Positions 1 to 64,000 of a stretch of 64,000 bases of DNA are shown in pieces. Position 1 is the first letter of the stretch. The number at the start of each line of letters is the position of its first letter. Position numbers and translations under genes: made by a program. Source of the stretch: Camelus ferus (taxonomy: Eukaryota); contig NC_045711.1 in assembly GCF_009834535.1 (NCBI RefSeq), positions 11,780,001 through 11,844,000 on the forward strand. Direction: 5' to 3'. The notes below the pieces were generated by a model that was not told the origin of the DNA, did no database searches, and worked only from the letters and a program-made list of their open reading frames with translations.

Positions 1-890
1 ACCAGTCAGCATCACTGTGGATTTTTTGCTCTAGTAACCTTCCAGTAAAGAGTTGGGTGCAAGGAGCAAGTAGATGGATGGTTTGAATTAACTAGGGTGG
101 GAGTTTAACTAAAAAGAGAGAGAAGGGCTTTTAAGATATTTGCATGATAGTGATTATGTGCCAGATCAGGAATAGAAAATGGGTGAGAAGGAGAGTACAT
201 GTAAAAAGAGATCAGTAGACAGTGAAAAATTGATGGAGTCAATGGTTTTGAAGTCTCCAGGAAGTGAAAGGGGTGGGGATACATGAGTAAAGGAGCTGGG
301 AAGGAAGGAGGTGATCATCAGAGATGGGAGGCTTGAATTCAATATGTTGGAAGAGGGTGTTTTGGGAGATGACAACGCCTAGGGTGGGGGCCTGAGGATG
401 CTGAAGAGAACCATCATTGGAGATGAGAGACTCAGGGCTGAGAGGCTGCAATTAGCTGGAGCACCCTGATGGTTTTTGAAGTCAACAGCAATGATGATAA
501 GACCATAGGTGTAAAGAGGAGGAGGATGAGCCAGGCGCTAAACTTGTCAGTGAATGTGGGGGAAGGACCCGGCTGGAAAAGCCCAGCAACAATTAGAGAA
601 GGTGGGGGCTACACTTCCAGAATGAATGTCAACGGAGCAAATGACTTTGAAGGATGAAGGAAGAATAATGGTCTAGAAGTAGTGTTGAGGAGCAATCCTC
701 CAGCTCCAGACCGCAAGGTATATGAAATAAGACCAAAAATAAGCCTTTATTAAGAGGGCTGCTGGGGAGGCGTGTCCTCCAAGACAGCCAGGTTTCAGTA
801 AGGCCTAGGAAAGGAACATCAGAGAAGAGGCTGGGCATATAAGGATGATGACAGATGTTGAGCACAGAAGTCACAGTGGAAGAGCTTGAA
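1..890 (-). mobile_element. LINE2 (L2) ORF2 remnant, endonuclease region
   Basis: Fragmented minus-strand frames, including FLGLTETWLS (ORF 629-874), match the L2/CR1 apurinic-endonuclease 'LALTETWL' motif. Purine-rich + strand is typical of an antisense L2. Confidence 0.7.
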
Positions 891-1399
891 AGATCAAGTT
901 CAGTTGGAAGATTGAGTTAGATTAGGGGAAATACATCACAGTGTGGGGATGACGGGTGATACGAGGAGGTAGGCAACCTGGCATCAGAACCCAACCAACT
1001 TGTTTATTTCTATGGGGAAATGTGTTCTGAGTCTGAAAGAAAAAAACTGATCAATAAATGAACTTTGGAAATTTGCAATGTTATTTTACTATTATGCAGT
1101 ATTACTTAAAAGCTCCTTATTATTCTGGTCACTGGTTATTGTTTTACTGGTCAGATCTAGAAGTTATAGACCCAAGGCAGATAAAACATCCCAGGTTCCA
1201 ATTCCACCTCATTCAGAAATTTATTCTTGGGCCTCAATTGCCTCATCTATAGAAAAAGAGTGATAATATTTTGCCTGCTTAGGAAACAGGAGACTGGGCC
1301 AGATGTTCTCCTGTAGTTCAGCCTGGAACATATTTTGAGATACAGATCTGGAGAAGTGAAGAAATGACCAACTCATTTTATGAGGCTATGGTACTCCTG

Positions 1400-3950
1400 C
1401 CTCTGAAATCAGTTAAGGATAATATAGGAACAGTGTTACAGGCCCATTTCACCTATAAATTTAGATGTAAAAACCATTAATAAAATATTACTTAACCAAA
1501 TGTAAAAATGTATTTAAAGAATCATACATCACAAACAAGAACAGCTTATCCCAAGAATGCAAGTGTTTCAATACTAGAAAATCCATCAATGTAATTCACC
1601 ACATTAATAAATTAAATATACACATATGCATATATATATTTACCTCGATCAATAATTTTAAAAAGCATTTGATAAGGTTCAACACTTACTTATGAAAAGA
1701 ACTTCTAGCCAACAAAGATTAGGGAGGAAATTCCCATACTTAATGAAGAAAATTTAACCTCATCTCTTTTATCATTGGGGAAAGGACAAAGATGTCCACT
1801 GTTAACCCTTTGTTTGACAAAGTCCTAGAAGTCTTTTTTTTTTTTTTTTTTTTTTTTTTGGTGGAGGAACTGGGAATTGAACCCAGGATCTCTCCACCAC
1901 TGAGATATTTCCCTCCCCACAAGTCCTAGAAGTCTTGATCAATATTGCAAGGAAGTAAAAGAAATAAGTAGTGTAAAGACTGAAAGAGGCAAAATAATAC
2001 TGATTTGCAGATATATAATCATCTACTTAGAAAAGCTAATAGAATCAACAGAGAGACTATTAGAACAATCAAACGTGTTCAGCAATGCTGCTGTATCCAA
2101 GATCAACCTACAAAAAGTCGCTAGTATTTTATTTGCCAGCAATAACTAATCAGAAAATGCAATTTATAAAAACCACTCAGTTTGTATCACAGACAAAAAT
2201 TATAAAGCATCTAGGAATTAACAAAGTATTCATAAGAAAAATTTTAATTCTACTAAAGAACATAGAAGATGATTTGAATAAATAAAGAAATAGTCCATGC
2301 TCTTAAATGGGATGACTTCACATTATAAAGATATCAGTTGTCCCCAGAATAACTTGTAATTGGATAGATTACCAATAAAAATCCAACTGGTGTTGTTTGG
2401 AAAGATCTTGATAATTTTATCCCCAAATTTGTTTGGAGCAATAAAAAAACCGTAAATGGGGTCTTGCCTGTCCAGAAACTTAAACTTGCTACAAAGCATG
2501 CAGCAATAACAACAGTAGTATTAGTGCAAGGACAGACAGATACACCAATGGAACAGAATACCAGCTCAGAGACAGACGCTTGTATATACCAGAATTTGAC
2601 ACATGTAGATGTGGCTCGATACAAGAAAAATAAATTGGATCCCTAACATCCAAAAACACGGATGAACTCTAGATGGATTAAAAAGACCTAAACGTGAAGA
2701 GTAAAACTACAAACTTATTGGAAGAAAATGTACATTTGTGTTGTGGAGATGGAAAAGAATATATGCAAACTTTCAAAACCACAGACTATAAGGGGGAAAA
2801 ACCGGTCATTTTGATTGCACCAAATTTAAGGATTTCTATTAAATGAAATTCACCAAAGAAAAATTAATAGGCAGACAACAGAACAAGAGAAAATATTTGC
2901 TATGTAATCTGACAAAGAACTGATATCGTTTGTTCAAATGTCTTGCCAATCAACAGGAAAAATGCTCCAAGTGAAGGTGGGCAGAGACTATAAGGAGGGA
3001 TTTGGGAAAAAAAAAAGAAAAGAAAGCCAAAGTGCTAACAAGTGTTTAAAGAAATGCTCCAAGCCATAAGTAATCAGAGAAAACTGCAGTAAGACATCAC
3101 GTTTACCTACTGAACTGACAAATATTAGAAATCCAAACAAATTCTCATTTATTTGATTAAAATCTTGTATAGTCCATTCTAGATTTTAAAAGACTGGCCA
3201 TCTCAATGTTGGTAAGGCTGTGTAGGAACTGGAACTTTCAGCCACTGCTGGTGGAAATGTACAATGGGACAACTACTTTGGAAAAGAGTTTGGCCAATTC
3301 ATAAAAAGTTGTGCATACACCTATCACATAGTCCAGTCACTCTACTCCGAGGTATTTTCCAAGAGAAATGAAAGCATGTGTCCATACAAAGACTTGTACG
3401 TGAATGTTCCTAGCAGCCTTGTTTGTAATGGCCCCAAACTGGAAATAACCCGAATATCATCCATCAACAGGTGAATGGATAATCAAACTGATTACTGTTG
3501 ATAATCAAATTAATAATATTTAGGAATGAACGCATAATACACGCAACACAGATGAATCTCAAAATAATTATGTTAAGTAAAAGAAGCCCAGACAAAAGGA
3601 ATATGTTCTGTATGATCCTATTTGCATAAAGTTCTAAAAAATACAAACTACTCCATAATGACAGACAGCAGATCAGTGGTTGCCTAGGAGCTGAAGGGAG
3701 GAATTACAAAGAGGTACAAGGAAGCACTGGGGGTGATGGATGTGTTCATGAACTTGATTCTGGGTACGGTTTCACAAGTGTATACATATGTCAAAATGTA
3801 TCAGATTACGGATGTTGACTTATTGTGGTAAACATTTCGCAATATATAAGAATAGCAAATCATTATGTTGTACACCTGAAATGCATATAATGTCATATGC
3901 CAATTATACCTCAATAAAAAAATCTTCTGACTTGTCAAATTGTACATTTT
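1400..3950 (+). mobile_element. Old LINE1 (L1M-type) ORF2 3' part and 3' UTR, degenerate
   Basis: A-rich, with L1 ORF2 relics: aaaagcatttgataaggttcaacac (KAFDKVQH) near 1660 and atggaacagaata (QWNRI) near 2548. L1 3' end signatures actgctggtggaaatgtacaatgg and aattatacctcaataaaaa near 3902-3920. Confidence 0.85.
1836..1920 (-). mobile_element. Short tRNA-Ala-derived SINE lacking the anticodon arm, inserted in L1
   Basis: T run 1834-1859, A and B boxes on the minus strand, perfect 16-bp TSD aagtcctagaagtctt at 1820-1835 and 1921-1936. Confidence 0.85.
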
Positions 3951-3955
3951 AGACA

Positions 3956-4083
3956 GGAGGGTATCGCTCAGTGGTACAGTGCATGTTTGGCATGCACAAG
4001 GGCCTGGGTTCAATCCCCAGTACCTCCACTAAAAATAAATAAATAAATCAATAAACCTAATTTCCCTTCGCCCTTCCAAAAAC
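3956..4083 (+). mobile_element. tRNA-Ala-derived SINE (Vic-1-like)
   Basis: ggagggtatcgctcagtggtacagtgcatg...ctgggttcaatccccagtacctcca followed by an (aaat)n tail. Confidence 0.85.
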
Positions 4084-4109
4084 AATTTTTTTTAAAAGAA
4101 TAAAAAATA

Positions 4110-4226
4110 GGGGGGAGTGTATAACTCAGTGGTAGAGCGCATGCTTAGCATGAATGAGGTCCTGGGCCCCAGTACCTCCATTAAAAGAAATAAATAAACC
4201 TAATTACCTCCCCCCACCAAAAAAAA
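4110..4226 (+). mobile_element. tRNA-Ala-derived SINE (Vic-1-like), second tandem copy
   Basis: ggggggagtgtataactcagtggtagagcgcatgcttagcatgaatgaggtcctggg...cccagtacctcca plus A-rich tail; B box partly deleted. Confidence 0.85.
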
Positions 4227-4399
4227 GTATCATTTAAAAAATATTTTTTGAAAAATGAATTGTACACTTTAAATATATGCAATTTATTGTCAATTATATC
4301 TCAAGAAAGCTGTTTTAAAAAACAAAAACAATAAAAACCTTATTCAATTCTATCTATTCTAAGCACTATATGAGTATTACATTATTCACCTTCATTAAA

Positions 4400-4590
4400 A
4401 CCTGAAGCTGCGATACTATTATTATCTCCCTTCTCATTTTACCGATGAGGAAAATAAGGCACAAAGAGTTTAGGTAACTTTCCCAAGGGCACGAAGTTAC
4501 CAAGTACCAGAGCTGGGACTCAAACTCAAGAGCTGGGACTCAAACTCAGGCCATTTGGGCCGAGAGTCCATACTCTTAACTATACTGCCT
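4400..4590 (+). mobile_element. MIR SINE
   Basis: MIR core cattttaccgatgaggaaaataaggcacaaagagtttaggtaactttcccaagggcac; contains a 20-nt tandem duplication at 4509-4548. Confidence 0.7.
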
Positions 4591-4699
4591 TTGGGTGGAT
4601 GTTGCCGGAGAGGATGTGGTGGTAGCAGAACACTCCGGAACTGCTGATGGAAAGGGAGACTGTGACTGTCCTTCTTCAGAGCAAGCTGGTAGTACTTAG

Positions 4700-5200
4700 T
4701 CAAATTAGGTATAAGTATACCCTATGACTCAGCAATTCCGCTCTCCACTGGTGGAGGTAGGTATAAATAAAGACCTAGACATCGGCAGAGGCAGAGAGAC
4801 ATCTCCCAAAATGAACTTGTATGAAAATGTTCATTGCCACATTATTTGTTGCAGCTGGGAATTGGAGGTGACGATGGGTGCTCTTCAACGAGATGAGTGA
4901 TATTGTGGAATAGTATGCAACAATAACTTATGCAGCAATAAATTTGATCATCGCAGGGCATGAATGGGTTTTTAAAACATAGTGCTCACTGAAAATAAGA
5001 TCAGAATAAAGTATACAACCAAATGCTATTTACATACATTAAAAATGCGTGCATGCAAAACAATTCATATTTTGCAAGAGCACAAATAAAAATGAGCATT
5101 AAATGCATTGGAATGGTTGCCTTTTGAGGGAGGACACATGAGATATGGGTATAAAAATAGAAGAAATTTAAAATAAATAAAAACAAGACATTGATCAATG
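4700..5200 (+). mobile_element. Old L1 3' fragment
   Basis: ccctatgactcagcaattcc and aaaatgttcattgccacattatttgt resemble the L1 3' region. Confidence 0.55.
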
Positions 5201-6269
5201 AGGACAATGTACCAAGAACTGTGTCATTAATTCAACCTTCTGTACCTGAGACCCTAACTTAAGGACAAAATAGAGTGAAGGGACAAAGGGAGGAGGTGGC
5301 ATTCTGGAGCTCAGGGGTCCAAGTTTTCCCTCTGGAAGCTGGAAGCAAAGTGGGCCTGTTGGGTAGGAACTGGAGACAGAAAGAGAGGAGAAATGTCCTG
5401 GCTCTCTCCTGCCCACCAGTCACTTACCTACCATGGGCTGAAGCCAGCCAGAAAGCAGTGAACACAGGAGCTTGAAAGCAGAAGCCTGCAGAGGTCAGCT
5501 CCCCATGACACAGGGCAGAGCTTAGGAAAGGCTAGAGTTGGCTCTTAGACCTAACAGGCCAAGGATTAATTTCTATGCAAGATCAACACACACAGGCTCC
5601 AATGCAAAGTTCCCACTTGTGTCCTGTGCCTCTCTCTTTCCCTTTCCCTCCTCCTTCAATCAATCTTGTTCTCCCACCTTCCAGGCCATTTTTCTTCCCC
5701 CCTCCCAACTCTCTCTCTTTATTCCTGTTCCTTTCTACTCCCCTATCACTTTCCCCATACTCTTTACTCTATCTCCCATATCTAGGCCTGATCTGCTTTC
5801 CTTGATTCCACTTTCCCTGGGTTTTACACCCCCAGAAGGGTCCTGAGATGCATCAGAACAAAGCATCTGAACAGGAGCAGGAATGTGGCCTGCCCCAAGC
5901 AGCAGGACAGAGCCCATCCCTGCACTCCACCAGCTGCACTGAGTTGCGTCTGCCCCCAGCCCGTGTATCCCTCCTACTCCCTTTTTCCCTCTTGGCACCT
6001 TTCTCAGCTTTTCCTCTCTCTGCTCTCCTCCCTTTGTGATGTGCTGGCATCCTTGGGTTTCCCTTTACCTTCCTGATCGGTCCCTCTCTGCTTCCATCAA
6101 TCGCTTCTGCTCCTTTCTACTCACGAATGATTGGTTCTCCTCAACAATCAGACCTTAGCTCATCATTCACACCCTCTTGGTCAGGTAGATCGAGCCATTC
6201 ACCATAGGGTGCCCCCACTTTATGACTGCTCCCTAGTCTGTGTTCTTGGCCATCAGGAGCAGACCCTCA

Positions 6270-7070
6270 TTTCATTCATTCAACAGACATTTGCTGAGTG
6301 CCCATCTATGGGGTCCTGGGGATACAGAGGTCAACAAGATGACCACCTGTCTTCAAGTGAAGTACAGAGAAATGATGACAATATACTACACTGGGGACAC
6401 ATGGCTTTCTGGAGGAAAGCCAAGGAAGTTTTCGCAGAGAGGGTGAGCTTTTTTGGGAAGATGAATGGGAGTCCTCTGGTATTCCAGAATGAGGGATTAC
6501 TATAGCAAAGGCACCAAGGACTGAAACAGCACAGCGTGTTCTGGGTACGAGAAGTACAAGAACTTGAAGGGAGAGGCTAGGAGGTAAGGAGGAGATAGGA
6601 GAGGAAAGGCAGGAGGTTTGGTTCACTCTGAAAGGGTTTAACTTGACACCAGGCAACAAAGACTTTTGGGGCAGGAGTGATGAGGTTGAGCTTTTTTATA
6701 TTGTACTCTGCCCTCCCTGTAAAGGATAAGGAGGAGCAGGAGGATCAGTCAGGGTGATGGTGGTCTGGACCAAAGTAGCAAGAGTACAGGTGGAGAAAAT
6801 CAGATGAGTGTGAGTTTAGGAGATGTGGGTAATTAACCGGATAAAGGGGCGTGCAGGAGAGGAGGAAGCAAGCATGACTTCCAGGATTCTGAGAGGAGTG
6901 ACTTGGTGGCTAATGCGACCATTCATTGGGATGAGGAAGTTAGCAGGAGGAATAGGTTGGGATATGCTGATCACATGAGCTGCCCACCCAGGCAGCAGCT
7001 GAACACTCGGACTTGGAGTTTCAGAAAGAGACCTGGGTTGGACGTAAGGAAGCCTTAGGGAGGTAAAATG
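6270..7070 (-). mobile_element. L2 3' fragment
   Basis: (ttca)n-type end cattcattcaacagacatttgctgagtgcccatctatg followed by purine-rich L2-type sequence. Confidence 0.65.
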
Positions 7071-7370
7071 AAGGAAACAGTGGGCCAGAGACCACCCTGG
7101 TCCGATCCACTGCGGATCCGCTCTCTCTCTCCAGGTGGCACTACAGCCTCGCGCTTCTGAGGCCGGTTTTCCGAGCCGTGCGCTCTATGTACTGTGTTCA
7201 CTGCTCTCGCGACCCGCCAACTCTAGGTCGCGCCGTCCTCGCTGGGCAGGATTTAGCTGGGGATGCAAACCTGGAGTGGCCTCCAGAAAGCGTGTCCAAG
7301 TCGTCCACGCGGCCAGCACATTCTTGGCAGCTCAGGGACCTCAGGGGTGGTGACGTAGTTGATGTGATCA

Positions 7371-7401
7371 CCTGTCCCTTGGGCCGCCCCCAGGAACCAA
7401 C
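7371..7401 (+). promoter_or_regulatory. SLC2A4 promoter Domain I-like element (EBF/O-E, NF1, GEF region)
   Basis: cctgtcccttgggccgcccccaggaaccaac resembles the human/mouse GLUT4 Domain I as recalled; contains an EBF-type TCCCTTGGG; about 900 bp upstream of the ATG. Confidence 0.6.
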
Positions 7402-7614
7402 GTGGGCAACGGATATAGGGGAAGGGCTAGAAAGGCAGTGCCTGGAGCAGGTATGCATGGAAAGACGACCACCGAGTCCAGACACCCAACGCCCTGGGAA
7501 AGGAATTTCCTGTCACCCGGGCCATCTCCGCGTGAGAAGCGAGTCGTGGACCCTTTAAGGCTCCATCTCCCTGACCTCCCCCACCCAGGACAGGCCGGGA
7601 CACCCGGGACCTGA

Positions 7615-7671
7615 CATTTGGCGTCTCCCAACGAGGGAGCTAAAAATAACCATGTAGGTTACTCCAGGCCA
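7615..7671 (+). promoter_or_regulatory. SLC2A4 muscle/fat enhancer: E-box, MEF2 site, DR4 (TRE/LXRE)
   Basis: CATTTG 7615-7620; CTAAAAATAA 7640-7649 (MEF2 consensus YTA(W)4TAR); AGGTTA-ctcc-AGGCCA 7656-7671 (DR4). Same order as the described GLUT4 enhancer. Confidence 0.75.
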
Positions 7672-8278
7672 TTGCTCCGCACCCACCCCGCGCGCCTGCT
7701 CGCGCTCTGTCTTGGGCTGTCCAAGTTCTCTCCCGGGCAAGTGTACCTGGCCCGTCCCCTCCTCTCGGACCCCGCCGTCCCAAGCCACCTCGCAGGGCTT
7801 TGAAGTCGCTCCTTCAGCCCCGAACTTTGGGCGGAGTCTTCACACTAAGAACAGACTCCCGGTCTCCCAGGACCTTTCTCTCAAAACTTCCCAGCGGAAG
7901 GTTGGCGGGAACGCTGAGGGGCGTGGCCTCACTGGCCAACCCAAGAGCTCTTGCCAAACTCTCAGACCCGAGCTCGGGGGGGAGTGGCCTTCTGGGGTGT
8001 GCGGGCTCCTGGCCAATGGGTGCTGTGAAAGGCGTGGCCCTGGGGGCTGCGGGGGCTCTTCGGGTCTTTTGCCCCCAGCCCAGCTCGGCCAGAAAACCAG
8101 GAGCTGTTCTCTGGCTTCTCGGCCTGTGACAGTGGGTCCCGCCGGGCCGGCCCTCCGCACATCGCTCCGGGACCCCCGTCGCCCCCGCGCCCTCTGTCCG
8201 CCAGCCTGGGGCCGCAGACCCCCAGTCGCCTCCCTCTTGTCTACGGCAGCTCTTGGCGTCTCCAGCTCCTAAGACAAG

Positions 8279-11200
8279 ATGCCATCGGGCTTTCAACAGA
8301 TCGGCTCCGAAGTAGGGTTTAGCATGTTGGGGCGGGACGGGGACACGGGTCCCGCTTTTCTCGGGCTGGGGTCGCGGTTGGGGTCAGCTAGGGGGCGGTC
8401 CTTGCTCAGGCCCAGGGGGTGGGGGTGGAGGACTGGCTATTTATACCAGGGCAGGACAACCCGTGACTGTCGGATTCCAATACCTCCAAGAGACAGAGTG
8501 GGTCTGGGGAACCATTCGGAGACACACGGGCCGTAGCTGGATTCTTCAAGTCCAGGGTTCGCCCGCTTCTCTAGTTTGCGGCGCGCTGAGCCAGGATCGG
8601 GAACACCCTGCCCTTGATCCAGCTTGAGAAAGCAGACCCCGGCAGGTCTTGCCCTCCAGAAGCTGTCGGTCTGTCCCGGATCGCCCGCAGTTTTTCGAGG
8701 ACCGGAGGCTCTCCGTAGGCACCCCCACCCCCACTCTTGGCAGTCCTCCAGGACACTGAACTTTCCCTCGGCCCCATGGTTGGTGGAGGGTTAGAGGGGA
8801 GTGTCAGCCCTCCCTCCCCCAGCTCAGGTTTCCATTTCGAGACAGTCTGTGCCGCCAGCGATCAGCCACCACCGCCACCGCCCCTCACACCACCTTCCCG
8901 CCCCCATCCCCTGGGCAAGGCTCTCCCAGGCAAAAGCCGGCATGGCCCCCTGCCCTTCGTCGGAGCTTAGAGGGGGAAGGGAGGCCAGGGAGGAGACAGA
9001 CAAGAACACAGGCCCGGAGGAACGACCGTGATGTCCTTTTGGGAATTGCCCTTCTTGAGTCTGTTGGGGGCTTCCAGGAGCCAGCAGAAAAGAGGAAAAG
9101 AGGACAGAGGCTGATGACAATAATGAATTTGTCACTTTATAAAACCAGCGTTGTTGGGGATGCCGTTAACATTGTTAACATTTGATTTCGCTTTTCACAC
9201 TTTCATTGACAGGTAGGCAAAGCAGGCAACACCAACCCTATCTATCTCCCCAGTCCGGAGTAGGGAAGTGACTTAGCCAAGGTCACACAAACCCAAACTC
9301 AGATCTCTTAAGGCCAAGCGTGTCCCAAGGTCACAGAGGAATTATGAGACTCAGGTCCTCAAACATTTCTCTGCCTGCGGGACTCACATCAGTTTCTCCT
9401 CCATGCCTTGGGACTCTCGGGTTCTTCCTGCTCTTGTTTACACTGAGATCTTCCAATGATTCCTAATATGGCCCACTTTCCCTCACCCAACATGTTGGAT
9501 GGAACCCAGCACCTTAAAGCTCCCACTGGCCCTGGGCCCCTGGAGGAAGGAAAGAAGCCACGGTTGCATGTGACATGCCTCCTCTCTGCTTCCGCCTGCC
9601 CAGGATGGGGAGCCCCCTCAGCAGCGAGTCACTGGGACCCTGGTCCTCGCCGTATTCTCTGCTGTGCTCGGCTCCTTGCAGTTTGGCTACAACATTGGGG
9701 TCATCAATGCCCCCCAGAAGGTGAGGGGGCTACCACCCGCAGAATGGGGGGGTGCCTGAACAAGGCAAGGGGTGTTGCAGGAGAGTAGGGAAGGAGAAGT
9801 TGGCAGGGAATCATCGGAGTGCTGTCTCCCCAGGTGATTGAACAGAGCTACAATGAGACGTGGCTGGGGAGGCAGGGGCCCGAGGGACCAGGCTCCATCC
9901 CCCCAGGCACCCTCACCACCCTCTGGGCTCTTTCCGTGGCCATCTTCTCTGTGGGCGGCATGATCTCCTCCTTCCTGATTGGTATCATCTCTCAGTGGCT
10001 GGGAAGGTATGGGGCTGGAGGGCAAGGGTGGGGGAACAGGAAGGGAGACAGAGCACGGGGGCCAAATTCTCACAGCCCCACTCTGCCTGCCAGGAAGAGG
10101 GCAATGCTGGTCAACAACAGCCTGGCGGTGGTGGGGGGCGCCCTCATGGGCCTGGCCAACATGGCTGCCTCCTACGAGATGCTCATTCTTGGACGGTTCC
10201 TCATTGGCGCCTACTCAGGTACCCCGGGCGCTCTGGTCCTGCTTCATGCCTTGATCTCCCTCCCTCTCCCTGGGCTGGGGAATAGGAGTGGGCAGCTGCC
10301 CTCACAACCTCTCTCCTTCCCTCTGCCCAGGGCTGACATCAGGGCTGGTGCCCATGTACGTGGGGGAGATCGCCCCCACTCACCTTCGGGGCGCTTTGGG
10401 GACACTCAACCAACTGGCCATCGTCATTGGCATTCTGATCGCCCAGGTGACTAAACCTGGCCTCCTGGGGGGCTAGGCAGGGGGTTGGGATGGGGCTCTG
10501 TGGACAGGCTGAATGGCCTGCCCTCCCTCCCATGCTTCTCCCACAGGTGCTGGGCTTGGAGTCCATGCTGGGCACTGCCACTCTATGGCCAGTACTCCTG
10601 GGCATCACAGTGCTGCCTGCCTTCCTACAGCTGGTCCTGCTGCCCTTCTGCCCAGAAAGCCCCCGCTACCTGTACATCATCCGGAACCTGGAGGGACCCG
10701 CCAGAAAGAGTGAGCTTCCACGCCATCTTGCTAGCACCTGTCCTCCTCCCAGACCCTGTCTGCTCTCTCAGGCCTGACCCTCTTCACCTCCAGGTTTGAA
10801 GCGCCTGACAGGCTGGGCTGACGTGTCTGGAGCACTGGCAGAGCTGAAGGAGGAGAAACGGAAGCTGGAGCGTGAGCGGCCACTGTCTCTGCTCCAGCTC
10901 CTGGGCAGCCACACCCATCGGCAGCCCCTTGTCATTGCAATTGTGCTGCAGCTGAGCCAGCAGCTGTCAGGCATCAATGCAGTAAGTATGCAGCAGCCTC
11001 CAGGAAGGGCAAGGGTTAAGGAATGGCCCAAGAGGAGGGAGGAAGGGGGCAAGCCCCATCTGTTAAAATGCATGGTCAGTTCAGCTTGGTGTGGTTGCCA
11101 GGGAGGAAGGGACAGCCCCACCATCTCCTTTTCTTCTCCCTTACATCTAGGTTTTCTATTATTCAACCAGCATCTTTGAGACAGCAGGGGTAGGGCAACC

Positions 11201-12910
11201 AGCCTATGCCACCATAGGAGCTGGTGTGGTCAACACGGTCTTCACCTTGGTCTCGGTAACTGCTGGCCTCTGGAAGGGCTCCCACCACAGGCTTCACATC
11301 CCATCCACCCATCCCTCCCACTTCCTGAGCCCTGAAGGCCCCTCGTAAGCCCTGGCTCTCCCCACAGGTGTTCTTGGTGGAACGGGCTGGGCGCCGGACA
11401 CTCCATCTCTTGGGCCTGGCAGGAATGTGTGGCTGTGCCATCCTGATGACTGTGGCTCTGCTTCTGCTGGTGAGACCTGGGGAGAGGGGAGGGGACCAGC
11501 GGCCCAAACCGTGGGAACTGCCCCAAGAGGCTCTGTGGGCAGCCAGGGCCATTCCTCAACGTCCATGCCTTCCACCCTGGGGTCAGCCGTGTGCCAGGAC
11601 TATGGGTGTGTGCTCCCAGGGGACCCAGGCTGCACTTCCTCCTGCCCTGGGAGGAGGGTGGAGCACAATCCTGGCAGCCAGGTAGGACAGCCACTGTCTG
11701 GCCTCAGGAAGAGTAACTCCTAAACGCTCAGCTCTAGAACCAAGGGGGAATTGATAGCCCTAAGAGCAGAAAGACCAACCATATGTTCCCTCTGCCCTGG
11801 ATCAGCACAGGGTGGCCAGCTGAATGTCAAGTGCTCAAGGGCCTGTTCTAACCAAGGGGGACAGCACCCCCTCCCACCCCCCTGAGCAGCTGGGAGTGGT
11901 AGATGCCGCTTTGCTGGGTTGAGGGAAAAGGAAGATCCAGAAAGATGTGACCTGAATTCTCCACCCTCCCTGCCTGGCTCCTAGGAGCGGGTTCCAGCCA
12001 TGAACTATGTCTCCATCGTGGCCATTTTTGGCTTTGTGGCCTTCTTTGAGATTGGCCCTGNNNNNNNNNNNNNNNNNNNNNNNNNNNNNNNNNNNNNNNN
12101 NNNNNNNNNNNNNNNNNNNNNNNNNNNNNNNNNNNNNNNNNNNNNNNNNNNNNNNNNNNNNNNNNNNNNNNNNNNNNNNNNNNNNNNNNNNNNNNNNNNN
12201 NNNNNNNNTCTGCCCCCATCTCCCTGTCAGCCAGAAAAGGGCAATTCATAGTTAGCCCAATTTCCAGCCAGCGTATCCCCCTCCTACAGACAGTCTAGGG
12301 GTCACTTTGGTGGATCATGGGGGTTCTGAAGACCAAGTACTCTGCCAGAAAGATCAAAGTAAAGAAGGGAGCTGAACTAGATTGGATAACAGGTGTCTTC
12401 AAAATAAAGTAGTGGCATAACTTAGACTAGGAATAAAATGATAACCTTCACATTAATACTGCAAAGGGCTGGGAAGCCACTCTGAGTGAAGTAACTCAGG
12501 ATGTAGCGAGAGAGGACAACGCTAGGAGAGTTGGGGTTCAGAGAATTCTTTTATCACTAAGTTCTCCTGGTAATTTCCCTCACCCTGCAAAGGAGCCACC
12601 TGCGTTGTGCAGTATTCTAGCTCCCTGTGAAGGTCTTTAGTCCCTGGCTTGCCTGAGACCACCGGTTCCCTCCTCTCTGTCAACACTTCTTTCTCCACTG
12701 TCCCAGGATGCTATGGGTCCCTACGTCTTCCTTCTATTTGCGGTCCTCCTGCTTGGCTTCTTCATCTTCACCTTCTTAAAAGTGCCTGAAACCCGAGGCC
12801 GGACGTTTGACCAGATCTCAGCAGCCTTCCGCCGGACACCCTCCCTTTTAGAGCAGGAGGTGAAACCCAGCACAGAACTTGAGTACTTAGGGCCAGATGA
12901 GAATGACTGA
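8279..12910 (+). CDS. SLC2A4: Insulin-responsive facilitative glucose transporter GLUT4
   Basis: Coding exons 8279-8311, 9604-9720, 9834-10006, 10094-10218, 10331-10446, 10547-10709, 10794-10981, 11151-11255, 11368-11469, 11985-(about 12188, end in N gap), 12707-12910. All visible junctions are GT-AG and in phase. N-terminus [12 protein letters not shown]-terminus [23 protein letters not shown]; 1530 bp = 509 aa if exon 10 is 204 bp. Confidence 0.99.
9190..9330. mobile_element. MIR fragment in SLC2A4 intron 1
   Basis: gaagtgacttagccaaggtcacaca is a MIR core motif. Confidence 0.5.
12061..12208. other. N gap, first of nine (others: 26197-26422, 31339-31530, 33498-33664, 35527-35754, 36872-37011, 44562-44701, 48352-48594, 51329-51460)
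   Basis: Direct observation of N runs of 132-243 nt. Confidence 1.
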
Positions 12911-13827
12911 GGGGCCAGGCTGGGGTGGGAGAGCCAGTTCTCTCGACCTGCCCAGAGACCCCCCTCCTTTCCTCTGCAGCACTTTAACCCTCTCTTCCCC
13001 GTTACTTCCAGGGTGGAGAAAACCCCTGCAGCCTGGTGGAATGGGGAAGCTGGAGGGGAGGGTGGTCTGAGCACCCCCTCATTCCCCTCGTGTGACTCTT
13101 GGATTATTTATGTGTTGTGGTTAGGCTGTGGCCACGGGATGGCCCATTCTCCCCTCTCACCTTCTCCTTCCTCCATAGCCACCCCCACCCCCGCCCAACC
13201 TCAGCTCCCAGATACTTCCGCCCCCTGCTGGAGGAGGGGGAGGGGAGGCGCTAGGACTGACTTTTTGGCCAGGGTGAACTGAAGCAGGACTGGAGAAGTC
13301 CAGTTCTTGCCACCTGGGACTCCTCCCACTCTGACACTTTCTCTGAATTCTTGCCACATAGGCTCTGGGTGACAGGGGGTCTGTCTTGACCTCTCTAGGG
13401 CAAAGGATGCACCTCCCCACCCCGCCCCCGCCCCAGGGTCTAACCTCATCTCCTTCACTGCAAGTTCAGTCCTCTCGCTCAGCCTTCCAGGGCGCTCAGC
13501 CTTCCAGGGCGGGAGGGAACATGCGTTCACCCGTGGTCAGAGGAAGGGACAGCGGGCTCCCCTCTAGACTCAGGGCTCTGGGCCACACCCCAGCTGCTCC
13601 CCAAGGCTGCCAGGTGGGGGCCCCAGCTCTTTCCTCCTCTCCCGTCCTGGAAGAGTGTTGTACCCACAGGCTTTTGACCAACTAAGGGAAAGAGGGATTT
13701 GAAAGGCTGCCTGTGAACACGGGGCTGGGAGGAGCCTTCAGATATTTTTGTATATGTTTCAAAAAAGAGGGGGCAGGGAGAAGAAACCGAAGGTCTGTTG
13801 TACTAAATGTATATATAGAGATCCATA

Positions 13828-13833
13828 TATAAA
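13828..13833 (+). terminator. Probable variant poly(A) signal (TATAAA) of SLC2A4
   Basis: No AATAAA seen on + between the stop and 14384; TATAAA is followed by a GU-rich tract (gtcctgttgtgtgg, about 13853-13866). Confidence 0.45.
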
Positions 13834-14309
13834 GTCACTGTATGAGATGAGCGTCCTGTTGTGTGGAGGTACCCAAGATGGGACCATGGCCACCACCCCA
13901 CACCCTGCCTCCTCTCCATCCTGCCTTAGTTCAAGGTTGCAGAATCCTCTGGGTGCTGTCACTCACGCCCCCACTGACAGTTTTAGTCACTGCTTTTATT
14001 AATAGTCATAAATGCTCAGGTAAGTTGTGGCCGGAAGTGCCAGATGCTGCTCTAGGCACTTCGGGAAACACTCAACTCTGCCAGGAGGTCATAGCCCATT
14101 TCACAGATGGGAAAAGGGACTCACAGGGATGAAAGCATTTGTACAGAGCCACCCAGCTAGAAACGGGGAACAAGAGCTGGAGAGCAGGCCCTGCCCACCA
14201 CCCCCCATCCTCCTCCCCCAACTTCTACAGCAAGGTACCAGCCAGGCTCCCTCAGGCTCCAAACAGAAAAAAGGCAGAGACCAAGACAACAGGAAAGCCT
14301 GTTTTTGTT

Positions 14310-14315
14310 TTTATT
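14310..14315 (-). terminator. YBX2 poly(A) signal AATAAA
   Basis: tttatt on +, about 240 nt into the non-coding last exon (acceptor near 14558). Confidence 0.75.
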
Positions 14316-14815
14316 GGAGGCTCAGGTGGCACATGACAGTTCATAAAAAGACTTCAGAGGTAGGGGGTAGCAGGGAAACAAAAAATAAACTGGGGTGGGA
14401 AAGAAAAACAACCAGGAGGAGGTAAGAGCTGGCTGGTTCCTTCTCAGCCTGATTTAGGGGAGGGAGTTGGTGCCTCTGAACAAGAAGGATCGATTCCCTT
14501 CCTTCAACCCTTGGTAAGGGAGAGGGGGGGGGGAAAAAAGGCTGTTGCTTTGGCCCTCCTGAGTCTCAAGGAAAAAGGGGAAAAGCTGGTGTTTCGATGT
14601 CATGAATTATGGGAAAGGGGGGAGGGAGGTGCTGGGTAAGATACAGGTCAGTTGGAAAAACTGGCAGATACACCTGAGAGGAAAAGAGATGGAAGAATCA
14701 CCACCAGCAACTTGTCATTCCCAGACCCCCACCCTCTTGGTACCTGACATGGGCCTGTGCCACCCACAGGCAGCCACTCACCAGATGGTGGCTCTGGGTG
14801 TCCTTTGAGTTGGAA

Positions 14816-17800
14816 TCACTCCAGTATGGTGGTTGGGGGGTCCCCACTGTTGATGGGGGCTGAGGTCTACAGAGAACAAGGTGGTGCACTGAGACCGTCT
14901 GGTTTTTTGGAGCCCTCAAAATCAACTTTCTCCTCCCTTTGCTCTTCCCGTTCCTCCCCCAATTCACATCCAAGAGCTGGTGCTATGGCCCCAAGCAGAG
15001 CTGAGTGGGAGTCTGCAGAGGGTGACACAGGCTTGATTGCCTCTGTTGGAGTTTCCTGGTGGGTGGGGGTGCCTGTCAGGGGTGGACCCAGCAGGACTAG
15101 CTTTTGGGAGCAGGGCCAGGAGAAGGGGCACGAAGAGTGGAAATGGAAGGGTAAAGAAGATAGAAGTGGGGCAGAAGGGAGAGGGAGAAGCTGGCTCCAG
15201 CCTTTTCTTTCCTTCTCCTCTGCAACTCACACCCCCTACCGACAGTCCAAGGTCCTTACTTCCGGGGCTGTGGGCTGCCTGGGTCCAGGGGGCTGCTGCC
15301 GTCTCCGCTGGAAGTAGGGGCGGTTTCGTGGGCGCTGGGGCTCAGGCCGGGAACCGTCAGTGGGGCCTTGGCTGGGCTTGGTCTCACCATCTCCACCTTC
15401 TGTGGTAGGCTGCTGGGGGGGCCTGGGGCGGAAAGGCCTGGAGAGAGAAGCGAAGACCCTGAAGGGACAGGAGCCCAGTGTGGACTAAGTTCCTGCCTGC
15501 CAGGACCCCCCAGCAGAGGTAGACTAGCCAGCCTCCCCATCCCCACCCCACCCCAGGGGCGCCTGCTTCCACCTGGGCACCTAAGCAGTAATGGCTCAGA
15601 TACCCAGCCCCCCTCACCCTAGCTTCAGGCCCTTCCTGCTTCCCATCCTCCTGTCCCCATCCAGGCTGGTGAAGGCGAAGAGGCACCCAGGAGAGGCAGT
15701 CTTACCTTCGGTACCTGGGCCTGAATCTGGGTGGGGGGACCCGCTCATCTCCTTGCTGTTGGTCACCCTCCAACGGAGCTGTCTCTTTGGGTTCTACCGC
15801 ATCAGTACCCTGGGGACACAAAGGCCCAGGTGAGCCCAGGGGCACCCCCAGTTCTTCCCAGCCCACCCTTCCACTTCCCCTGGGGACTCTGGTCTCCAGC
15901 CTCACCCACTCCCGCTCCTTTCCCAGGACTCGGGCAGCTGGTTCCCATGTTCCCAGTTCCCCTCACCTCGATGGACTGCTGCTGGTTGGGGGGCCGAGGG
16001 CCTCGCACAAAGCGCCGGCGGTAGAAGAAGGGCAGTGGGCGGCGGCGTCTGGGCCGCTGCCCAGGGTCTTCAGCTCGCTCCCCTTTGCTGCCTGGTTCTG
16101 TCCCGCCTGACGGAGCCTCTGCCACCATGGGTGGCGGGGCAGCTGGGCGGGGCCGGGGGATGAATCTGCGGAACCTACGTCGGTTGGGGGCAAAGCGGCT
16201 GCCCTTCACGGGCACACCTCCGGGCCCAGTCACATTAGCCGCTTCTGCACCCTGGTTAGGAGGTGGAGAGGGACTGGTGAGAAGTTGCTCCAGTGACAGA
16301 CGCACAACATTCTCAGTTTTGAGTCCTGGTCTTCCTGTCCTTCCAGCTAAAGGCCCCTCTCCAGCTTTCCCCCAGCTCCTCTAACTTCCAGTTCTTTCCA
16401 CCCTCCTCTAGGGGAACAGCAGTGGGTGTTCGGGCCCTTCTAGGAGGGGCCACATCTGCCACTGGTCCTTTTGAAGCAGCTGCTTACTGGACCATCTTAA
16501 GGTTTAGACTGGAGGTAGGGGTAGAGGTGGAGAAAGAGGGCTGACTGGCAAGCCTTGCCCTCATGGAGGGCTGGCTCTGAGAGGAGACGGTGGTCCAGGG
16601 CCCTTGATGGAGAACAGACATGGGAGTGCTTGGTGAACTACAAAGAAACTCAGATGTTACTGACTGGTGACAGGGACACGTTCTTTAGGACATCCCATAG
16701 AGTGGCAAGAGTGTTAAGGATGACAATGTCTGTGTGAGGACAAGTCCCGGGCCCACAGCCTGGGCTGTCTGGCCAGGGGAAGAGCTGGCCTCAGGAGGCC
16801 AGAGCCTGGGGGCCCTCCAGGCCGCCCTCCCACAGCTTGGTGGACTCTGCATCCCACCGCAGCTCCCGAACCTTCTCTCCTTCCACAACATCGAACTCCA
16901 CAGTCTCCCCATCTCCAACGCTGCGCAGAAACTTCCTGGGGTTGTTTCTTTTAATAGCTGTCTGGTCAGGGAAAGGGTGGGAGAAAGGTGAAGACAGCAA
17001 GCTGGGAGTCCCATAGCCCTGCGGGTCCCCCACCCAACTTTTTCTTTTCAGCGTTTTACTGGTGGGCCTAGGCTGGAGGGCAGAGCGAGGAGAAGGGAGT
17101 CAAAGTTTAGCGGGGGAAAAGCTATCAACTAGGGGCCTCAGCACAATTGTGCAGTTACCACCATCCCCAGCACACATTCCCTCCTCTCTTGACTGCTCAG
17201 GGATTTCAGGAAGGGGAGCAAGAAACATGAACTCGGAAGCAGAACAAAAAGCCAAGATAGTCTTAAGTTGCAAAGTGGGTAAAACATACTATTCTTACCT
17301 CAATCCCACTGAAAGCACTTTCCACCAAAGCAGTGGTTCTCAAACTGCGTGTGCATCAGAATCACCTGGAGAGCTCATTAAAACAAACTGCTGGCCGCTC
17401 CGCCAGGCCAGGTTGATTGGCTAGGTCTGAGGTAGGCCTGAGAATTTGGCTGGCAGGTGATGCTGCTGGTGCGGGGACCACACTTTGAGAACTAGTGCAT
17501 CCAAGTAGCGCTGGCCTGTGTCCCTTCCCACGGACACCGCCTTGATTAATTCCCAGGGTGTTAACAGGTCCTGGCGTGTGATGCCCAAGGGGCAACAGGT
17601 ACATTGCTTGCAGACAACCCAGCACAAGTGGGGCCAATGCAGTGAATACAGGCACCTGGGGCAGATGGAGGGGGGAACTATTTCCTGGTGGGCATGCTGC
17701 TTCCAGGTAAAAGCTGGAGAAACATGATCTATGCTGCTTAGAATAATGAAGGCCAAAGAGGGTGGGTTCCTGCCCTCGGAAAGCCAACCTAGCTCTTACC

Positions 17801-20217
17801 TGGTGAACAAAGACATCCTCCTTGGTGTCATTCCTGCAGAACAGGATGGGTTGTTAGGGGTGACTTTGCTGAGGTGCTCACCTCCACTGAAGCCTCTCAA
17901 GCTGCCCATTCCTAAGCTCCAAGGGCCCATCCTCTCCACCTTATGTGGCTACTTGAGGTTAGACTGGGCCCTCCCCCTGAAGATGGGATGAAAAGAATAT
18001 TCCTAAGCCTCCATGAAAAACCTGGGCTTCACCAGGAAAAGGCAGAGCAGGGGGAGGCAAAGGCACCTTGAAGGAGCTGGGCCAGCTTTTACCTGCCGAG
18101 CACGCCACCCTCTACCCCAGGGCACCTTAGAACCTGGTAGTGCTGGGTGTAACTGTCTCTAGCCAGCAACCCCTCTTCCCCAATCCACATCAAGGGTGGA
18201 AAATTCCACTCTGTTTCCTTTCTTCTACAGTCAAGGAGGAAGAAAAGTAGGGACAGGGGTAGAAGTGCAGAACAAGTTTGAGGAGGGGACATGTTAAGAA
18301 CTGGCTCCAAATAGCCACAAAACTTTATTTTCAGCCTGGAGGTTAACCCCAGGGTCAGGCCCCCTCTCAGCACACCAAGAAATCAAGGGTGAGAGATTGT
18401 TCGATCATTCTGTCACCACCTCGCCCATCACTCCAGTTTATCCTAGCACCCCAATGAGGGGGGGGGGGAATGGAGAGGTTTTCCTTCAGAACTTCCCAGG
18501 AGTCTTCAGTTTCCAGAATTAGAGAGGGACCATTCCCTAGAACAAGTGTTCTAGCTTTAAAGCACTTGGATCTGCACAAAGGTCAGCCTGCTAAGAGGGA
18601 ACCAGGGCCTCCCAGGAGGGCTGGGCTGGGCAGGGTGCCTGGGCTGCGGAAGGGCCCACTGGGGGAGACCTCAGCTCAGAATCCCAGAATCTGCCACCAC
18701 AGCCCCTCCCAGTGCCAGAGGGGGTGGGGCTGCCTAACTGAAGGAAAGCAGCATCCGCAGGCTGGGCTGGTGCTTTCCTTCCCCAACCCCCACCAGACTC
18801 AGTTCCATCAGGTGGGGGATTCAATGAGCTAACAGCTCTCTAAGGGAGATGAGTTATGGGAATGCTATGTGTGCTGCCGGAAACAGGAAATGAGTGAGGA
18901 TTCCAGCCCAGAGGCACGGAGAGCAGGTACATTCTGCCCCAAAGGTGGTGGCAAACTAAACCAGGTGACACAGACAAGCTGAAAGGGTCAGAGCCAGGTT
19001 TGCCAACTTCCTAGATCATTAACCCTCTGCTGCCCTTGAAGATGTGGAGGAGGCTTCATCTTGCCCACATCTGTGCTGTGGTTAAAGACTTTCAATCAGT
19101 GTCAGCTGGACACTGCAACCATGTGCCTTGGTAGGGATAGAGATGAGGTTGGGAAGATGTCCAGTCTTACAGGCCACTTTGGAAGAGACCCATTCCACCC
19201 CCTCCCTGGGTTCCTCAGATACCTGTTGATGAATCCGTAACCATTCCGCACGTTGAACCATTTGACAGTGCCCAGGACTTGGATTGCTGCCAGGCAAAGA
19301 TGCAGTGGGGGCAGTAAGATGGGGGAAGAGATGGAGCTGCACTCAGCTTTGAGACACTCCAAACATCTAACCTACCTCCCTATTACCTATTAAGCTTAAC
19401 TCACGCCAACCAGGTTTTCACCCAGTAGCGTCAAAGCATCCTTAAGTTCCACTAAATGGAAGCGCCCACAGAGCGCGGCTCAGGCTTTGAAAACTCTTCG
19501 ATTCTAAGGCATGTTCCTCATATCCTACAAATTCAGGCCCTTCACCTAGAACCAGGTACTCACCTGGTCCACGAAGTTCCGCCCTCAAGTCATAACTGAG
19601 GATCTTTCTAGCCCTCTCAATGTAAGGGTCCCTAGTGCACCTTCCTGCCGGGCTCAGAGATTTACGGAGTACTAACCCGAGTCAACAAGGCTGTCTCCCG
19701 CCCCCGGGGCGTGGCCAGACACTAACTGGGCCTGCCCACCATACCCTCCCGCCCAGAAAGATACGGCAGGGTTTCCCACCAGGGGAACCCACTTCAGTCC
19801 GCTGCGCCCAGCCTAGGTAGTCCTTTGAGCCTCTGGGCCAGACCGGCCTTCAGCTTTCAGGACCCTGCCGGGCTCCACGATGCCCCTCCCCCAGCCCGCC
19901 AACCCGTCAGAGCCGTCCTGGCGCGCGCCCCTCCCCTCACCCAGCACCGGCTTGTCCGCCTGACTTCGGGCCTGGGTAGCGGGGGTCCCCGAGGCCGTCG
20001 TTGCCGGGTTGCCAGGGGTGCGGGGGCCTGGCGCCGAAGGGGTCCCAGCAGCAGGGCCCGAGGCGGCTCCGACCCCGCCGCCACCCGCCCCGCCGCCTGT
20101 TTTCTGTGGCTCCCCTGCAGGCACGGGGACCACCACCGCTACCACCCCTGCCGCCGTCGCGGGCACCGTCGCCGCGGGGGCCGCTGTCGCCACCACCGCC
20201 GCCTCCGCCTCGCTCAT
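14816..20217 (-). CDS. YBX2: Y-box-binding protein 2 (MSY2/contrin), germ-cell cold-shock-domain RNA-binding protein
   Basis: Coding exons 20217-19941, 19286-19223, 17833-17800, 16961-16872, 16251-15967, 15809-15706, 15437-15260, 14866-14816 (1083 bp, 360 aa). MSEAEAA... start; [64 protein letters not shown]; ends DPPTTILE*. Confidence 0.98.
17331..17497. mobile_element. MER5A (hAT-Charlie) DNA transposon fossil in YBX2 intron 3
   Basis: TIRs cagtggttctcaa ... ttgagaactagtg and internal gcatcagaatcacctggagagct. Confidence 0.85.
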
Positions 20218-20750
20218 CCCACCGGGTCCGGTACCGGCCCCCGCCGCCACCTCCTCCTCCGCCGCCGCCGCCGCCACCGCCCCGGCCCCTCCCCCAGGCT
20301 CGCGAACCCGCCGCGCCTCTCGGTCCTCGCGCCCCGAGCCTCGCCCGCACGCCTGCAGCGGGCCGTGAGCGGAAGCCAATCGCAACCTTCAGCGGCGCCG
20401 CGCGCAGGCCCCGCCTCCCGGCCACAGGCCAATCCTAGCCGAACAGCCCCCGGGCCCGCATGCCGGCCCCGCCTCCCAGACTTCGCTCAGGGACCGAGGC
20501 CCCCGCCCGCAGCCCTGTAAGTACACCTGGGCCCCGCCCCATGCCGTCACGTGACCGACCCCAGCTCAAACCATTGGTCGACGGCCTCTTTCCCCTCCCC
20601 CCCCGCCCCTTTCCACCGGCCGCGGGAAATCAAACGGGCTGGGCGCTCCCCAACCGCCACCTGGTCTCTGCGCGGAGGGGCGAGGCAGGGGCGCGCAGCT
20701 CCAACGTTGCCCCTGAGGACCCGGGTTGGGGACCGGAGCCCGGAGCCTCT
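19900..20750 (-). promoter_or_regulatory. YBX2 CpG island/promoter
   Basis: Very CpG-dense; CCAAT boxes at about 20376-20380 and 20428-20432, ATTGG near 20573, GC boxes, palindromic GTCACGTGAC at 20546-20555. Confidence 0.85.
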
Positions 20751-21843
20751 GTCCTGGCTGTGTGCGGCACTGCTCACCTACACCCTCAAGACCGCCCTTG
20801 CCTTTCTTCCAGTCCGCCCCACCCTCTCCCTAGAGGATGCTCCTCACACACTGGCCTGCGGGATCAGCCCTCGGGGCTAGCTGGACTTTCCCAGCTCACG
20901 GTTACTCTCACAAGCCGGGGAATGTCACTTTTTATTTTGTTTTTGAAGTACAATTGACATACATCAAAATGCACAACTTGTCGCTGAGTTTTGATAAACG
21001 TGTTCATCCATGTAATCAACACCCTAATCGAGGCTTTTTTTCCCTCGCCCCGGGAGGTTCCCTCCAGACCCTTCTAGGTAGGCCCAACCTCCCCACAGAC
21101 CACAGCTGTTCTGACGTTTTCCACCGGAGAACAGTTTTAAGGTCCACGGTGCTCGGCGCTGTGGTCCCTGGAGGGGCGGAGTTTCCCTCTCCAGCTCTCT
21201 GTCCTCTCCCAGGCTTCTCCCTCCACCTTCTTTCTTTTATCCAACTGGCCAGGCTCTTCGGACTCAAGGCAGTTTCCTCTGCTTAGAACAAGTCCTCCGT
21301 TTCTCTCAGGGTGACTTCTTCAAGTACCAGCTTACATATCACTGCTCACATCATCCTTTTTTTTTTTTTTGTATATATATGACATTTTTGGAAATACGAA
21401 GTTGCTTACTTAGCTATTCCCTCCCCCGACCCTCCGCAACTAGACTATGAACGCCACAGCAAGAAGAGCCTTGTAGTTACGCCTGACGCCTGTAACAGTG
21501 CCTGGCACAACATAGGCGCTCAGTATTTCTTGAGCAATTAAATGGTCACCATTCCACAGATGAGAAGACAGAGGCTTGCCCCAGTCTTCTCGGGAGGCCG
21601 GGTGTCCGGCCAGGGTGCCGCAATCTCCCAGAAGTATTCAGCTTCAGAAGTGGTCTACCTGACCTGCGGAGGAAGCGGCCGGAGCTGGGCAGAGCCTATT
21701 TTTTAGCCTGGACAGCACTCCCCGGGGCAGCACAAGTGTCCCCACTCGCCACCCGGCGCCACGTGAGTTTCTCGAGTCTGGGTGTCCCTAGCCAGGCCGA
21801 CGTCCGCTTTCCAGCGGCGGCCGCTGCCAATCCCGGTGCCGGC

Positions 21844-21859
21844 GCGCCCTCTGCCGGCC
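21844..21859 (-). promoter_or_regulatory. Predicted CTCF site in an intergenic CpG patch
   Basis: Reverse complement GGCCGGCAGAGGGCGC matches the CTCF core CCRSYAGRKGGCRS. Confidence 0.55.
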
Positions 21860-22636
21860 GCTCCGGAGGCCACCCGCCCCGGCTTCCTTCCTGTGCTTCC
21901 ACCAGCTGCCCGGCCCGCCCCACCGCTTCGGCCCTTTCCAAGTTGAGGATTCTGTTTCCCAGGGCATCGGGCACAGTGGACGGAAAGCGAGAAAAGATGA
22001 GAAAACAACTAAATCAAGACGAGGCCGTGAAGGATGCAGAAGTGACTACCTTCCCTTCGACTACTAAGGACCGATTTACCTGTGTCCAGCCCTGAGCTCA
22101 AGGAATGGGTAAAACAGGAGATCAGGGCTGGAAGGAGCAGACCAGATAAATCACACTTTGACCCTGGCAACCAAAGAATCGCATGGAAGGTACAGAGGGA
22201 GCTCAGGTGTGAACTGGTTAACTGTAAGTTTAGAGGGTGAGAGAGAGGAAGCTCACAGGAAGAGTGAAAGACTTGTTTGTAATAATATTAAAAATACACC
22301 CGGAGATCAGGGTTGGCGGTGCTGCAAGAAAGTACTCCGGGGCTGGCAACATGGAGGCATGAAACACTTAGACATAACAACAGTTACATGTTCTCTGTCC
22401 CCGTGGATAAGAAGTAGCAGATGCCAACAGAGAGATGCAATTAATACCCCTGTTCAGTTGAAGGGTTTGTGCATGTAATTTTCTGGTTATTTAAGTCTTT
22501 TTAAGTGCCATAGATAACAAGGGCTCCAGGCATTCTGGTGAAAAGGCATCCTCCTTTTTCTGTCCCTCTTCTCCCCACCTGAAGTCTGGTCTAGCTTGTT
22601 CACTGCTAAAAAATTTAAAAATTAAAACCAAAGCCC

Positions 22637-22780
22637 TGGGAGAGGGTATAGCTCAAGTGGTAAAGTGCATGCTTAGCATGCGTGAGGTCCTGGGTTCCAT
22701 CCCCAGTACTTCCTCTAAAAATAAATAAAAAAGCTAATTACCCTCCCCCAAAAAAGGAAAAAAACAACAAAAAAACAAAA
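22637..22780 (+). mobile_element. tRNA-Ala-derived SINE (Vic-1-like)
   Basis: gggagagggtatagctcaagtggtaaagtgcatgcttagcatgcgtgaggtcctgggttccatccccagtac plus A-rich tail. Confidence 0.9.
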
Positions 22781-22944
22781 TTTCTGCCTCCTTAACCCTT
22801 GCCCTCTACCTTTCCATCAGTATAGCACCAAACTTCCTGAAAGCAGTCTTTACTGTTTCTAGTCTCTTTCACACCCCACCAACCCAAATCTGCTTTCTGC
22901 CCCCACCACTCCACTTAGATGGCTTCAGCTGTGGTCCATACTCC

Positions 22945-23085
22945 TTATGTTTTTTTTTTAATTGTGGGGGGTAATTAGGTTTATTTATTTGTTTATTTAT
23001 TTTGGAGGAGGTACTGGGGATTGCACCCAGGACCTCCTGCATGCTAAGCATGTGCTCTACCACTTGCACTATACCCTCCCCCCAC
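22945..23085 (-). mobile_element. tRNA-Ala-derived SINE (Vic-1-like)
   Basis: Reverse copy: T-rich tail then gaggtactggggattgcacccaggacctcctgcatgctaagcatgtgctctaccacttgcactataccctcccc. Confidence 0.9.
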
Positions 23086-24316
23086 ACCCTTTTCTTAACT
23101 GAGACATTCAGGGCATGGATCTGGGTTCCCTTTCAACTCCATCCACAGACATTTTCCTGGTGAAGCTTCCACAGCCTAACCTTCCCCTATGCCCTCATCC
23201 TCTCCTTCTGTGCCTTGTTCTCCACTAGCCTCCATCTTTCCTGGATTGTCTTCCCCTGCCGCCTGCCTTCTGTAGGTCATGTATCCATCCATTCGCCTGG
23301 TTTTGGTGACCACCTGCTACTGATGGCTCTTCAACCTGTGTCTCCAGCCCTGAGTCTTTCCCACTGTCTAGCCGCCTCTGAGCCAGGCATTCTCTAGCCA
23401 GTTGCTCCTCAGGCTTCTGAAATTTAAGTCCCCGTCTAAGTTCCTTTTTCGTCCCTCCCACGCTGAGTTGTGTCACCACTTAACCCACAGACAACCATTC
23501 TTTAGTGCCCACTCCTCATTTGTAGAACAGTTTCCCCTGGGTGCCCAGGCTCAGCACAGCAAAGGTGAAAGTTTATGGTATCAAACTGAGCTAATATTTG
23601 ACAGATTGAAAATATGCTGTTGCCTCTGTCCCCTAGTACCAAACACTCCCAGCAACTTTCCCCTCCTACTTTCTCAATGCAGCCTGAATCAGTTTTCTTC
23701 TTCCTCTCTCTTCTAATACCTGCTCTATTATTTTTCAATTGCTCCCTAGAGAATGTTCCGTACCTCCAGCCTCCCTCTCCTCTTCTCCCGTTTGATAGCT
23801 CTGCCCTCCCCTTTTCCAGGCTCTGCTCGGACTCTGCCAAATCCTTGACCTTTTCTCCACCCTCTGCCTCCTGTCCTAGCTTCTCTATCTGATATTACTA
23901 ACTGCCTCCTTCTTGAAACCTCCTCCAATATCTTTTTTTTTAACCTAATAACAGTAAGAGTTAATATTTATTGACTAAATAGCACTGAGTTATTTACTGA
24001 GGACTTAGTATGAGCCACCTGCTGTGTTAAGCACTTTAAATATCTTCATTTGCTCCTTACAATGGCCCTGGGAAGTGGATACTTTTAAAATTATACCCAC
24101 TCTTCAAATAAAGAAACAGGATATAGTGGAGTTAAGCAACCAGCTTAAAATCACACAGCTGTGGAACAAGCCACGCTGGGAATCAAATGCAGATCAGCCT
24201 TGGAATCTGGATTTTATTCTAAGAGTGATGGGAAGTCTTTGAAGGGTTTTAAAAGGAGGAGTGAATGATATGGTCTGATGCATTTTTCAAAATAAACTAA
24301 TTTTTAAAGCTGTTAG

Positions 24317-24445
24317 GGGTGAGGGGTATAGCTCGGTGGTAGACCACATGCCTAGCATCCACGAGGTCCTGAGTTCAATCCCCAGGACTTCCATTAAAAG
24401 TAATTAATTAATTAATTAATTAACTTTCAAGAAAAAAAAAGCTGT
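24317..24445 (+). mobile_element. tRNA-Ala-derived SINE (Vic-1-like)
   Basis: tRNA-like head, (taat)n tail, TSD aaagctgt on both sides. Confidence 0.85.
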
Positions 24446-25859
24446 GTTAGAGTCACAGCAAAATTAAGCAGACAATACAGAGATTTCTCATCTACCCTCT
24501 GTCCCCACGCACACACCACCTCCCCTACTTGATTTATGTTTTTAAAATATTACTTGGCTGCTCTGGGGATAATAAATTGGGGGGAGGCAGAGGAGATGGG
24601 GGTCGTGGATGAGTGTGCTGGCAGTGAGGCTGGAGAGAAGGGGGCCAGTTTGAAATATGCTTTGGAAATAGTGTCTACAGGGCTTGGTGGTGGACTGGAT
24701 GTGGGGTTGAGGGAAAGGGAATCAAGGAATCTAGGTTTTTAGCTTGAACGTAGGCGGATGATGACGCTATTATTTCAATGAGAAACCCTAGAAGAGGAAC
24801 GTAGTCAGGAACTTGATTTAGGGCTTGTTTGAAACATCCCAGAGGAGAGCTCAGTCAGGCAGCTGGAGGCATGAATCTGCCACTCAGGAGAAAGCTGGGG
24901 CTGGAGTCACGCATTTGGAGCCCTGAGCACAGACGGGATTCAGAGCCCTAGATCTGGGTGATCTCTGGGAAGTAAGTGTTGAGCTCGCTGTTCTCATGAG
25001 GAAGAGACAGTCCCAGAGAGGCCAAGTGACTGGGCCAAAGTTAAACAACATGAGTGGCCCAAGGGTGGGAAGAGCATGACTGTGTTGGGAAGTACAGGAG
25101 GCCTGAAGGGGCTTTGGAGGGAACAGCGGGGAGAGGTAGGTTGGAACCTAGTTCTGGCCGACTTCTAATCCAGGCAAAAATGTGTCCTGATTCCAGAGGC
25201 CCCTGAATGATGTCTAAAGCCCTTTATTGGATTCTTCTGGGTAGAACTGAATCATCCCAGAGAACTGATGCCCTTGGTGGGAATTTAGTCCTCCCTGGCA
25301 GGCTCCAGAAGGCAGTGAGATGAGAGGGATGTTTTTCTGGACAGGCAGCTCTTTCGGGCCTCTCAGATTAAACTCTGACTTTACAGCTCAGTCTGGGGAT
25401 CCCAGGCAGCCCCCAAGATGGACAGCTCAGATGAACAGCAGGGCAGATTTGGAGAACTTTCTCTTCCTTCAGGGTTGGCAGGAGGGGAGACTCCATCTTC
25501 TCTAAATAAGCAGGAGACTTGGGCCTGGCCTCAGGCAGGGGGATCCTCTTTCTTGTCCAAGTTCCACCTCTAAGGCCGGTTTCCCCTTTGTAGAGACTAG
25601 GATTTGGTGAGTCCCAGCATCTCTGAGTTGCCCAGCACCCTTTTCCTTCCAAGAACAAATTGGGGGCACCAGGACCAAGAAGAATCAGATATTCCAAGCT
25701 GGACTGAGCATCCTGAAGAGGAAGGGAGGCGAACACAGGACAGAGAATGGCATGCCAGTGGGTCTCAGGCCTGCTTCCTGGCTGGTCTTGACAAGGTGAC
25801 CTTGAAGTGTGCCCTGAGTATATTCTTTAATCTCTAACTTTAAACTCACATCTCACTGT

Positions 25860-26196
25860 TTTTTTATTTTCTGGGGTTTTTTTTTTTGAGATGTAATTGA
25901 CATATAACATTATATTAGTTTCAGATGTATAACAATGATTTGATCATTTGCTATATGTTTATACTGCACAATGATTATCACAAATATCTAGTGCACATTC
26001 ATCATACATAGTTACAAATTTTTTTCCTTGTGATGAGAACTTTTAAGATCTACTCTCTTAGCAACTTTCAAATCTACAATACGGTGTCCTTAACTATAGT
26101 CACCATGCTGTACATTACATCCCCAGGACTTATTTATTTTATAACTGGGAAGTCGGTACTTTTTGACCTTCTTCATCCCCCACCCCCCAACTCCTC
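25860..26196 (-). mobile_element. L1 3' end fragment
   Basis: ttgacatataacattatattagtttcagatgta...taactatagtcaccatgctgtacattacatccccagg, typical of laurasiatherian L1MA-type 3' ends; runs into an N gap. Confidence 0.75.
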
Positions 26197-26422
26197 NNNN
26201 NNNNNNNNNNNNNNNNNNNNNNNNNNNNNNNNNNNNNNNNNNNNNNNNNNNNNNNNNNNNNNNNNNNNNNNNNNNNNNNNNNNNNNNNNNNNNNNNNNNN
26301 NNNNNNNNNNNNNNNNNNNNNNNNNNNNNNNNNNNNNNNNNNNNNNNNNNNNNNNNNNNNNNNNNNNNNNNNNNNNNNNNNNNNNNNNNNNNNNNNNNNN
26401 NNNNNNNNNNNNNNNNNNNNNN

Positions 26423-26520
26423 TTATTCATTTATTTACATTTGGAAGAGGTACTGGGGGTTGAACCCCGGACCTTGTGCGTGCTAGACATGCGCTCTACC
26501 ACTGAGCACACCCTCCCCTA
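26423..26520 (-). mobile_element. tRNA-Ala-derived SINE (Vic-1-like)
   Basis: gaggtactgggggttgaaccccggaccttgtgcgtgctagacatgcgctctaccactgagcacaccctcccc. Confidence 0.85.
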
Positions 26521-27660
26521 CCTGAGGGCCAATTCTTCTTCAGGTTCCTCAGCTCTGGTGTCCTCTCTGCCAAAAGACCTGCCAGGTTCCAGGCTGGGCT
26601 TTGTCTGGTCATGCTGCTCACTCAGCCCCCACGCTCCTGGCAGTGGGCCGAGTCACTCTGCCCTGTTACCTCTTAACTCTGGCCACAGGGCTTGGCACAG
26701 AGCAAGCCTCCGTTTCCACCTGGAGAGTGAACAAATGAGCGAATGAATGATCACAGTAAATGCTCCAGAGTCATTTGTTGGCTCATGGAGCTTCCTTTAG
26801 GAGCTGGGTTCCTATTCTGTCCCCAGCCCTATTCTCTAATCCCTTGGTCCAGTTTCTAAGAAACTTCCTGACTTCTCTCCCTAGCACCCAGGTTCCCTGA
26901 GGCCTCTGGGAATTCTGGGTGCTTTCCTTCAGGCCCAGAACCACACCAGTCTCATTCTTCTCCATCTCCACCCTTTTTTCTTAGCTTCCAAAGAAGCAAG
27001 GTCAAAATCAGAAAAGAGCCCTCAGGCATCTTCTCAGGATGCTCCTCCTGCTCTCAAACCAACTGCCATTCATAAACCCATCACTCACTGCCCTGAGCAC
27101 AACATTATCTATTTGTTTATTGTCTGATTATCTCACCCTCCCAGCTGTGGGACAGGGTCCATACAGCTAAACTCACCACCCTTGTGTCCCATGTATCTGG
27201 AACATAATAGACTCAGTAAATATTAACTGAATGAATGGATGAGTAAATGAATGCTGTCAAGGTTTCTGCTCTGGTCCCAGCAGCTGGGTGTGTAAGAGCA
27301 GGTCCAAGACCACCACCGCCCTCCCCTGCAGCCAAAGGATTTTTTGGTTTGGCTCATTCTCAGGCTTCATTTGGTATGTATGACTTTTACTCAAGCCCTT
27401 GAGGATGGAAAAAAGAATGGTCCCTGCCAAGGGCTCCTGATAAGGATAACTTCTCATTGTGAAATATTTGTACTCCCGCCCCCACCACAGTCCTGGCCTG
27501 TTTTTTTTTTTAATTGAAGTATATTCATTTTACAATGTTGTGTCAACTTCTGGTGTACAGGCCTATTTTTTATCTGGAAATTCCTTTCATCAGCTGACAG
27601 TTTACTTTCACATGTAACACAGACAAAATCTATTCTCTATGATCTCAGATATATTTTTTA

Positions 27661-27803
27661 AATTTTTTAATTTAATTTTTAATTCATTAATTTGGGGGGT
27701 AATTAGGTTTACTTATTTATTTTTAGCGGAGGTACTGGGGATTGAACCCAGGACCTTGTGTATGCTAAGCATGCACTCTACCACTTAAGCTATACCCTCC
27801 CTA
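27661..27803 (-). mobile_element. tRNA-Ala-derived SINE (Vic-1-like)
   Basis: Full reverse copy with near-perfect TSD ctcagat(a/g)tatttttta at about 27644-27660 and 27804-27820. Confidence 0.9.
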
Positions 27804-28489
27804 CTCAGATGTATTTTTTAAAAGGCATAAAACAAAGGATGGAGGAATATATGGTTAAAACATTAATAGCAGTTGCCTCTGGGTGTTGGGTTTATGGCTT
27901 ATTTTTTTCTTATTATTTTCTACATTGTCCAAAATTTTTCCCACAATTGACCTGTATTTTTATTATAAAGGAAACTTAACAGAATCTTTTTAATCATGTA
28001 AAACTATTCCTCTTGATACAATTGGTGAACTTTCCCTTCCAGGTAATGAACAAGTGGTACAAAAAACAATTGGTTTGTCTTCAGCCTCAGTCCTACCCAC
28101 CTTCCCAAGCCCAGCTGAGCTGTGACACTAACATACACACTCCATCCAACTCTGTGCAGGCTCCCCAAGAATCTCAGAATCCCAAAACCTTAAGAGGATT
28201 TCCCAATTCCTGTATTACTGCATGTATCCTCAGAATGGCTTGCATAGTACAGTATGTCCCCCAACCACACGGACTGAAGGCACCATTCACCTACCCTTTG
28301 ACCTCATCTTCCTCATTCAACTACCCACCAAGTTCCATCGATTATATTTCCAGAATGGCTCTGGTTCATCTTATCCTCCTGGCCTCACCACTGCTGCCTT
28401 GATCCAGGCCATCATTCTTGTCCACTTGGGCTACTGTCAGAGGTTCTTCCCTGGTCTCTTGCTTCCAGTCCAGCTCCATTGTTTTCCTC

Positions 28490-28810
28490 CTAAATATAAT
28501 CGCTTTAATTTTTAGAGCAGTTTCAGGTTCACTTCAAAACTGAGCGAAAGTATAGAAACTTCCCATATACCTCCTGCCCCTAGACATGCATTATCAACAC
28601 CCCCAACCTGAGTGGCACATTTTTTATGATCGATGAACCTACATTGATGCATCATTACCACCCAGAGTTCACAGTTTCCATTAGGGTTCACTATTGGTGT
28701 TGTACATTCTGTGAGTTTGGATGAATTTACAATGAAATGTATCTACCACTGTGGTATCATACAGAGTAGTTTTACTGCCCTAAAAATCCTCTATGCACCG
28801 CCTTTTCATT
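28490..28810 (-). mobile_element. L1 3' end fragment (L1MB-like)
   Basis: ttttagagcagtttcaggttcac...gaacctacattgatgcatcattaccacccagagttcacagtttccattagggttcac. Confidence 0.7.
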
Positions 28811-29834
28811 GTGATCTTCTGTTACCCGTGGATGATAGGAGTTTCCTAGAGCACAGTGGCATCCATGACTGGCATTGCCTCTCCAACAGGTACAGAAAAA
28901 AAGACCCTGCTCCTTTGCACAGAGGCAAGACTCCATTATCTGGTCCAGGTCTCCCTTCCCCCAGGACCTTTCTTTTACAACTTCTGCCCTCCAGCCCCAA
29001 CCACTGACATAACTTTCTCTCTTCACTCTGCACATCTTCCTCCACACTTTCGCTCTGTTTGCATTGTCTGGAATGCCCTTTCCCCTTATTTCTACCTTTC
29101 CACCCAAATTCCATCCATTTTTCAAGGTCCAGTTATTAAAATGCTGCTTTCCTCAGGAACTCCTAGTCCAAACCCTCATTGTTTACTAACTGAACCACAT
29201 GACAGCTTTCCAAAGGCCTTCTTACCTCCAGTCTCTCACTCCTTGAACCCACCTCTCACACCATGGCTGGATTATCCAGATTTAACACTATTTGTATACA
29301 TCAGAATCGCCTTTCCTATCAGTGGTCCCGACCCATGGTATGCTACTAAATGTTTAACCCCCAGCTCTGGATGAGGGGACCCTGATTTGCAATATACGCC
29401 AATTTCCTTTGTGTAAAATTGGGGCCAATTTTAAGGTACCAGTAAGACATTATTGAACTTGGAATGAATTAGTAAAAGATGTGCACAGTTGGTTCTTATA
29501 TGCCTACATAAGCAGCCTCCACCACATCACTGGTTCCCATTCAAAACTTTTTATTGACCTTCCTTAAAACACTCTTTGTATGATTGTTGCAGCTCTTCTG
29601 TAAATCTAAAATTATTTCAAAATAGGTTTTAAAAGCCTACCAGAAAAGTCTATCAGAACAGATATACAGACTCATTTGGCAAACTTCTTTCTCAGCAGAG
29701 AATGGGTACCCTCTAAACTGTTGCCCTCTGAGAAAGGAATGAGGAAATAGTGAGATTAGTTGTCAAGACATCATCCAAAGCCACTGAAAATCTACAGAAG
29801 GGTAATTGGAAAGTTTTTCAAGAATGTCTGAAAT

Positions 29835-29925
29835 AGCTCAGTGGTAGAGTATGTGCTTAAATCCTGGGTTCAATCCCCAGTACCTCTTGTTAATAAACAA
29901 ACAAACAAACAAACCAGAAAAAAAA
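29835..29925 (+). mobile_element. 5'-truncated tRNA-derived SINE
   Basis: agctcagtggtagagtatgtgctta-aatcctgggttcaatccccagtacctc, (aaac)n tail, TSD tctgaaat. Confidence 0.8.
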
Positions 29926-30495
29926 TCTGAAATCTAATCTTGGTGAGAGGATGTAACCAGAAGAATATGGGAAAGGAATGTGAATGCCATTAAGACAAGG
30001 TAGAATCTGACTGATTATATTTGAATCAGTTCTAAGGAAAGAAACTTCTTTGTGAACCAAAGGGGGATGTAAATCAGAGGGGGAAAAAAAGCCAAAAAAT
30101 TTCTCCAGTAATTTTCAGGGGAGTCCTGATCCACGTTTGTTACTATTCCAGGATTCTTTTTGAAGGGGAGACAGATGGGCCTCTTCTACACTGAAGACAA
30201 ATGTGCATGCTCTTAGAGCTGTAGGGGACTAGTCGTGAAGTATATACTCACAGCTAATTCCTTTATCTTGATTTCAAGGCAACTTGGCTACATTCTGTTT
30301 TTCTACTTGTATTTTCTTATAGAAAGAATGGACAGATGGACCAGCCAACACAGATGTTCTGTTGCTCTTCACCATTTCAATTCATTTATAAATAAGCTGT
30401 TACTGCCATTTCTTTGTCAATCTCTTGTGAGTCTAGCTGGCTTGAGTCAGGTGTACCTTCATTCAACATTAAATCTGTGATGTACCAAGAGTTTG

Positions 30496-30536
30496 CCAGG
30501 CACAATTCTTTTTTTTTTTTTTCCAGGCACAATTCT
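30496..30536 (-). mobile_element. Poly(A)-only retrotransposition footprint
   Basis: ccaggcacaattct (30496-30509) + T13 + ccaggcacaattct (30523-30536). Confidence 0.7.
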
Positions 30537-31099
30537 AAAAGCTGAGGATACAGTGGTGAACAAAGCAGCCAGATTCCTGTCCCTGTACAGGTTATAGTCT
30601 AATGGAGAAGACCAGACATTAATAAAGCAATTCCACATGTAAATGGATATTAACAATCTATGATAAATACTATAATGTTTGCTGTGAGAACATATAACAT
30701 GAGAAGCTTAGTTTGGTAGGTCAGGAAAGTTTTCCCTAAAGAAGAGACTTGACTGGAAAATAAAATGTTGGGGCTTACAAAACTGAGGACTCTACCCTGA
30801 ACTGTGGTAACTCCATAGGTCTAATGCTACTGTGGTCTTCCCAGATACTATCTCATCAACGTACGATACTATATAATATCTTACCCTTCTCCTTTTCTGA
30901 GTGTGTATGTCTTAGCCTTCTGTCAAGATTCTTTGGGCCCCTTCTATTTTGAATGGAAGCTCGTGGGGGCTGTCGTCACTCAGCCCCTTTTAAAATTATG
31001 GAGCTTGTGACTTAGCTCACCCACACAGACACTTCAACAATGTCTCAGAGAAATGAGCCAGTTAAGACTGTTACATTGTGCACAGTATGTACTATCAAA

Positions 31100-32190
31100 G
31101 GTGACAATACATTTTAAAAGTAACAGCTTTATCAAGATATAATTCACATAGCATATAATTTAATTAAAGTGTAGAGTTCAGTGTTTGTTTGTTTTTTTTT
31201 TAATATCTGAAGAGGACAACCATCACTCCAATAAATTTTAGGACATATTCATCACTCCAAAAACACACCCTCTGTCCCTTGCCCCATACCGGTTAGCAGC
31301 CCTTCTCCATCTCTTCATTTCCCCCTAACCCCTCAGCANNNNNNNNNNNNNNNNNNNNNNNNNNNNNNNNNNNNNNNNNNNNNNNNNNNNNNNNNNNNNN
31401 NNNNNNNNNNNNNNNNNNNNNNNNNNNNNNNNNNNNNNNNNNNNNNNNNNNNNNNNNNNNNNNNNNNNNNNNNNNNNNNNNNNNNNNNNNNNNNNNNNNN
31501 NNNNNNNNNNNNNNNNNNNNNNNNNNNNNNACATACTGTATTTTATTCATCCCTTCATCAGTTGATGGATATTTGAGTAGTTTCTATTTTTTGGCTATTA
31601 TGAATCATGTTAAAAAACACTCGGGTACAAGAGTTTTTAAAATTGAGGTGGAATTCACATAACATAAAACTAACCATTTTAAAATAAACAAATCAGCAGT
31701 ATTAGTGCATTCACGTGGTTGCCCAACCACTACCTCTATTTCCAGAACATTTTCTCATTCTTAAAACCAAATGACCATTACGCAGTTACTCTCCATTCCC
31801 CTCACCCCTAGCACCTGGTGGCCACCAATCTGCTTTTTGTTTCTATGGATTTACCTATTCCGGATAGCGTATATCAATGAGATAATAAATGTGTAACCTT
31901 TTTTGTTTGGCTTCTTTCACTTAGCATAACGTCTTCAAAGTTTCTCTATTTATAGTAAGCATGAATACTTCATTCCTTTTTTTGTGACTAATATGCTACT
32001 ATGTGTATATACCACAATTTGTTCATTCATGCATCTGTCGATGGATATTTGGGTTGTTTCCTCCTTTTGACTACTATGAATACTGCTGCTGGACATACTT
32101 GCATGCAAGGATTTTTGTACCTGTTTTTAACCTGGGGGGCGGTATATACCTAGGAGTGGAATTGTTGGGTCATATGGGCAATATATCTTT
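31100..32190 (-). mobile_element. L1 3' end fragments (nested), interrupted by an N gap
   Basis: aacagctttatcaagatataattcacata; aaattgaggtggaattcacataacataaaactaaccattttaaa; tggatttacctattccggat; atacctaggagtggaattgttgggtcatatgg. Confidence 0.8.
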
Positions 32191-32799
32191 GAGAAGAGCA
32201 GGTATTGGTCTTCAAAACAATGTACCTAGCAAAGTTTCCCCCTCCCCCAAAGGAAATAGCAGAAATTTCAGAAAATGGAGGAGGAGGAGTTGGGGTGATA
32301 GTAAAATGTGCTACATAGATGTATTAATTCAAGGTAGTGTTTGCCATTCACATCTATCACATCACAGGGTTCTTAAACAAAAGAAGAACCAGATTCGGGA
32401 TTTTGGTTTCCAAGCCCAGTTATTTAGTTGCTTATCCTGTTCCCCAATACTGTTGCCCACCTAGTTTACTGAAGCTAACAAGTTAGCCATGAAGTACTGA
32501 AAACCTAGGAACTGGGGGGAGAAAATTACAAAGTTAAAAGCAGCAGCTTTCTTCCCTAGAAGGTCAGAGAAATTCATTCCGAGATACATACTGATTGGTC
32601 ACCTTCCATGATTTAGAGAACGTCAGTGGAATTTGATGTCACTCTATAGAGAATTTTTTCTACAAGTGCTCGTAGACAATTGTTTTGGATACCGCAGAGA
32701 GCAGCTGGGGAAACAGAGAAAAATGCCATGTAAATCTCTTTATTTTAGGATTCAGAGGTAGAATGGCTCCATGGAAGCCACAGGGACCTACGGAGACTG

Positions 32800-34520
32800 A
32801 GGGTTTAAACAAGATGGTGGCCGGGACAGGGCCGCTCTACCTTTCCGGGTGAAACTCTATGGCAGAGCCTTTCGCACAGTTTAGAGAAGTGAAGCTGAGA
32901 TGGGTGGTAACCCGACCACACTACCGGGCTAGGAAGAGTGGAGCGGAAAGCGCTCTCTCGCGCATGTGTGGAACCGGGGGGATGGGCTTTGAGACAAGGG
33001 GCCCACCCCACAGTACAAGTTTTCTGAAACGTGTGACTCTTTTAAGTCCAGCTAAAGTCGAGGTGGGGCGTTTCCTAAGACGCATGCGTCCTAGACGAGA
33101 CAAGCAATACAGCGGCGTGGTCTTTTCACCGCCTGGCGTACAGACGACGTCTGAGGTGGAAGGGGCGGTCAGGATTCCCAACACGCATGCGCCTTGAGGC
33201 CGAGGCGTTTCCTTCAGAGGGTGTGGCGTGCAGGGCTCCTTATTGCGCAGGCGCAAGGACTGTCCGGTAAGGCTGGTGGTCTAACGCGGGGAGGGGAGAG
33301 GAGGTTGAAGGGCTTAAAAAACCGGGTGCGCCTGCGCGTTGCCTACCGGTGGGAAGAGCTCAGGATATGTGAGGGGCGGGGTCACGTATGCGCGTCATTG
33401 GATGGGTAGGTGGGAGGGAGGGTGGAGATCGGGGAGGGTCTGTGCGCTTGCGCAGTGCGGGGGTGGAGGGCGGAGGAGATACATAGCACGCTTGCGCNNN
33501 NNNNNNNNNNNNNNNNNNNNNNNNNNNNNNNNNNNNNNNNNNNNNNNNNNNNNNNNNNNNNNNNNNNNNNNNNNNNNNNNNNNNNNNNNNNNNNNNNNNN
33601 NNNNNNNNNNNNNNNNNNNNNNNNNNNNNNNNNNNNNNNNNNNNNNNNNNNNNNNNNNNNNNNNCGCGCGAGGTGAGAACGGGTAGGGCGCGCGTGCGCG
33701 GAACCTTGGCTTGGGCCTGGGAGTAGAGATGGGACTGCGCGGGGGTCGGGGAGGGGGCAGAGGGAAGCAGCGGCTGCCGCCGCACGGGGTTCGGTCGGCG
33801 AGTGGCGCGAGGTGCGGAAAGAAGCGGGCGCGCGACCCGGTTGGCGCGCAGGGTGACGGTTGGGGCCGGCCGGGTGACGTTGGAGCGACGCAGGGCGGGG
33901 GACGGCGAGCCGCGAGGCCGCCACGCGGGAGAGGCCGCCGGGCGGCCACGCCGGGGCGAGGGCCGGGGGCCAGATCGGCCCGCCGGGGGTAGGGTGCCTG
34001 GGCCGTTGAAAACCGGGCGCCGGGAGGCCACGTGAGGTGGGGGAGGGGGCTCTTCGGTGAGAGGGCAAGTGGGGGGGGTTGGCGGCCGGCGAGGAGGAGG
34101 GAGGGCGGCGTGGCTTCGGCCTGGCGCGGCCTTTGAGGAGGGGGCGGCCGCAGCACCGGAAGTGCCCCCGAGGGGAGGCTGCCCTCCGGGTCGGCGGCCT
34201 CATGGCCGAACGTGGACCGGGGCCGCATGGCAGCGCGGGGACCCCTCCCCCCAGGTCCCGGCCACCGGAAGCCCCGGGCGGCCACATGGTGGGCAGGAGC
34301 CGGCAACCCCCAGCGCGGGGAGAGCAGGTCCTCGCGAGCGCCTAAGGGAGCTTGGAATTTTGAGGAGTGAGAGAAGCCCGAGGCCCGGTTCCTGATCACC
34401 CCGGAGAGCTCGCTGCGGGCATATGTTAGCGCTTCCCCACCTCATGGGCCCCTGGAGCTTTCCTCCCAATCCTCATGTGAAGTGAGGCGACCAGCCAGAT
34501 GTAAGTGGCACTCTTCTGTG
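32800..34520 (+). promoter_or_regulatory. EIF5A CpG island with multiple alternative first exons
   Basis: CpG-dense. Canonical exon-1 end cgcgcgag|gtgaga at 33672; further donors at 33033 (gtgact), 34032 (gtgagg) and 34501 (gtaagt); many NRF1-type motifs. Confidence 0.85.
32964..33032 (+). CDS. EIF5A: Putative EIF5A isoform A upstream coding exon (N-terminal extension)
   Basis: ATG...CGT = MCGTGGMGFETRGPPHSTSFLKR then phase-0 donor gtgact; similar to human isoform A MCGTGGTDSKTRRPPHRASFLKR (recalled). Confidence 0.65.
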
Positions 34521-35547
34521 CTGGGAGGCCAGAGAAATGGGGAAACCGAGGGCAATTGGACGGGAGCCCAACTCTTCTCGATCGTGCCGACAGCGCCTTA
34601 AAGTCCTGGGCAGATGAGTTACCCGCTGTGATAGGTGCTCTTCACCTTGTCACTGTCTTTCTCGGTGTCTGGTTTGGGAGTTCCTGGTTTTAGAGTCCTT
34701 AACTCTACTAGCTTGGTATAATTTATACTACTCACTAGCTACTACCAGCCTTTTGCTTTCATTTTATTGTCATTCACCACTCCCCACTCCCCCACTTTCT
34801 ACTGACTGTACAGGCCCGGCCTGAAAATCCGACAGGACCGATGCATCCTGGGAAAAGTGGGAGGGCCCTGGAGGAGAGGCTGGGTTCCTGGGTTCCCTTG
34901 GGGAAACCAGAGGTGTTTGGTAGAGGGATCAATTAGAAAACAACTTTATTTTCTCCCCCTTGGCTGCATCTGCGAATGCATGTTGGAGAGGCGGGAATCC
35001 CCCAAAGAGGCCTTGTGGTTTCCTGTACCAATGACTGGCTCGTGTGTGGATGGGGGGGGTGGCAGAGACGGGTGGGGCTCCCCGTCCTCCGGTCTCCACC
35101 CCCCTTCCCCCCCACATTAGCCCCGCCTTTTTGCTGGCTCATAGCTGCTCACCTAATTATAGCCCTGGTTATGTGTGGGGAAGAAGGGTGGTTGGTTTCA
35201 GTGGCAAGTAACACCTGAGTCCTCCCAATACCAGGAATTAGGCCTTTGCCCATCTCAGAGATTTGGCATCCTAACTTCCTGGAGCTTTCCTTTCCCAACT
35301 CACCCCTTTAACTTTCATTTCAGATGGGGATCTTGCTTATCCCCCACCCACCTGCATACATGCACCGGTTCTTCAGTATTTGTGATGTCAATCAGTATTT
35401 AATGTAGGAACTTTGACACTGTTTTACGTGGGTAATGGAATAAAGGGCTGGGGAAGAAATGAAGCAATATTTCCAGAGTGGAGTGGGGTAAACTGGAGAC
35501 CCTGTTAACCTCCTTACTGACCCTAGNNNNNNNNNNNNNNNNNNNNN

Positions 35548-37469
35548 NNNNNNNNNNNNNNNNNNNNNNNNNNNNNNNNNNNNNNNNNNNNNNNNNNNNN
35601 NNNNNNNNNNNNNNNNNNNNNNNNNNNNNNNNNNNNNNNNNNNNNNNNNNNNNNNNNNNNNNNNNNNNNNNNNNNNNNNNNNNNNNNNNNNNNNNNNNNN
35701 NNNNNNNNNNNNNNNNNNNNNNNNNNNNNNNNNNNNNNNNNNNNNNNNNNNNNNGCCTTCCCCCACAAGCTGTCATCAGTGCTATCTCTCTATGTTCTTT
35801 AGCTCTTTGATTACCATCCAGATCCTTGTGTTCAGCACTCAGCCCTGGATAACGTTCGACTACTACACCAGTCTTAGGCCTTCAGCTTCCTCCTTGGTTA
35901 CCCTCCTGTGCCCTGTCATTCTTGGTAAACACCCCCCCCCTTTTATGTAAGTCTTCAACTCTTCGTGGTCCTTAATGCTCAGGCTACTCCGTCCTTGATC
36001 CTGCCTTTCACCTTTTCTGTGTGTCTCCTTTTGAGTCTTTGTAGGTGCTCTTTGTTTCCCTCACTTTTACCTGGGATATCTGCAGTCCTACCATGTTACG
36101 CACCCTCCACTGGAGGGGCTCCAGTGTACCTTGGAGCTTCCAAATCAGCTTGCTGCCCCACTGTCCAGTGCCAGCTTTCCTGTTGGATCTCTGATGCAGT
36201 TATCAGACTGCCTCTCCCTGTGCCCTCCTTGCTTCCTTACTTAGGTCCTAACATTCTTGCTAGTGCTTTCCTTGTCACTTTAAGGTTTTTTTTCCTCAAA
36301 AGTTAAACGTCGTTCATCTTTGTTGGATTTCTTGTTTTGCTCCCTAGTTTTTCTATCTTCTGTTGACTTGGCATTTATCTTGGGTTACCCCCTAATGTCT
36401 AGGTCATTCTCTCTACTTTCTGGTTTCCTTTTTTCCTAAATGCATAGTTCTTTCTGGTCTCCCCCAAATCCTTTTTGCTTTTCAGCTCTCTTCCTTTCTC
36501 ATTCTTTCCTGTTTCCTCAGCTCTTTCTGATCTTCCTTGTTTTCCAAGTTCCTTGTTTTATGCTGATATCTAAAACCTCTTCCAAAGTTTTACATAGACT
36601 CTCCCTCCTCCCCTAGGATCTTGGCCTCAGTAATGTTTTGATAACTCTAGGTAACTGACTGCTCCAAGCCTGCCCTACAACTTCCCTTGTGCTGTCAACC
36701 CCAATGTCAGTGGTGGTCTTTTGGCCTTGGGTTGTTTTTAAGAGGCTTTAGTGTTTCTTTCGTGAGTTGATTAGTTCAATTCCAACTCCCCTAATCTTTG
36801 CCCTGACAGCTTCCCTCACCAGCTAGGGGCAACTTGAGCCTTTATCTCTTCCATCCTAGAGTCTGGTTGGGNNNNNNNNNNNNNNNNNNNNNNNNNNNNN
36901 NNNNNNNNNNNNNNNNNNNNNNNNNNNNNNNNNNNNNNNNNNNNNNNNNNNNNNNNNNNNNNNNNNNNNNNNNNNNNNNNNNNNNNNNNNNNNNNNNNNN
37001 NNNNNNNNNNNAGATGATCTGGGTGTAGGTGGGCTAGTGGTTTATGGGGGAGAAATACAGAATGAGCAGAAGAGCTTGTGCTGAGAGAAGGGAAATGGCA
37101 GGAGAAGCGGGTATTAGCAGTTTGCCTATCCAACCCTTACTCTCAAGCTACCTGGGCCCACCTTCAGCTTCCATCCTTATCTGCCCGCAGCTGATTGGCA
37201 TCCAGGATGGGTATCTATCACTGCTCCAAGACAGTGGGGAGGTGCGAGAGGACCTTCGTCTGCCTGAGGGAGACCTCGGCAAGGAGATTGAGCAGAAGTA
37301 TGACTGTGGAGAAGAGATCCTGGTATGGTGCCCCGCTTTTGTGCCCTGCTTTGTTCTTTGTGCCTCTTCCTCTGAGCTCAGCCTTCTATTCCCCTTGCTC
37401 CCCAAGATCACGGTGCTGTCTGCCATGACAGAGGAGGCAGCTGTTGCAATCAAGGCCATGGCAAAATAA
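35548..37469 (+). CDS. EIF5A: Eukaryotic translation initiation factor 5A-1
   Basis: Visible exons 37191-37322 ([44 protein letters not shown]) and 37407-37469 ([20 protein letters not shown]). Exon 2 (start codon and hypusine loop) lies in the gap 35527-35754, whose left edge is the acceptor ccctag; start coordinate is inferred from the human 21-nt leader. Exon 3 lies in or at gap 36872-37011. Non-coding last exon starts at 37652. Confidence 0.95.
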
Positions 37470-37923
37470 GTGGCTCCCAGGTGAGTGTGACGGCCCTCCC
37501 CCAGCTGCCCACTTTGTTGTCTCCATCAAAGAACTGCTTTAGTTTTAATTGTTCCAGGCTTATTTTCTGCCCCCAGCATGGTCCTGTCCCCTTTGCCCTT
37601 CTTCCTGTTGAAGGTTTACCCTGTCTCACCTGGTTTCTCTCTCCTATCTAGGGTGGCTGTGGTGGCAGCAGTGATCCTCCAGCCTGCAGAGGCCCCCTCC
37701 CCCAGTCTGGCCCAGCTCTGGCAGGGCCCTTGGCTGGACTCCTACACAATTTATTTGACGTTTTATTTTGGTTTCCCCCACCCCCTCAATCTGTCGGGGA
37801 GCCCCTGCCCTTCACCCTGCTCCTTTGGCCAGGAGTGAGTGAACCATGGCCTTGGTGAAGCTGCCCTCCTCTTCTCCCCTCGCACTACAGCCCTGGTGGG
37901 GGAGAGGAGGTGGGTGCTGCTTG

Positions 37924-37931
<8 letters not shown>

Positions 37932-37956
<25 letters not shown>
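37932..37956 (+). repeat. Poly-T tract (25 nt) in EIF5A 3' UTR
   Basis: Direct observation. Confidence 0.9.
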
Positions 37957-37958
<2 letters not shown>

Positions 37959-38258
37959 TTCCAATCTGGAATCAGAAAGCTGTGGATTCTGGCAAATGGT
38001 CCTTGTGCCCTTCCTCTTCTCATCCCTGGTCTGATCCCTTATTCTCTGTAGTCCTTCATCCCAAGCACCACCCCTACAGACTGGGGACCAGCCCCCTCCC
38101 CAGCCTGTCTCTCCCCAAATCCCTCTAGATGGGGAGGGAAGAGGAGGAGAGGGGAGGGGACCTGCCCCCTCCTCAGGCACCTGGGAGGGCCCTGTCCCCA
38201 TGGGCTTCACCCTTTCCTGCGGGCTCTCTCCCCGACACATTTGTTAAGATCAAACCTG

Positions 38259-38264
38259 AATAAA
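38259..38264 (+). terminator. EIF5A poly(A) signal AATAAA
   Basis: ctgaataaaactaca at the end of the last exon. Confidence 0.8.
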
Positions 38265-38487
38265 ACTACAAGTTTAATATGAAGCCCCCAACTCAGCTGC
38301 TTCTTTGAACTAAATGGGTATTTGGAAACCAGAAAATAAGATTACAGATTAAACTCTGACAGGGAGTTCATTACTACCAAGTCACTGTCCCACTGTGACT
38401 CCCATGGGCCTGCCAGCCACCCCCCCACCCTCCAAGCAGCCCAGTGGGAGGCAACAGACAGCAGCCAGGGGGAAGTGGCAGGTAGAT

Positions 38488-38493
38488 TTTATT
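38488..38493 (-). terminator. GPS2 poly(A) signal AATAAA
   Basis: tttatt on +, about 80 nt past the GPS2 stop. Confidence 0.8.
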
Positions 38494-38570
38494 GGCCTCG
38501 GATTGGGGCACACCAGGGATCCTCCCCCATGGCAGGGGCTGGGGGCGAGGTTGAAGATAAAATCTGATGG

Positions 38571-40819
38571 TCACTTGTGGTAGAATCTCGGGTTCTGGCT
38601 GTGCTGGATGAAGGGAAGCCGAGGGCCAGGCTGGCTGGTGGTTGCAAAGCCCGACTGGCAGCCATGATGAAAAGGAGGGCTTTGTCAGTGTGCATGCCTG
38701 CTCTACTCCAGCGGGACTAAACAGCCACCCCCAAGGAGGAAGGGAGAACGGGGGTGGGGGCATCTATTCTGCCCAATCCTGTTTTCCCTGGTAGTGTTGG
38801 GATTCTGATGGGCTGGATTACCATCCTTACTTTTCCTGCTGGTTGCATCTGCACAGGGAGCTGAGGCGAGGCAAGGAGTCCAGGAGCTGGATGCAGAGCT
38901 TGGGGATGCATGGGGCGCAGGGAGGACTGCAGAGAACAAAGTCAGCTGAGGCACCGTGGGGCTCCCCTTAGTGCAGGCGGCCCCTCCCCTGACTTCCCAA
39001 GGCTCCATACTCACTGAGTCAGAGAAACCAGTCTGCTGGTTAGCATGTTCTATCTGCTTTTGCAAGGACAGGGCACCACCGGGCTGGAGGAACCCTAGAT
39101 GGGGAAGATGGGTGTGTGAAACCAGTAGAGAATGGGAAAAGAAAGGACCCGTGGGACTGGGGCGCCTGTGTGGGGTGCATCACCTGTCTGGGTGGGCTGA
39201 AAGTGGCTGTGCACGGCGTAGGGCTGTGGCTGTGGCTGAGACAGGTACTGCACTGCAGGAAATGCCGAAGGTGCTGAGGAGGGCAGGGAGCACTGCCATC
39301 AGAACCTTCTTGTGGCCTGTTGACACTCCCTCTGGGCCTTGAGGGAAAGCCCCCTCTCACTTTTCCCACCACGCACCTCTGAGTTGCTGACTAGGACTGT
39401 AGGCAGGCTGTGTGGGTCCGTAGTGAGGTGGGGGCTGAGCAGTCCCATAGGCACCACCAGGGCTGCCTTGGAATTGCCCGTGCTCTGGGGTTCCTGCAAA
39501 AGCAGCTGCCGAGCCCACGTAGTGCCGGGTCTAAGGAGGAAAGGTGAGAACTCACTGCCTGTAAACTCAGTGAACGTGAAAGCAAAAACTCAGGTTGCCT
39601 CCACAGTTCAGTTTGATAGGCTCATGACTTGGGTGCTGCTTTACCGAGGGTGGGAGTAGTAGGAAAAAATGACAGCCTAGACACACAATCCTACTGCTCT
39701 TACCGTAAGCACCTGCGGTCCAAACATCTGTTTGGCTCTGTCAGCCGCCATGAGGGTGCCTGGGCGACTGTGTCCTCCAGGGCTCCCTAGAGAGGGAGAG
39801 GGGGCTTCATGATGCTGAAGTAAGGCTGCAACCACCAGGAAGGCCCATTCAGACAAGTGGATTCTTTAATCCTCACCCTGCATGCTGAGGAGGTGAGTTC
39901 CCGTGTGAACAGTCAGGCCTTGCTGGTACGCCGCTGATGTCAGAGTGGTCAGGTCACTGAGTGAAAAGAAGGCAGGTCAAAAGCAAAGACATGTCCCCTT
40001 GTTCGCCATTAGACACTAATCTTTCGTTATCTGATCCCAGTTCCACTTTGATCCCAATTTTATTTTTAGCTCTCCAATCCCACCTTTGCTCCTTTCGCCT
40101 CCGTTTTTCTTCCTCATGTAAAACTTTCTTAAGCTGCAGGAAAAGCTGGTGCTTTTCTTCCTGTAATGCCAAAAGCTTCTCCTGCAACTTCAGGATCTGG
40201 GAAGGAAGGGGAGAGAAGATGAAAGCAGGAGAACCCAGGGAAGAAAGATCTGGGTGGGAGAGATCAAAGGACTGCTTACTTGTTCCTTGGTCTCCTCTAG
40301 TGACATTCTCTCTTCCATCTCCTTTTTCTTCCTCCTCTCTTGCTCTTCCTTCATCTTCTGTTCCATCATCTTGTCCACCTCTTCTTCCTCTGGAGGAAGA
40401 GGTGGGCAGAATGGGAAAGTGACAGGATGGTTAAAATATTAGAATGTGACTGAAGAACAGCAAAAACTGCTTATCCCAATGCTCTTGGTACTGGCTCTTT
40501 CCCTCTGGAGAGGACAGGGACGGGGAAGTTTAGTAGGTGCTCTCCAAGGTCCTTCCCAGCTCAAGGGTTCTGGAGTTTAGATCTGGCCTCTGGCTCCCAC
40601 CAAATTGGGGTTGTTCGTCGCTCCTCTGACTTCGGCCACCCGCACATTGGTCTGCCCGCGGGTAGGGGTCAGCCCTGGGAGAGCGGGGCGCCTCGGGGCG
40701 TCCTCTCTCTTTGGCTCCGGCTCACCCTGTCGCTTGCGCTCCCGCTCCATCATGATGTGCCGGTGCAACGCCCTGGCCATGGCGTTGGAGAGCTTGGGGC
40801 GCTCCAGGAGCGCAGGCAT
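38571..40819 (-). CDS. GPS2: G protein pathway suppressor 2 (NCoR/SMRT-HDAC3 complex subunit)
   Basis: Coding exons 40819-40726, 40389-40280, 40196-40084, 39956-39877, 39786-39704, 39530-39377, 39273-39184, 39094-39015, 38926-38831, 38654-38571 = 984 bp, 327 aa; MPALLERPKLSNAMARALHRHIMMERERKRQ... to ...QNPRFYHK*. Confidence 0.98.
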
Positions 40820-41400
40820 GGTGCTGCCGGGGACGCTCGGGCCGTGGGCACCCGACTCTGTCACTGGCTGCCAGACCTCGTACCGGGCCTGCGGGGAGGC
40901 GGGTGCTCAGGCGGAGCGCGCCAGGCCCAGGCGGAAGCTGCCCGTCCGCCGCCCCGGTCACGTGCCCACCGCCCGCCTCCCGCCAGGCCAACAGCGCGGC
41001 TCCTTCGCGTGCGGGCGGGGGTCTCGGCCTTGGCTCTCCGACCCCCTGCCCGCCACCCGGGCGCCGGCCCCTCCCTACCCGTCTTCTCGTCGCCTTCTCC
41101 TCGGCCTCCTGAGCGCCCGGGCCGCGGCGTCACATCCGGCCACTGAGCCGAATCCTTCCGGAGTCGGGGCGGCTGTGGCCTCGCAGGTGGGGCGGGACGG
41201 GGCGGGGCGCGAGGGAGGCGGGAGTGCCGGCGACGGGTGCCCGTGGTGTCCAAACACCGCTGCTGCACCCCCGCGACGTGGCGGGGCCGGGGCTCCTCCG
41301 AGAAGCAAAAAGCGAGAGACGCGCGCGCGCGAGAATGGCCGAGGCGGCTGCTCTGAGACGGCGTTTATTGGCTCCTTAGAAATCAGAGTCAGTAACAACT
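40600..41400 (-). promoter_or_regulatory. GPS2 CpG island/promoter and non-coding exon 1
   Basis: CpG-dense; probable exon-1 donor gaagacgg|gtaggg near 41078; exon-2 acceptor near 40889. Confidence 0.75.
41364..41369 (-). terminator. NEURL4 poly(A) signal AATAAA
   Basis: tttatt on +, about 460 nt after the NEURL4 stop, inside the GPS2 CpG island. Confidence 0.75.
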
Positions 41401-41830
41401 GTACAGAGGGCCGGAACCCCGCGCCTGCCTTCCCCACTCCCGCTGGGCCCGGGGAAGCAGCTTCGTGTGGGGCGCAGGGAGACTCCTCTGGGATTCACAG
41501 TAACCAGAACAGAAACGGAAATAAATTAAGTGATGTGGGGGAGGAGTCGCGGGGAGTTGTGCTCCCCAGATCAGTGCATGGAGAGGGGCCACCCAGGGCC
41601 TGCGCCGGGCTCCCCGCTGCTCCCTCGCCACGGAGGGGCTGTCCGGCCCTGGGCTGGGAGGTGTGCTCCGCTTCCCAGCTAGTCTGAGAGCCTGCCTATG
41701 GGCTCCTGTGCATCTGCCAGGCGGAGCCCCGTGCATGCCGTGGGTGCTGGAATGAGGTGGCGGCAGTCGTCACTCGGAGTCCACGGGCCCAAGGCCCAAC
41801 TGTGCTTGGTAGTAAGTGAGGTCTCACCCC

Positions 41831-44800
41831 TCATTCCACCCGTACCAGCAGGGCATAGAGGAGTGTAGCCCCCTTTTCCTTGGTGACCCACTCAAGTTCA
41901 GCTGGACTGAAGTGAGGGTCGGGGGGTTCTCTGAGGGCAGCGGAAGGGGGGCCGGGGGTGTAAGAGCCAGGGCGCACACACACCTGGAACGCCACCTGGG
42001 CCTGGTGCGTCCGCTGGGATTTGGGGTCCCGGAATCTGTCAGGCAAGAAGCAGAAACAGGGCAGTGAGGCCTCTGCCCCTCCCTTGCTGACTGCAGCCAC
42101 CGCAGTTAGCAGCTGGCCCTGCTCTTCCCAGGAATCATTCCCTCCTTATAGTGACTTGGCTCTGGCTGTTCGTTCTACTGGAGATGGTCTTCCTCCCAAC
42201 GCCTGCTGGACTAACTACTCCCTCCTTCCTTCTCCAAGCCTTTGCTCAAGTCTCATCTTCTTCTTTTTAAAATTTATTTTTATTTTGAGGGGAAGGGAGG
42301 GAGGTAATTACGTTCATTTATTTGTCAGATGGAGGTACTGGGTATTGAACCCAGGACCTTGTGCATGCTAAGCTGGCACTCTACCACTGAGCTATAGATT
42401 TCCCCCCAAATCTCATCTTCTTAATGTCTACGCTGACTACCGTATTTAATATGCCCACTCCAACCACACTTCTGATCCACTTCCCTCCACTCTACCTTTT
42501 CTGTTTCTAAGGTGTTTACCTGTCACATTTAAAAATACTAAATACTTATGCATAAACATTCCAGAGGAAGAGAGGACAGAAGTTCCACAAGAGCAAGGTT
42601 TCCTTTTTTGCTCTTCGTGACAGAACAAAATAAGTGATATTTGTTCAAAGTAAGTGCGAAGAAAGGGCTGGGGTGGAGACTGAGGAACTAGCGAGACAAG
42701 GTGAGAAAGGAGAGAGAATCATGGAGACCCAAGGGTTCCTGGGGCCCCCTCCTGTGTACTCACTGCACTTTGGATGCCAGAGTCTCGGCCCCAGCATACT
42801 GGAGGGAGGGGGAAAGCAGCACTGGAGGGGGCTGCTCCTCCCGGGGAGGCGCACAGTTCTCACCAGGCTCCTCAAACCCCACCCCAGGCTCTCCCTTCAG
42901 GGGCCGGCAGCTCAGTATGGAAGCAGTGCCTGTGAGGAGAGCAGGGTCAGGGCAGCGCCCTCGGCCCACAGGCCCAGCCCGCCCTGCCTCCACCAGTGCA
43001 GGGTACCTGCTCCTAGCTCCCCTCGGTCCAGCACCCTCCGGACAGCTGCCACATTGCTCCCATGATACGCCATGTGCCACTTCTTGGTTAGTGTCCCAGC
43101 CTCCAGGCGGGGATTCACCCTAGGAGGTGGACAGAAAGGGCAAATGGGACAAAAGTCACTGGCTCCCTGAGGTCAGCCCTCAGGAGAGGTGCTGTCGCTT
43201 CTTCCATACACCCTCTCAGGACCTTCCTTCCTCAAGGGGGCAAAAAACAGTGAGGGAGCTGCGTGAACCCGCCCTACATGTACCTGAGGTTGAACCTGCA
43301 CCAGCCAAAGGGTAGGGCATATTCCCGGGGGGGCTCCCCACGGCGCCTGTGGGCCTCGTCTCCTCGAAGCTTCCGGCAAGACTCACAGTAGCACAGGCTA
43401 CGCTTCGGCGGAGGCATGAAATAATCCTCTGTGGAGAGTGAGTTGCAGACTTTGTGGCATGGCTCCTGCCTGGGATCTCAGCCACTTGACCTCTTTCCAA
43501 CTGGTCTCCAGGGCTCTGGGCCTGGCCCAGGGCTGGGACAGCAATGAGGCAGGTTCTGGGGGACCAGGGACTCACCGGGAAGCAGCAGCAGTTCCTGGAA
43601 ACGGGAGCAAAGGGCGTGGTACTCGCAGCTCTTGAGGGGGCTAGCAGCGGGTGGTGGGCCCCAGCAAACACTCTCCTTGATACCTGAGGGAGCAGAGGGG
43701 GCACAGTTCACAGGAGCCGGGGCCAGAAGTGCGGGGTGGGGGTGCAGTGGGACCCCGGCCCCTTGAGCTGGCTCACCATCCACCATGTCAGCTTTCTCCA
43801 TGTCCCCTTGGGTTCCAGCACTCTTTCCACTGGCAGCCCCTGGTTCAGGGCTCATGATTGTCACCTACAGGGGACAGAGGTGGTCAGCAGAGTGTGACCA
43901 GCCCCCCAAGCCTGCTGATCCCCTCCTGGAACTGCAGACTTCCCGTTTCCTCTGACAGCCCGGCCTCCGGTGCCACTGACCTGCTCACACTGCCCATAAA
44001 GGTCCACGAGTGCGTGGCAGGGCTGGGGGACATCTGGCACAGCCACTCCCTGGTCCATCCCATTGACGTGGAGATGCAGCCCCCCAGAGCCGTCCAGCCG
44101 CAGTCCCAGGATGGTGCCTTCAGGACATGTGTCCAGATTTGGCCCGAACTTCTCACAGATCTGGGAGGAGAGACCTACTGTCTTCCCAGAGATCAGACTC
44201 CCACCAGCAGCAGCCATCCCCGCCCTTCACTAAGCTCAGGTCACCAGTCCCTGGGCTTGGCCTCCACACTTGCCCACTGCCAGGGCTCTACCCTCTGCTT
44301 CAGTTATCTGGAGTCTACCTCCCTTTCCCCCGTGACATTCTCAGTGACAGGGACATAGGAGGAGGCAGTAAGCCCGAGACTGTCCAGGTAATGAAACTCA
44401 CACCCTGGCCCGCCTGCTACGGGGTCTACCCACTACAGGGCTGCTTTAAATATACTTGTGGTCCTACCTCCAGGACTAGGGGCCCCTCTTCTCCCTCAAG
44501 GCCAGCCCCTCCCCACTCAGAGGCCTAGCCCTCTCGCTTCTCTCTGCTCCGTACCCACCTTNNNNNNNNNNNNNNNNNNNNNNNNNNNNNNNNNNNNNNN
44601 NNNNNNNNNNNNNNNNNNNNNNNNNNNNNNNNNNNNNNNNNNNNNNNNNNNNNNNNNNNNNNNNNNNNNNNNNNNNNNNNNNNNNNNNNNNNNNNNNNNN
44701 NAGAAGTCTATTCGCACCTGGGGAGAAGGAAACTGTTCCCCAATCACAGCGTCTTGGGAAAAGGCCACCCACCCAGCAGAACCAGGCCCCATACCCCAGC

Positions 44801-47800
44801 CAGAGAGAGAAGGTAGCACACCGCAGTGTGGCCTGGGATGCTGCCCCTTCTGATGCTTGGAGAGACAGGAAACTGCAAATTCAGTTGTGTCCTTCCCTCT
44901 TTCAGCCTTGGTTTTGCTGTTGCCTCTGAAAGGATTCTTGTTCCCCAGGGCTGCTGTTGCCTGCCTAACTGGTATCTTGTAGTTTGCAGCACAAGGCCCC
45001 CTCCTCTGGAAAGCACGCTCTACTCCCACATATAGGATCAAGAGTCTCCCAGCCTCCCCCAAGCCCTCACTACTGCTTTCCTCAGCAGTCCCCAGGTGGG
45101 CACTTCCTGGTAACTGATTTACAACTCTCATCACAGGGTACAAACAAAAGCCCAGGAAGCTCACTCAAGGGACATGCTTTCCACTTTGTCCTTGACCTGA
45201 AAAAGCCTTTGTCCAGGAGGGTTGGCCCTGGGTCACCCTGAGCAAGAGGAGCTGGGGACAAGGTGAGGCCCACCTGGACCAGCAGCTGGGGCACCAGAGG
45301 CTGGTTGATGACAACGATGCCCTGATTGTAGCTGGCCACTCGCGTAGCTGTACGGTTCCTGTTGGACAAGAGGATGTTCTTCCCATGGTTCTCCAGGAAC
45401 TCGAGGGCTGTGGGCATAATGGCCACTTGATTCTGGCCCTGGAGTGGAGGAGAGACTGAGCTGCGGGGGTTGCCGACGCAGGGCCTGAGCCACCCCTCTG
45501 GGCTCTACACGCAGCCTGCATATTAGCCTCTGCCTACCCAGTCCTACCAGGACTGGATCAGAGAGCCCAAAGACCACCTGGTGGCCAATGGTCCACCCAC
45601 TGCCCATCCTTGTACCCTGTGGGTCCTGGTGCTGCCTCTTACTTCCAGGCTGTGCTCCTCGCCCTCATCATCCTCCTCGCCCTCACTGCCAGTGTCCGAG
45701 CTGGGGGAAGGAGGCTGGGTGCCTTCCTGCTCCTCTAGCCTCGAGGAGCTGACAATAGACACACTCCGCACTGGCCCGTAGAGATCCAACACGGCCCACA
45801 CGTTCTAGGGGCACACAGAGCTGGGGAGTCAGAGATCAGTGAAGGACTTCAACCCCACTCCCAGACCCAGCGGAGGTCCTGTGTCTACCTTGGCAATGCC
45901 AGTGGCTGCTGGCCCCATATCCTCTCCATCTACCAGGATGTGCATTGTGTCATCTGCCCCCCGGCGGATGCCTACACGGCTCCCCACCTAGGGCCGAGGT
46001 GAGGCAAGGACGGGTGCTCAGCCCACCTTTCCCCACCACCCCTACCCCCAAGCCCGCCCCTGTGCTGGGAGTCAGCTGCTTCACCCCCAGCCTCTCTAGG
46101 TTCCGGCCATAGTTCATCCTTTGGAGCTGCCCGTCGCGCCTGACTTCACAGCTGGACACCATCCAGGTGGTCTTGGTCCGGAGCTCCGGCAGGGAGGGAG
46201 GCAGCCCGGGGCCGCCACCTGCTCCAGGCCCCATCTCCCCTGGCGCTAGTGTGGTCAGCCCGAGCCGGAGGCAACCTGCCCACTTCTCATCCAGCTCTTC
46301 CACTTTCACCTGAGAGAGAAGCGCCTAGTGGCATGAGCTGGGGGCAAGAGGGAGCAGCCTGGCCCTGCTGTGAATTATATTCCAACAGCCCACCTCAAAG
46401 ACTTCCTCCGTTTTGAGCTCCTTGGTGCTGAAGACGAGGCCATGGGCGTAACCAGCCGCACGCACTGCCCTCGTGCCGTCTTCCTCCAGTGTGATGTTCT
46501 TGCCGCAAGTACTGTGGAATCGATGAGCCACGCCAGCCACTGTGGAAAGATGGCACCAGAGGAAGGGGGAGGACTAGGGCAGGAAGCTTCAGACAGGATG
46601 CAGATAAAACTTTCAGGTGAAGCAGGAAGTTGACATGAAGCTTCCATCTGCATTACTCCTTCAAGACCTCTGACACCTCTCTCACCATAGCAAGACTTGG
46701 TCCCAAATCTGGCATGCCAAGCTATGCTGTCCCGGGCCCTTGGTGACAGGGCAGGGTCCAGGAGCAACCTCCTCCCTCTTCTTGGCTGCTTCCCGCTAGG
46801 GTTGATCCCTCCCTCCTCCCCTCAGTCTGCAGCTGCTGCAGCCAGTCTGGCTCTGAACAGTCCCCAACCTAGAAGCTGCATCCCTTAGGCCCACAGCAGG
46901 CAGGCAGAGCCCACCCACCCTCCCTCCTTGCTGGCTAAACCTGGGGAGTGCAGGGGGAATGACTTCTCAGTGGCGGTGTTGCTGGTCGCCAGGCTATTGT
47001 CCATGGGGCCGGTGGCATTGGTGATGGACACTTGGACGCACTGACCATACAGATCCACGACTGCATATACCTCTGGGTAGGAAAAGAAGGGGTCAGAGGC
47101 CTGATAGCCTGGGGTGAGCTGGGCCGAGGGTGGCGGGTCAAAAGCCACAGAATAGTCACCTTTACCGGGAGGCAAGCCTGAGCAGGCAGCGCCTTGGTCC
47201 TGGCCATTGATGAAGTAGTGCAGGTCACCCTTGGCTGTTCGCATCATGCCGATGCGCGCGCCTGTGCCCAGCGCGTCGAGGTCGCACCCGTAGTTGTTTC
47301 GCATCGTGTTACCATCCTGCATGATGGCTGTGCCGCTGGAGGGACGACAGAGAGGGGCTAGGTCAGCCTCCGAGCTTCCTTCCCATACAGGCCTCTCGAA
47401 CCAGTCTCTGCTTGTCAGAACCTTCCAGTTCCTTGGACTGGGATCTTGATCTGGGGCAGACCCAATCTTGTCTCCTATGTCCCTGGGATCCCCCCAGGGA
47501 AAAGCAGGACCTACCCAAGGGCCTGGGGGGAGGGCTTCCTCAAACTGAAGGGAGGGGGCAACCAGATCTGGTCTGGCATTGTTCATGGCCACCACAGGCC
47601 CCAAACTGATTCCGTCATCCCAACCAGCTCCACCCAGCCCCACCCAGCTGGTCCCCAAAGCACGCAGCTCAACCTCAGCATCCATGTATCGTAGTCAATG
47701 TCTGTCATCGTGTTGGGAAATTCAAGGTCCTCCGGCCGAATAGCGGTCACTCCTGGAAGGAGGCAGGGGTAGGGCAGAGCCAAGGCTGCCTCGGCCTCAG

Positions 47801-47873
47801 AGAGCCAGCACCTCCCCCTAGCATGTGTATGCACACGTCCATGCACGTGCACGCGCACACGCACACACATGCG

Positions 47874-47910
<37 letters not shown>

Positions 47911-50900
47911 GCCCCTTACCAGCCTCAATGGAACCTGACCAGCGGTCCACCATCTTCTGAATGACAATTTCAAACAGCTCTCCATCCCGCAGGGCCCTGC
48001 CAGGGAGAGTGGCCATCAGACAGGCTCCACTGGGGTGGCTGACCCTGGGCAGTAAGAAGGTAGGGACGTGACTGTCCAGACACTGACCGGTTGGAGATGA
48101 CAATGGCGTCATTGAACTCGCTGCGGCAGTTGTGGCGGAGTGCGGTGCGGCCCCCGTTGGTGATGACTGCGTTGCTACCGTGCAGCTGGTGGAAGCGGAG
48201 GTCGGAGCCCCCGGCCCCTGATGACGGGGAGCTTGGAGATGCCTGGTTGTTCCCCTCAGGGAGTGGCTCAGGGACCGGGGGCACCTCTGCAAGAGTGGAC
48301 ATCATCCATTAGATCTACAGTTGTCTCTGAGGCCTCCCAAGGCCATCCCTGNNNNNNNNNNNNNNNNNNNNNNNNNNNNNNNNNNNNNNNNNNNNNNNNN
48401 NNNNNNNNNNNNNNNNNNNNNNNNNNNNNNNNNNNNNNNNNNNNNNNNNNNNNNNNNNNNNNNNNNNNNNNNNNNNNNNNNNNNNNNNNNNNNNNNNNNN
48501 NNNNNNNNNNNNNNNNNNNNNNNNNNNNNNNNNNNNNNNNNNNNNNNNNNNNNNNNNNNNNNNNNNNNNNNNNNNNNNNNNNNNNNNNNNNNNNCTGCAG
48601 CAGCCCCACCTTGCCTACCTCCCCGCTGCAGAGACCTGGCGGTGCCCCCAACTCTCCCACCTTGAGTCGGTCCAGGTTGTGCCCGTATTCGTCCAAGATG
48701 GTCGTCCCATTGTGCATCACCCCATTCCCAGTCATCATCCAGGTCCCTAGGGGGACAAGGAGTGGCAAAGGATATGCGGAGGGAGCCAGGGCTCCTCCCT
48801 TTATGCAGTGGTCCCCACGTTACTCCCCAAAGCCATTAGCCCAGCCTGTCTTTTCTTTGGCAGTTTCTTTCTTCCCAGAGCAGTTCCCCAGCCAGCCACA
48901 GGCCTTGTCCACAGGCCACTTCTCTGGCACTAAATGAGTGGCTGTCACAAGTGTGACAAGTGAAAGAGGGGCCAGAGACCAAGCATCAGGGCTTTGGGGA
49001 CAGCCCCCTCCCTAAGACCTACCCTGGCCCTGCCCTTCTCAGGAGCTCACCAGAGCGCAAGTTGGTCATGGTGGAGGGCAGCTGGAGGTAGGCAGGGTTG
49101 TGGGTGGTGACGCCGATCTCAATGGAGCCAGCCCATTTGTCTACCATCTTGTCGATGCGCACCTGGAACACTTCTCCATCCCGCAGGGCTCTGCTGCTCA
49201 GCACCACGCCGTGATTAAAGTCATCGGTGGCACTGAGGGCGTGGCAAGTGGGGACTCAGAGCCCAACACACACACTGGGTGTGCCAAAGCTTAGCCCAGC
49301 CAGGCCTGCCTGACACCCATTACCCCAAATCAACCAGCTACACTTTGCGGTCCAGGAGAGTCCCCAGTCCTCCATCCAGGATACCCCAGACCAGACACCC
49401 TCTGCCTCCCACTTCTCTACCCCTCCCTCTAATCCCATCAGAGCCCCTTCCCAGGCTTCTCCACACCCCATGGGCCATACTGGGGCCTCAGGGCTGTGCG
49501 TCCCTCGTGGGTGATGGCTGCCTTCTGCCCACAGTTGGGGTGGAAGAGCAGGCGCTCGGGTTCCGCCTGGGCAGCAGGAGCAGCGCGGCGGAGAGCACCC
49601 TCGGGGGAAAGTGCCCGCAGGATGGCATTGTTCCGGCGCAGACGGTCACTATGGTTGTTATTGTGGACGATGGTCACCTTCACGGCCATCCCATACAAGT
49701 CCACCACGCCGTACACCACTGGGGGTGTCAGTGGGGTAGCCACGCCTGTAGGGGTGGAAGACACAGAGAATGGGGGGATGAGGGGAGAAAAGCCAAAAAC
49801 AAGAAAACTCAGTGACAAACAGACAAGATAAGATATAGCTCCCCCTGTCCGAAAGCCCTGACCCAGCGACCCTCTCTGAGCTTCCCCTTACCCTGATCGA
49901 TGCCATTAATGAAGAAGTGGAGGGCAGAGTTGGACTTCCTCGTGAGACCAATGTGGTCGCCCTCCTATTCAAAGCAGAAAAATAACAAGGTTTCAGATTC
50001 GTCCTGGGAACTGTGAGAACAGAGCGGTCCCAGAGCCTTCCCACTACCCTACGTGACAGGGGAACAGCTCCAAAAGGCTCCCATGAGTCTCAGACCACTC
50101 TGAATGCTCAATGCAAGTCAAATACGGTGTTAAACCACCTTATGACTTGTTAACACTCCTGATGATCTGGCGAATACTACCACCAAGCTCGTTTCTAGAC
50201 AATAAAAAGGGAAAAACACTACTAGAGAAGATAGGCTTCTTGCCTCAGATCACTATACAAGTGGCCTAACGAAAAGAACTGAACCCATCTGAGTCCAAAA
50301 TCTGAGTGCCTAACTGTTGGGCAACCCTGCCTTATCAGAAGGAAGCTTCAGGCAAAAGATAAAGAGCCTTGCCCTAGGTCAGAGACCATGGTACGCAGGC
50401 AGGGATGCGCGGTACCCGGGCACCCCTGGAGAGTGGCCCAGGCTCTGTGCCGCACCCTCACCTGCAGCTCATCCAGACCAAATTCACAGTACTCGCGGCG
50501 GGTGCCCTTGCCATTGGTCAGGATCCCGCAGCCACTCATCATGATGGTGCCTGGGGGGAGCGGATACCATGGTTAGGGTACGGCCTCCCTTGGAAACCTC
50601 AGCGACCGCAGGCCTGTGCCCCCACCCTGCTAGGGTCTGGTACCTGACTGTAGGTTGGTCATGGTGGCTGGGTACTCCAAATTGTTGGGGTTGTGGGTGG
50701 TGACACCAATCTCAATGGAGCCCGACCACTTATCTACAAGCTTGTCGATGCGGATCTGGGGTGGAGTGACAGCAGAAGGGAGAGGCGGGGAAGGTAAAGG
50801 CAGAGAAAGGACCTTCATCCCTTGGGCCTTCCCCAGGTCACCCCCTCTTTCCAGCATCAAGGATCGAGCCCGATCTTTAGCTCCCAGAGGGTGAGGTGCT

Positions 50901-53286
50901 AGCCAGACCCCAGGATCCGGCATACCTCAAACATCTCATTGTCCCGGAGTGGGCGGTTGGTCATGACAACCCCATTGTTGAATTCATCCAGGGGCCGGCG
51001 CCGCTCAGCCGTCTTATTGTTGTTGCTGAGTTTGATGAGGGTTCCACATTTCTCGTGAAAAAGGAGGGCATCGTTGGACGTGAGGATGGGCGACGTGGCA
51101 GCACCGCTAGGCCCTGGTGCTCCCCCTGCTGGGGGGGAGCTCAGGTTCACGTTTAGGAGCCCCCCGTTGTAGGCAGACAGGATGGCGTTGCTCACCACCT
51201 CGGAGAGCTCCATGCCAGCAAAGTCTAGGCAGCAGAACGGAGGAAGGAAAAAAGAAATGAGGCTCTACACCCCCAAGCTTGCTGCTCACTCCCTACCCCT
51301 CTCCTGAGGTCCCTCCCTGTCCACCTCANNNNNNNNNNNNNNNNNNNNNNNNNNNNNNNNNNNNNNNNNNNNNNNNNNNNNNNNNNNNNNNNNNNNNNNN
51401 NNNNNNNNNNNNNNNNNNNNNNNNNNNNNNNNNNNNNNNNNNNNNNNNNNNNNNNNNNNNAATAAGGGTTCAGCCCCTGCTGCCAGGCCCACAGCCAGGA
51501 GACCCCCTCCTCTAGCCCCAGCTCTCCCCCCTTCAACAGACTCCGGGGTCTGAGTGGTCCTGCCCACACCCAGCCTCACTTGTCACTATGTCTCCCCCAT
51601 TCCTGCAGCCATTCCCTTATCCCCACCCCTCCATCACTGCCCTAGATGTGTTCTCACCTTCATCCCCAGAGGTTCCCTGCTCAGCCAAGGCAGAATCTTC
51701 AGGTGGGGCAGAGGGCTCAAGGGGAGGCGTGGGGATGGGAGTAGGGGGATTGAAGCCTGGCTCAGGGGGTAGCACGGTGATCTGGGTGCATTTGCCGTAA
51801 AGGTCCACGACAGCCCAGACCCGAGCGGGCAGGCCCGTGGCGGCCACACCACAATCCCGCCCATTCACCCAGAGCCGCAGCTCCCCCGCCACTGTGCGCT
51901 CCACGCCCACACGGTCCCCTTCACCAAGCTGGTCCAGGTCCTGACCATACTCCTCCAGCACAGAACGTCCATCCCTCAGCACCGAGCAGCCTGACACTAC
52001 CCACGAGCCCCCCTTCAGCCCCGTGGCGCTGCTTGGGAAGTCCAGCACACTGGGGTCCAGTGCCGTCACCCCAATCTCAATGGAGCCACTCCAGGAGTTG
52101 ACCTGTGATGGGGTGGTGGACAGAGGCTCAGGATGGGCCACCAATGGGTCTCCCACCACTAGGAAACCACATTTCACAGGTCACTGTGTCCCCCTCTTCC
52201 CACCTTTCAGACAGCTAACTGGCTTCCTTCTCTTGCAACATGAGGCACCACAATCCAGAGATCTAGTCCCACAAGTAATTTTCTGGACTCTGGTCTCGGG
52301 ATTGTTGGGCCCACTCTCCTCTAGCAAATCTGCTCTGCACTCTGGGTGCTCACTGTCTAAGACACCACGCCTTTCTCCACCACGATAGCTAAATTCCCAC
52401 CACGATAGCTAAATCCTCCTCTAACTTCCCTGGTCTCTGTGGCCCCCTGACCACCCAAATGCAGGCCCTTACAGACCACTCTCTTCCTCCAGGCCTAATT
52501 CTCTCCTAGGCTCTGGCTCCACTCAAATTCACTCTCTTCTCAAATTCTATCTCTGTGCACTCACACATCACGCCCAGACACATACACCTTTCTCCCTCAG
52601 TATCTCTGTTCACCCATCTTTCTGGCCCAACCAGTGACTCTGTCCTCCAAAGTTTTTTTTTCTTCTCTTGGTTATCTGTCTTCTTACCCTATCACACCTC
52701 TGATGTGTCTCCATCTTCCATCCCCCAGAAATTTTCCCAGGATGTCTGTTCCTTAGTCATTACAGTGAATGAGCCCCCATGTCCCTTCCCTGCTCTTGGA
52801 TCTTGAGGAAACTTAAGCTCTCCTTGTCTCTTTCTTCATGAAACTTAATGTTTCTGTTTCATGCTCCTCTCCTGCCCATCAGCTGGTGTCCTGTCTGTCG
52901 GTTCTCTCTCGGTGATGTGGGCTACCCTGGGTGTCCTCCCCCATCTCCCTCTGGTCCCCTCCCACCACCTTTCACATTTCGATTCCGCGGCCCCAGCTCC
53001 GCACCTTGCGATCGATGCGGACCGTGAAGATGCGTCCGTCGCGCAAGGGTTCTCGGCTCAACACAAGCCCGTGGTTAAACTCCTGGCCCGGTTGCTGCCG
53101 CCGCGCTGTACGCCCACAGGCCGACAAGCTCACCAAGCGCCCGGTGCGCGGGTGCAGTTCCCCGCCGCTGCTCAGACCCCCGCCAGACCCCGGTCCTGGG
53201 CCGCTCCCGCCCGGGCCCCCACCCCCACCTGGCCCCGGCCCCGGGCCTCCCCCAGAGCCCCCACTCCCACCCGACCCCGCCGCCAT
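41831..53286 (-). CDS. NEURL4: Neuralized E3 ligase-like protein 4 (six NHR domains, centrosomal)
   Basis: Exons 53286-53005, 52102-51658, [small exon in gap 51329-51460], 51224-50926, 50755-50644, 50550-50462, 49964-49892, 49745-49481, 49232-49051, 48746-48661, [exon in gap 48352-48594], 48286-48088, 47996-47920, 47752-47674, 47335-47160, 47072-46941, 46539-46394, 46309-46085, 45987-45889, 45804-45643, 45438-45274, 44717-44559 (mostly N), 44160-43981, 43864-43777, 43683-43576, 43428-43284, 43119-43007, 42929-42764, 42035-41831. Phases are consistent; [10 protein letters not shown]... to ...ALLVRVE*; repeated NHR motifs ([16 protein letters not shown]). Confidence 0.98.
42263..42410 (-). mobile_element. 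tRNA-Ala-derived SINE in last NEURL4 intron
   Basis: Reverse copy with 12-bp TSD tctcatcttctt at 42251-42262 and 42411-42422. Confidence 0.9.
47878..47908 (+). repeat. (CA)n microsatellite in NEURL4 intron
   Basis: About 15 CA units preceded by degenerate (CA/CG) repeats. Confidence 0.95.
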
Positions 53287-54900
53287 CGCCGCTGACACCG
53301 GGGCCGCGCGACAGCCGCGCTTGGCGGCACCGTGGCAACCGCGGTGCACGGACACCCTGAGGGACTAGGACCAGGGGCTGGGGCCAGATATGCTTTACGG
53401 CACTGCCGGGCAATGAACCATCCCGGGCTAGGGAACTAAGGACTATACAGCGGTGGGAACGGAAAGGACGACGGGGTCGGGAAGGTTTGCTTTACGGCAC
53501 GGGCGAGGTGACAGAGTGGCTTCGAGAGGGGTGAAGACAGGCAGAGAGCTTTTACGACAGTGGAAGAAACGCCTGCCGCAGGCATCTTTACGACGAGGGG
53601 GTTGGCGCCCAAACACTTTCAGCTTTGCGACATTGGCACCGACAACCCAGTCTTCGTCGAGTCAGGCAACACCTTAAAGTATTCGCTTTACGGCAGGAGG
53701 AAGAGGTGTCTCTCCTTCTCGCTGCACGTTTGGAAGTGGTGTGAGCGGGGACCGAGGACCCAGAGCAGGGAGCCGGGACCTTTATAAGTGAAAATCTCTG
53801 CCCTCCACACCACTGAGGCCAGATATGTCTCCCAACACTGTCGCAATTCCTCCACGTTTGTATCATAACTCATGAGAGGCAGAGCGGGCCGAGTTTGGGG
53901 GAAAAAGGGCTCGCGTATGTTTCTGGGCAACCCCATCTTGAACCCTAGTCCAGCGAAACTTGGATTTTGAAGCCACGAATAGAGTGCAAAGGGACCCCGG
54001 GAAGCAGTTTCAGGCATCTTCGGTGGTCCCCAAAGATTGCCCAAAAGCTATTAACAACCCATCAGCACAACTCTCCGATGCTCGCGTTAAGGTTAGGGGA
54101 CTGTGACGTCACAATTAGGCTTCTCACCCCATGACCAGGACCCCTGACTGTAATTGGATAATTCGGATGAGGGCGGTGATGGGGGAAGAAGGGCGGGAAC
54201 AAATCCTAGAAACAAAGAAAGGTCTTTGGGTGAGACAGAAAGGGAGGGGCAAGCGGAGAGTTTCCCAAGCCGAGGGCCCTACTTAGTTTTGATTTTGCCC
54301 CCCGCGGCTCCAGGGAGCAGAGGGAGAGGGGACCCGAGCCTCGCCCAAACTTCTCCCGCGCCCCCTGCGGGGGCGGGGCCTCAAGGGCGGGGCTATGTGA
54401 AGCCGGGAGGCGGGGCGGGGTAGCTGAGAGTGGCCCCCTAGTGGGGCCATGGAGAAGCTGGAATCTCTGCGGGCTGCTGGCGGCCTTAACGGGGAATCTC
54501 CTGGAAACAACATAGTCGAGGCAGGCGCCGGGCTGCCCTCCGTAGTCGTGTTTCACGGTTCTGGGCCCCCCATGCACTCCGGGGGAATCGTAACTCGCAG
54601 TCCTGAATCTGGCCAGCTCTCCGAGGGGACAGAAGTCCTCGGTTCCGGGCTCAACCAGCACCCTGGGGAGGTTGCGGGCCACAGCCTTGGGTCTGGCACA
54701 TACCCTGGCGGAACCAGTGTATTCGGGACGTCCAACCTGGGGTTCTCGGGGCCTGGAATGTACAACTCGGAGGACATTCCGCGCTCCGGGTCAACTCGCA
54801 TGTACCCCGACAAACTCTGTGAGGACCGGCCCCGGAGCATCCTAAAAAACAGCAGCTACGCTGTGATGTATAAATCCCCCAGGGCGGAGAGGTAAGGCGC
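52950..54900. promoter_or_regulatory. Divergent promoter region shared by NEURL4 (-) and the PPP1R2-like gene (+)
   Basis: Start codons 1.16 kb apart (53286 and 54449); CpG-rich; CRE TGACGTCA 54104-54111; GC boxes at about 54369-54420; CTCF-like TGGCCCCCTAGTGG 54431-54444. Confidence 0.75.
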
Positions 54901-57563
54901 CCAGGAGGAAGAGGTTCCGCTCTCTGGGGGAGGCGGAGTCACGAGGAAAGGGGCGGAGTCCCAAAAACTAGAAATGAGAGTAGGTGAAGTTAATTGGGTG
55001 GGAAATCTGAGGTTCCAAGTCTATGTGAAAGTAGCACCGGATAAACCCTGACTACGTAGTACGTGATTATCATCAGGTGTGACTCCATCCCCAGCCTCCT
55101 ACACCTCTGGATCTATAAGTACAAGAAAAAGTTTTCGAATGTTTAAAAGAATGAGAGATGGCTGTGAGGAGGAGATCACCAGAAGGTTTCATCCCCATTT
55201 TTTGTATCCTTCCCTCACCCCAAGGAAAAAGTCTCAGCACTGGGATGAAATGAATATCCTGGCCACCTACCACCCTACCGACAAGGACTATGGATTTATG
55301 ACGGTGGATGAGCCCAGCACTCCCTACCACAGGTGCTGAGCCCTCAGCCCTAGCCCTTTGAGAGGAGTGGGGGAGGCCAAAAGGCCTTAGGGACTGGCTA
55401 CTGCCTGCCGCCCCCTCTCAGGCACTACTTCCTGCCTCCTCTGCAGACTGCGGGGCAGCGATGAGGACCTGCTCGCTGGGACCTCCCACACAGTGACTCC
55501 TGAGGAGCTAGCAGAGAGGTGAGTCTTGCCAGAGATCAATAGAAATCTGCTTCCTCCCTTCACCGTTGAACTCTGGGGTCTGAGCCAGCTCTGCTTTTTG
55601 GCCCCCAAAAAGGGAGGTACTGCAATTCTTATCAGGACTCACCCAGGCCAAGGTGGGGGAGTCAGCCATCCCCATCCATTCTTCTCTCCCTTCCGTGCCC
55701 CCAACTAGTCTCCCTCCCCTTCAGGTTTGCAACAATGGACAATTTCTGCCCCAAGATCCTCCTGTACGGTGATAACAGAAGCTCAGGGTCTTCAGACACC
55801 TTTTCCAAGACACGTGAGATGAGGGACAGGGACTGACTGTAAAGGGGAGGTGGAGTGAGCCTTCTGCAAGAGCCTGGCAGGAAAGCCAAACTCTGACACT
55901 GGCCCACAGAATCCAGTGATTTTGAAAAGCACCGCAAGGCACACTACAATGAAGGAAAGTTCCTCAAGCTTCAGAGAAACCTGCCCTTGGATAATAACAA
56001 GAAAAGCAGTGTGGGTAGTGTCAGTGTGAGCAGTGGGGGTCGAGGTGTGGTGTTGGACCCAGAGCCCAGGCCTGCGGAGAGAGGAGGGGCAGGAGGCCTG
56101 ACCAGAGGAGTCAAAGATGAGTTTGGCCTGGTGACCAGAAACGACATCTTGGAAGCCAAAGGTTAGCTGTGGTTGGGCCCCAGAGACCCAAAGGAATTGT
56201 AATCCAGAACGTTCTCTGGTATAGTCTGTCTTCCTCAGTGAGCATCGGCCCAGGGTCCTGTTGCCTGAAAATAAGTCATGCTGGATGGTGACCCTAGGGA
56301 AGACAGGGCAGCTGAGGTGGGGTACCCATCAGGATAGTCCCCAAGGAAGGCTGGCAGGGGAGGAGGAACAGAAAGCCCAAGAGAATCATGGGAGATGGAA
56401 AGGTCACTGACATTTTCCTAAAATGGGAGGAGGTGATAGAAGTGAGAGGAGAAACTGGGGCTTGAGTTTCTCCCAGTGCTGGGAGGGAGGAGCAGTCACG
56501 ATGATACTGGTGGCCTATCTTCCCTAGGTAGCCATAAGACTCAGATTGATTTGGGTGACTCCTCAGATGCCCTTGCCTTCAGAAATCAGTCCCCAGCTTC
56601 AGCCACCACTGTCGTGTTGGGGAAGGAGACAGATCTGCAACGCAAGGAGTATTACAGAAAAGGAAGATACCTGAGGTGCTCTCCCCACCCTGAGCTTGAG
56701 GAGGACACAGAAGATGAGCAGCAGGCCAGTGAGAGCTGGGCCAGGGCAGTCTGGGGGCGGGAGGGCCTAGAACCAACAGACTTCTGGGTGCCCCAACCTT
56801 AGCCCCGTGATGCTTCCAGGCTCCACAGGCTTGAACTGGGTGATTGAAGATCCCATCAGCACCGAAGTCCGTCTGCTGGACCACACCGGAAGCTCCTCAG
56901 AGGATCCTGAGGCCACAGAGAACTCCCTGAAGGTGACAGTGACACCATCGAAGCCTGGTGAGGGCACCAGGCCACCGTCTCACCGGACTTGGCAAGCTCC
57001 CATGCCCCCCACCCCGACTCCCCACCAGTGGATGGACCACAGGTGATGAGCAAGGCCCTAAACATCCTTGTGTGCCAGTCCACGTTGCATGGAGAGGACC
57101 CAGGGAAGCTCAGAGGGATTGGAACCCCCTTCAGCTTGGCACCACCGCTGCCCCCATGCCTCCTTCCTGATTCCTGTCTGCCACCCTCCCGGCTCCAGGT
57201 ACTGCCCTGTCCTCCAAAGACAGTGGGTCCCGAGCAGTGACTGATTGGTGTCAGTGGCTGGCAACCAAGGGGCTGAACTGGCAAAGCACAGAAGTCTCAG
57301 AGAGGGAACCTAGAAGCATCCCAAATTCCTCAAACCAGAGCCAGCACAGACATGAGCCCCGGCAAGGTAGGGCAAGGGGCTGCCTGTGCTGGCCAGGGAG
57401 AGAGAAGGGCCAAGTGGGTAGGTTCTAGGGAGCCTGAGGGTCACATGGGCCAGATCTCACATCTGCTGCAAGAAAGCCACTAGCCAAACCCCTTCTCTCT
57501 CCAGATGAAACCCTGCGGCTTCGATGGACTCAGGAGGAGGAAACCAGACAATGGAAGATGTAG
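54449..57563 (+). CDS. Protein phosphatase inhibitor-2 (IPP-2/PPP1R2)-family protein with long extensions; likely orthologue of mouse 2810408A11Rik
   Basis: Predicted exons 54449-54891, 55225-55332, 55447-55518, 55725-55813, 55910-56161, 56567 (or 56528)-56728, 56820-56957, 57199-57366, 57505-57563; all GT-AG and in phase, 496 or 509 aa. Kozak gccATGG. Motifs [49 protein letters not shown]. Exons 6-9 are less certain than exons 1-5. Confidence 0.85.
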
Positions 57564-57626
57564 CCAGCTGGGGATGGGGTGGGGGCCAGCCTTCCTCTGA
57601 CCTCACCACCCTCAATCGGTGTGGAC

Positions 57627-57632
57627 AATAAA
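57627..57632 (+). terminator. Poly(A) signal of the PPP1R2-like gene
   Basis: AATAAA 64 nt after the predicted TAG. Confidence 0.7.
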
Positions 57633-57879
57633 GAGAAGACTAGCAGGAGTCTGGGTGCTGTGAATGGGGGGGCCATGCTGGGCCTGAGCAGTCTTTGAGA
57701 AGGTGGGGGAGAGAGGGAAGTTCACACCCAGGAAACCACGAGCAGGCAGAGCAGAGAAGAAAGCTTGGAGTGGTCTGGGGGACTGCAACTAGCACCTAGG
57801 AGTCCAAGAAGGCCCTAACGCCATGGGATGAGAGAGGTTGCTGTGATGCAGTCAAACACACACTTACAATATTGTCTTT

Positions 57880-57990
57880 AATTCTTGCAACAACCCAGGA
57901 GGTAGGAGTTATCATCCCCATCTTTCAGATGAGGAAACTGAGGAGTCGGTCACGCAATCAGGAGAATTTGAACCCGTGTCTCTCAGGTCC
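57880..57990. mobile_element. MIR SINE upstream of ACAP1
   Basis: ccccatctttcagatgaggaaactgagg...gaatttgaaccc. Confidence 0.7.
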
Positions 57991-58338
57991 CCATAACTCA
58001 ACCACTGAAGGAGAATGAAGCTGAGAGAGACCAGGGCCCCCAGTAGGAAGGTGACAGCAGATAGCCTCTGAGGGCGGGGCTGTGGCTTCTCTGATCTCAG
58101 GCCCTTCTCCACCGCCCAGGCCCCGCCTCTACCCCTCCCCGGCACAGCCTGGAAGTGCGGAGTGAGAGCTCCTCCAAGGACACCCCTTCCACTTGGGGAG
58201 AAGATCGTGCCCCCCAGAGGCTCTACCCAGCAGAGGACCCTCTCTTCCCTCCTCCTCAACACCCCTCCAGGGGCAGGGAGTGCCTCCACCTGCATCTCCA
58301 CCCTCCTGGCCCCAGGGCCCTGGAGCGGTCAAGCTGAG

Positions 58339-59349
58339 ATGACGGTCAAGCTGGATTTCGAGGAGTGTCTTAAGGACTCGCCCCGCTTCCGGTAAGTGTG
58401 CACAGGTCTGGGGGACAAAGGGTGGGAGGTCCGACACCCCCCAATGTGTACCCACAACCTTCCCCAAGTCGGATGTCCTTCCAGGGAGTAAGTCTCAGAA
58501 AGGGACAAGATGGAGCATCTGGGCCAAAGCAGTACCATTACTATCAAATCTGGTGCTGTGATCCATGTGTGAAGGGGCCTCTCCAGCCTCTCTCACCCCT
58601 AGAGCTGGCATTCCCTCCTCCCTCTCTCAGGGACCCCTGCCCCTCCCCCAGCACCTGCTCTGGGCGGTTAGCAACTTCCTGCCCTCGCCACATCCACCCT
58701 CCTTCTACCCTTCCTGCTCTGGCCTGGGCCACGGTGGCTCTGGTACAGTGAGCAAGCAAGAGAGGTTGGGTGGGCAGTTCTTAACCCATTAGCTTTTTCT
58801 GCCTGTATCCTCCATCCCCGAACCCCAACCCCCACCTCCCTGCCGACGCTGCCCAGGCGGAGGTGGACAGACCAGATGGATGCAAGCTCTGTTCCTATCC
58901 CATTCCTCCTTCCCCAGAGCCTCTATCGAGCTGGTGGAAACTGAAGTGTCGGAATTGGAGACGCGGCTGGAAAAGGTGATCCTGAAGTGGAGAGGTGACC
59001 CAGGAGGGAATTAAAATGAGAAGGGTGGGGCCAGGGAGACACTTGGAGACCGAGAATGAGTGCAAGGGATGACTGAATACAAACCAGGCTGGGTAGATAC
59101 TTGGGGGCTACAAAGAAGCCCAAAGGCAGTTCTGTACCCTGAAGGAGCTTGTGATCTTGAAAGGCAAGATTCACCTGTGAACTTACTTGGTCAGCTCTGG
59201 GGCCCTGTATTATGCGGGACTCTGGGTGCCGCAGGGAGAGCAAGACTGTTTCTGCCCCCAGGGAGCCCACAGACTGCCTGGAAAACAAACCTGTAAAACA
59301 CTTCAACACAAGACAGTAAGGCCTTCCTGGCCGCTGTGTAAAACTGCCT

Positions 59350-59385
<36 letters not shown>

Positions 59386-62300
59386 CCATCCCCCTTACTT
59401 GGCTTTATGTAGCATTTATCTCAGTCTTACATGTCACGTTTACTTGCTGTATTAGTTTTCTATTGCCATCTGACAAATGATTACAAATCCAGTGACTTTA
59501 AACCACGCACATGTGTTACAGTTGCAGTGGGTCAGGAGTCGGGCACAGCTGAGCGGGTCCTCTGCTCAAGGTCCCAGAGGCTGCAGCCAAGGTGCCGGTG
59601 GAGGCTGCAGTCCCCTCTGAAGCTCGGGGTTTTCTTCTGGCCTCACACGATTGTTGGCAGCATTCAGTTCCTCGCTATTGCCTGGTTGAGGCCCTCATCT
59701 CCTAGAGGTTACTCACAGTCCCCTGCCACGGGGCCCTGTCCACAGGCAGTTTACTTGGTAGCCTCTTCGAGGCCAGCAGGAGAGTGCCCCGTGTGCGTGC
59801 TGGCCCGGTGCCATCAGTTTCTGTCAGAATGCGCCCACAGGCCTCACTCATCCACACACAAGGGGAGGGTTACTCAAGGCTGAGACTCATTAGGGGTCTC
59901 CTTAACCCATGTCTGTCATGCTTGCCGATTTTTTTTTTTTTTTGTCTGCTTTTCCCCACTGGAATGTAGCTGTCATGAGGGACTTTTATGTTTTGTTTTT
60001 GCTCAATCCTAGTGCCTATACGATAGATAGCTTGAATGTTGGTAGGTGCCCAATTAATACATATTTTTTCACTAATCTTTTTATTTTTAGTTAATTGTAG
60101 ACTCACAAGAAGTTGCAAAAATAGTCCAGAGAGGTCCCATGTCCTCATCTCCCAGCCTCCCCCAGTGGCAGCATCTCATTTAACTCTAGTATGCTCCCAG
60201 ACCGGGAGATGATATTTTTATGATACAATGAACTGTTGAAAGACTTTACTTGGATTTTACCAGTTTTCCATATGCTCTTAAAAAAAAATCTTTGTGTATA
60301 ATTCAGTGGCACTTTGTCACAAGTGTAGATTCTTATAACCAGCATCACATTCAAGATATAAAACTCCTATCACCACAGAGGAACTCCTTTGTAATGTCCT
60401 TTGTCATGATACCTTCCTTCCCTTCCTTATCCATGACAACCACTCTTCTGTTTTTTGGATCTCTAGACTTTTGTCATTTTTAAATTCTAATATAAGTGAA
60501 ATCAACCAGTATGTGACCTTTCAAGACTGGCTTTTTTTTCCCACTCAGAATAACATCCTTGAGTTTTATTCAAGTTGTTGCAGATCAGTAGTTATTAGCA
60601 GTTCATTATGAATAGTTACATGTATGAATAGCTTGTTCCTTTTGCATTACTGAGTACCAGTTCCATTCCATTATATGGAAGTATCAGTTTGTCACTGGTT
60701 CCGTCTTATGAAAGTTCCTTATTCAGATCTATCTGGGAAGGTGAGGTGGGTAAGGAAAAAACTGAACCCTCAGTCCCCTAGCTCCACACAGTGGGGTTGT
60801 GAGCACCTTGTTGTGGACACCTGATGGTGATACCTGATAAGGTTTGATCGTGGTCAGTTTCCTGACCATTACTGACCCTCCCAGTTATCTTCAAGTCAAA
60901 CTGTATTTCCCTGAAGCATTCACTAGCCCTAAAAAGTGTTTTTCAGTTCAACAAAAGTTCAGTGAGCAGCTATGGAGCCCACTGAGTCTCTGCTGCCCAG
61001 GATTTCCTTATAGAACCTCCCTGGTGGTTTCCTGTTCCCTGGGCCAAGCTCACGGGCTCCCCAGATACTCCATCCCAGATATGGTGACTCAGGCTAGAGC
61101 CAATGGTGTTACCTGTGGAGCAGTGCAGTTCCTGCAGGTAACAAGGGCCAGGGGTCAGAAGAGCTCGCTTTGGCTTCTGGCTCAGCCACCTGGCTCTTCC
61201 AGAGATCCTCCTCCGGACAGTCACTTGTGCCCTTGTTTATCAAGCCTCCCTGTTGGTAACTGGGACCAGACAGAATGTGTCCTGGAAGCATCCTAACATG
61301 CCATCTTTGCCCTGACCCATCTTTGCCCTGCTGAGCAATTAATACTTATGAGGGGATGGTCAGTAAGCATAGGATGGACAACTCCAGACAGTAAATAGTG
61401 TAGAATTGAACACCAACCAGGTAGAGTAATCACCCTGTGAGCCAGACAGTGTGTGAGGATGGAGTTTCTGGGAAACTGTAGCTCCAAGCAGCTGGAGCAG
61501 GGCAGGGACAGACATCTGCAAGTGGCAGAGAAAGACGTTATGGAGGTAAAGCTGATGCTGGCGTGGGTGACAGGCTGGGAGGAATTCTGTTCCAGGCACA
61601 GAACAGTGGGAGCAAAGAAACAGCTGGGAAAGCACCACGTGTGTGTTAGAAACTGGACTGGGCTGCAGAGAGGTGGAGGTGAGGTGGGGGAAGGAGGGGC
61701 ACAGCCCTGGGAAAGGCAAGAGGAAGTAGAACAGGAGCAGGGGTGTCACTGGGTAGTGGTGGCAACTGGCATGACTCCCTGTTGCCCTGTGGCTTCCTAG
61801 CTCCTCAAGCTGGGGAATGGCCTCCTGGAGAGCGGGCGCCACTACCTTGCCGCCAGCCGCGCCTTCATTGTTGGCATTTGTGACCTGGCCCACCTGGGGC
61901 CCCCAGAGCCCATGATGGCGGTATGTGGAGGGTCCTAACCAGGGTGGGGCGGGGTCTGGGATGTGGAGAGGTCCTGTGGGAAGGGAGGGTTGGTCTGGGG
62001 TCCGCAGGTCCCAGGCAGACTGGGGAGCGCGCCATCTGAGACAGGCCCAGCAGGCTGAGTCTAAGATGGGTGGGCCCTCCCAGGGTGGGCCCTCCCACCC
62101 CACGCCTGGTGCTCTCTCTCTGTCTCTTCTTGCCTAGGAGTGTCTGGACAAATTCACTCAGAGCCTGAGCCACAAGCTGGACAGCCACGCAGTAAGTGGG
62201 GGTAACTGGTGGGGGGGGGGGAACAGGTCGTCTGTGGTCCTGAGCCCCACATGCCAATTTCTGCTTCCCCTCAGGAGCTTCTAGATGCCACCCAGCACAC

Positions 62301-63521
62301 ACTGCAGCAGCAAATCCAAACCCTGGTCAAGGAGTGAGTTGAGAGGGAGACCAGTCCTCCAGTCCCCTTCCCGTTACCACAGGGGCCTCCCTGAATGAAG
62401 GAGTTGTGAGACTGGGGGATTCTGGTAGCCTGACTGTTATCCCCATCCCAAGGATCCCCTTGGACTTCTGCCTGTACAGAGGCTAGCTGAAAGGCTGAGG
62501 GAGCCCCAGGGGTTTCTCTGCCGGGGGCAGACGGGTGTATCAGTGATTCGGTGATATCCCCCCACCCCAGAGGTCTCCGAGGCTTCCGAGAGGCTCGCAG
62601 GGATTTCTGGAAGGGAGCTGAGAGCCTCGAGGCTGCTCTTATCCACAATGCAGAAGTCCCCAGGCGCCGGGCCCAGGAGGCCGAAGAGGCAGGAGCTGCT
62701 TTGAAGATTGCTAGAGCTGGGTACCGAGGACGGGCACTGGATTATGCCCTGCAGGTGCCTGCCCTCGCCTGTCCTCCTGGGGTGCCAGGGCCTCAGTCAC
62801 CTCTAGGCTGAAGAGTCCCTGGCGTGCAGTGGGAGGAGGGCATCTGTGTTTTCAAGACTGACCCGAGGTCTTTTGGGCTCTCAGATCAACGTGATTGAGG
62901 ACAAGAGGAAGTTTGACATCATGGAGTTTGTGAGTTGCAGTGGCCAGGGCAGGGTGGGGAGGAGCCTGCTGATGGAGAGTTGGAGGGAAGAGGGAAAGAG
63001 AGAGGGGTCTGCCCCCTGCCTACCTTGTCCCCCAGGTGCTGCGTTTGGTGGAGGCCCAGGCTACCCATTTCCAGCAGGGCCATGAGGAGCTAAGCCAGCT
63101 GGCCCAGTACCGCAAGGAGCTGGGTGGCCAGGTAGTGCTCCAGGCAGCAGGGAGGTGGAGGAGGGAGGGTAGGGGCTTGGAGAGGACACTCCTGATCTAG
63201 TTGGGGGAGCCCGGGGCCATCTGAGATGCCCCTCCTGTGCTCAGTTACACCGGCTGGTCTTGAATTCAGCTCGAGAGAAGAGGGACATGGAGCAGAGACA
63301 CGTGCTGCTGAAACAGAAGGTGAGGGCTGAGGCTGTAGGCAGGAGGCAGACGGGCCTGGGGCCTTGGTGTCTGCCCACTTCAGTTGCCTTTTGACCCTCT
63401 TGTGCCTCCAGGAGCTGGGTGGGGAGGAGCCAGAGCCAAGCCTAAGGGAGGGGTCTGGTGGCCTGGTCATGGAAGGACATCTCTTCAAACGAGCCAGCAA
63501 CGCATTTAAGACCTGGAGCAG
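58339..63521 (+). CDS. ACAP1: ArfGAP with coiled-coil, ankyrin repeat and PH domains 1 (centaurin beta-1), 5' part (BAR domain, start of PH); gene continues beyond the window
   Basis: Exons 58339-58391, 58918-58975, 61801-61920, 62138-62191, 62275-62333, 62571-62754, 62885-62929, 63036-63131, 63245-63319, 63412-63521; MTVKLDFEECLKDSPRFRASIELVE... to ...EGHLFKRASNAFKTWSR. Confidence 0.97.
59357..59382 (+). repeat. (CA)n microsatellite in ACAP1 intron 2
   Basis: About 13 CA units. Confidence 0.95.
59447..59900. mobile_element. MaLR (MLT1-type) solo LTR
   Basis: tattagttttctattgc...acagttgcagtgggtcaggagtc...ctctgctcaagg...ggctgcagtc...ttgttggcagcattcagttcct are MLT1 LTR hallmarks. Confidence 0.7.
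60060..60700 (-). mobile_element. L1 3' end fragment
   Basis: tagactcacaagaagttgcaaaaatagt...cacattcaagatataaaac...gtgacctttcaagactggctttttttcccactcagaataa. Confidence 0.75.
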
Positions 63522-63589
63522 GTGAGGAGCAGACATCCCAAACAACCAAACCCATCGGATTATATTATTTTGAATGGTTATAGTGTGTT

Positions 63590-64000
63590 AAATACAGCCA
63601 GGAAAAACAGACACACCCCCTTCCTTCAGAGGGTTCACATTCCATCAGCAAAGACAGACAATAATATGATAATTAGGTAAGTTGTATGTTATATTAGTAG
63701 AAGGTAAAAGTGCCATGGGGGGGAAATAATAAAGCCAGCAATGTGGAGAGCTGGGGAGAGGTGCAACTTTAAATAGGGTAGTCAGCGTAGGCCTCGTGAA
63801 GAGGTGACTTCTGAGTGAAGACTGAAAGGATATCTGGGGAAGAATGTTCTAGGCAGAAGGAGAAGCGAGCGCCAAGGCCCTGAGGAACCTAGAGCGTCCA
63901 TGGGTGTGGACAGAGGGAGGGAGGAGGAAGTGGTTGTAGGTGAAGTTGGAGCTAATGGTGGTGTGAATCATGATGGGCCTTGCTGGCTTTCAGAAGGGCC
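63590..64000 (-). mobile_element. L2 fragment in ACAP1 intron 10
   Basis: cccccttccttcagagggttcacattcca...gaagaggtgacttctgagtgaagactgaa...gaatgttctaggcaga, typical of L2. Confidence 0.6.

What the first reader, a model, noticed from the sequence alone, without database searches (positions are those of the whole stretch)
54449..57632. Intact inhibitor-2-family gene beside ACAP1: probable whole-genome-duplication paralogue of PPP1R2
Seen: a spliced, in-phase ORF of about 9 exons (496-509 aa) with a strong Kozak and its own AATAAA. It carries all three I-2/PP1 contact sites (SILK; RVxF-like KSQHW; active-site helix [12 protein letters not shown]) and the EPSTPY regulatory Thr. Established, from memory: PPP1R2 lies directly upstream of ACAP2 in the same orientation at human 3q29; 17p13 and 3q26-29 are paralogous blocks (ACAP1/2, EIF5A/EIF5A2, SLC2A4/SLC2A2, DLG4/DLG1, TNK1/2); mouse has the little-studied 2810408A11Rik here. 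Inference: the 108-bp phase-2/phase-2 exon 2 mirrors PPP1R2 exon 2 as I recall it. That would make this an ancient intron-containing ohnologue rather than one of the many PPP1R2 retrocopies, i.e. an essentially uncharacterised second I-2 that is over twice the usual size. I do not recall a human protein-coding gene at this position.
Basis: partly seen in the sequence, partly recalled or inferred. Interest (0 to 1): 0.85.

Follow-up and report, generated by a model that had tools for sequence, protein, structure and literature searches.

The report
Second inhibitor-2 gene beside ACAP1
This is a real, intact nine-exon camel gene for a long relative of the protein-phosphatase-1 regulator inhibitor-2 (the orthologue of the mouse testis gene 2810408A11Rik), an old DNA-level copy of PPP1R2 that is already annotated and partly described, so it is solid but only modestly new.

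Summary
Window 54449-57563 (+) carries nine AG/GT-bounded exons giving a 509-aa ORF. It is gapless and 96% identical to NCBI's 509-aa alpaca protein and identical in shared exons to a Camelus ferus isoform.

- **Family:** Pfam IPP-2 hits exon 2 (E 2.8e-16) and exon 5. The SILK, SQHW, Thr-Pro and HYNE motifs are present.
- **Already known:** it is the orthologue of mouse 2810408A11Rik, published in 2012 as testis/spermatid-specific, and it is annotated across mammals.
- **Not a retrocopy:** introns 1-3 share alignment column and phase with platypus, bird and teleost PPP1R2. Intron 4 is one column off with the same phase.
- **Synteny is mirrored:** this gene sits upstream of ACAP1 in camel, alpaca, beluga, bear, wombat and chimp. 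PPP1R2 sits upstream of ACAP2 in a bird, upstream of an ACAP gene in a teleost, and next to ACAP2 in the human gene order.
- **Selection:** dN/dS is about 0.5 overall, 0.3-0.4 in the core and about 1 in the N-terminal extension.
- **Age:** members occur in placentals, marsupials, platypus, salamanders and caecilians. None was seen in fish, frogs or sauropsids, and trees cannot place the duplication. A 2R origin is therefore likely (about 0.65) but not shown.
- **Apes:** the chimp copy has a stop and probably frameshifts.
- **Gaps:** splice junctions could not be checked with reads, and PP1 binding is untested.

The parts
54280..54448 (+). GC-rich upstream region with repeated GGGCGG boxes; presumed promoter and 5'UTR (transcription start not mapped)
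   Evidence: Sequence read. A GC peak of 0.63-0.69 at 54150-54750 is separate from the NEURL4 exon-1 peak at 52950-53550.
54449..54891 (+). Exon 1 (443 nt, ends in phase 2): ATG, about 125-aa fast-evolving N-terminal extension, then the SILK motif (RSILK, aa 129-133)
   Evidence: An exon-1 search finds orthologues. dN/dS is about 1 for aa 1-125.
55225..55332 (+). Exon 2 (108 nt, phase 2/2): KSQHW (degenerate RVxF) and the EPSTPY Thr-Pro site
   Evidence: Pfam IPP-2 E 2.8e-16, profile positions 1-32. Same length and phases as PPP1R2 exon 2 in platypus, Zosterops and Cyprinodon.
55447..55518 (+). Exon 3 (72 nt, phase 2/2): predicted short helix [11 protein letters not shown] spans the exon 3/4 junction
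   Evidence: Intron position shared with PPP1R2. AF2 helix at aa 202-212, the highest pLDDT block.
55725..55813 (+). Exon 4 (89 nt, phase 2 to 1)
   Evidence: Corresponds to the PPP1R2 exon of 92-101 nt with the same phases.
55910..56161 (+). Exon 5 (252 nt, phase 1/1): [12 protein letters not shown], the inhibitory helix with HYNE, then lineage-specific sequence. Skipped in frame in one annotated Camelus isoform
   Evidence: Pfam IPP-2 E 9e-6, profile positions 99-128. Aligned to PDB 2O8A chain I residues 42-161. Isoform P0067 lacks it.
56162..56527 (+). Intron 5, retained in RNA-seq assemblies; read-through stops after one codon and gives the 322-aa product
   Evidence: RNA runs hold 91-100% of its sampled words. 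P0082 (322 aa, Camelus dromedarius) equals model aa 1-322.
56528..56728 (+). Exon 6 (201 nt, phase 1/1): conserved QRKEYYxKGRYLR motif and acidic ELEEDTEDE run
   Evidence: Motif present in 64 of 85 long orthologues. AF2 helix at aa 350-366. Skipped in Camelus ferus isoform P0046.
56820..56957 (+). Exon 7 (138 nt, phase 1/1)
   Evidence: The donor at 56957 keeps the frame and matches the alpaca and Camelus proteins.
57199..57366 (+). Exon 8 (168 nt, phase 1/1): WCQWL motif
   Evidence: Conserved in opossum and placentals. AF2 helix at aa 450-457.
57505..57563 (+). Exon 9 coding part ([18 protein letters not shown], then TAG)
   Evidence: The C-terminal peptide is conserved in elephant, mustelid, opossum and alpaca proteins.
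57627..57632 (+). AATAAA polyadenylation signal
   Evidence: Sequence read.
52972..53286 (-). Neighbour: NEURL4 first coding exon ([10 protein letters not shown]...), divergent from this gene, about 1.16 kb between the two ATGs
   Evidence: ORF list. The same Neuralized-domain neighbour is found in alpaca, beluga, bear and chimp loci.
58339..58392 (+). Neighbour: ACAP1 first coding exon (MTVKLDFEECLKDSPRFR)
   Evidence: A downstream BAR/PH/ArfGap/Ank gene of 740-748 aa is present in wombat, alpaca, beluga, bear and chimp loci.

Best explanation
The locus is the camel orthologue of mouse 2810408A11Rik. It is an intron-containing paralogue of PPP1R2 (inhibitor-2) that sits between NEURL4 and ACAP1.

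What is shown: it encodes a 509-aa, almost wholly disordered protein whose central 135 residues are an inhibitor-2 domain. [quoted passage not shown] It also keeps the Thr-Pro regulatory site.

What is inferred: the protein binds PP1, most likely the testis/sperm isoform PP1 gamma-2, as a 1:1 regulator that blocks or chaperones the active site. Thr180 phosphorylation would release that block, as in inhibitor-2. The conserved C-terminal exons 6-9 would add a function or localisation that PPP1R2 lacks. Exon-5 skipping and intron-5 retention would make forms without the inhibitory helix or without the C-terminal module.

Origin: the gene arose by DNA-level duplication of an ancestral 'inhibitor-2 then ACAP' gene pair, at the latest in the tetrapod ancestor. 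The most likely event is one of the two early vertebrate genome duplications (my estimate 0.65). It has since been lost or disabled in apes.
For: Gene model and agreement with independent annotation. Pfam IPP-2 match. Match to the PP1:inhibitor-2 crystal chain 2O8A_I at E 1.6e-28. Roles of the SILK, SQKW and HYNE motifs: PMC11561318. Motifs are kept in 68-83 of 85 long orthologues.

Orthologues named 2810408A11Rik appear among the hits. The mouse protein is testis-specific, found in round and elongating spermatids and sperm, with an IPP-2 domain at aa 150-277 (PMC3597327). Camel RNA runs labelled 'reproductive system' hold 58-76% of the locus words.

Shared intron positions and phases with PPP1R2 of platypus, bird and teleost. 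Mirrored synteny. ARF-GAP paralogues, including the ACAPs, are attributed to the vertebrate genome duplications (PMC6724607).

The clade of mammals, salamanders and caecilians is split 100/100 from all true PPP1R2. dN/dS is 0.46-0.59 overall (camel versus bear, p = 4e-6 against neutrality). It is 0.3-0.4 in the core and 0.3-0.45 in exons 7-9. AF2 gives mean pLDDT 48.8 with only four short helices.
Against: - No PP1-binding or inhibition data exist for this protein in any species.
- No member of the clade was seen in cartilaginous fish, ray-finned fish, frogs, reptiles or birds. A 2R origin therefore needs several losses.
- In the larger tree the clade attaches inside amphibian PPP1R2, which if taken literally favours a tetrapod-age duplication.
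- The acidic CK2-site cluster of PPP1R2 is replaced by Ser/Gly-rich sequence, so regulation may differ.
- The N-terminal 125 aa evolve neutrally.
Confidence: 0.75

Rival explanations
1. A later small-scale DNA duplication of PPP1R2 in the tetrapod or sarcopterygian stem, whose copy happened to land upstream of ACAP1. On this reading it is not a product of the vertebrate genome duplications.
For: The clade was found only in mammals, salamanders and caecilians. The 56-sequence ML tree joins it to tetrapod (frog) PPP1R2 rather than to the base of the gnathostome tree. A tree holding tetrapod PPP1R2 together is only 4.3 log-likelihood units worse (p-AU 0.21).
Against: This rival needs a coincidence. 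The copy must land immediately upstream of, and on the same strand as, the paralogue of the very gene that follows PPP1R2. The early-duplication topology is equally unrejected (p-AU 0.21). In the smaller tree the attachment point moved to the base, next to sturgeons. The stem branch of 1.0-1.4 changes per site is as long as the whole crown of this fast clade. That fits an older split better, but this is a rough clock inference.
Confidence: 0.2
2. A processed retrocopy of PPP1R2 that later gained introns, like the many PPP1R2 pseudogenes.
For: PPP1R2 has spawned many retrocopies in mammals (PMC3840573).
Against: Introns 1-3 lie in the same alignment columns with the same phase as in PPP1R2 of platypus, bird and fish, and intron 4 is one column off with the same phase. 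The clade lies outside all mammalian PPP1R2 and includes amphibians.
Confidence: 0.01
3. A decaying or non-coding locus in camel whose ORF is preserved by chance, as in apes.
For: RNA assemblies retain intron 5. The N-terminal extension has dN/dS of about 1. The chimp copy carries a stop in exon 7 and apparent frameshifts in exons 6 and 8.
Against: There is a 509-codon open frame across nine exons with intact AG/GT sites. The same frame is open in alpaca, beluga and bear. dN/dS is significantly below 1 in the core and the C-terminus. The PP1-contact residues are nearly invariant across 37 aligned orthologues.
Confidence: 0.04

Closest known systems
Mouse 2810408A11Rik (Bi et al. 2012, PMC3597327)
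   Same: Orthologue. It belongs to the same hit family, with rodent entries carrying that name. The IPP-2 domain starts near residue 150 in both. The mouse protein is testis-specific, present in post-meiotic spermatids and in the sperm acrosome and post-nuclear region.
   Different: Rodent proteins in the hit list are shorter (about 400-440 aa, against 509 in camel). Mouse synteny was not checked here. No biochemical function has been shown for either protein.
PPP1R2 / inhibitor-2 (PDB 2O8A, 2O8G)
   Same: Same Pfam family and the same SILK, SQxW, Thr-Pro and HYNE motifs. Same positions and phases for introns 1-3, with intron 4 one column off and the same phase, and a 108-nt exon 2. Same position directly upstream of an ACAP gene.
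   Different: - 509 aa against about 205 aa.
- It has a 125-aa N-terminal extension and three extra phase-1/1 exons carrying conserved QRKEYYxKGRYLR and WCQWL motifs.
- The acidic CK2-site cluster is replaced.
- It evolves roughly four times faster, judged from branch lengths.
- Only about 40% identity in the domain.
PPP1R2 retrocopies (PPP1R2P1-P10, including PPP1R2B and PPP1R2C; PMC3840573)
   Same: Extra inhibitor-2-like coding sequences, some of them expressed in testis and sperm.
   Different: Those are intronless processed copies that nest within mammalian PPP1R2. This gene has PPP1R2's introns and predates mammals.

Membership tests
Inhibitor-2 family (Pfam PF04979, IPP-2) | Profile match above Pfam's gathering score | tested here: met
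   Exon 2 alone scores 60.8 bits and exon 5 scores 26.8 bits, against a cut-off of 25. All orthologues carry PF04979.
Inhibitor-2 family (Pfam PF04979, IPP-2) | The three PP1-docking elements: SILK, degenerate RVxF (SQKW) and the helix with HYNE | tested here: met
   RSILK at 129-133, KSQHW at 150-154 and HYNE at 249-252. Aligned to 2O8A chain I residues 42-161. The motif definitions come from PMC11561318.
Inhibitor-2 family (Pfam PF04979, IPP-2) | Regulatory Thr-Pro (Thr72/73 of inhibitor-2) | tested here: met
   DEPSTPYH, with Thr180-Pro181. Present in 83 of 85 long orthologues.
Inhibitor-2 family (Pfam PF04979, IPP-2) | Binds and inhibits the PP1 catalytic subunit | not testable with these tools
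   No binding or assay data were found for this protein or its mouse orthologue.
Orthologue of mouse 2810408A11Rik | Same orthologous group, and a position between NEURL4 and ACAP1 | tested here: met
   Rodent hits named 2810408A11Rik have E of about 1e-104 and sit inside the placental clade. The NEURL4 | gene | ACAP1 order is found in alpaca, beluga, bear and chimp. The mouse locus itself was not fetched.
Ohnologue (2R duplicate) of PPP1R2 | DNA-level duplicate: shared intron positions and phases | tested here: met
   Introns 1-3 fall in identical alignment columns, all phase 2. Intron 4 is one column off, phase 1. This holds in camel and bear against platypus, Zosterops and Cyprinodon PPP1R2.
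Ohnologue (2R duplicate) of PPP1R2 | Lies in a paralogous block, with paralogous neighbours in the same order and orientation | tested here: met
   This gene is followed by ACAP1 (window). PPP1R2 is followed by ACAP2 in a bird, with APOD upstream, and by an ACAP gene in a teleost. The human order is ACAP2, PPP1R2, APOD ... TNK2. The ACAPs are attributed to the vertebrate genome duplications.
Ohnologue (2R duplicate) of PPP1R2 | The tree places the split before the divergence of jawed vertebrates | tested here: inconclusive
   The attachment point moves between trees. AU tests give p = 0.21 for both alternatives. No outgroup sequences were available.
Ohnologue (2R duplicate) of PPP1R2 | Members present in early-branching vertebrates (cartilaginous or ray-finned fish) | tested here: not met
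   Only tetrapod members were seen. The 'inhibitor 2-like' entries of Narcine and Polyodon group with true PPP1R2. Only the best 120 hits of each search are listed, so absence is not proven.

The most novel reading that the evidence does not exclude
The gene is the surviving 2R twin of PPP1R2. It became specialised as a spermatid and sperm PP1 gamma-2 regulator with an added C-terminal module, and was lost independently in fish, frogs and sauropsids. It was also disabled in apes including humans, where testis-expressed PPP1R2 retrogenes (PPP1R2B, PPP1R2C) may have taken over its role. Mouse and livestock would then have a sperm phosphatase regulator that men lack.
Probability: 0.15. Interest if true: 0.55.

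Novelty: already known. Interest (0 to 1): 0.35.

Why it matters
PP1 gamma-2 and its inhibitors control sperm motility and maturation. Most mammals, but apparently not apes, carry this second, long inhibitor-2. It would be a species-dependent part of that control, which matters for mouse models of male fertility and for livestock reproduction. The 2013 evolutionary study of the PPP1R2 family (PMC3840573) covers the retrocopies and does not mention this intron-containing copy. The intron and synteny evidence gathered here adds that missing branch to the family history. The gene itself is not a discovery.

Tried and rejected
- **Wrong exon-7 donor:** my first model used the donor at 57042 and broke the frame. 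The donor at 56957 replaced it.
- **Read evidence lost:** There is therefore no read-level junction evidence.
- **Intron-only run search:** this was meant to show splicing. Instead it showed intron 5 fully present in the RNA assemblies.
- **Failed locus look-ups:** none was found for platypus-like P0140, seal PPP1R2 P0232 or caecilian-like P0247. The Pleurodeles locus came back without DNA. Amphibian and monotreme synteny is therefore untested.
- **My splice mapper:** it produced spurious tiny terminal exons for the bird and the fish. These were corrected by direct checking.
- **Trees and AU tests:** they could not date the duplication.
- **Structure prediction:** AlphaFold2 with 37 orthologues gave a disordered model (pLDDT 48.8), so no fold search was run.
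- **Other searches:** the ESM Atlas returned only IPP-2 clusters. Literature searches for newer gene names or knock-outs found nothing beyond the 2012 paper. A word search of earlier scan findings gave no hit.
- **Retrocopy idea:** rejected on intron positions.
Full report
**1. What is in the sequence**

Reading window 53800-58400 and assembling exons gives a nine-exon gene on the + strand. Every intron has an AG acceptor and a GT donor.

| Exon | Coordinates | Length | Note |
|---|---|---|---|
| 1 | 54449-54891 | 443 nt | ATG |
| 2 | 55225-55332 | 108 nt | |
| 3 | 55447-55518 | 72 nt | |
| 4 | 55725-55813 | 89 nt | |
| 5 | 55910-56161 | 252 nt | |
| 6 | 56528-56728 | 201 nt | |
| 7 | 56820-56957 | 138 nt | |
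| 8 | 57199-57366 | 168 nt | |
| 9 | 57505-57563 | 59 nt | includes TAG |

- The total is 1530 nt, or 509 codons.
- The intron phases are 2, 2, 2, 1, 1, 1, 1, 1.
- A first try with the exon-7 donor at 57042 broke the frame.
- The ATG context is GGGGCCATGG.
- AATAAA lies at 57627-57632.
- A separate GC-rich stretch with GGGCGG boxes precedes the ATG.

NEURL4's first coding exon is on the minus strand, with its ATG near 53286. ACAP1's first coding exon starts at 58339. The gene therefore fills the NEURL4-ACAP1 gap.

**2. Independent confirmation of the model**

- A search with exon 1 alone found a 278-aa Camelus dromedarius protein at 99% identity, plus longer proteins in other mammals.
- The 509-aa model aligns end to end, without gaps, at 96% identity to NCBI's 509-aa Vicugna pacos protein.
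- It is identical, in the shared exons, to a Camelus ferus isoform. The window is therefore from a Bactrian-type camel.
- Annotated camel isoforms skip exon 5 or exon 6 in frame, or stop just inside intron 5. The last of these is the 322-aa product.

**3. What family it is**

- Pfam IPP-2 (PF04979) matches exon 2 at E 2.8e-16 (profile positions 1-32) and exon 5 at E 9e-6 (positions 99-128). The other exons match nothing.
- The core matches the inhibitor-2 chain of the PP1:inhibitor-2 crystal structures 2O8A and 2O8G at E 1.6e-28, over inhibitor-2 residues 42-161.
- The motifs through which inhibitor-2 binds PP1 are SILK, the degenerate RVxF (SQKW), and the helix whose HYNE occludes the active site. 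Mutating HYNE abolishes binding (PMC11561318).
- Here these motifs read RSILK (129-133), KSQHW (150-154) and HYNE (249-252). The regulatory Thr-Pro is kept as EPSTPY.
- Among 85 orthologue entries of at least 380 aa, SILK-type sequence is found in 83, SQxW in 74, Thr-Pro in 83 and HYxE in 68. The misses are consistent with exon-skipping isoforms.
- AlphaFold2 with 37 orthologues predicts a disordered chain (mean pLDDT 48.8). It has four short helices, at 202-212, 240-250 (the HYNE helix), 350-366 and 450-457. This is as expected for an inhibitor-2-like protein.

**4. It is already known**

- A full-length orthologue used as query returned 146 proteins, all with PF04979. They come from Xenarthra, Afrotheria, Laurasiatheria, rodents, tree shrew, colugo and strepsirrhine primates.
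- Most are called 'uncharacterized protein LOC...'. Several rodent entries are called 2810408A11Rik.
- Bi et al. 2012 (PMC3597327) described mouse 2810408A11Rik as a 'novel protein phosphatase inhibitor' with an IPP-2 domain at residues 150-277.
- They found its mRNA only in testis. The protein was in round and elongating spermatids and in the acrosome and post-nuclear region of sperm. The acrosomal signal was lost on capacitation.
- No binding or inhibition test was reported. I found no later functional paper.
- The main evolutionary study of the PPP1R2 family deals with intronless retrocopies and does not mention this gene (PMC3840573).

**5. Not a retrocopy**

I fetched PPP1R2 loci and mapped their coding exons exactly.

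| Gene | Coding exon lengths (nt) | Intron phases |
|---|---|---|
| Platypus PPP1R2 | 158/108/81/92/192/44 | 2,2,2,1,1 |
| Zosterops (bird) PPP1R2 | 146/108/78/101/180/71 | 2,2,2,1,1 |
| Cyprinodon (teleost) PPP1R2 | 131/108/87/95/192/17 | 2,2,2,1,1 |
| Camel gene | 443/108/72/89/252/201/138/168/59 | 2,2,2,1,1,1,1,1 |

- On a protein alignment, introns 1-3 fall in the same columns with the same phase in both gene types.
- Intron 4 is one column off, in a gapped stretch, with the same phase.
- The camel gene is thus PPP1R2's six-exon plan with a longer first exon and three extra phase-1/1 exons before the last one.

**6. Synteny**

- The order NEURL4 (minus), this gene (plus), ACAP1 (plus, 740-748 aa, BAR/PH/ArfGap/Ank) is found in alpaca, beluga, brown bear and chimp.
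- In wombat the gene is followed 2.7 kb later by a 740-aa ACAP on the same strand.
- In the bird the order is a lipocalin (APOD), then PPP1R2, then, 9.3 kb on, a 780-aa ACAP on the same strand.
- In the teleost, PPP1R2 is followed 3.6 kb later by an 862-aa ACAP on the same strand.
- The human 3q29 gene order is ACAP2, PPP1R2, APOD, MUC20, MUC4, TNK2 (PMC7793333).
- The two or three paralogues of each ARF-GAP type are attributed to the early vertebrate genome duplications (PMC6724607).
- The same two-gene unit therefore exists twice, once with ACAP2 and once with ACAP1. This is the strongest argument that the pair was duplicated together.

**7. Age and phylogeny**

- A search with the domain part of an orthologue found clade members in opossum, wombat, wallaby, glider and platypus. 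The platypus entry is distinct from platypus PPP1R2. Members were also found in axolotl and Pleurodeles.
- A search with the axolotl protein added Lissotriton and two caecilians. It added no frog, reptile, bird or fish member.
- In trees of 45 and 56 sequences, the clade of mammals, salamanders and caecilians is separated from all true PPP1R2 with 100/100 support.
- The 'inhibitor 2-like' entries of a ray and a paddlefish are ordinary PPP1R2.
- The point where the clade joins the PPP1R2 tree is unstable. It sits near sturgeons in the small tree and inside frogs in the larger one.
- AU tests reject neither tetrapod PPP1R2 as one group (p 0.21) nor bony-vertebrate PPP1R2 as one group (p 0.21).
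- No outgroup was available.

The sequence data therefore set a minimum age at the tetrapod ancestor and say nothing firm beyond that. The long stem branch (about 1.0-1.4 changes per site), compared with the clade's own crown depth, fits an older split. This is a rough inference.

Weighing the mirrored synteny against the missing fish members, I put a 2R origin at about 0.65 and a tetrapod-stem duplication at about 0.2.

**8. Selection**

I extracted exact coding sequences from the alpaca, beluga and bear loci and compared them with the window by the Nei-Gojobori method.

| Region | dN/dS | Camel-bear p against neutrality |
|---|---|---|
| Whole gene | 0.46-0.59 | 4e-6 |
| Inhibitor-2 core (aa 126-262) | 0.3-0.4 | 7e-4 |
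| Exons 7-9 | 0.3-0.45 | 2e-4 |
| N-terminal 125 residues | about 1 | 0.6 |

The core and the C-terminal module are under constraint, and the N-terminal extension is not.

**9. Expression in camel**

- RNA runs labelled 'reproductive system' hold 58-76% of the sampled words of 54300-57700.
- The same runs hold all of intron 5. Unspliced or intron-retaining RNA is therefore present, which fits the annotated 322-aa product.

**10. Primates**

- The only anthropoid entries are short. Chimp LOC107969131 is 230-238 aa and ends after exon 3.
- Capuchin products are 126-167 aa; the two checked (166 and 167 aa) lack exons 1 and 5.
- A Celera-era human partial, hCG2036610, is 375 aa. Exon 4 is replaced in it, and it carries SILR and HYDK in place of SILK and HYNE.
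- In the chimp locus all nine exon homologues are still detectable, in order, between NEURL4 and ACAP1.
- Exon 7 there carries an in-frame stop.
- Exons 6 and 8 align in two different frames, which suggests frameshifts.
- Introns 1 and 4 are about 1 kb longer than in camel.
- The ape copy is therefore disabled, at least from exon 6 onward.

**11. Verdict**

The gene is a genuine inhibitor-2 paralogue that kept PPP1R2's introns and its ACAP neighbour. It is under purifying selection, and it most likely acts as a PP1 regulator in male germ cells. That function is inferred from motifs and from mouse expression and has not been shown.

The gene is annotated and its mouse orthologue is published, so it counts as already known. 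The genome-duplication origin is probable but unproven. The ape loss is a small extra point of interest.

Noticed in passing
window 55910-56161 and 56528-56728: Annotated Camelus isoforms skip exon 5 or exon 6 in frame. Skipping exon 5 removes the HYNE inhibitory helix. That would give a form keeping SILK and SQHW but without the active-site block.
   Followed up: partly
window 56162-56527: Intron 5 is fully represented in RNA-seq assemblies from reproductive-system samples. Read-through gives a stop after one codon and matches a deposited 322-aa Camelus dromedarius protein.
   Followed up: partly
L008:6001-11301 (chimp locus): The chimp copy keeps all nine exon homologues between NEURL4 and ACAP1. 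It has an in-frame stop in exon 7, two-frame alignments in exons 6 and 8, SILR for SILK and HYDK for HYNE. A human Celera prediction (hCG2036610, 375 aa, partial) shares these changes.
   Followed up: partly
window 56528-56728 (exon 6) and 57199-57366 (exon 8): Two conserved motifs have no counterpart in PPP1R2 and no Pfam match: QRKEYYxKGRYLR, also recognisable in platypus, and WCQWL, present in opossum. Both are predicted helical. Their function is unknown.
   Followed up: partly
window 47583-48292, minus strand, inside NEURL4: A (TG)n/(CA)n microsatellite shows up as runs of CVCVCV in the ORF translations within a NEURL4 intron.
   Followed up: no
L002:10001-13960 (wombat): The NCBI wombat model of this gene has a 423-nt second exon where placentals have exons 2-3 (108 + 72 nt) and two introns. 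This is probably an annotation that reads through introns.
   Followed up: no
window 12061-51460: Nine runs of N of 132-243 bases, several of them inside NEURL4.
   Followed up: no
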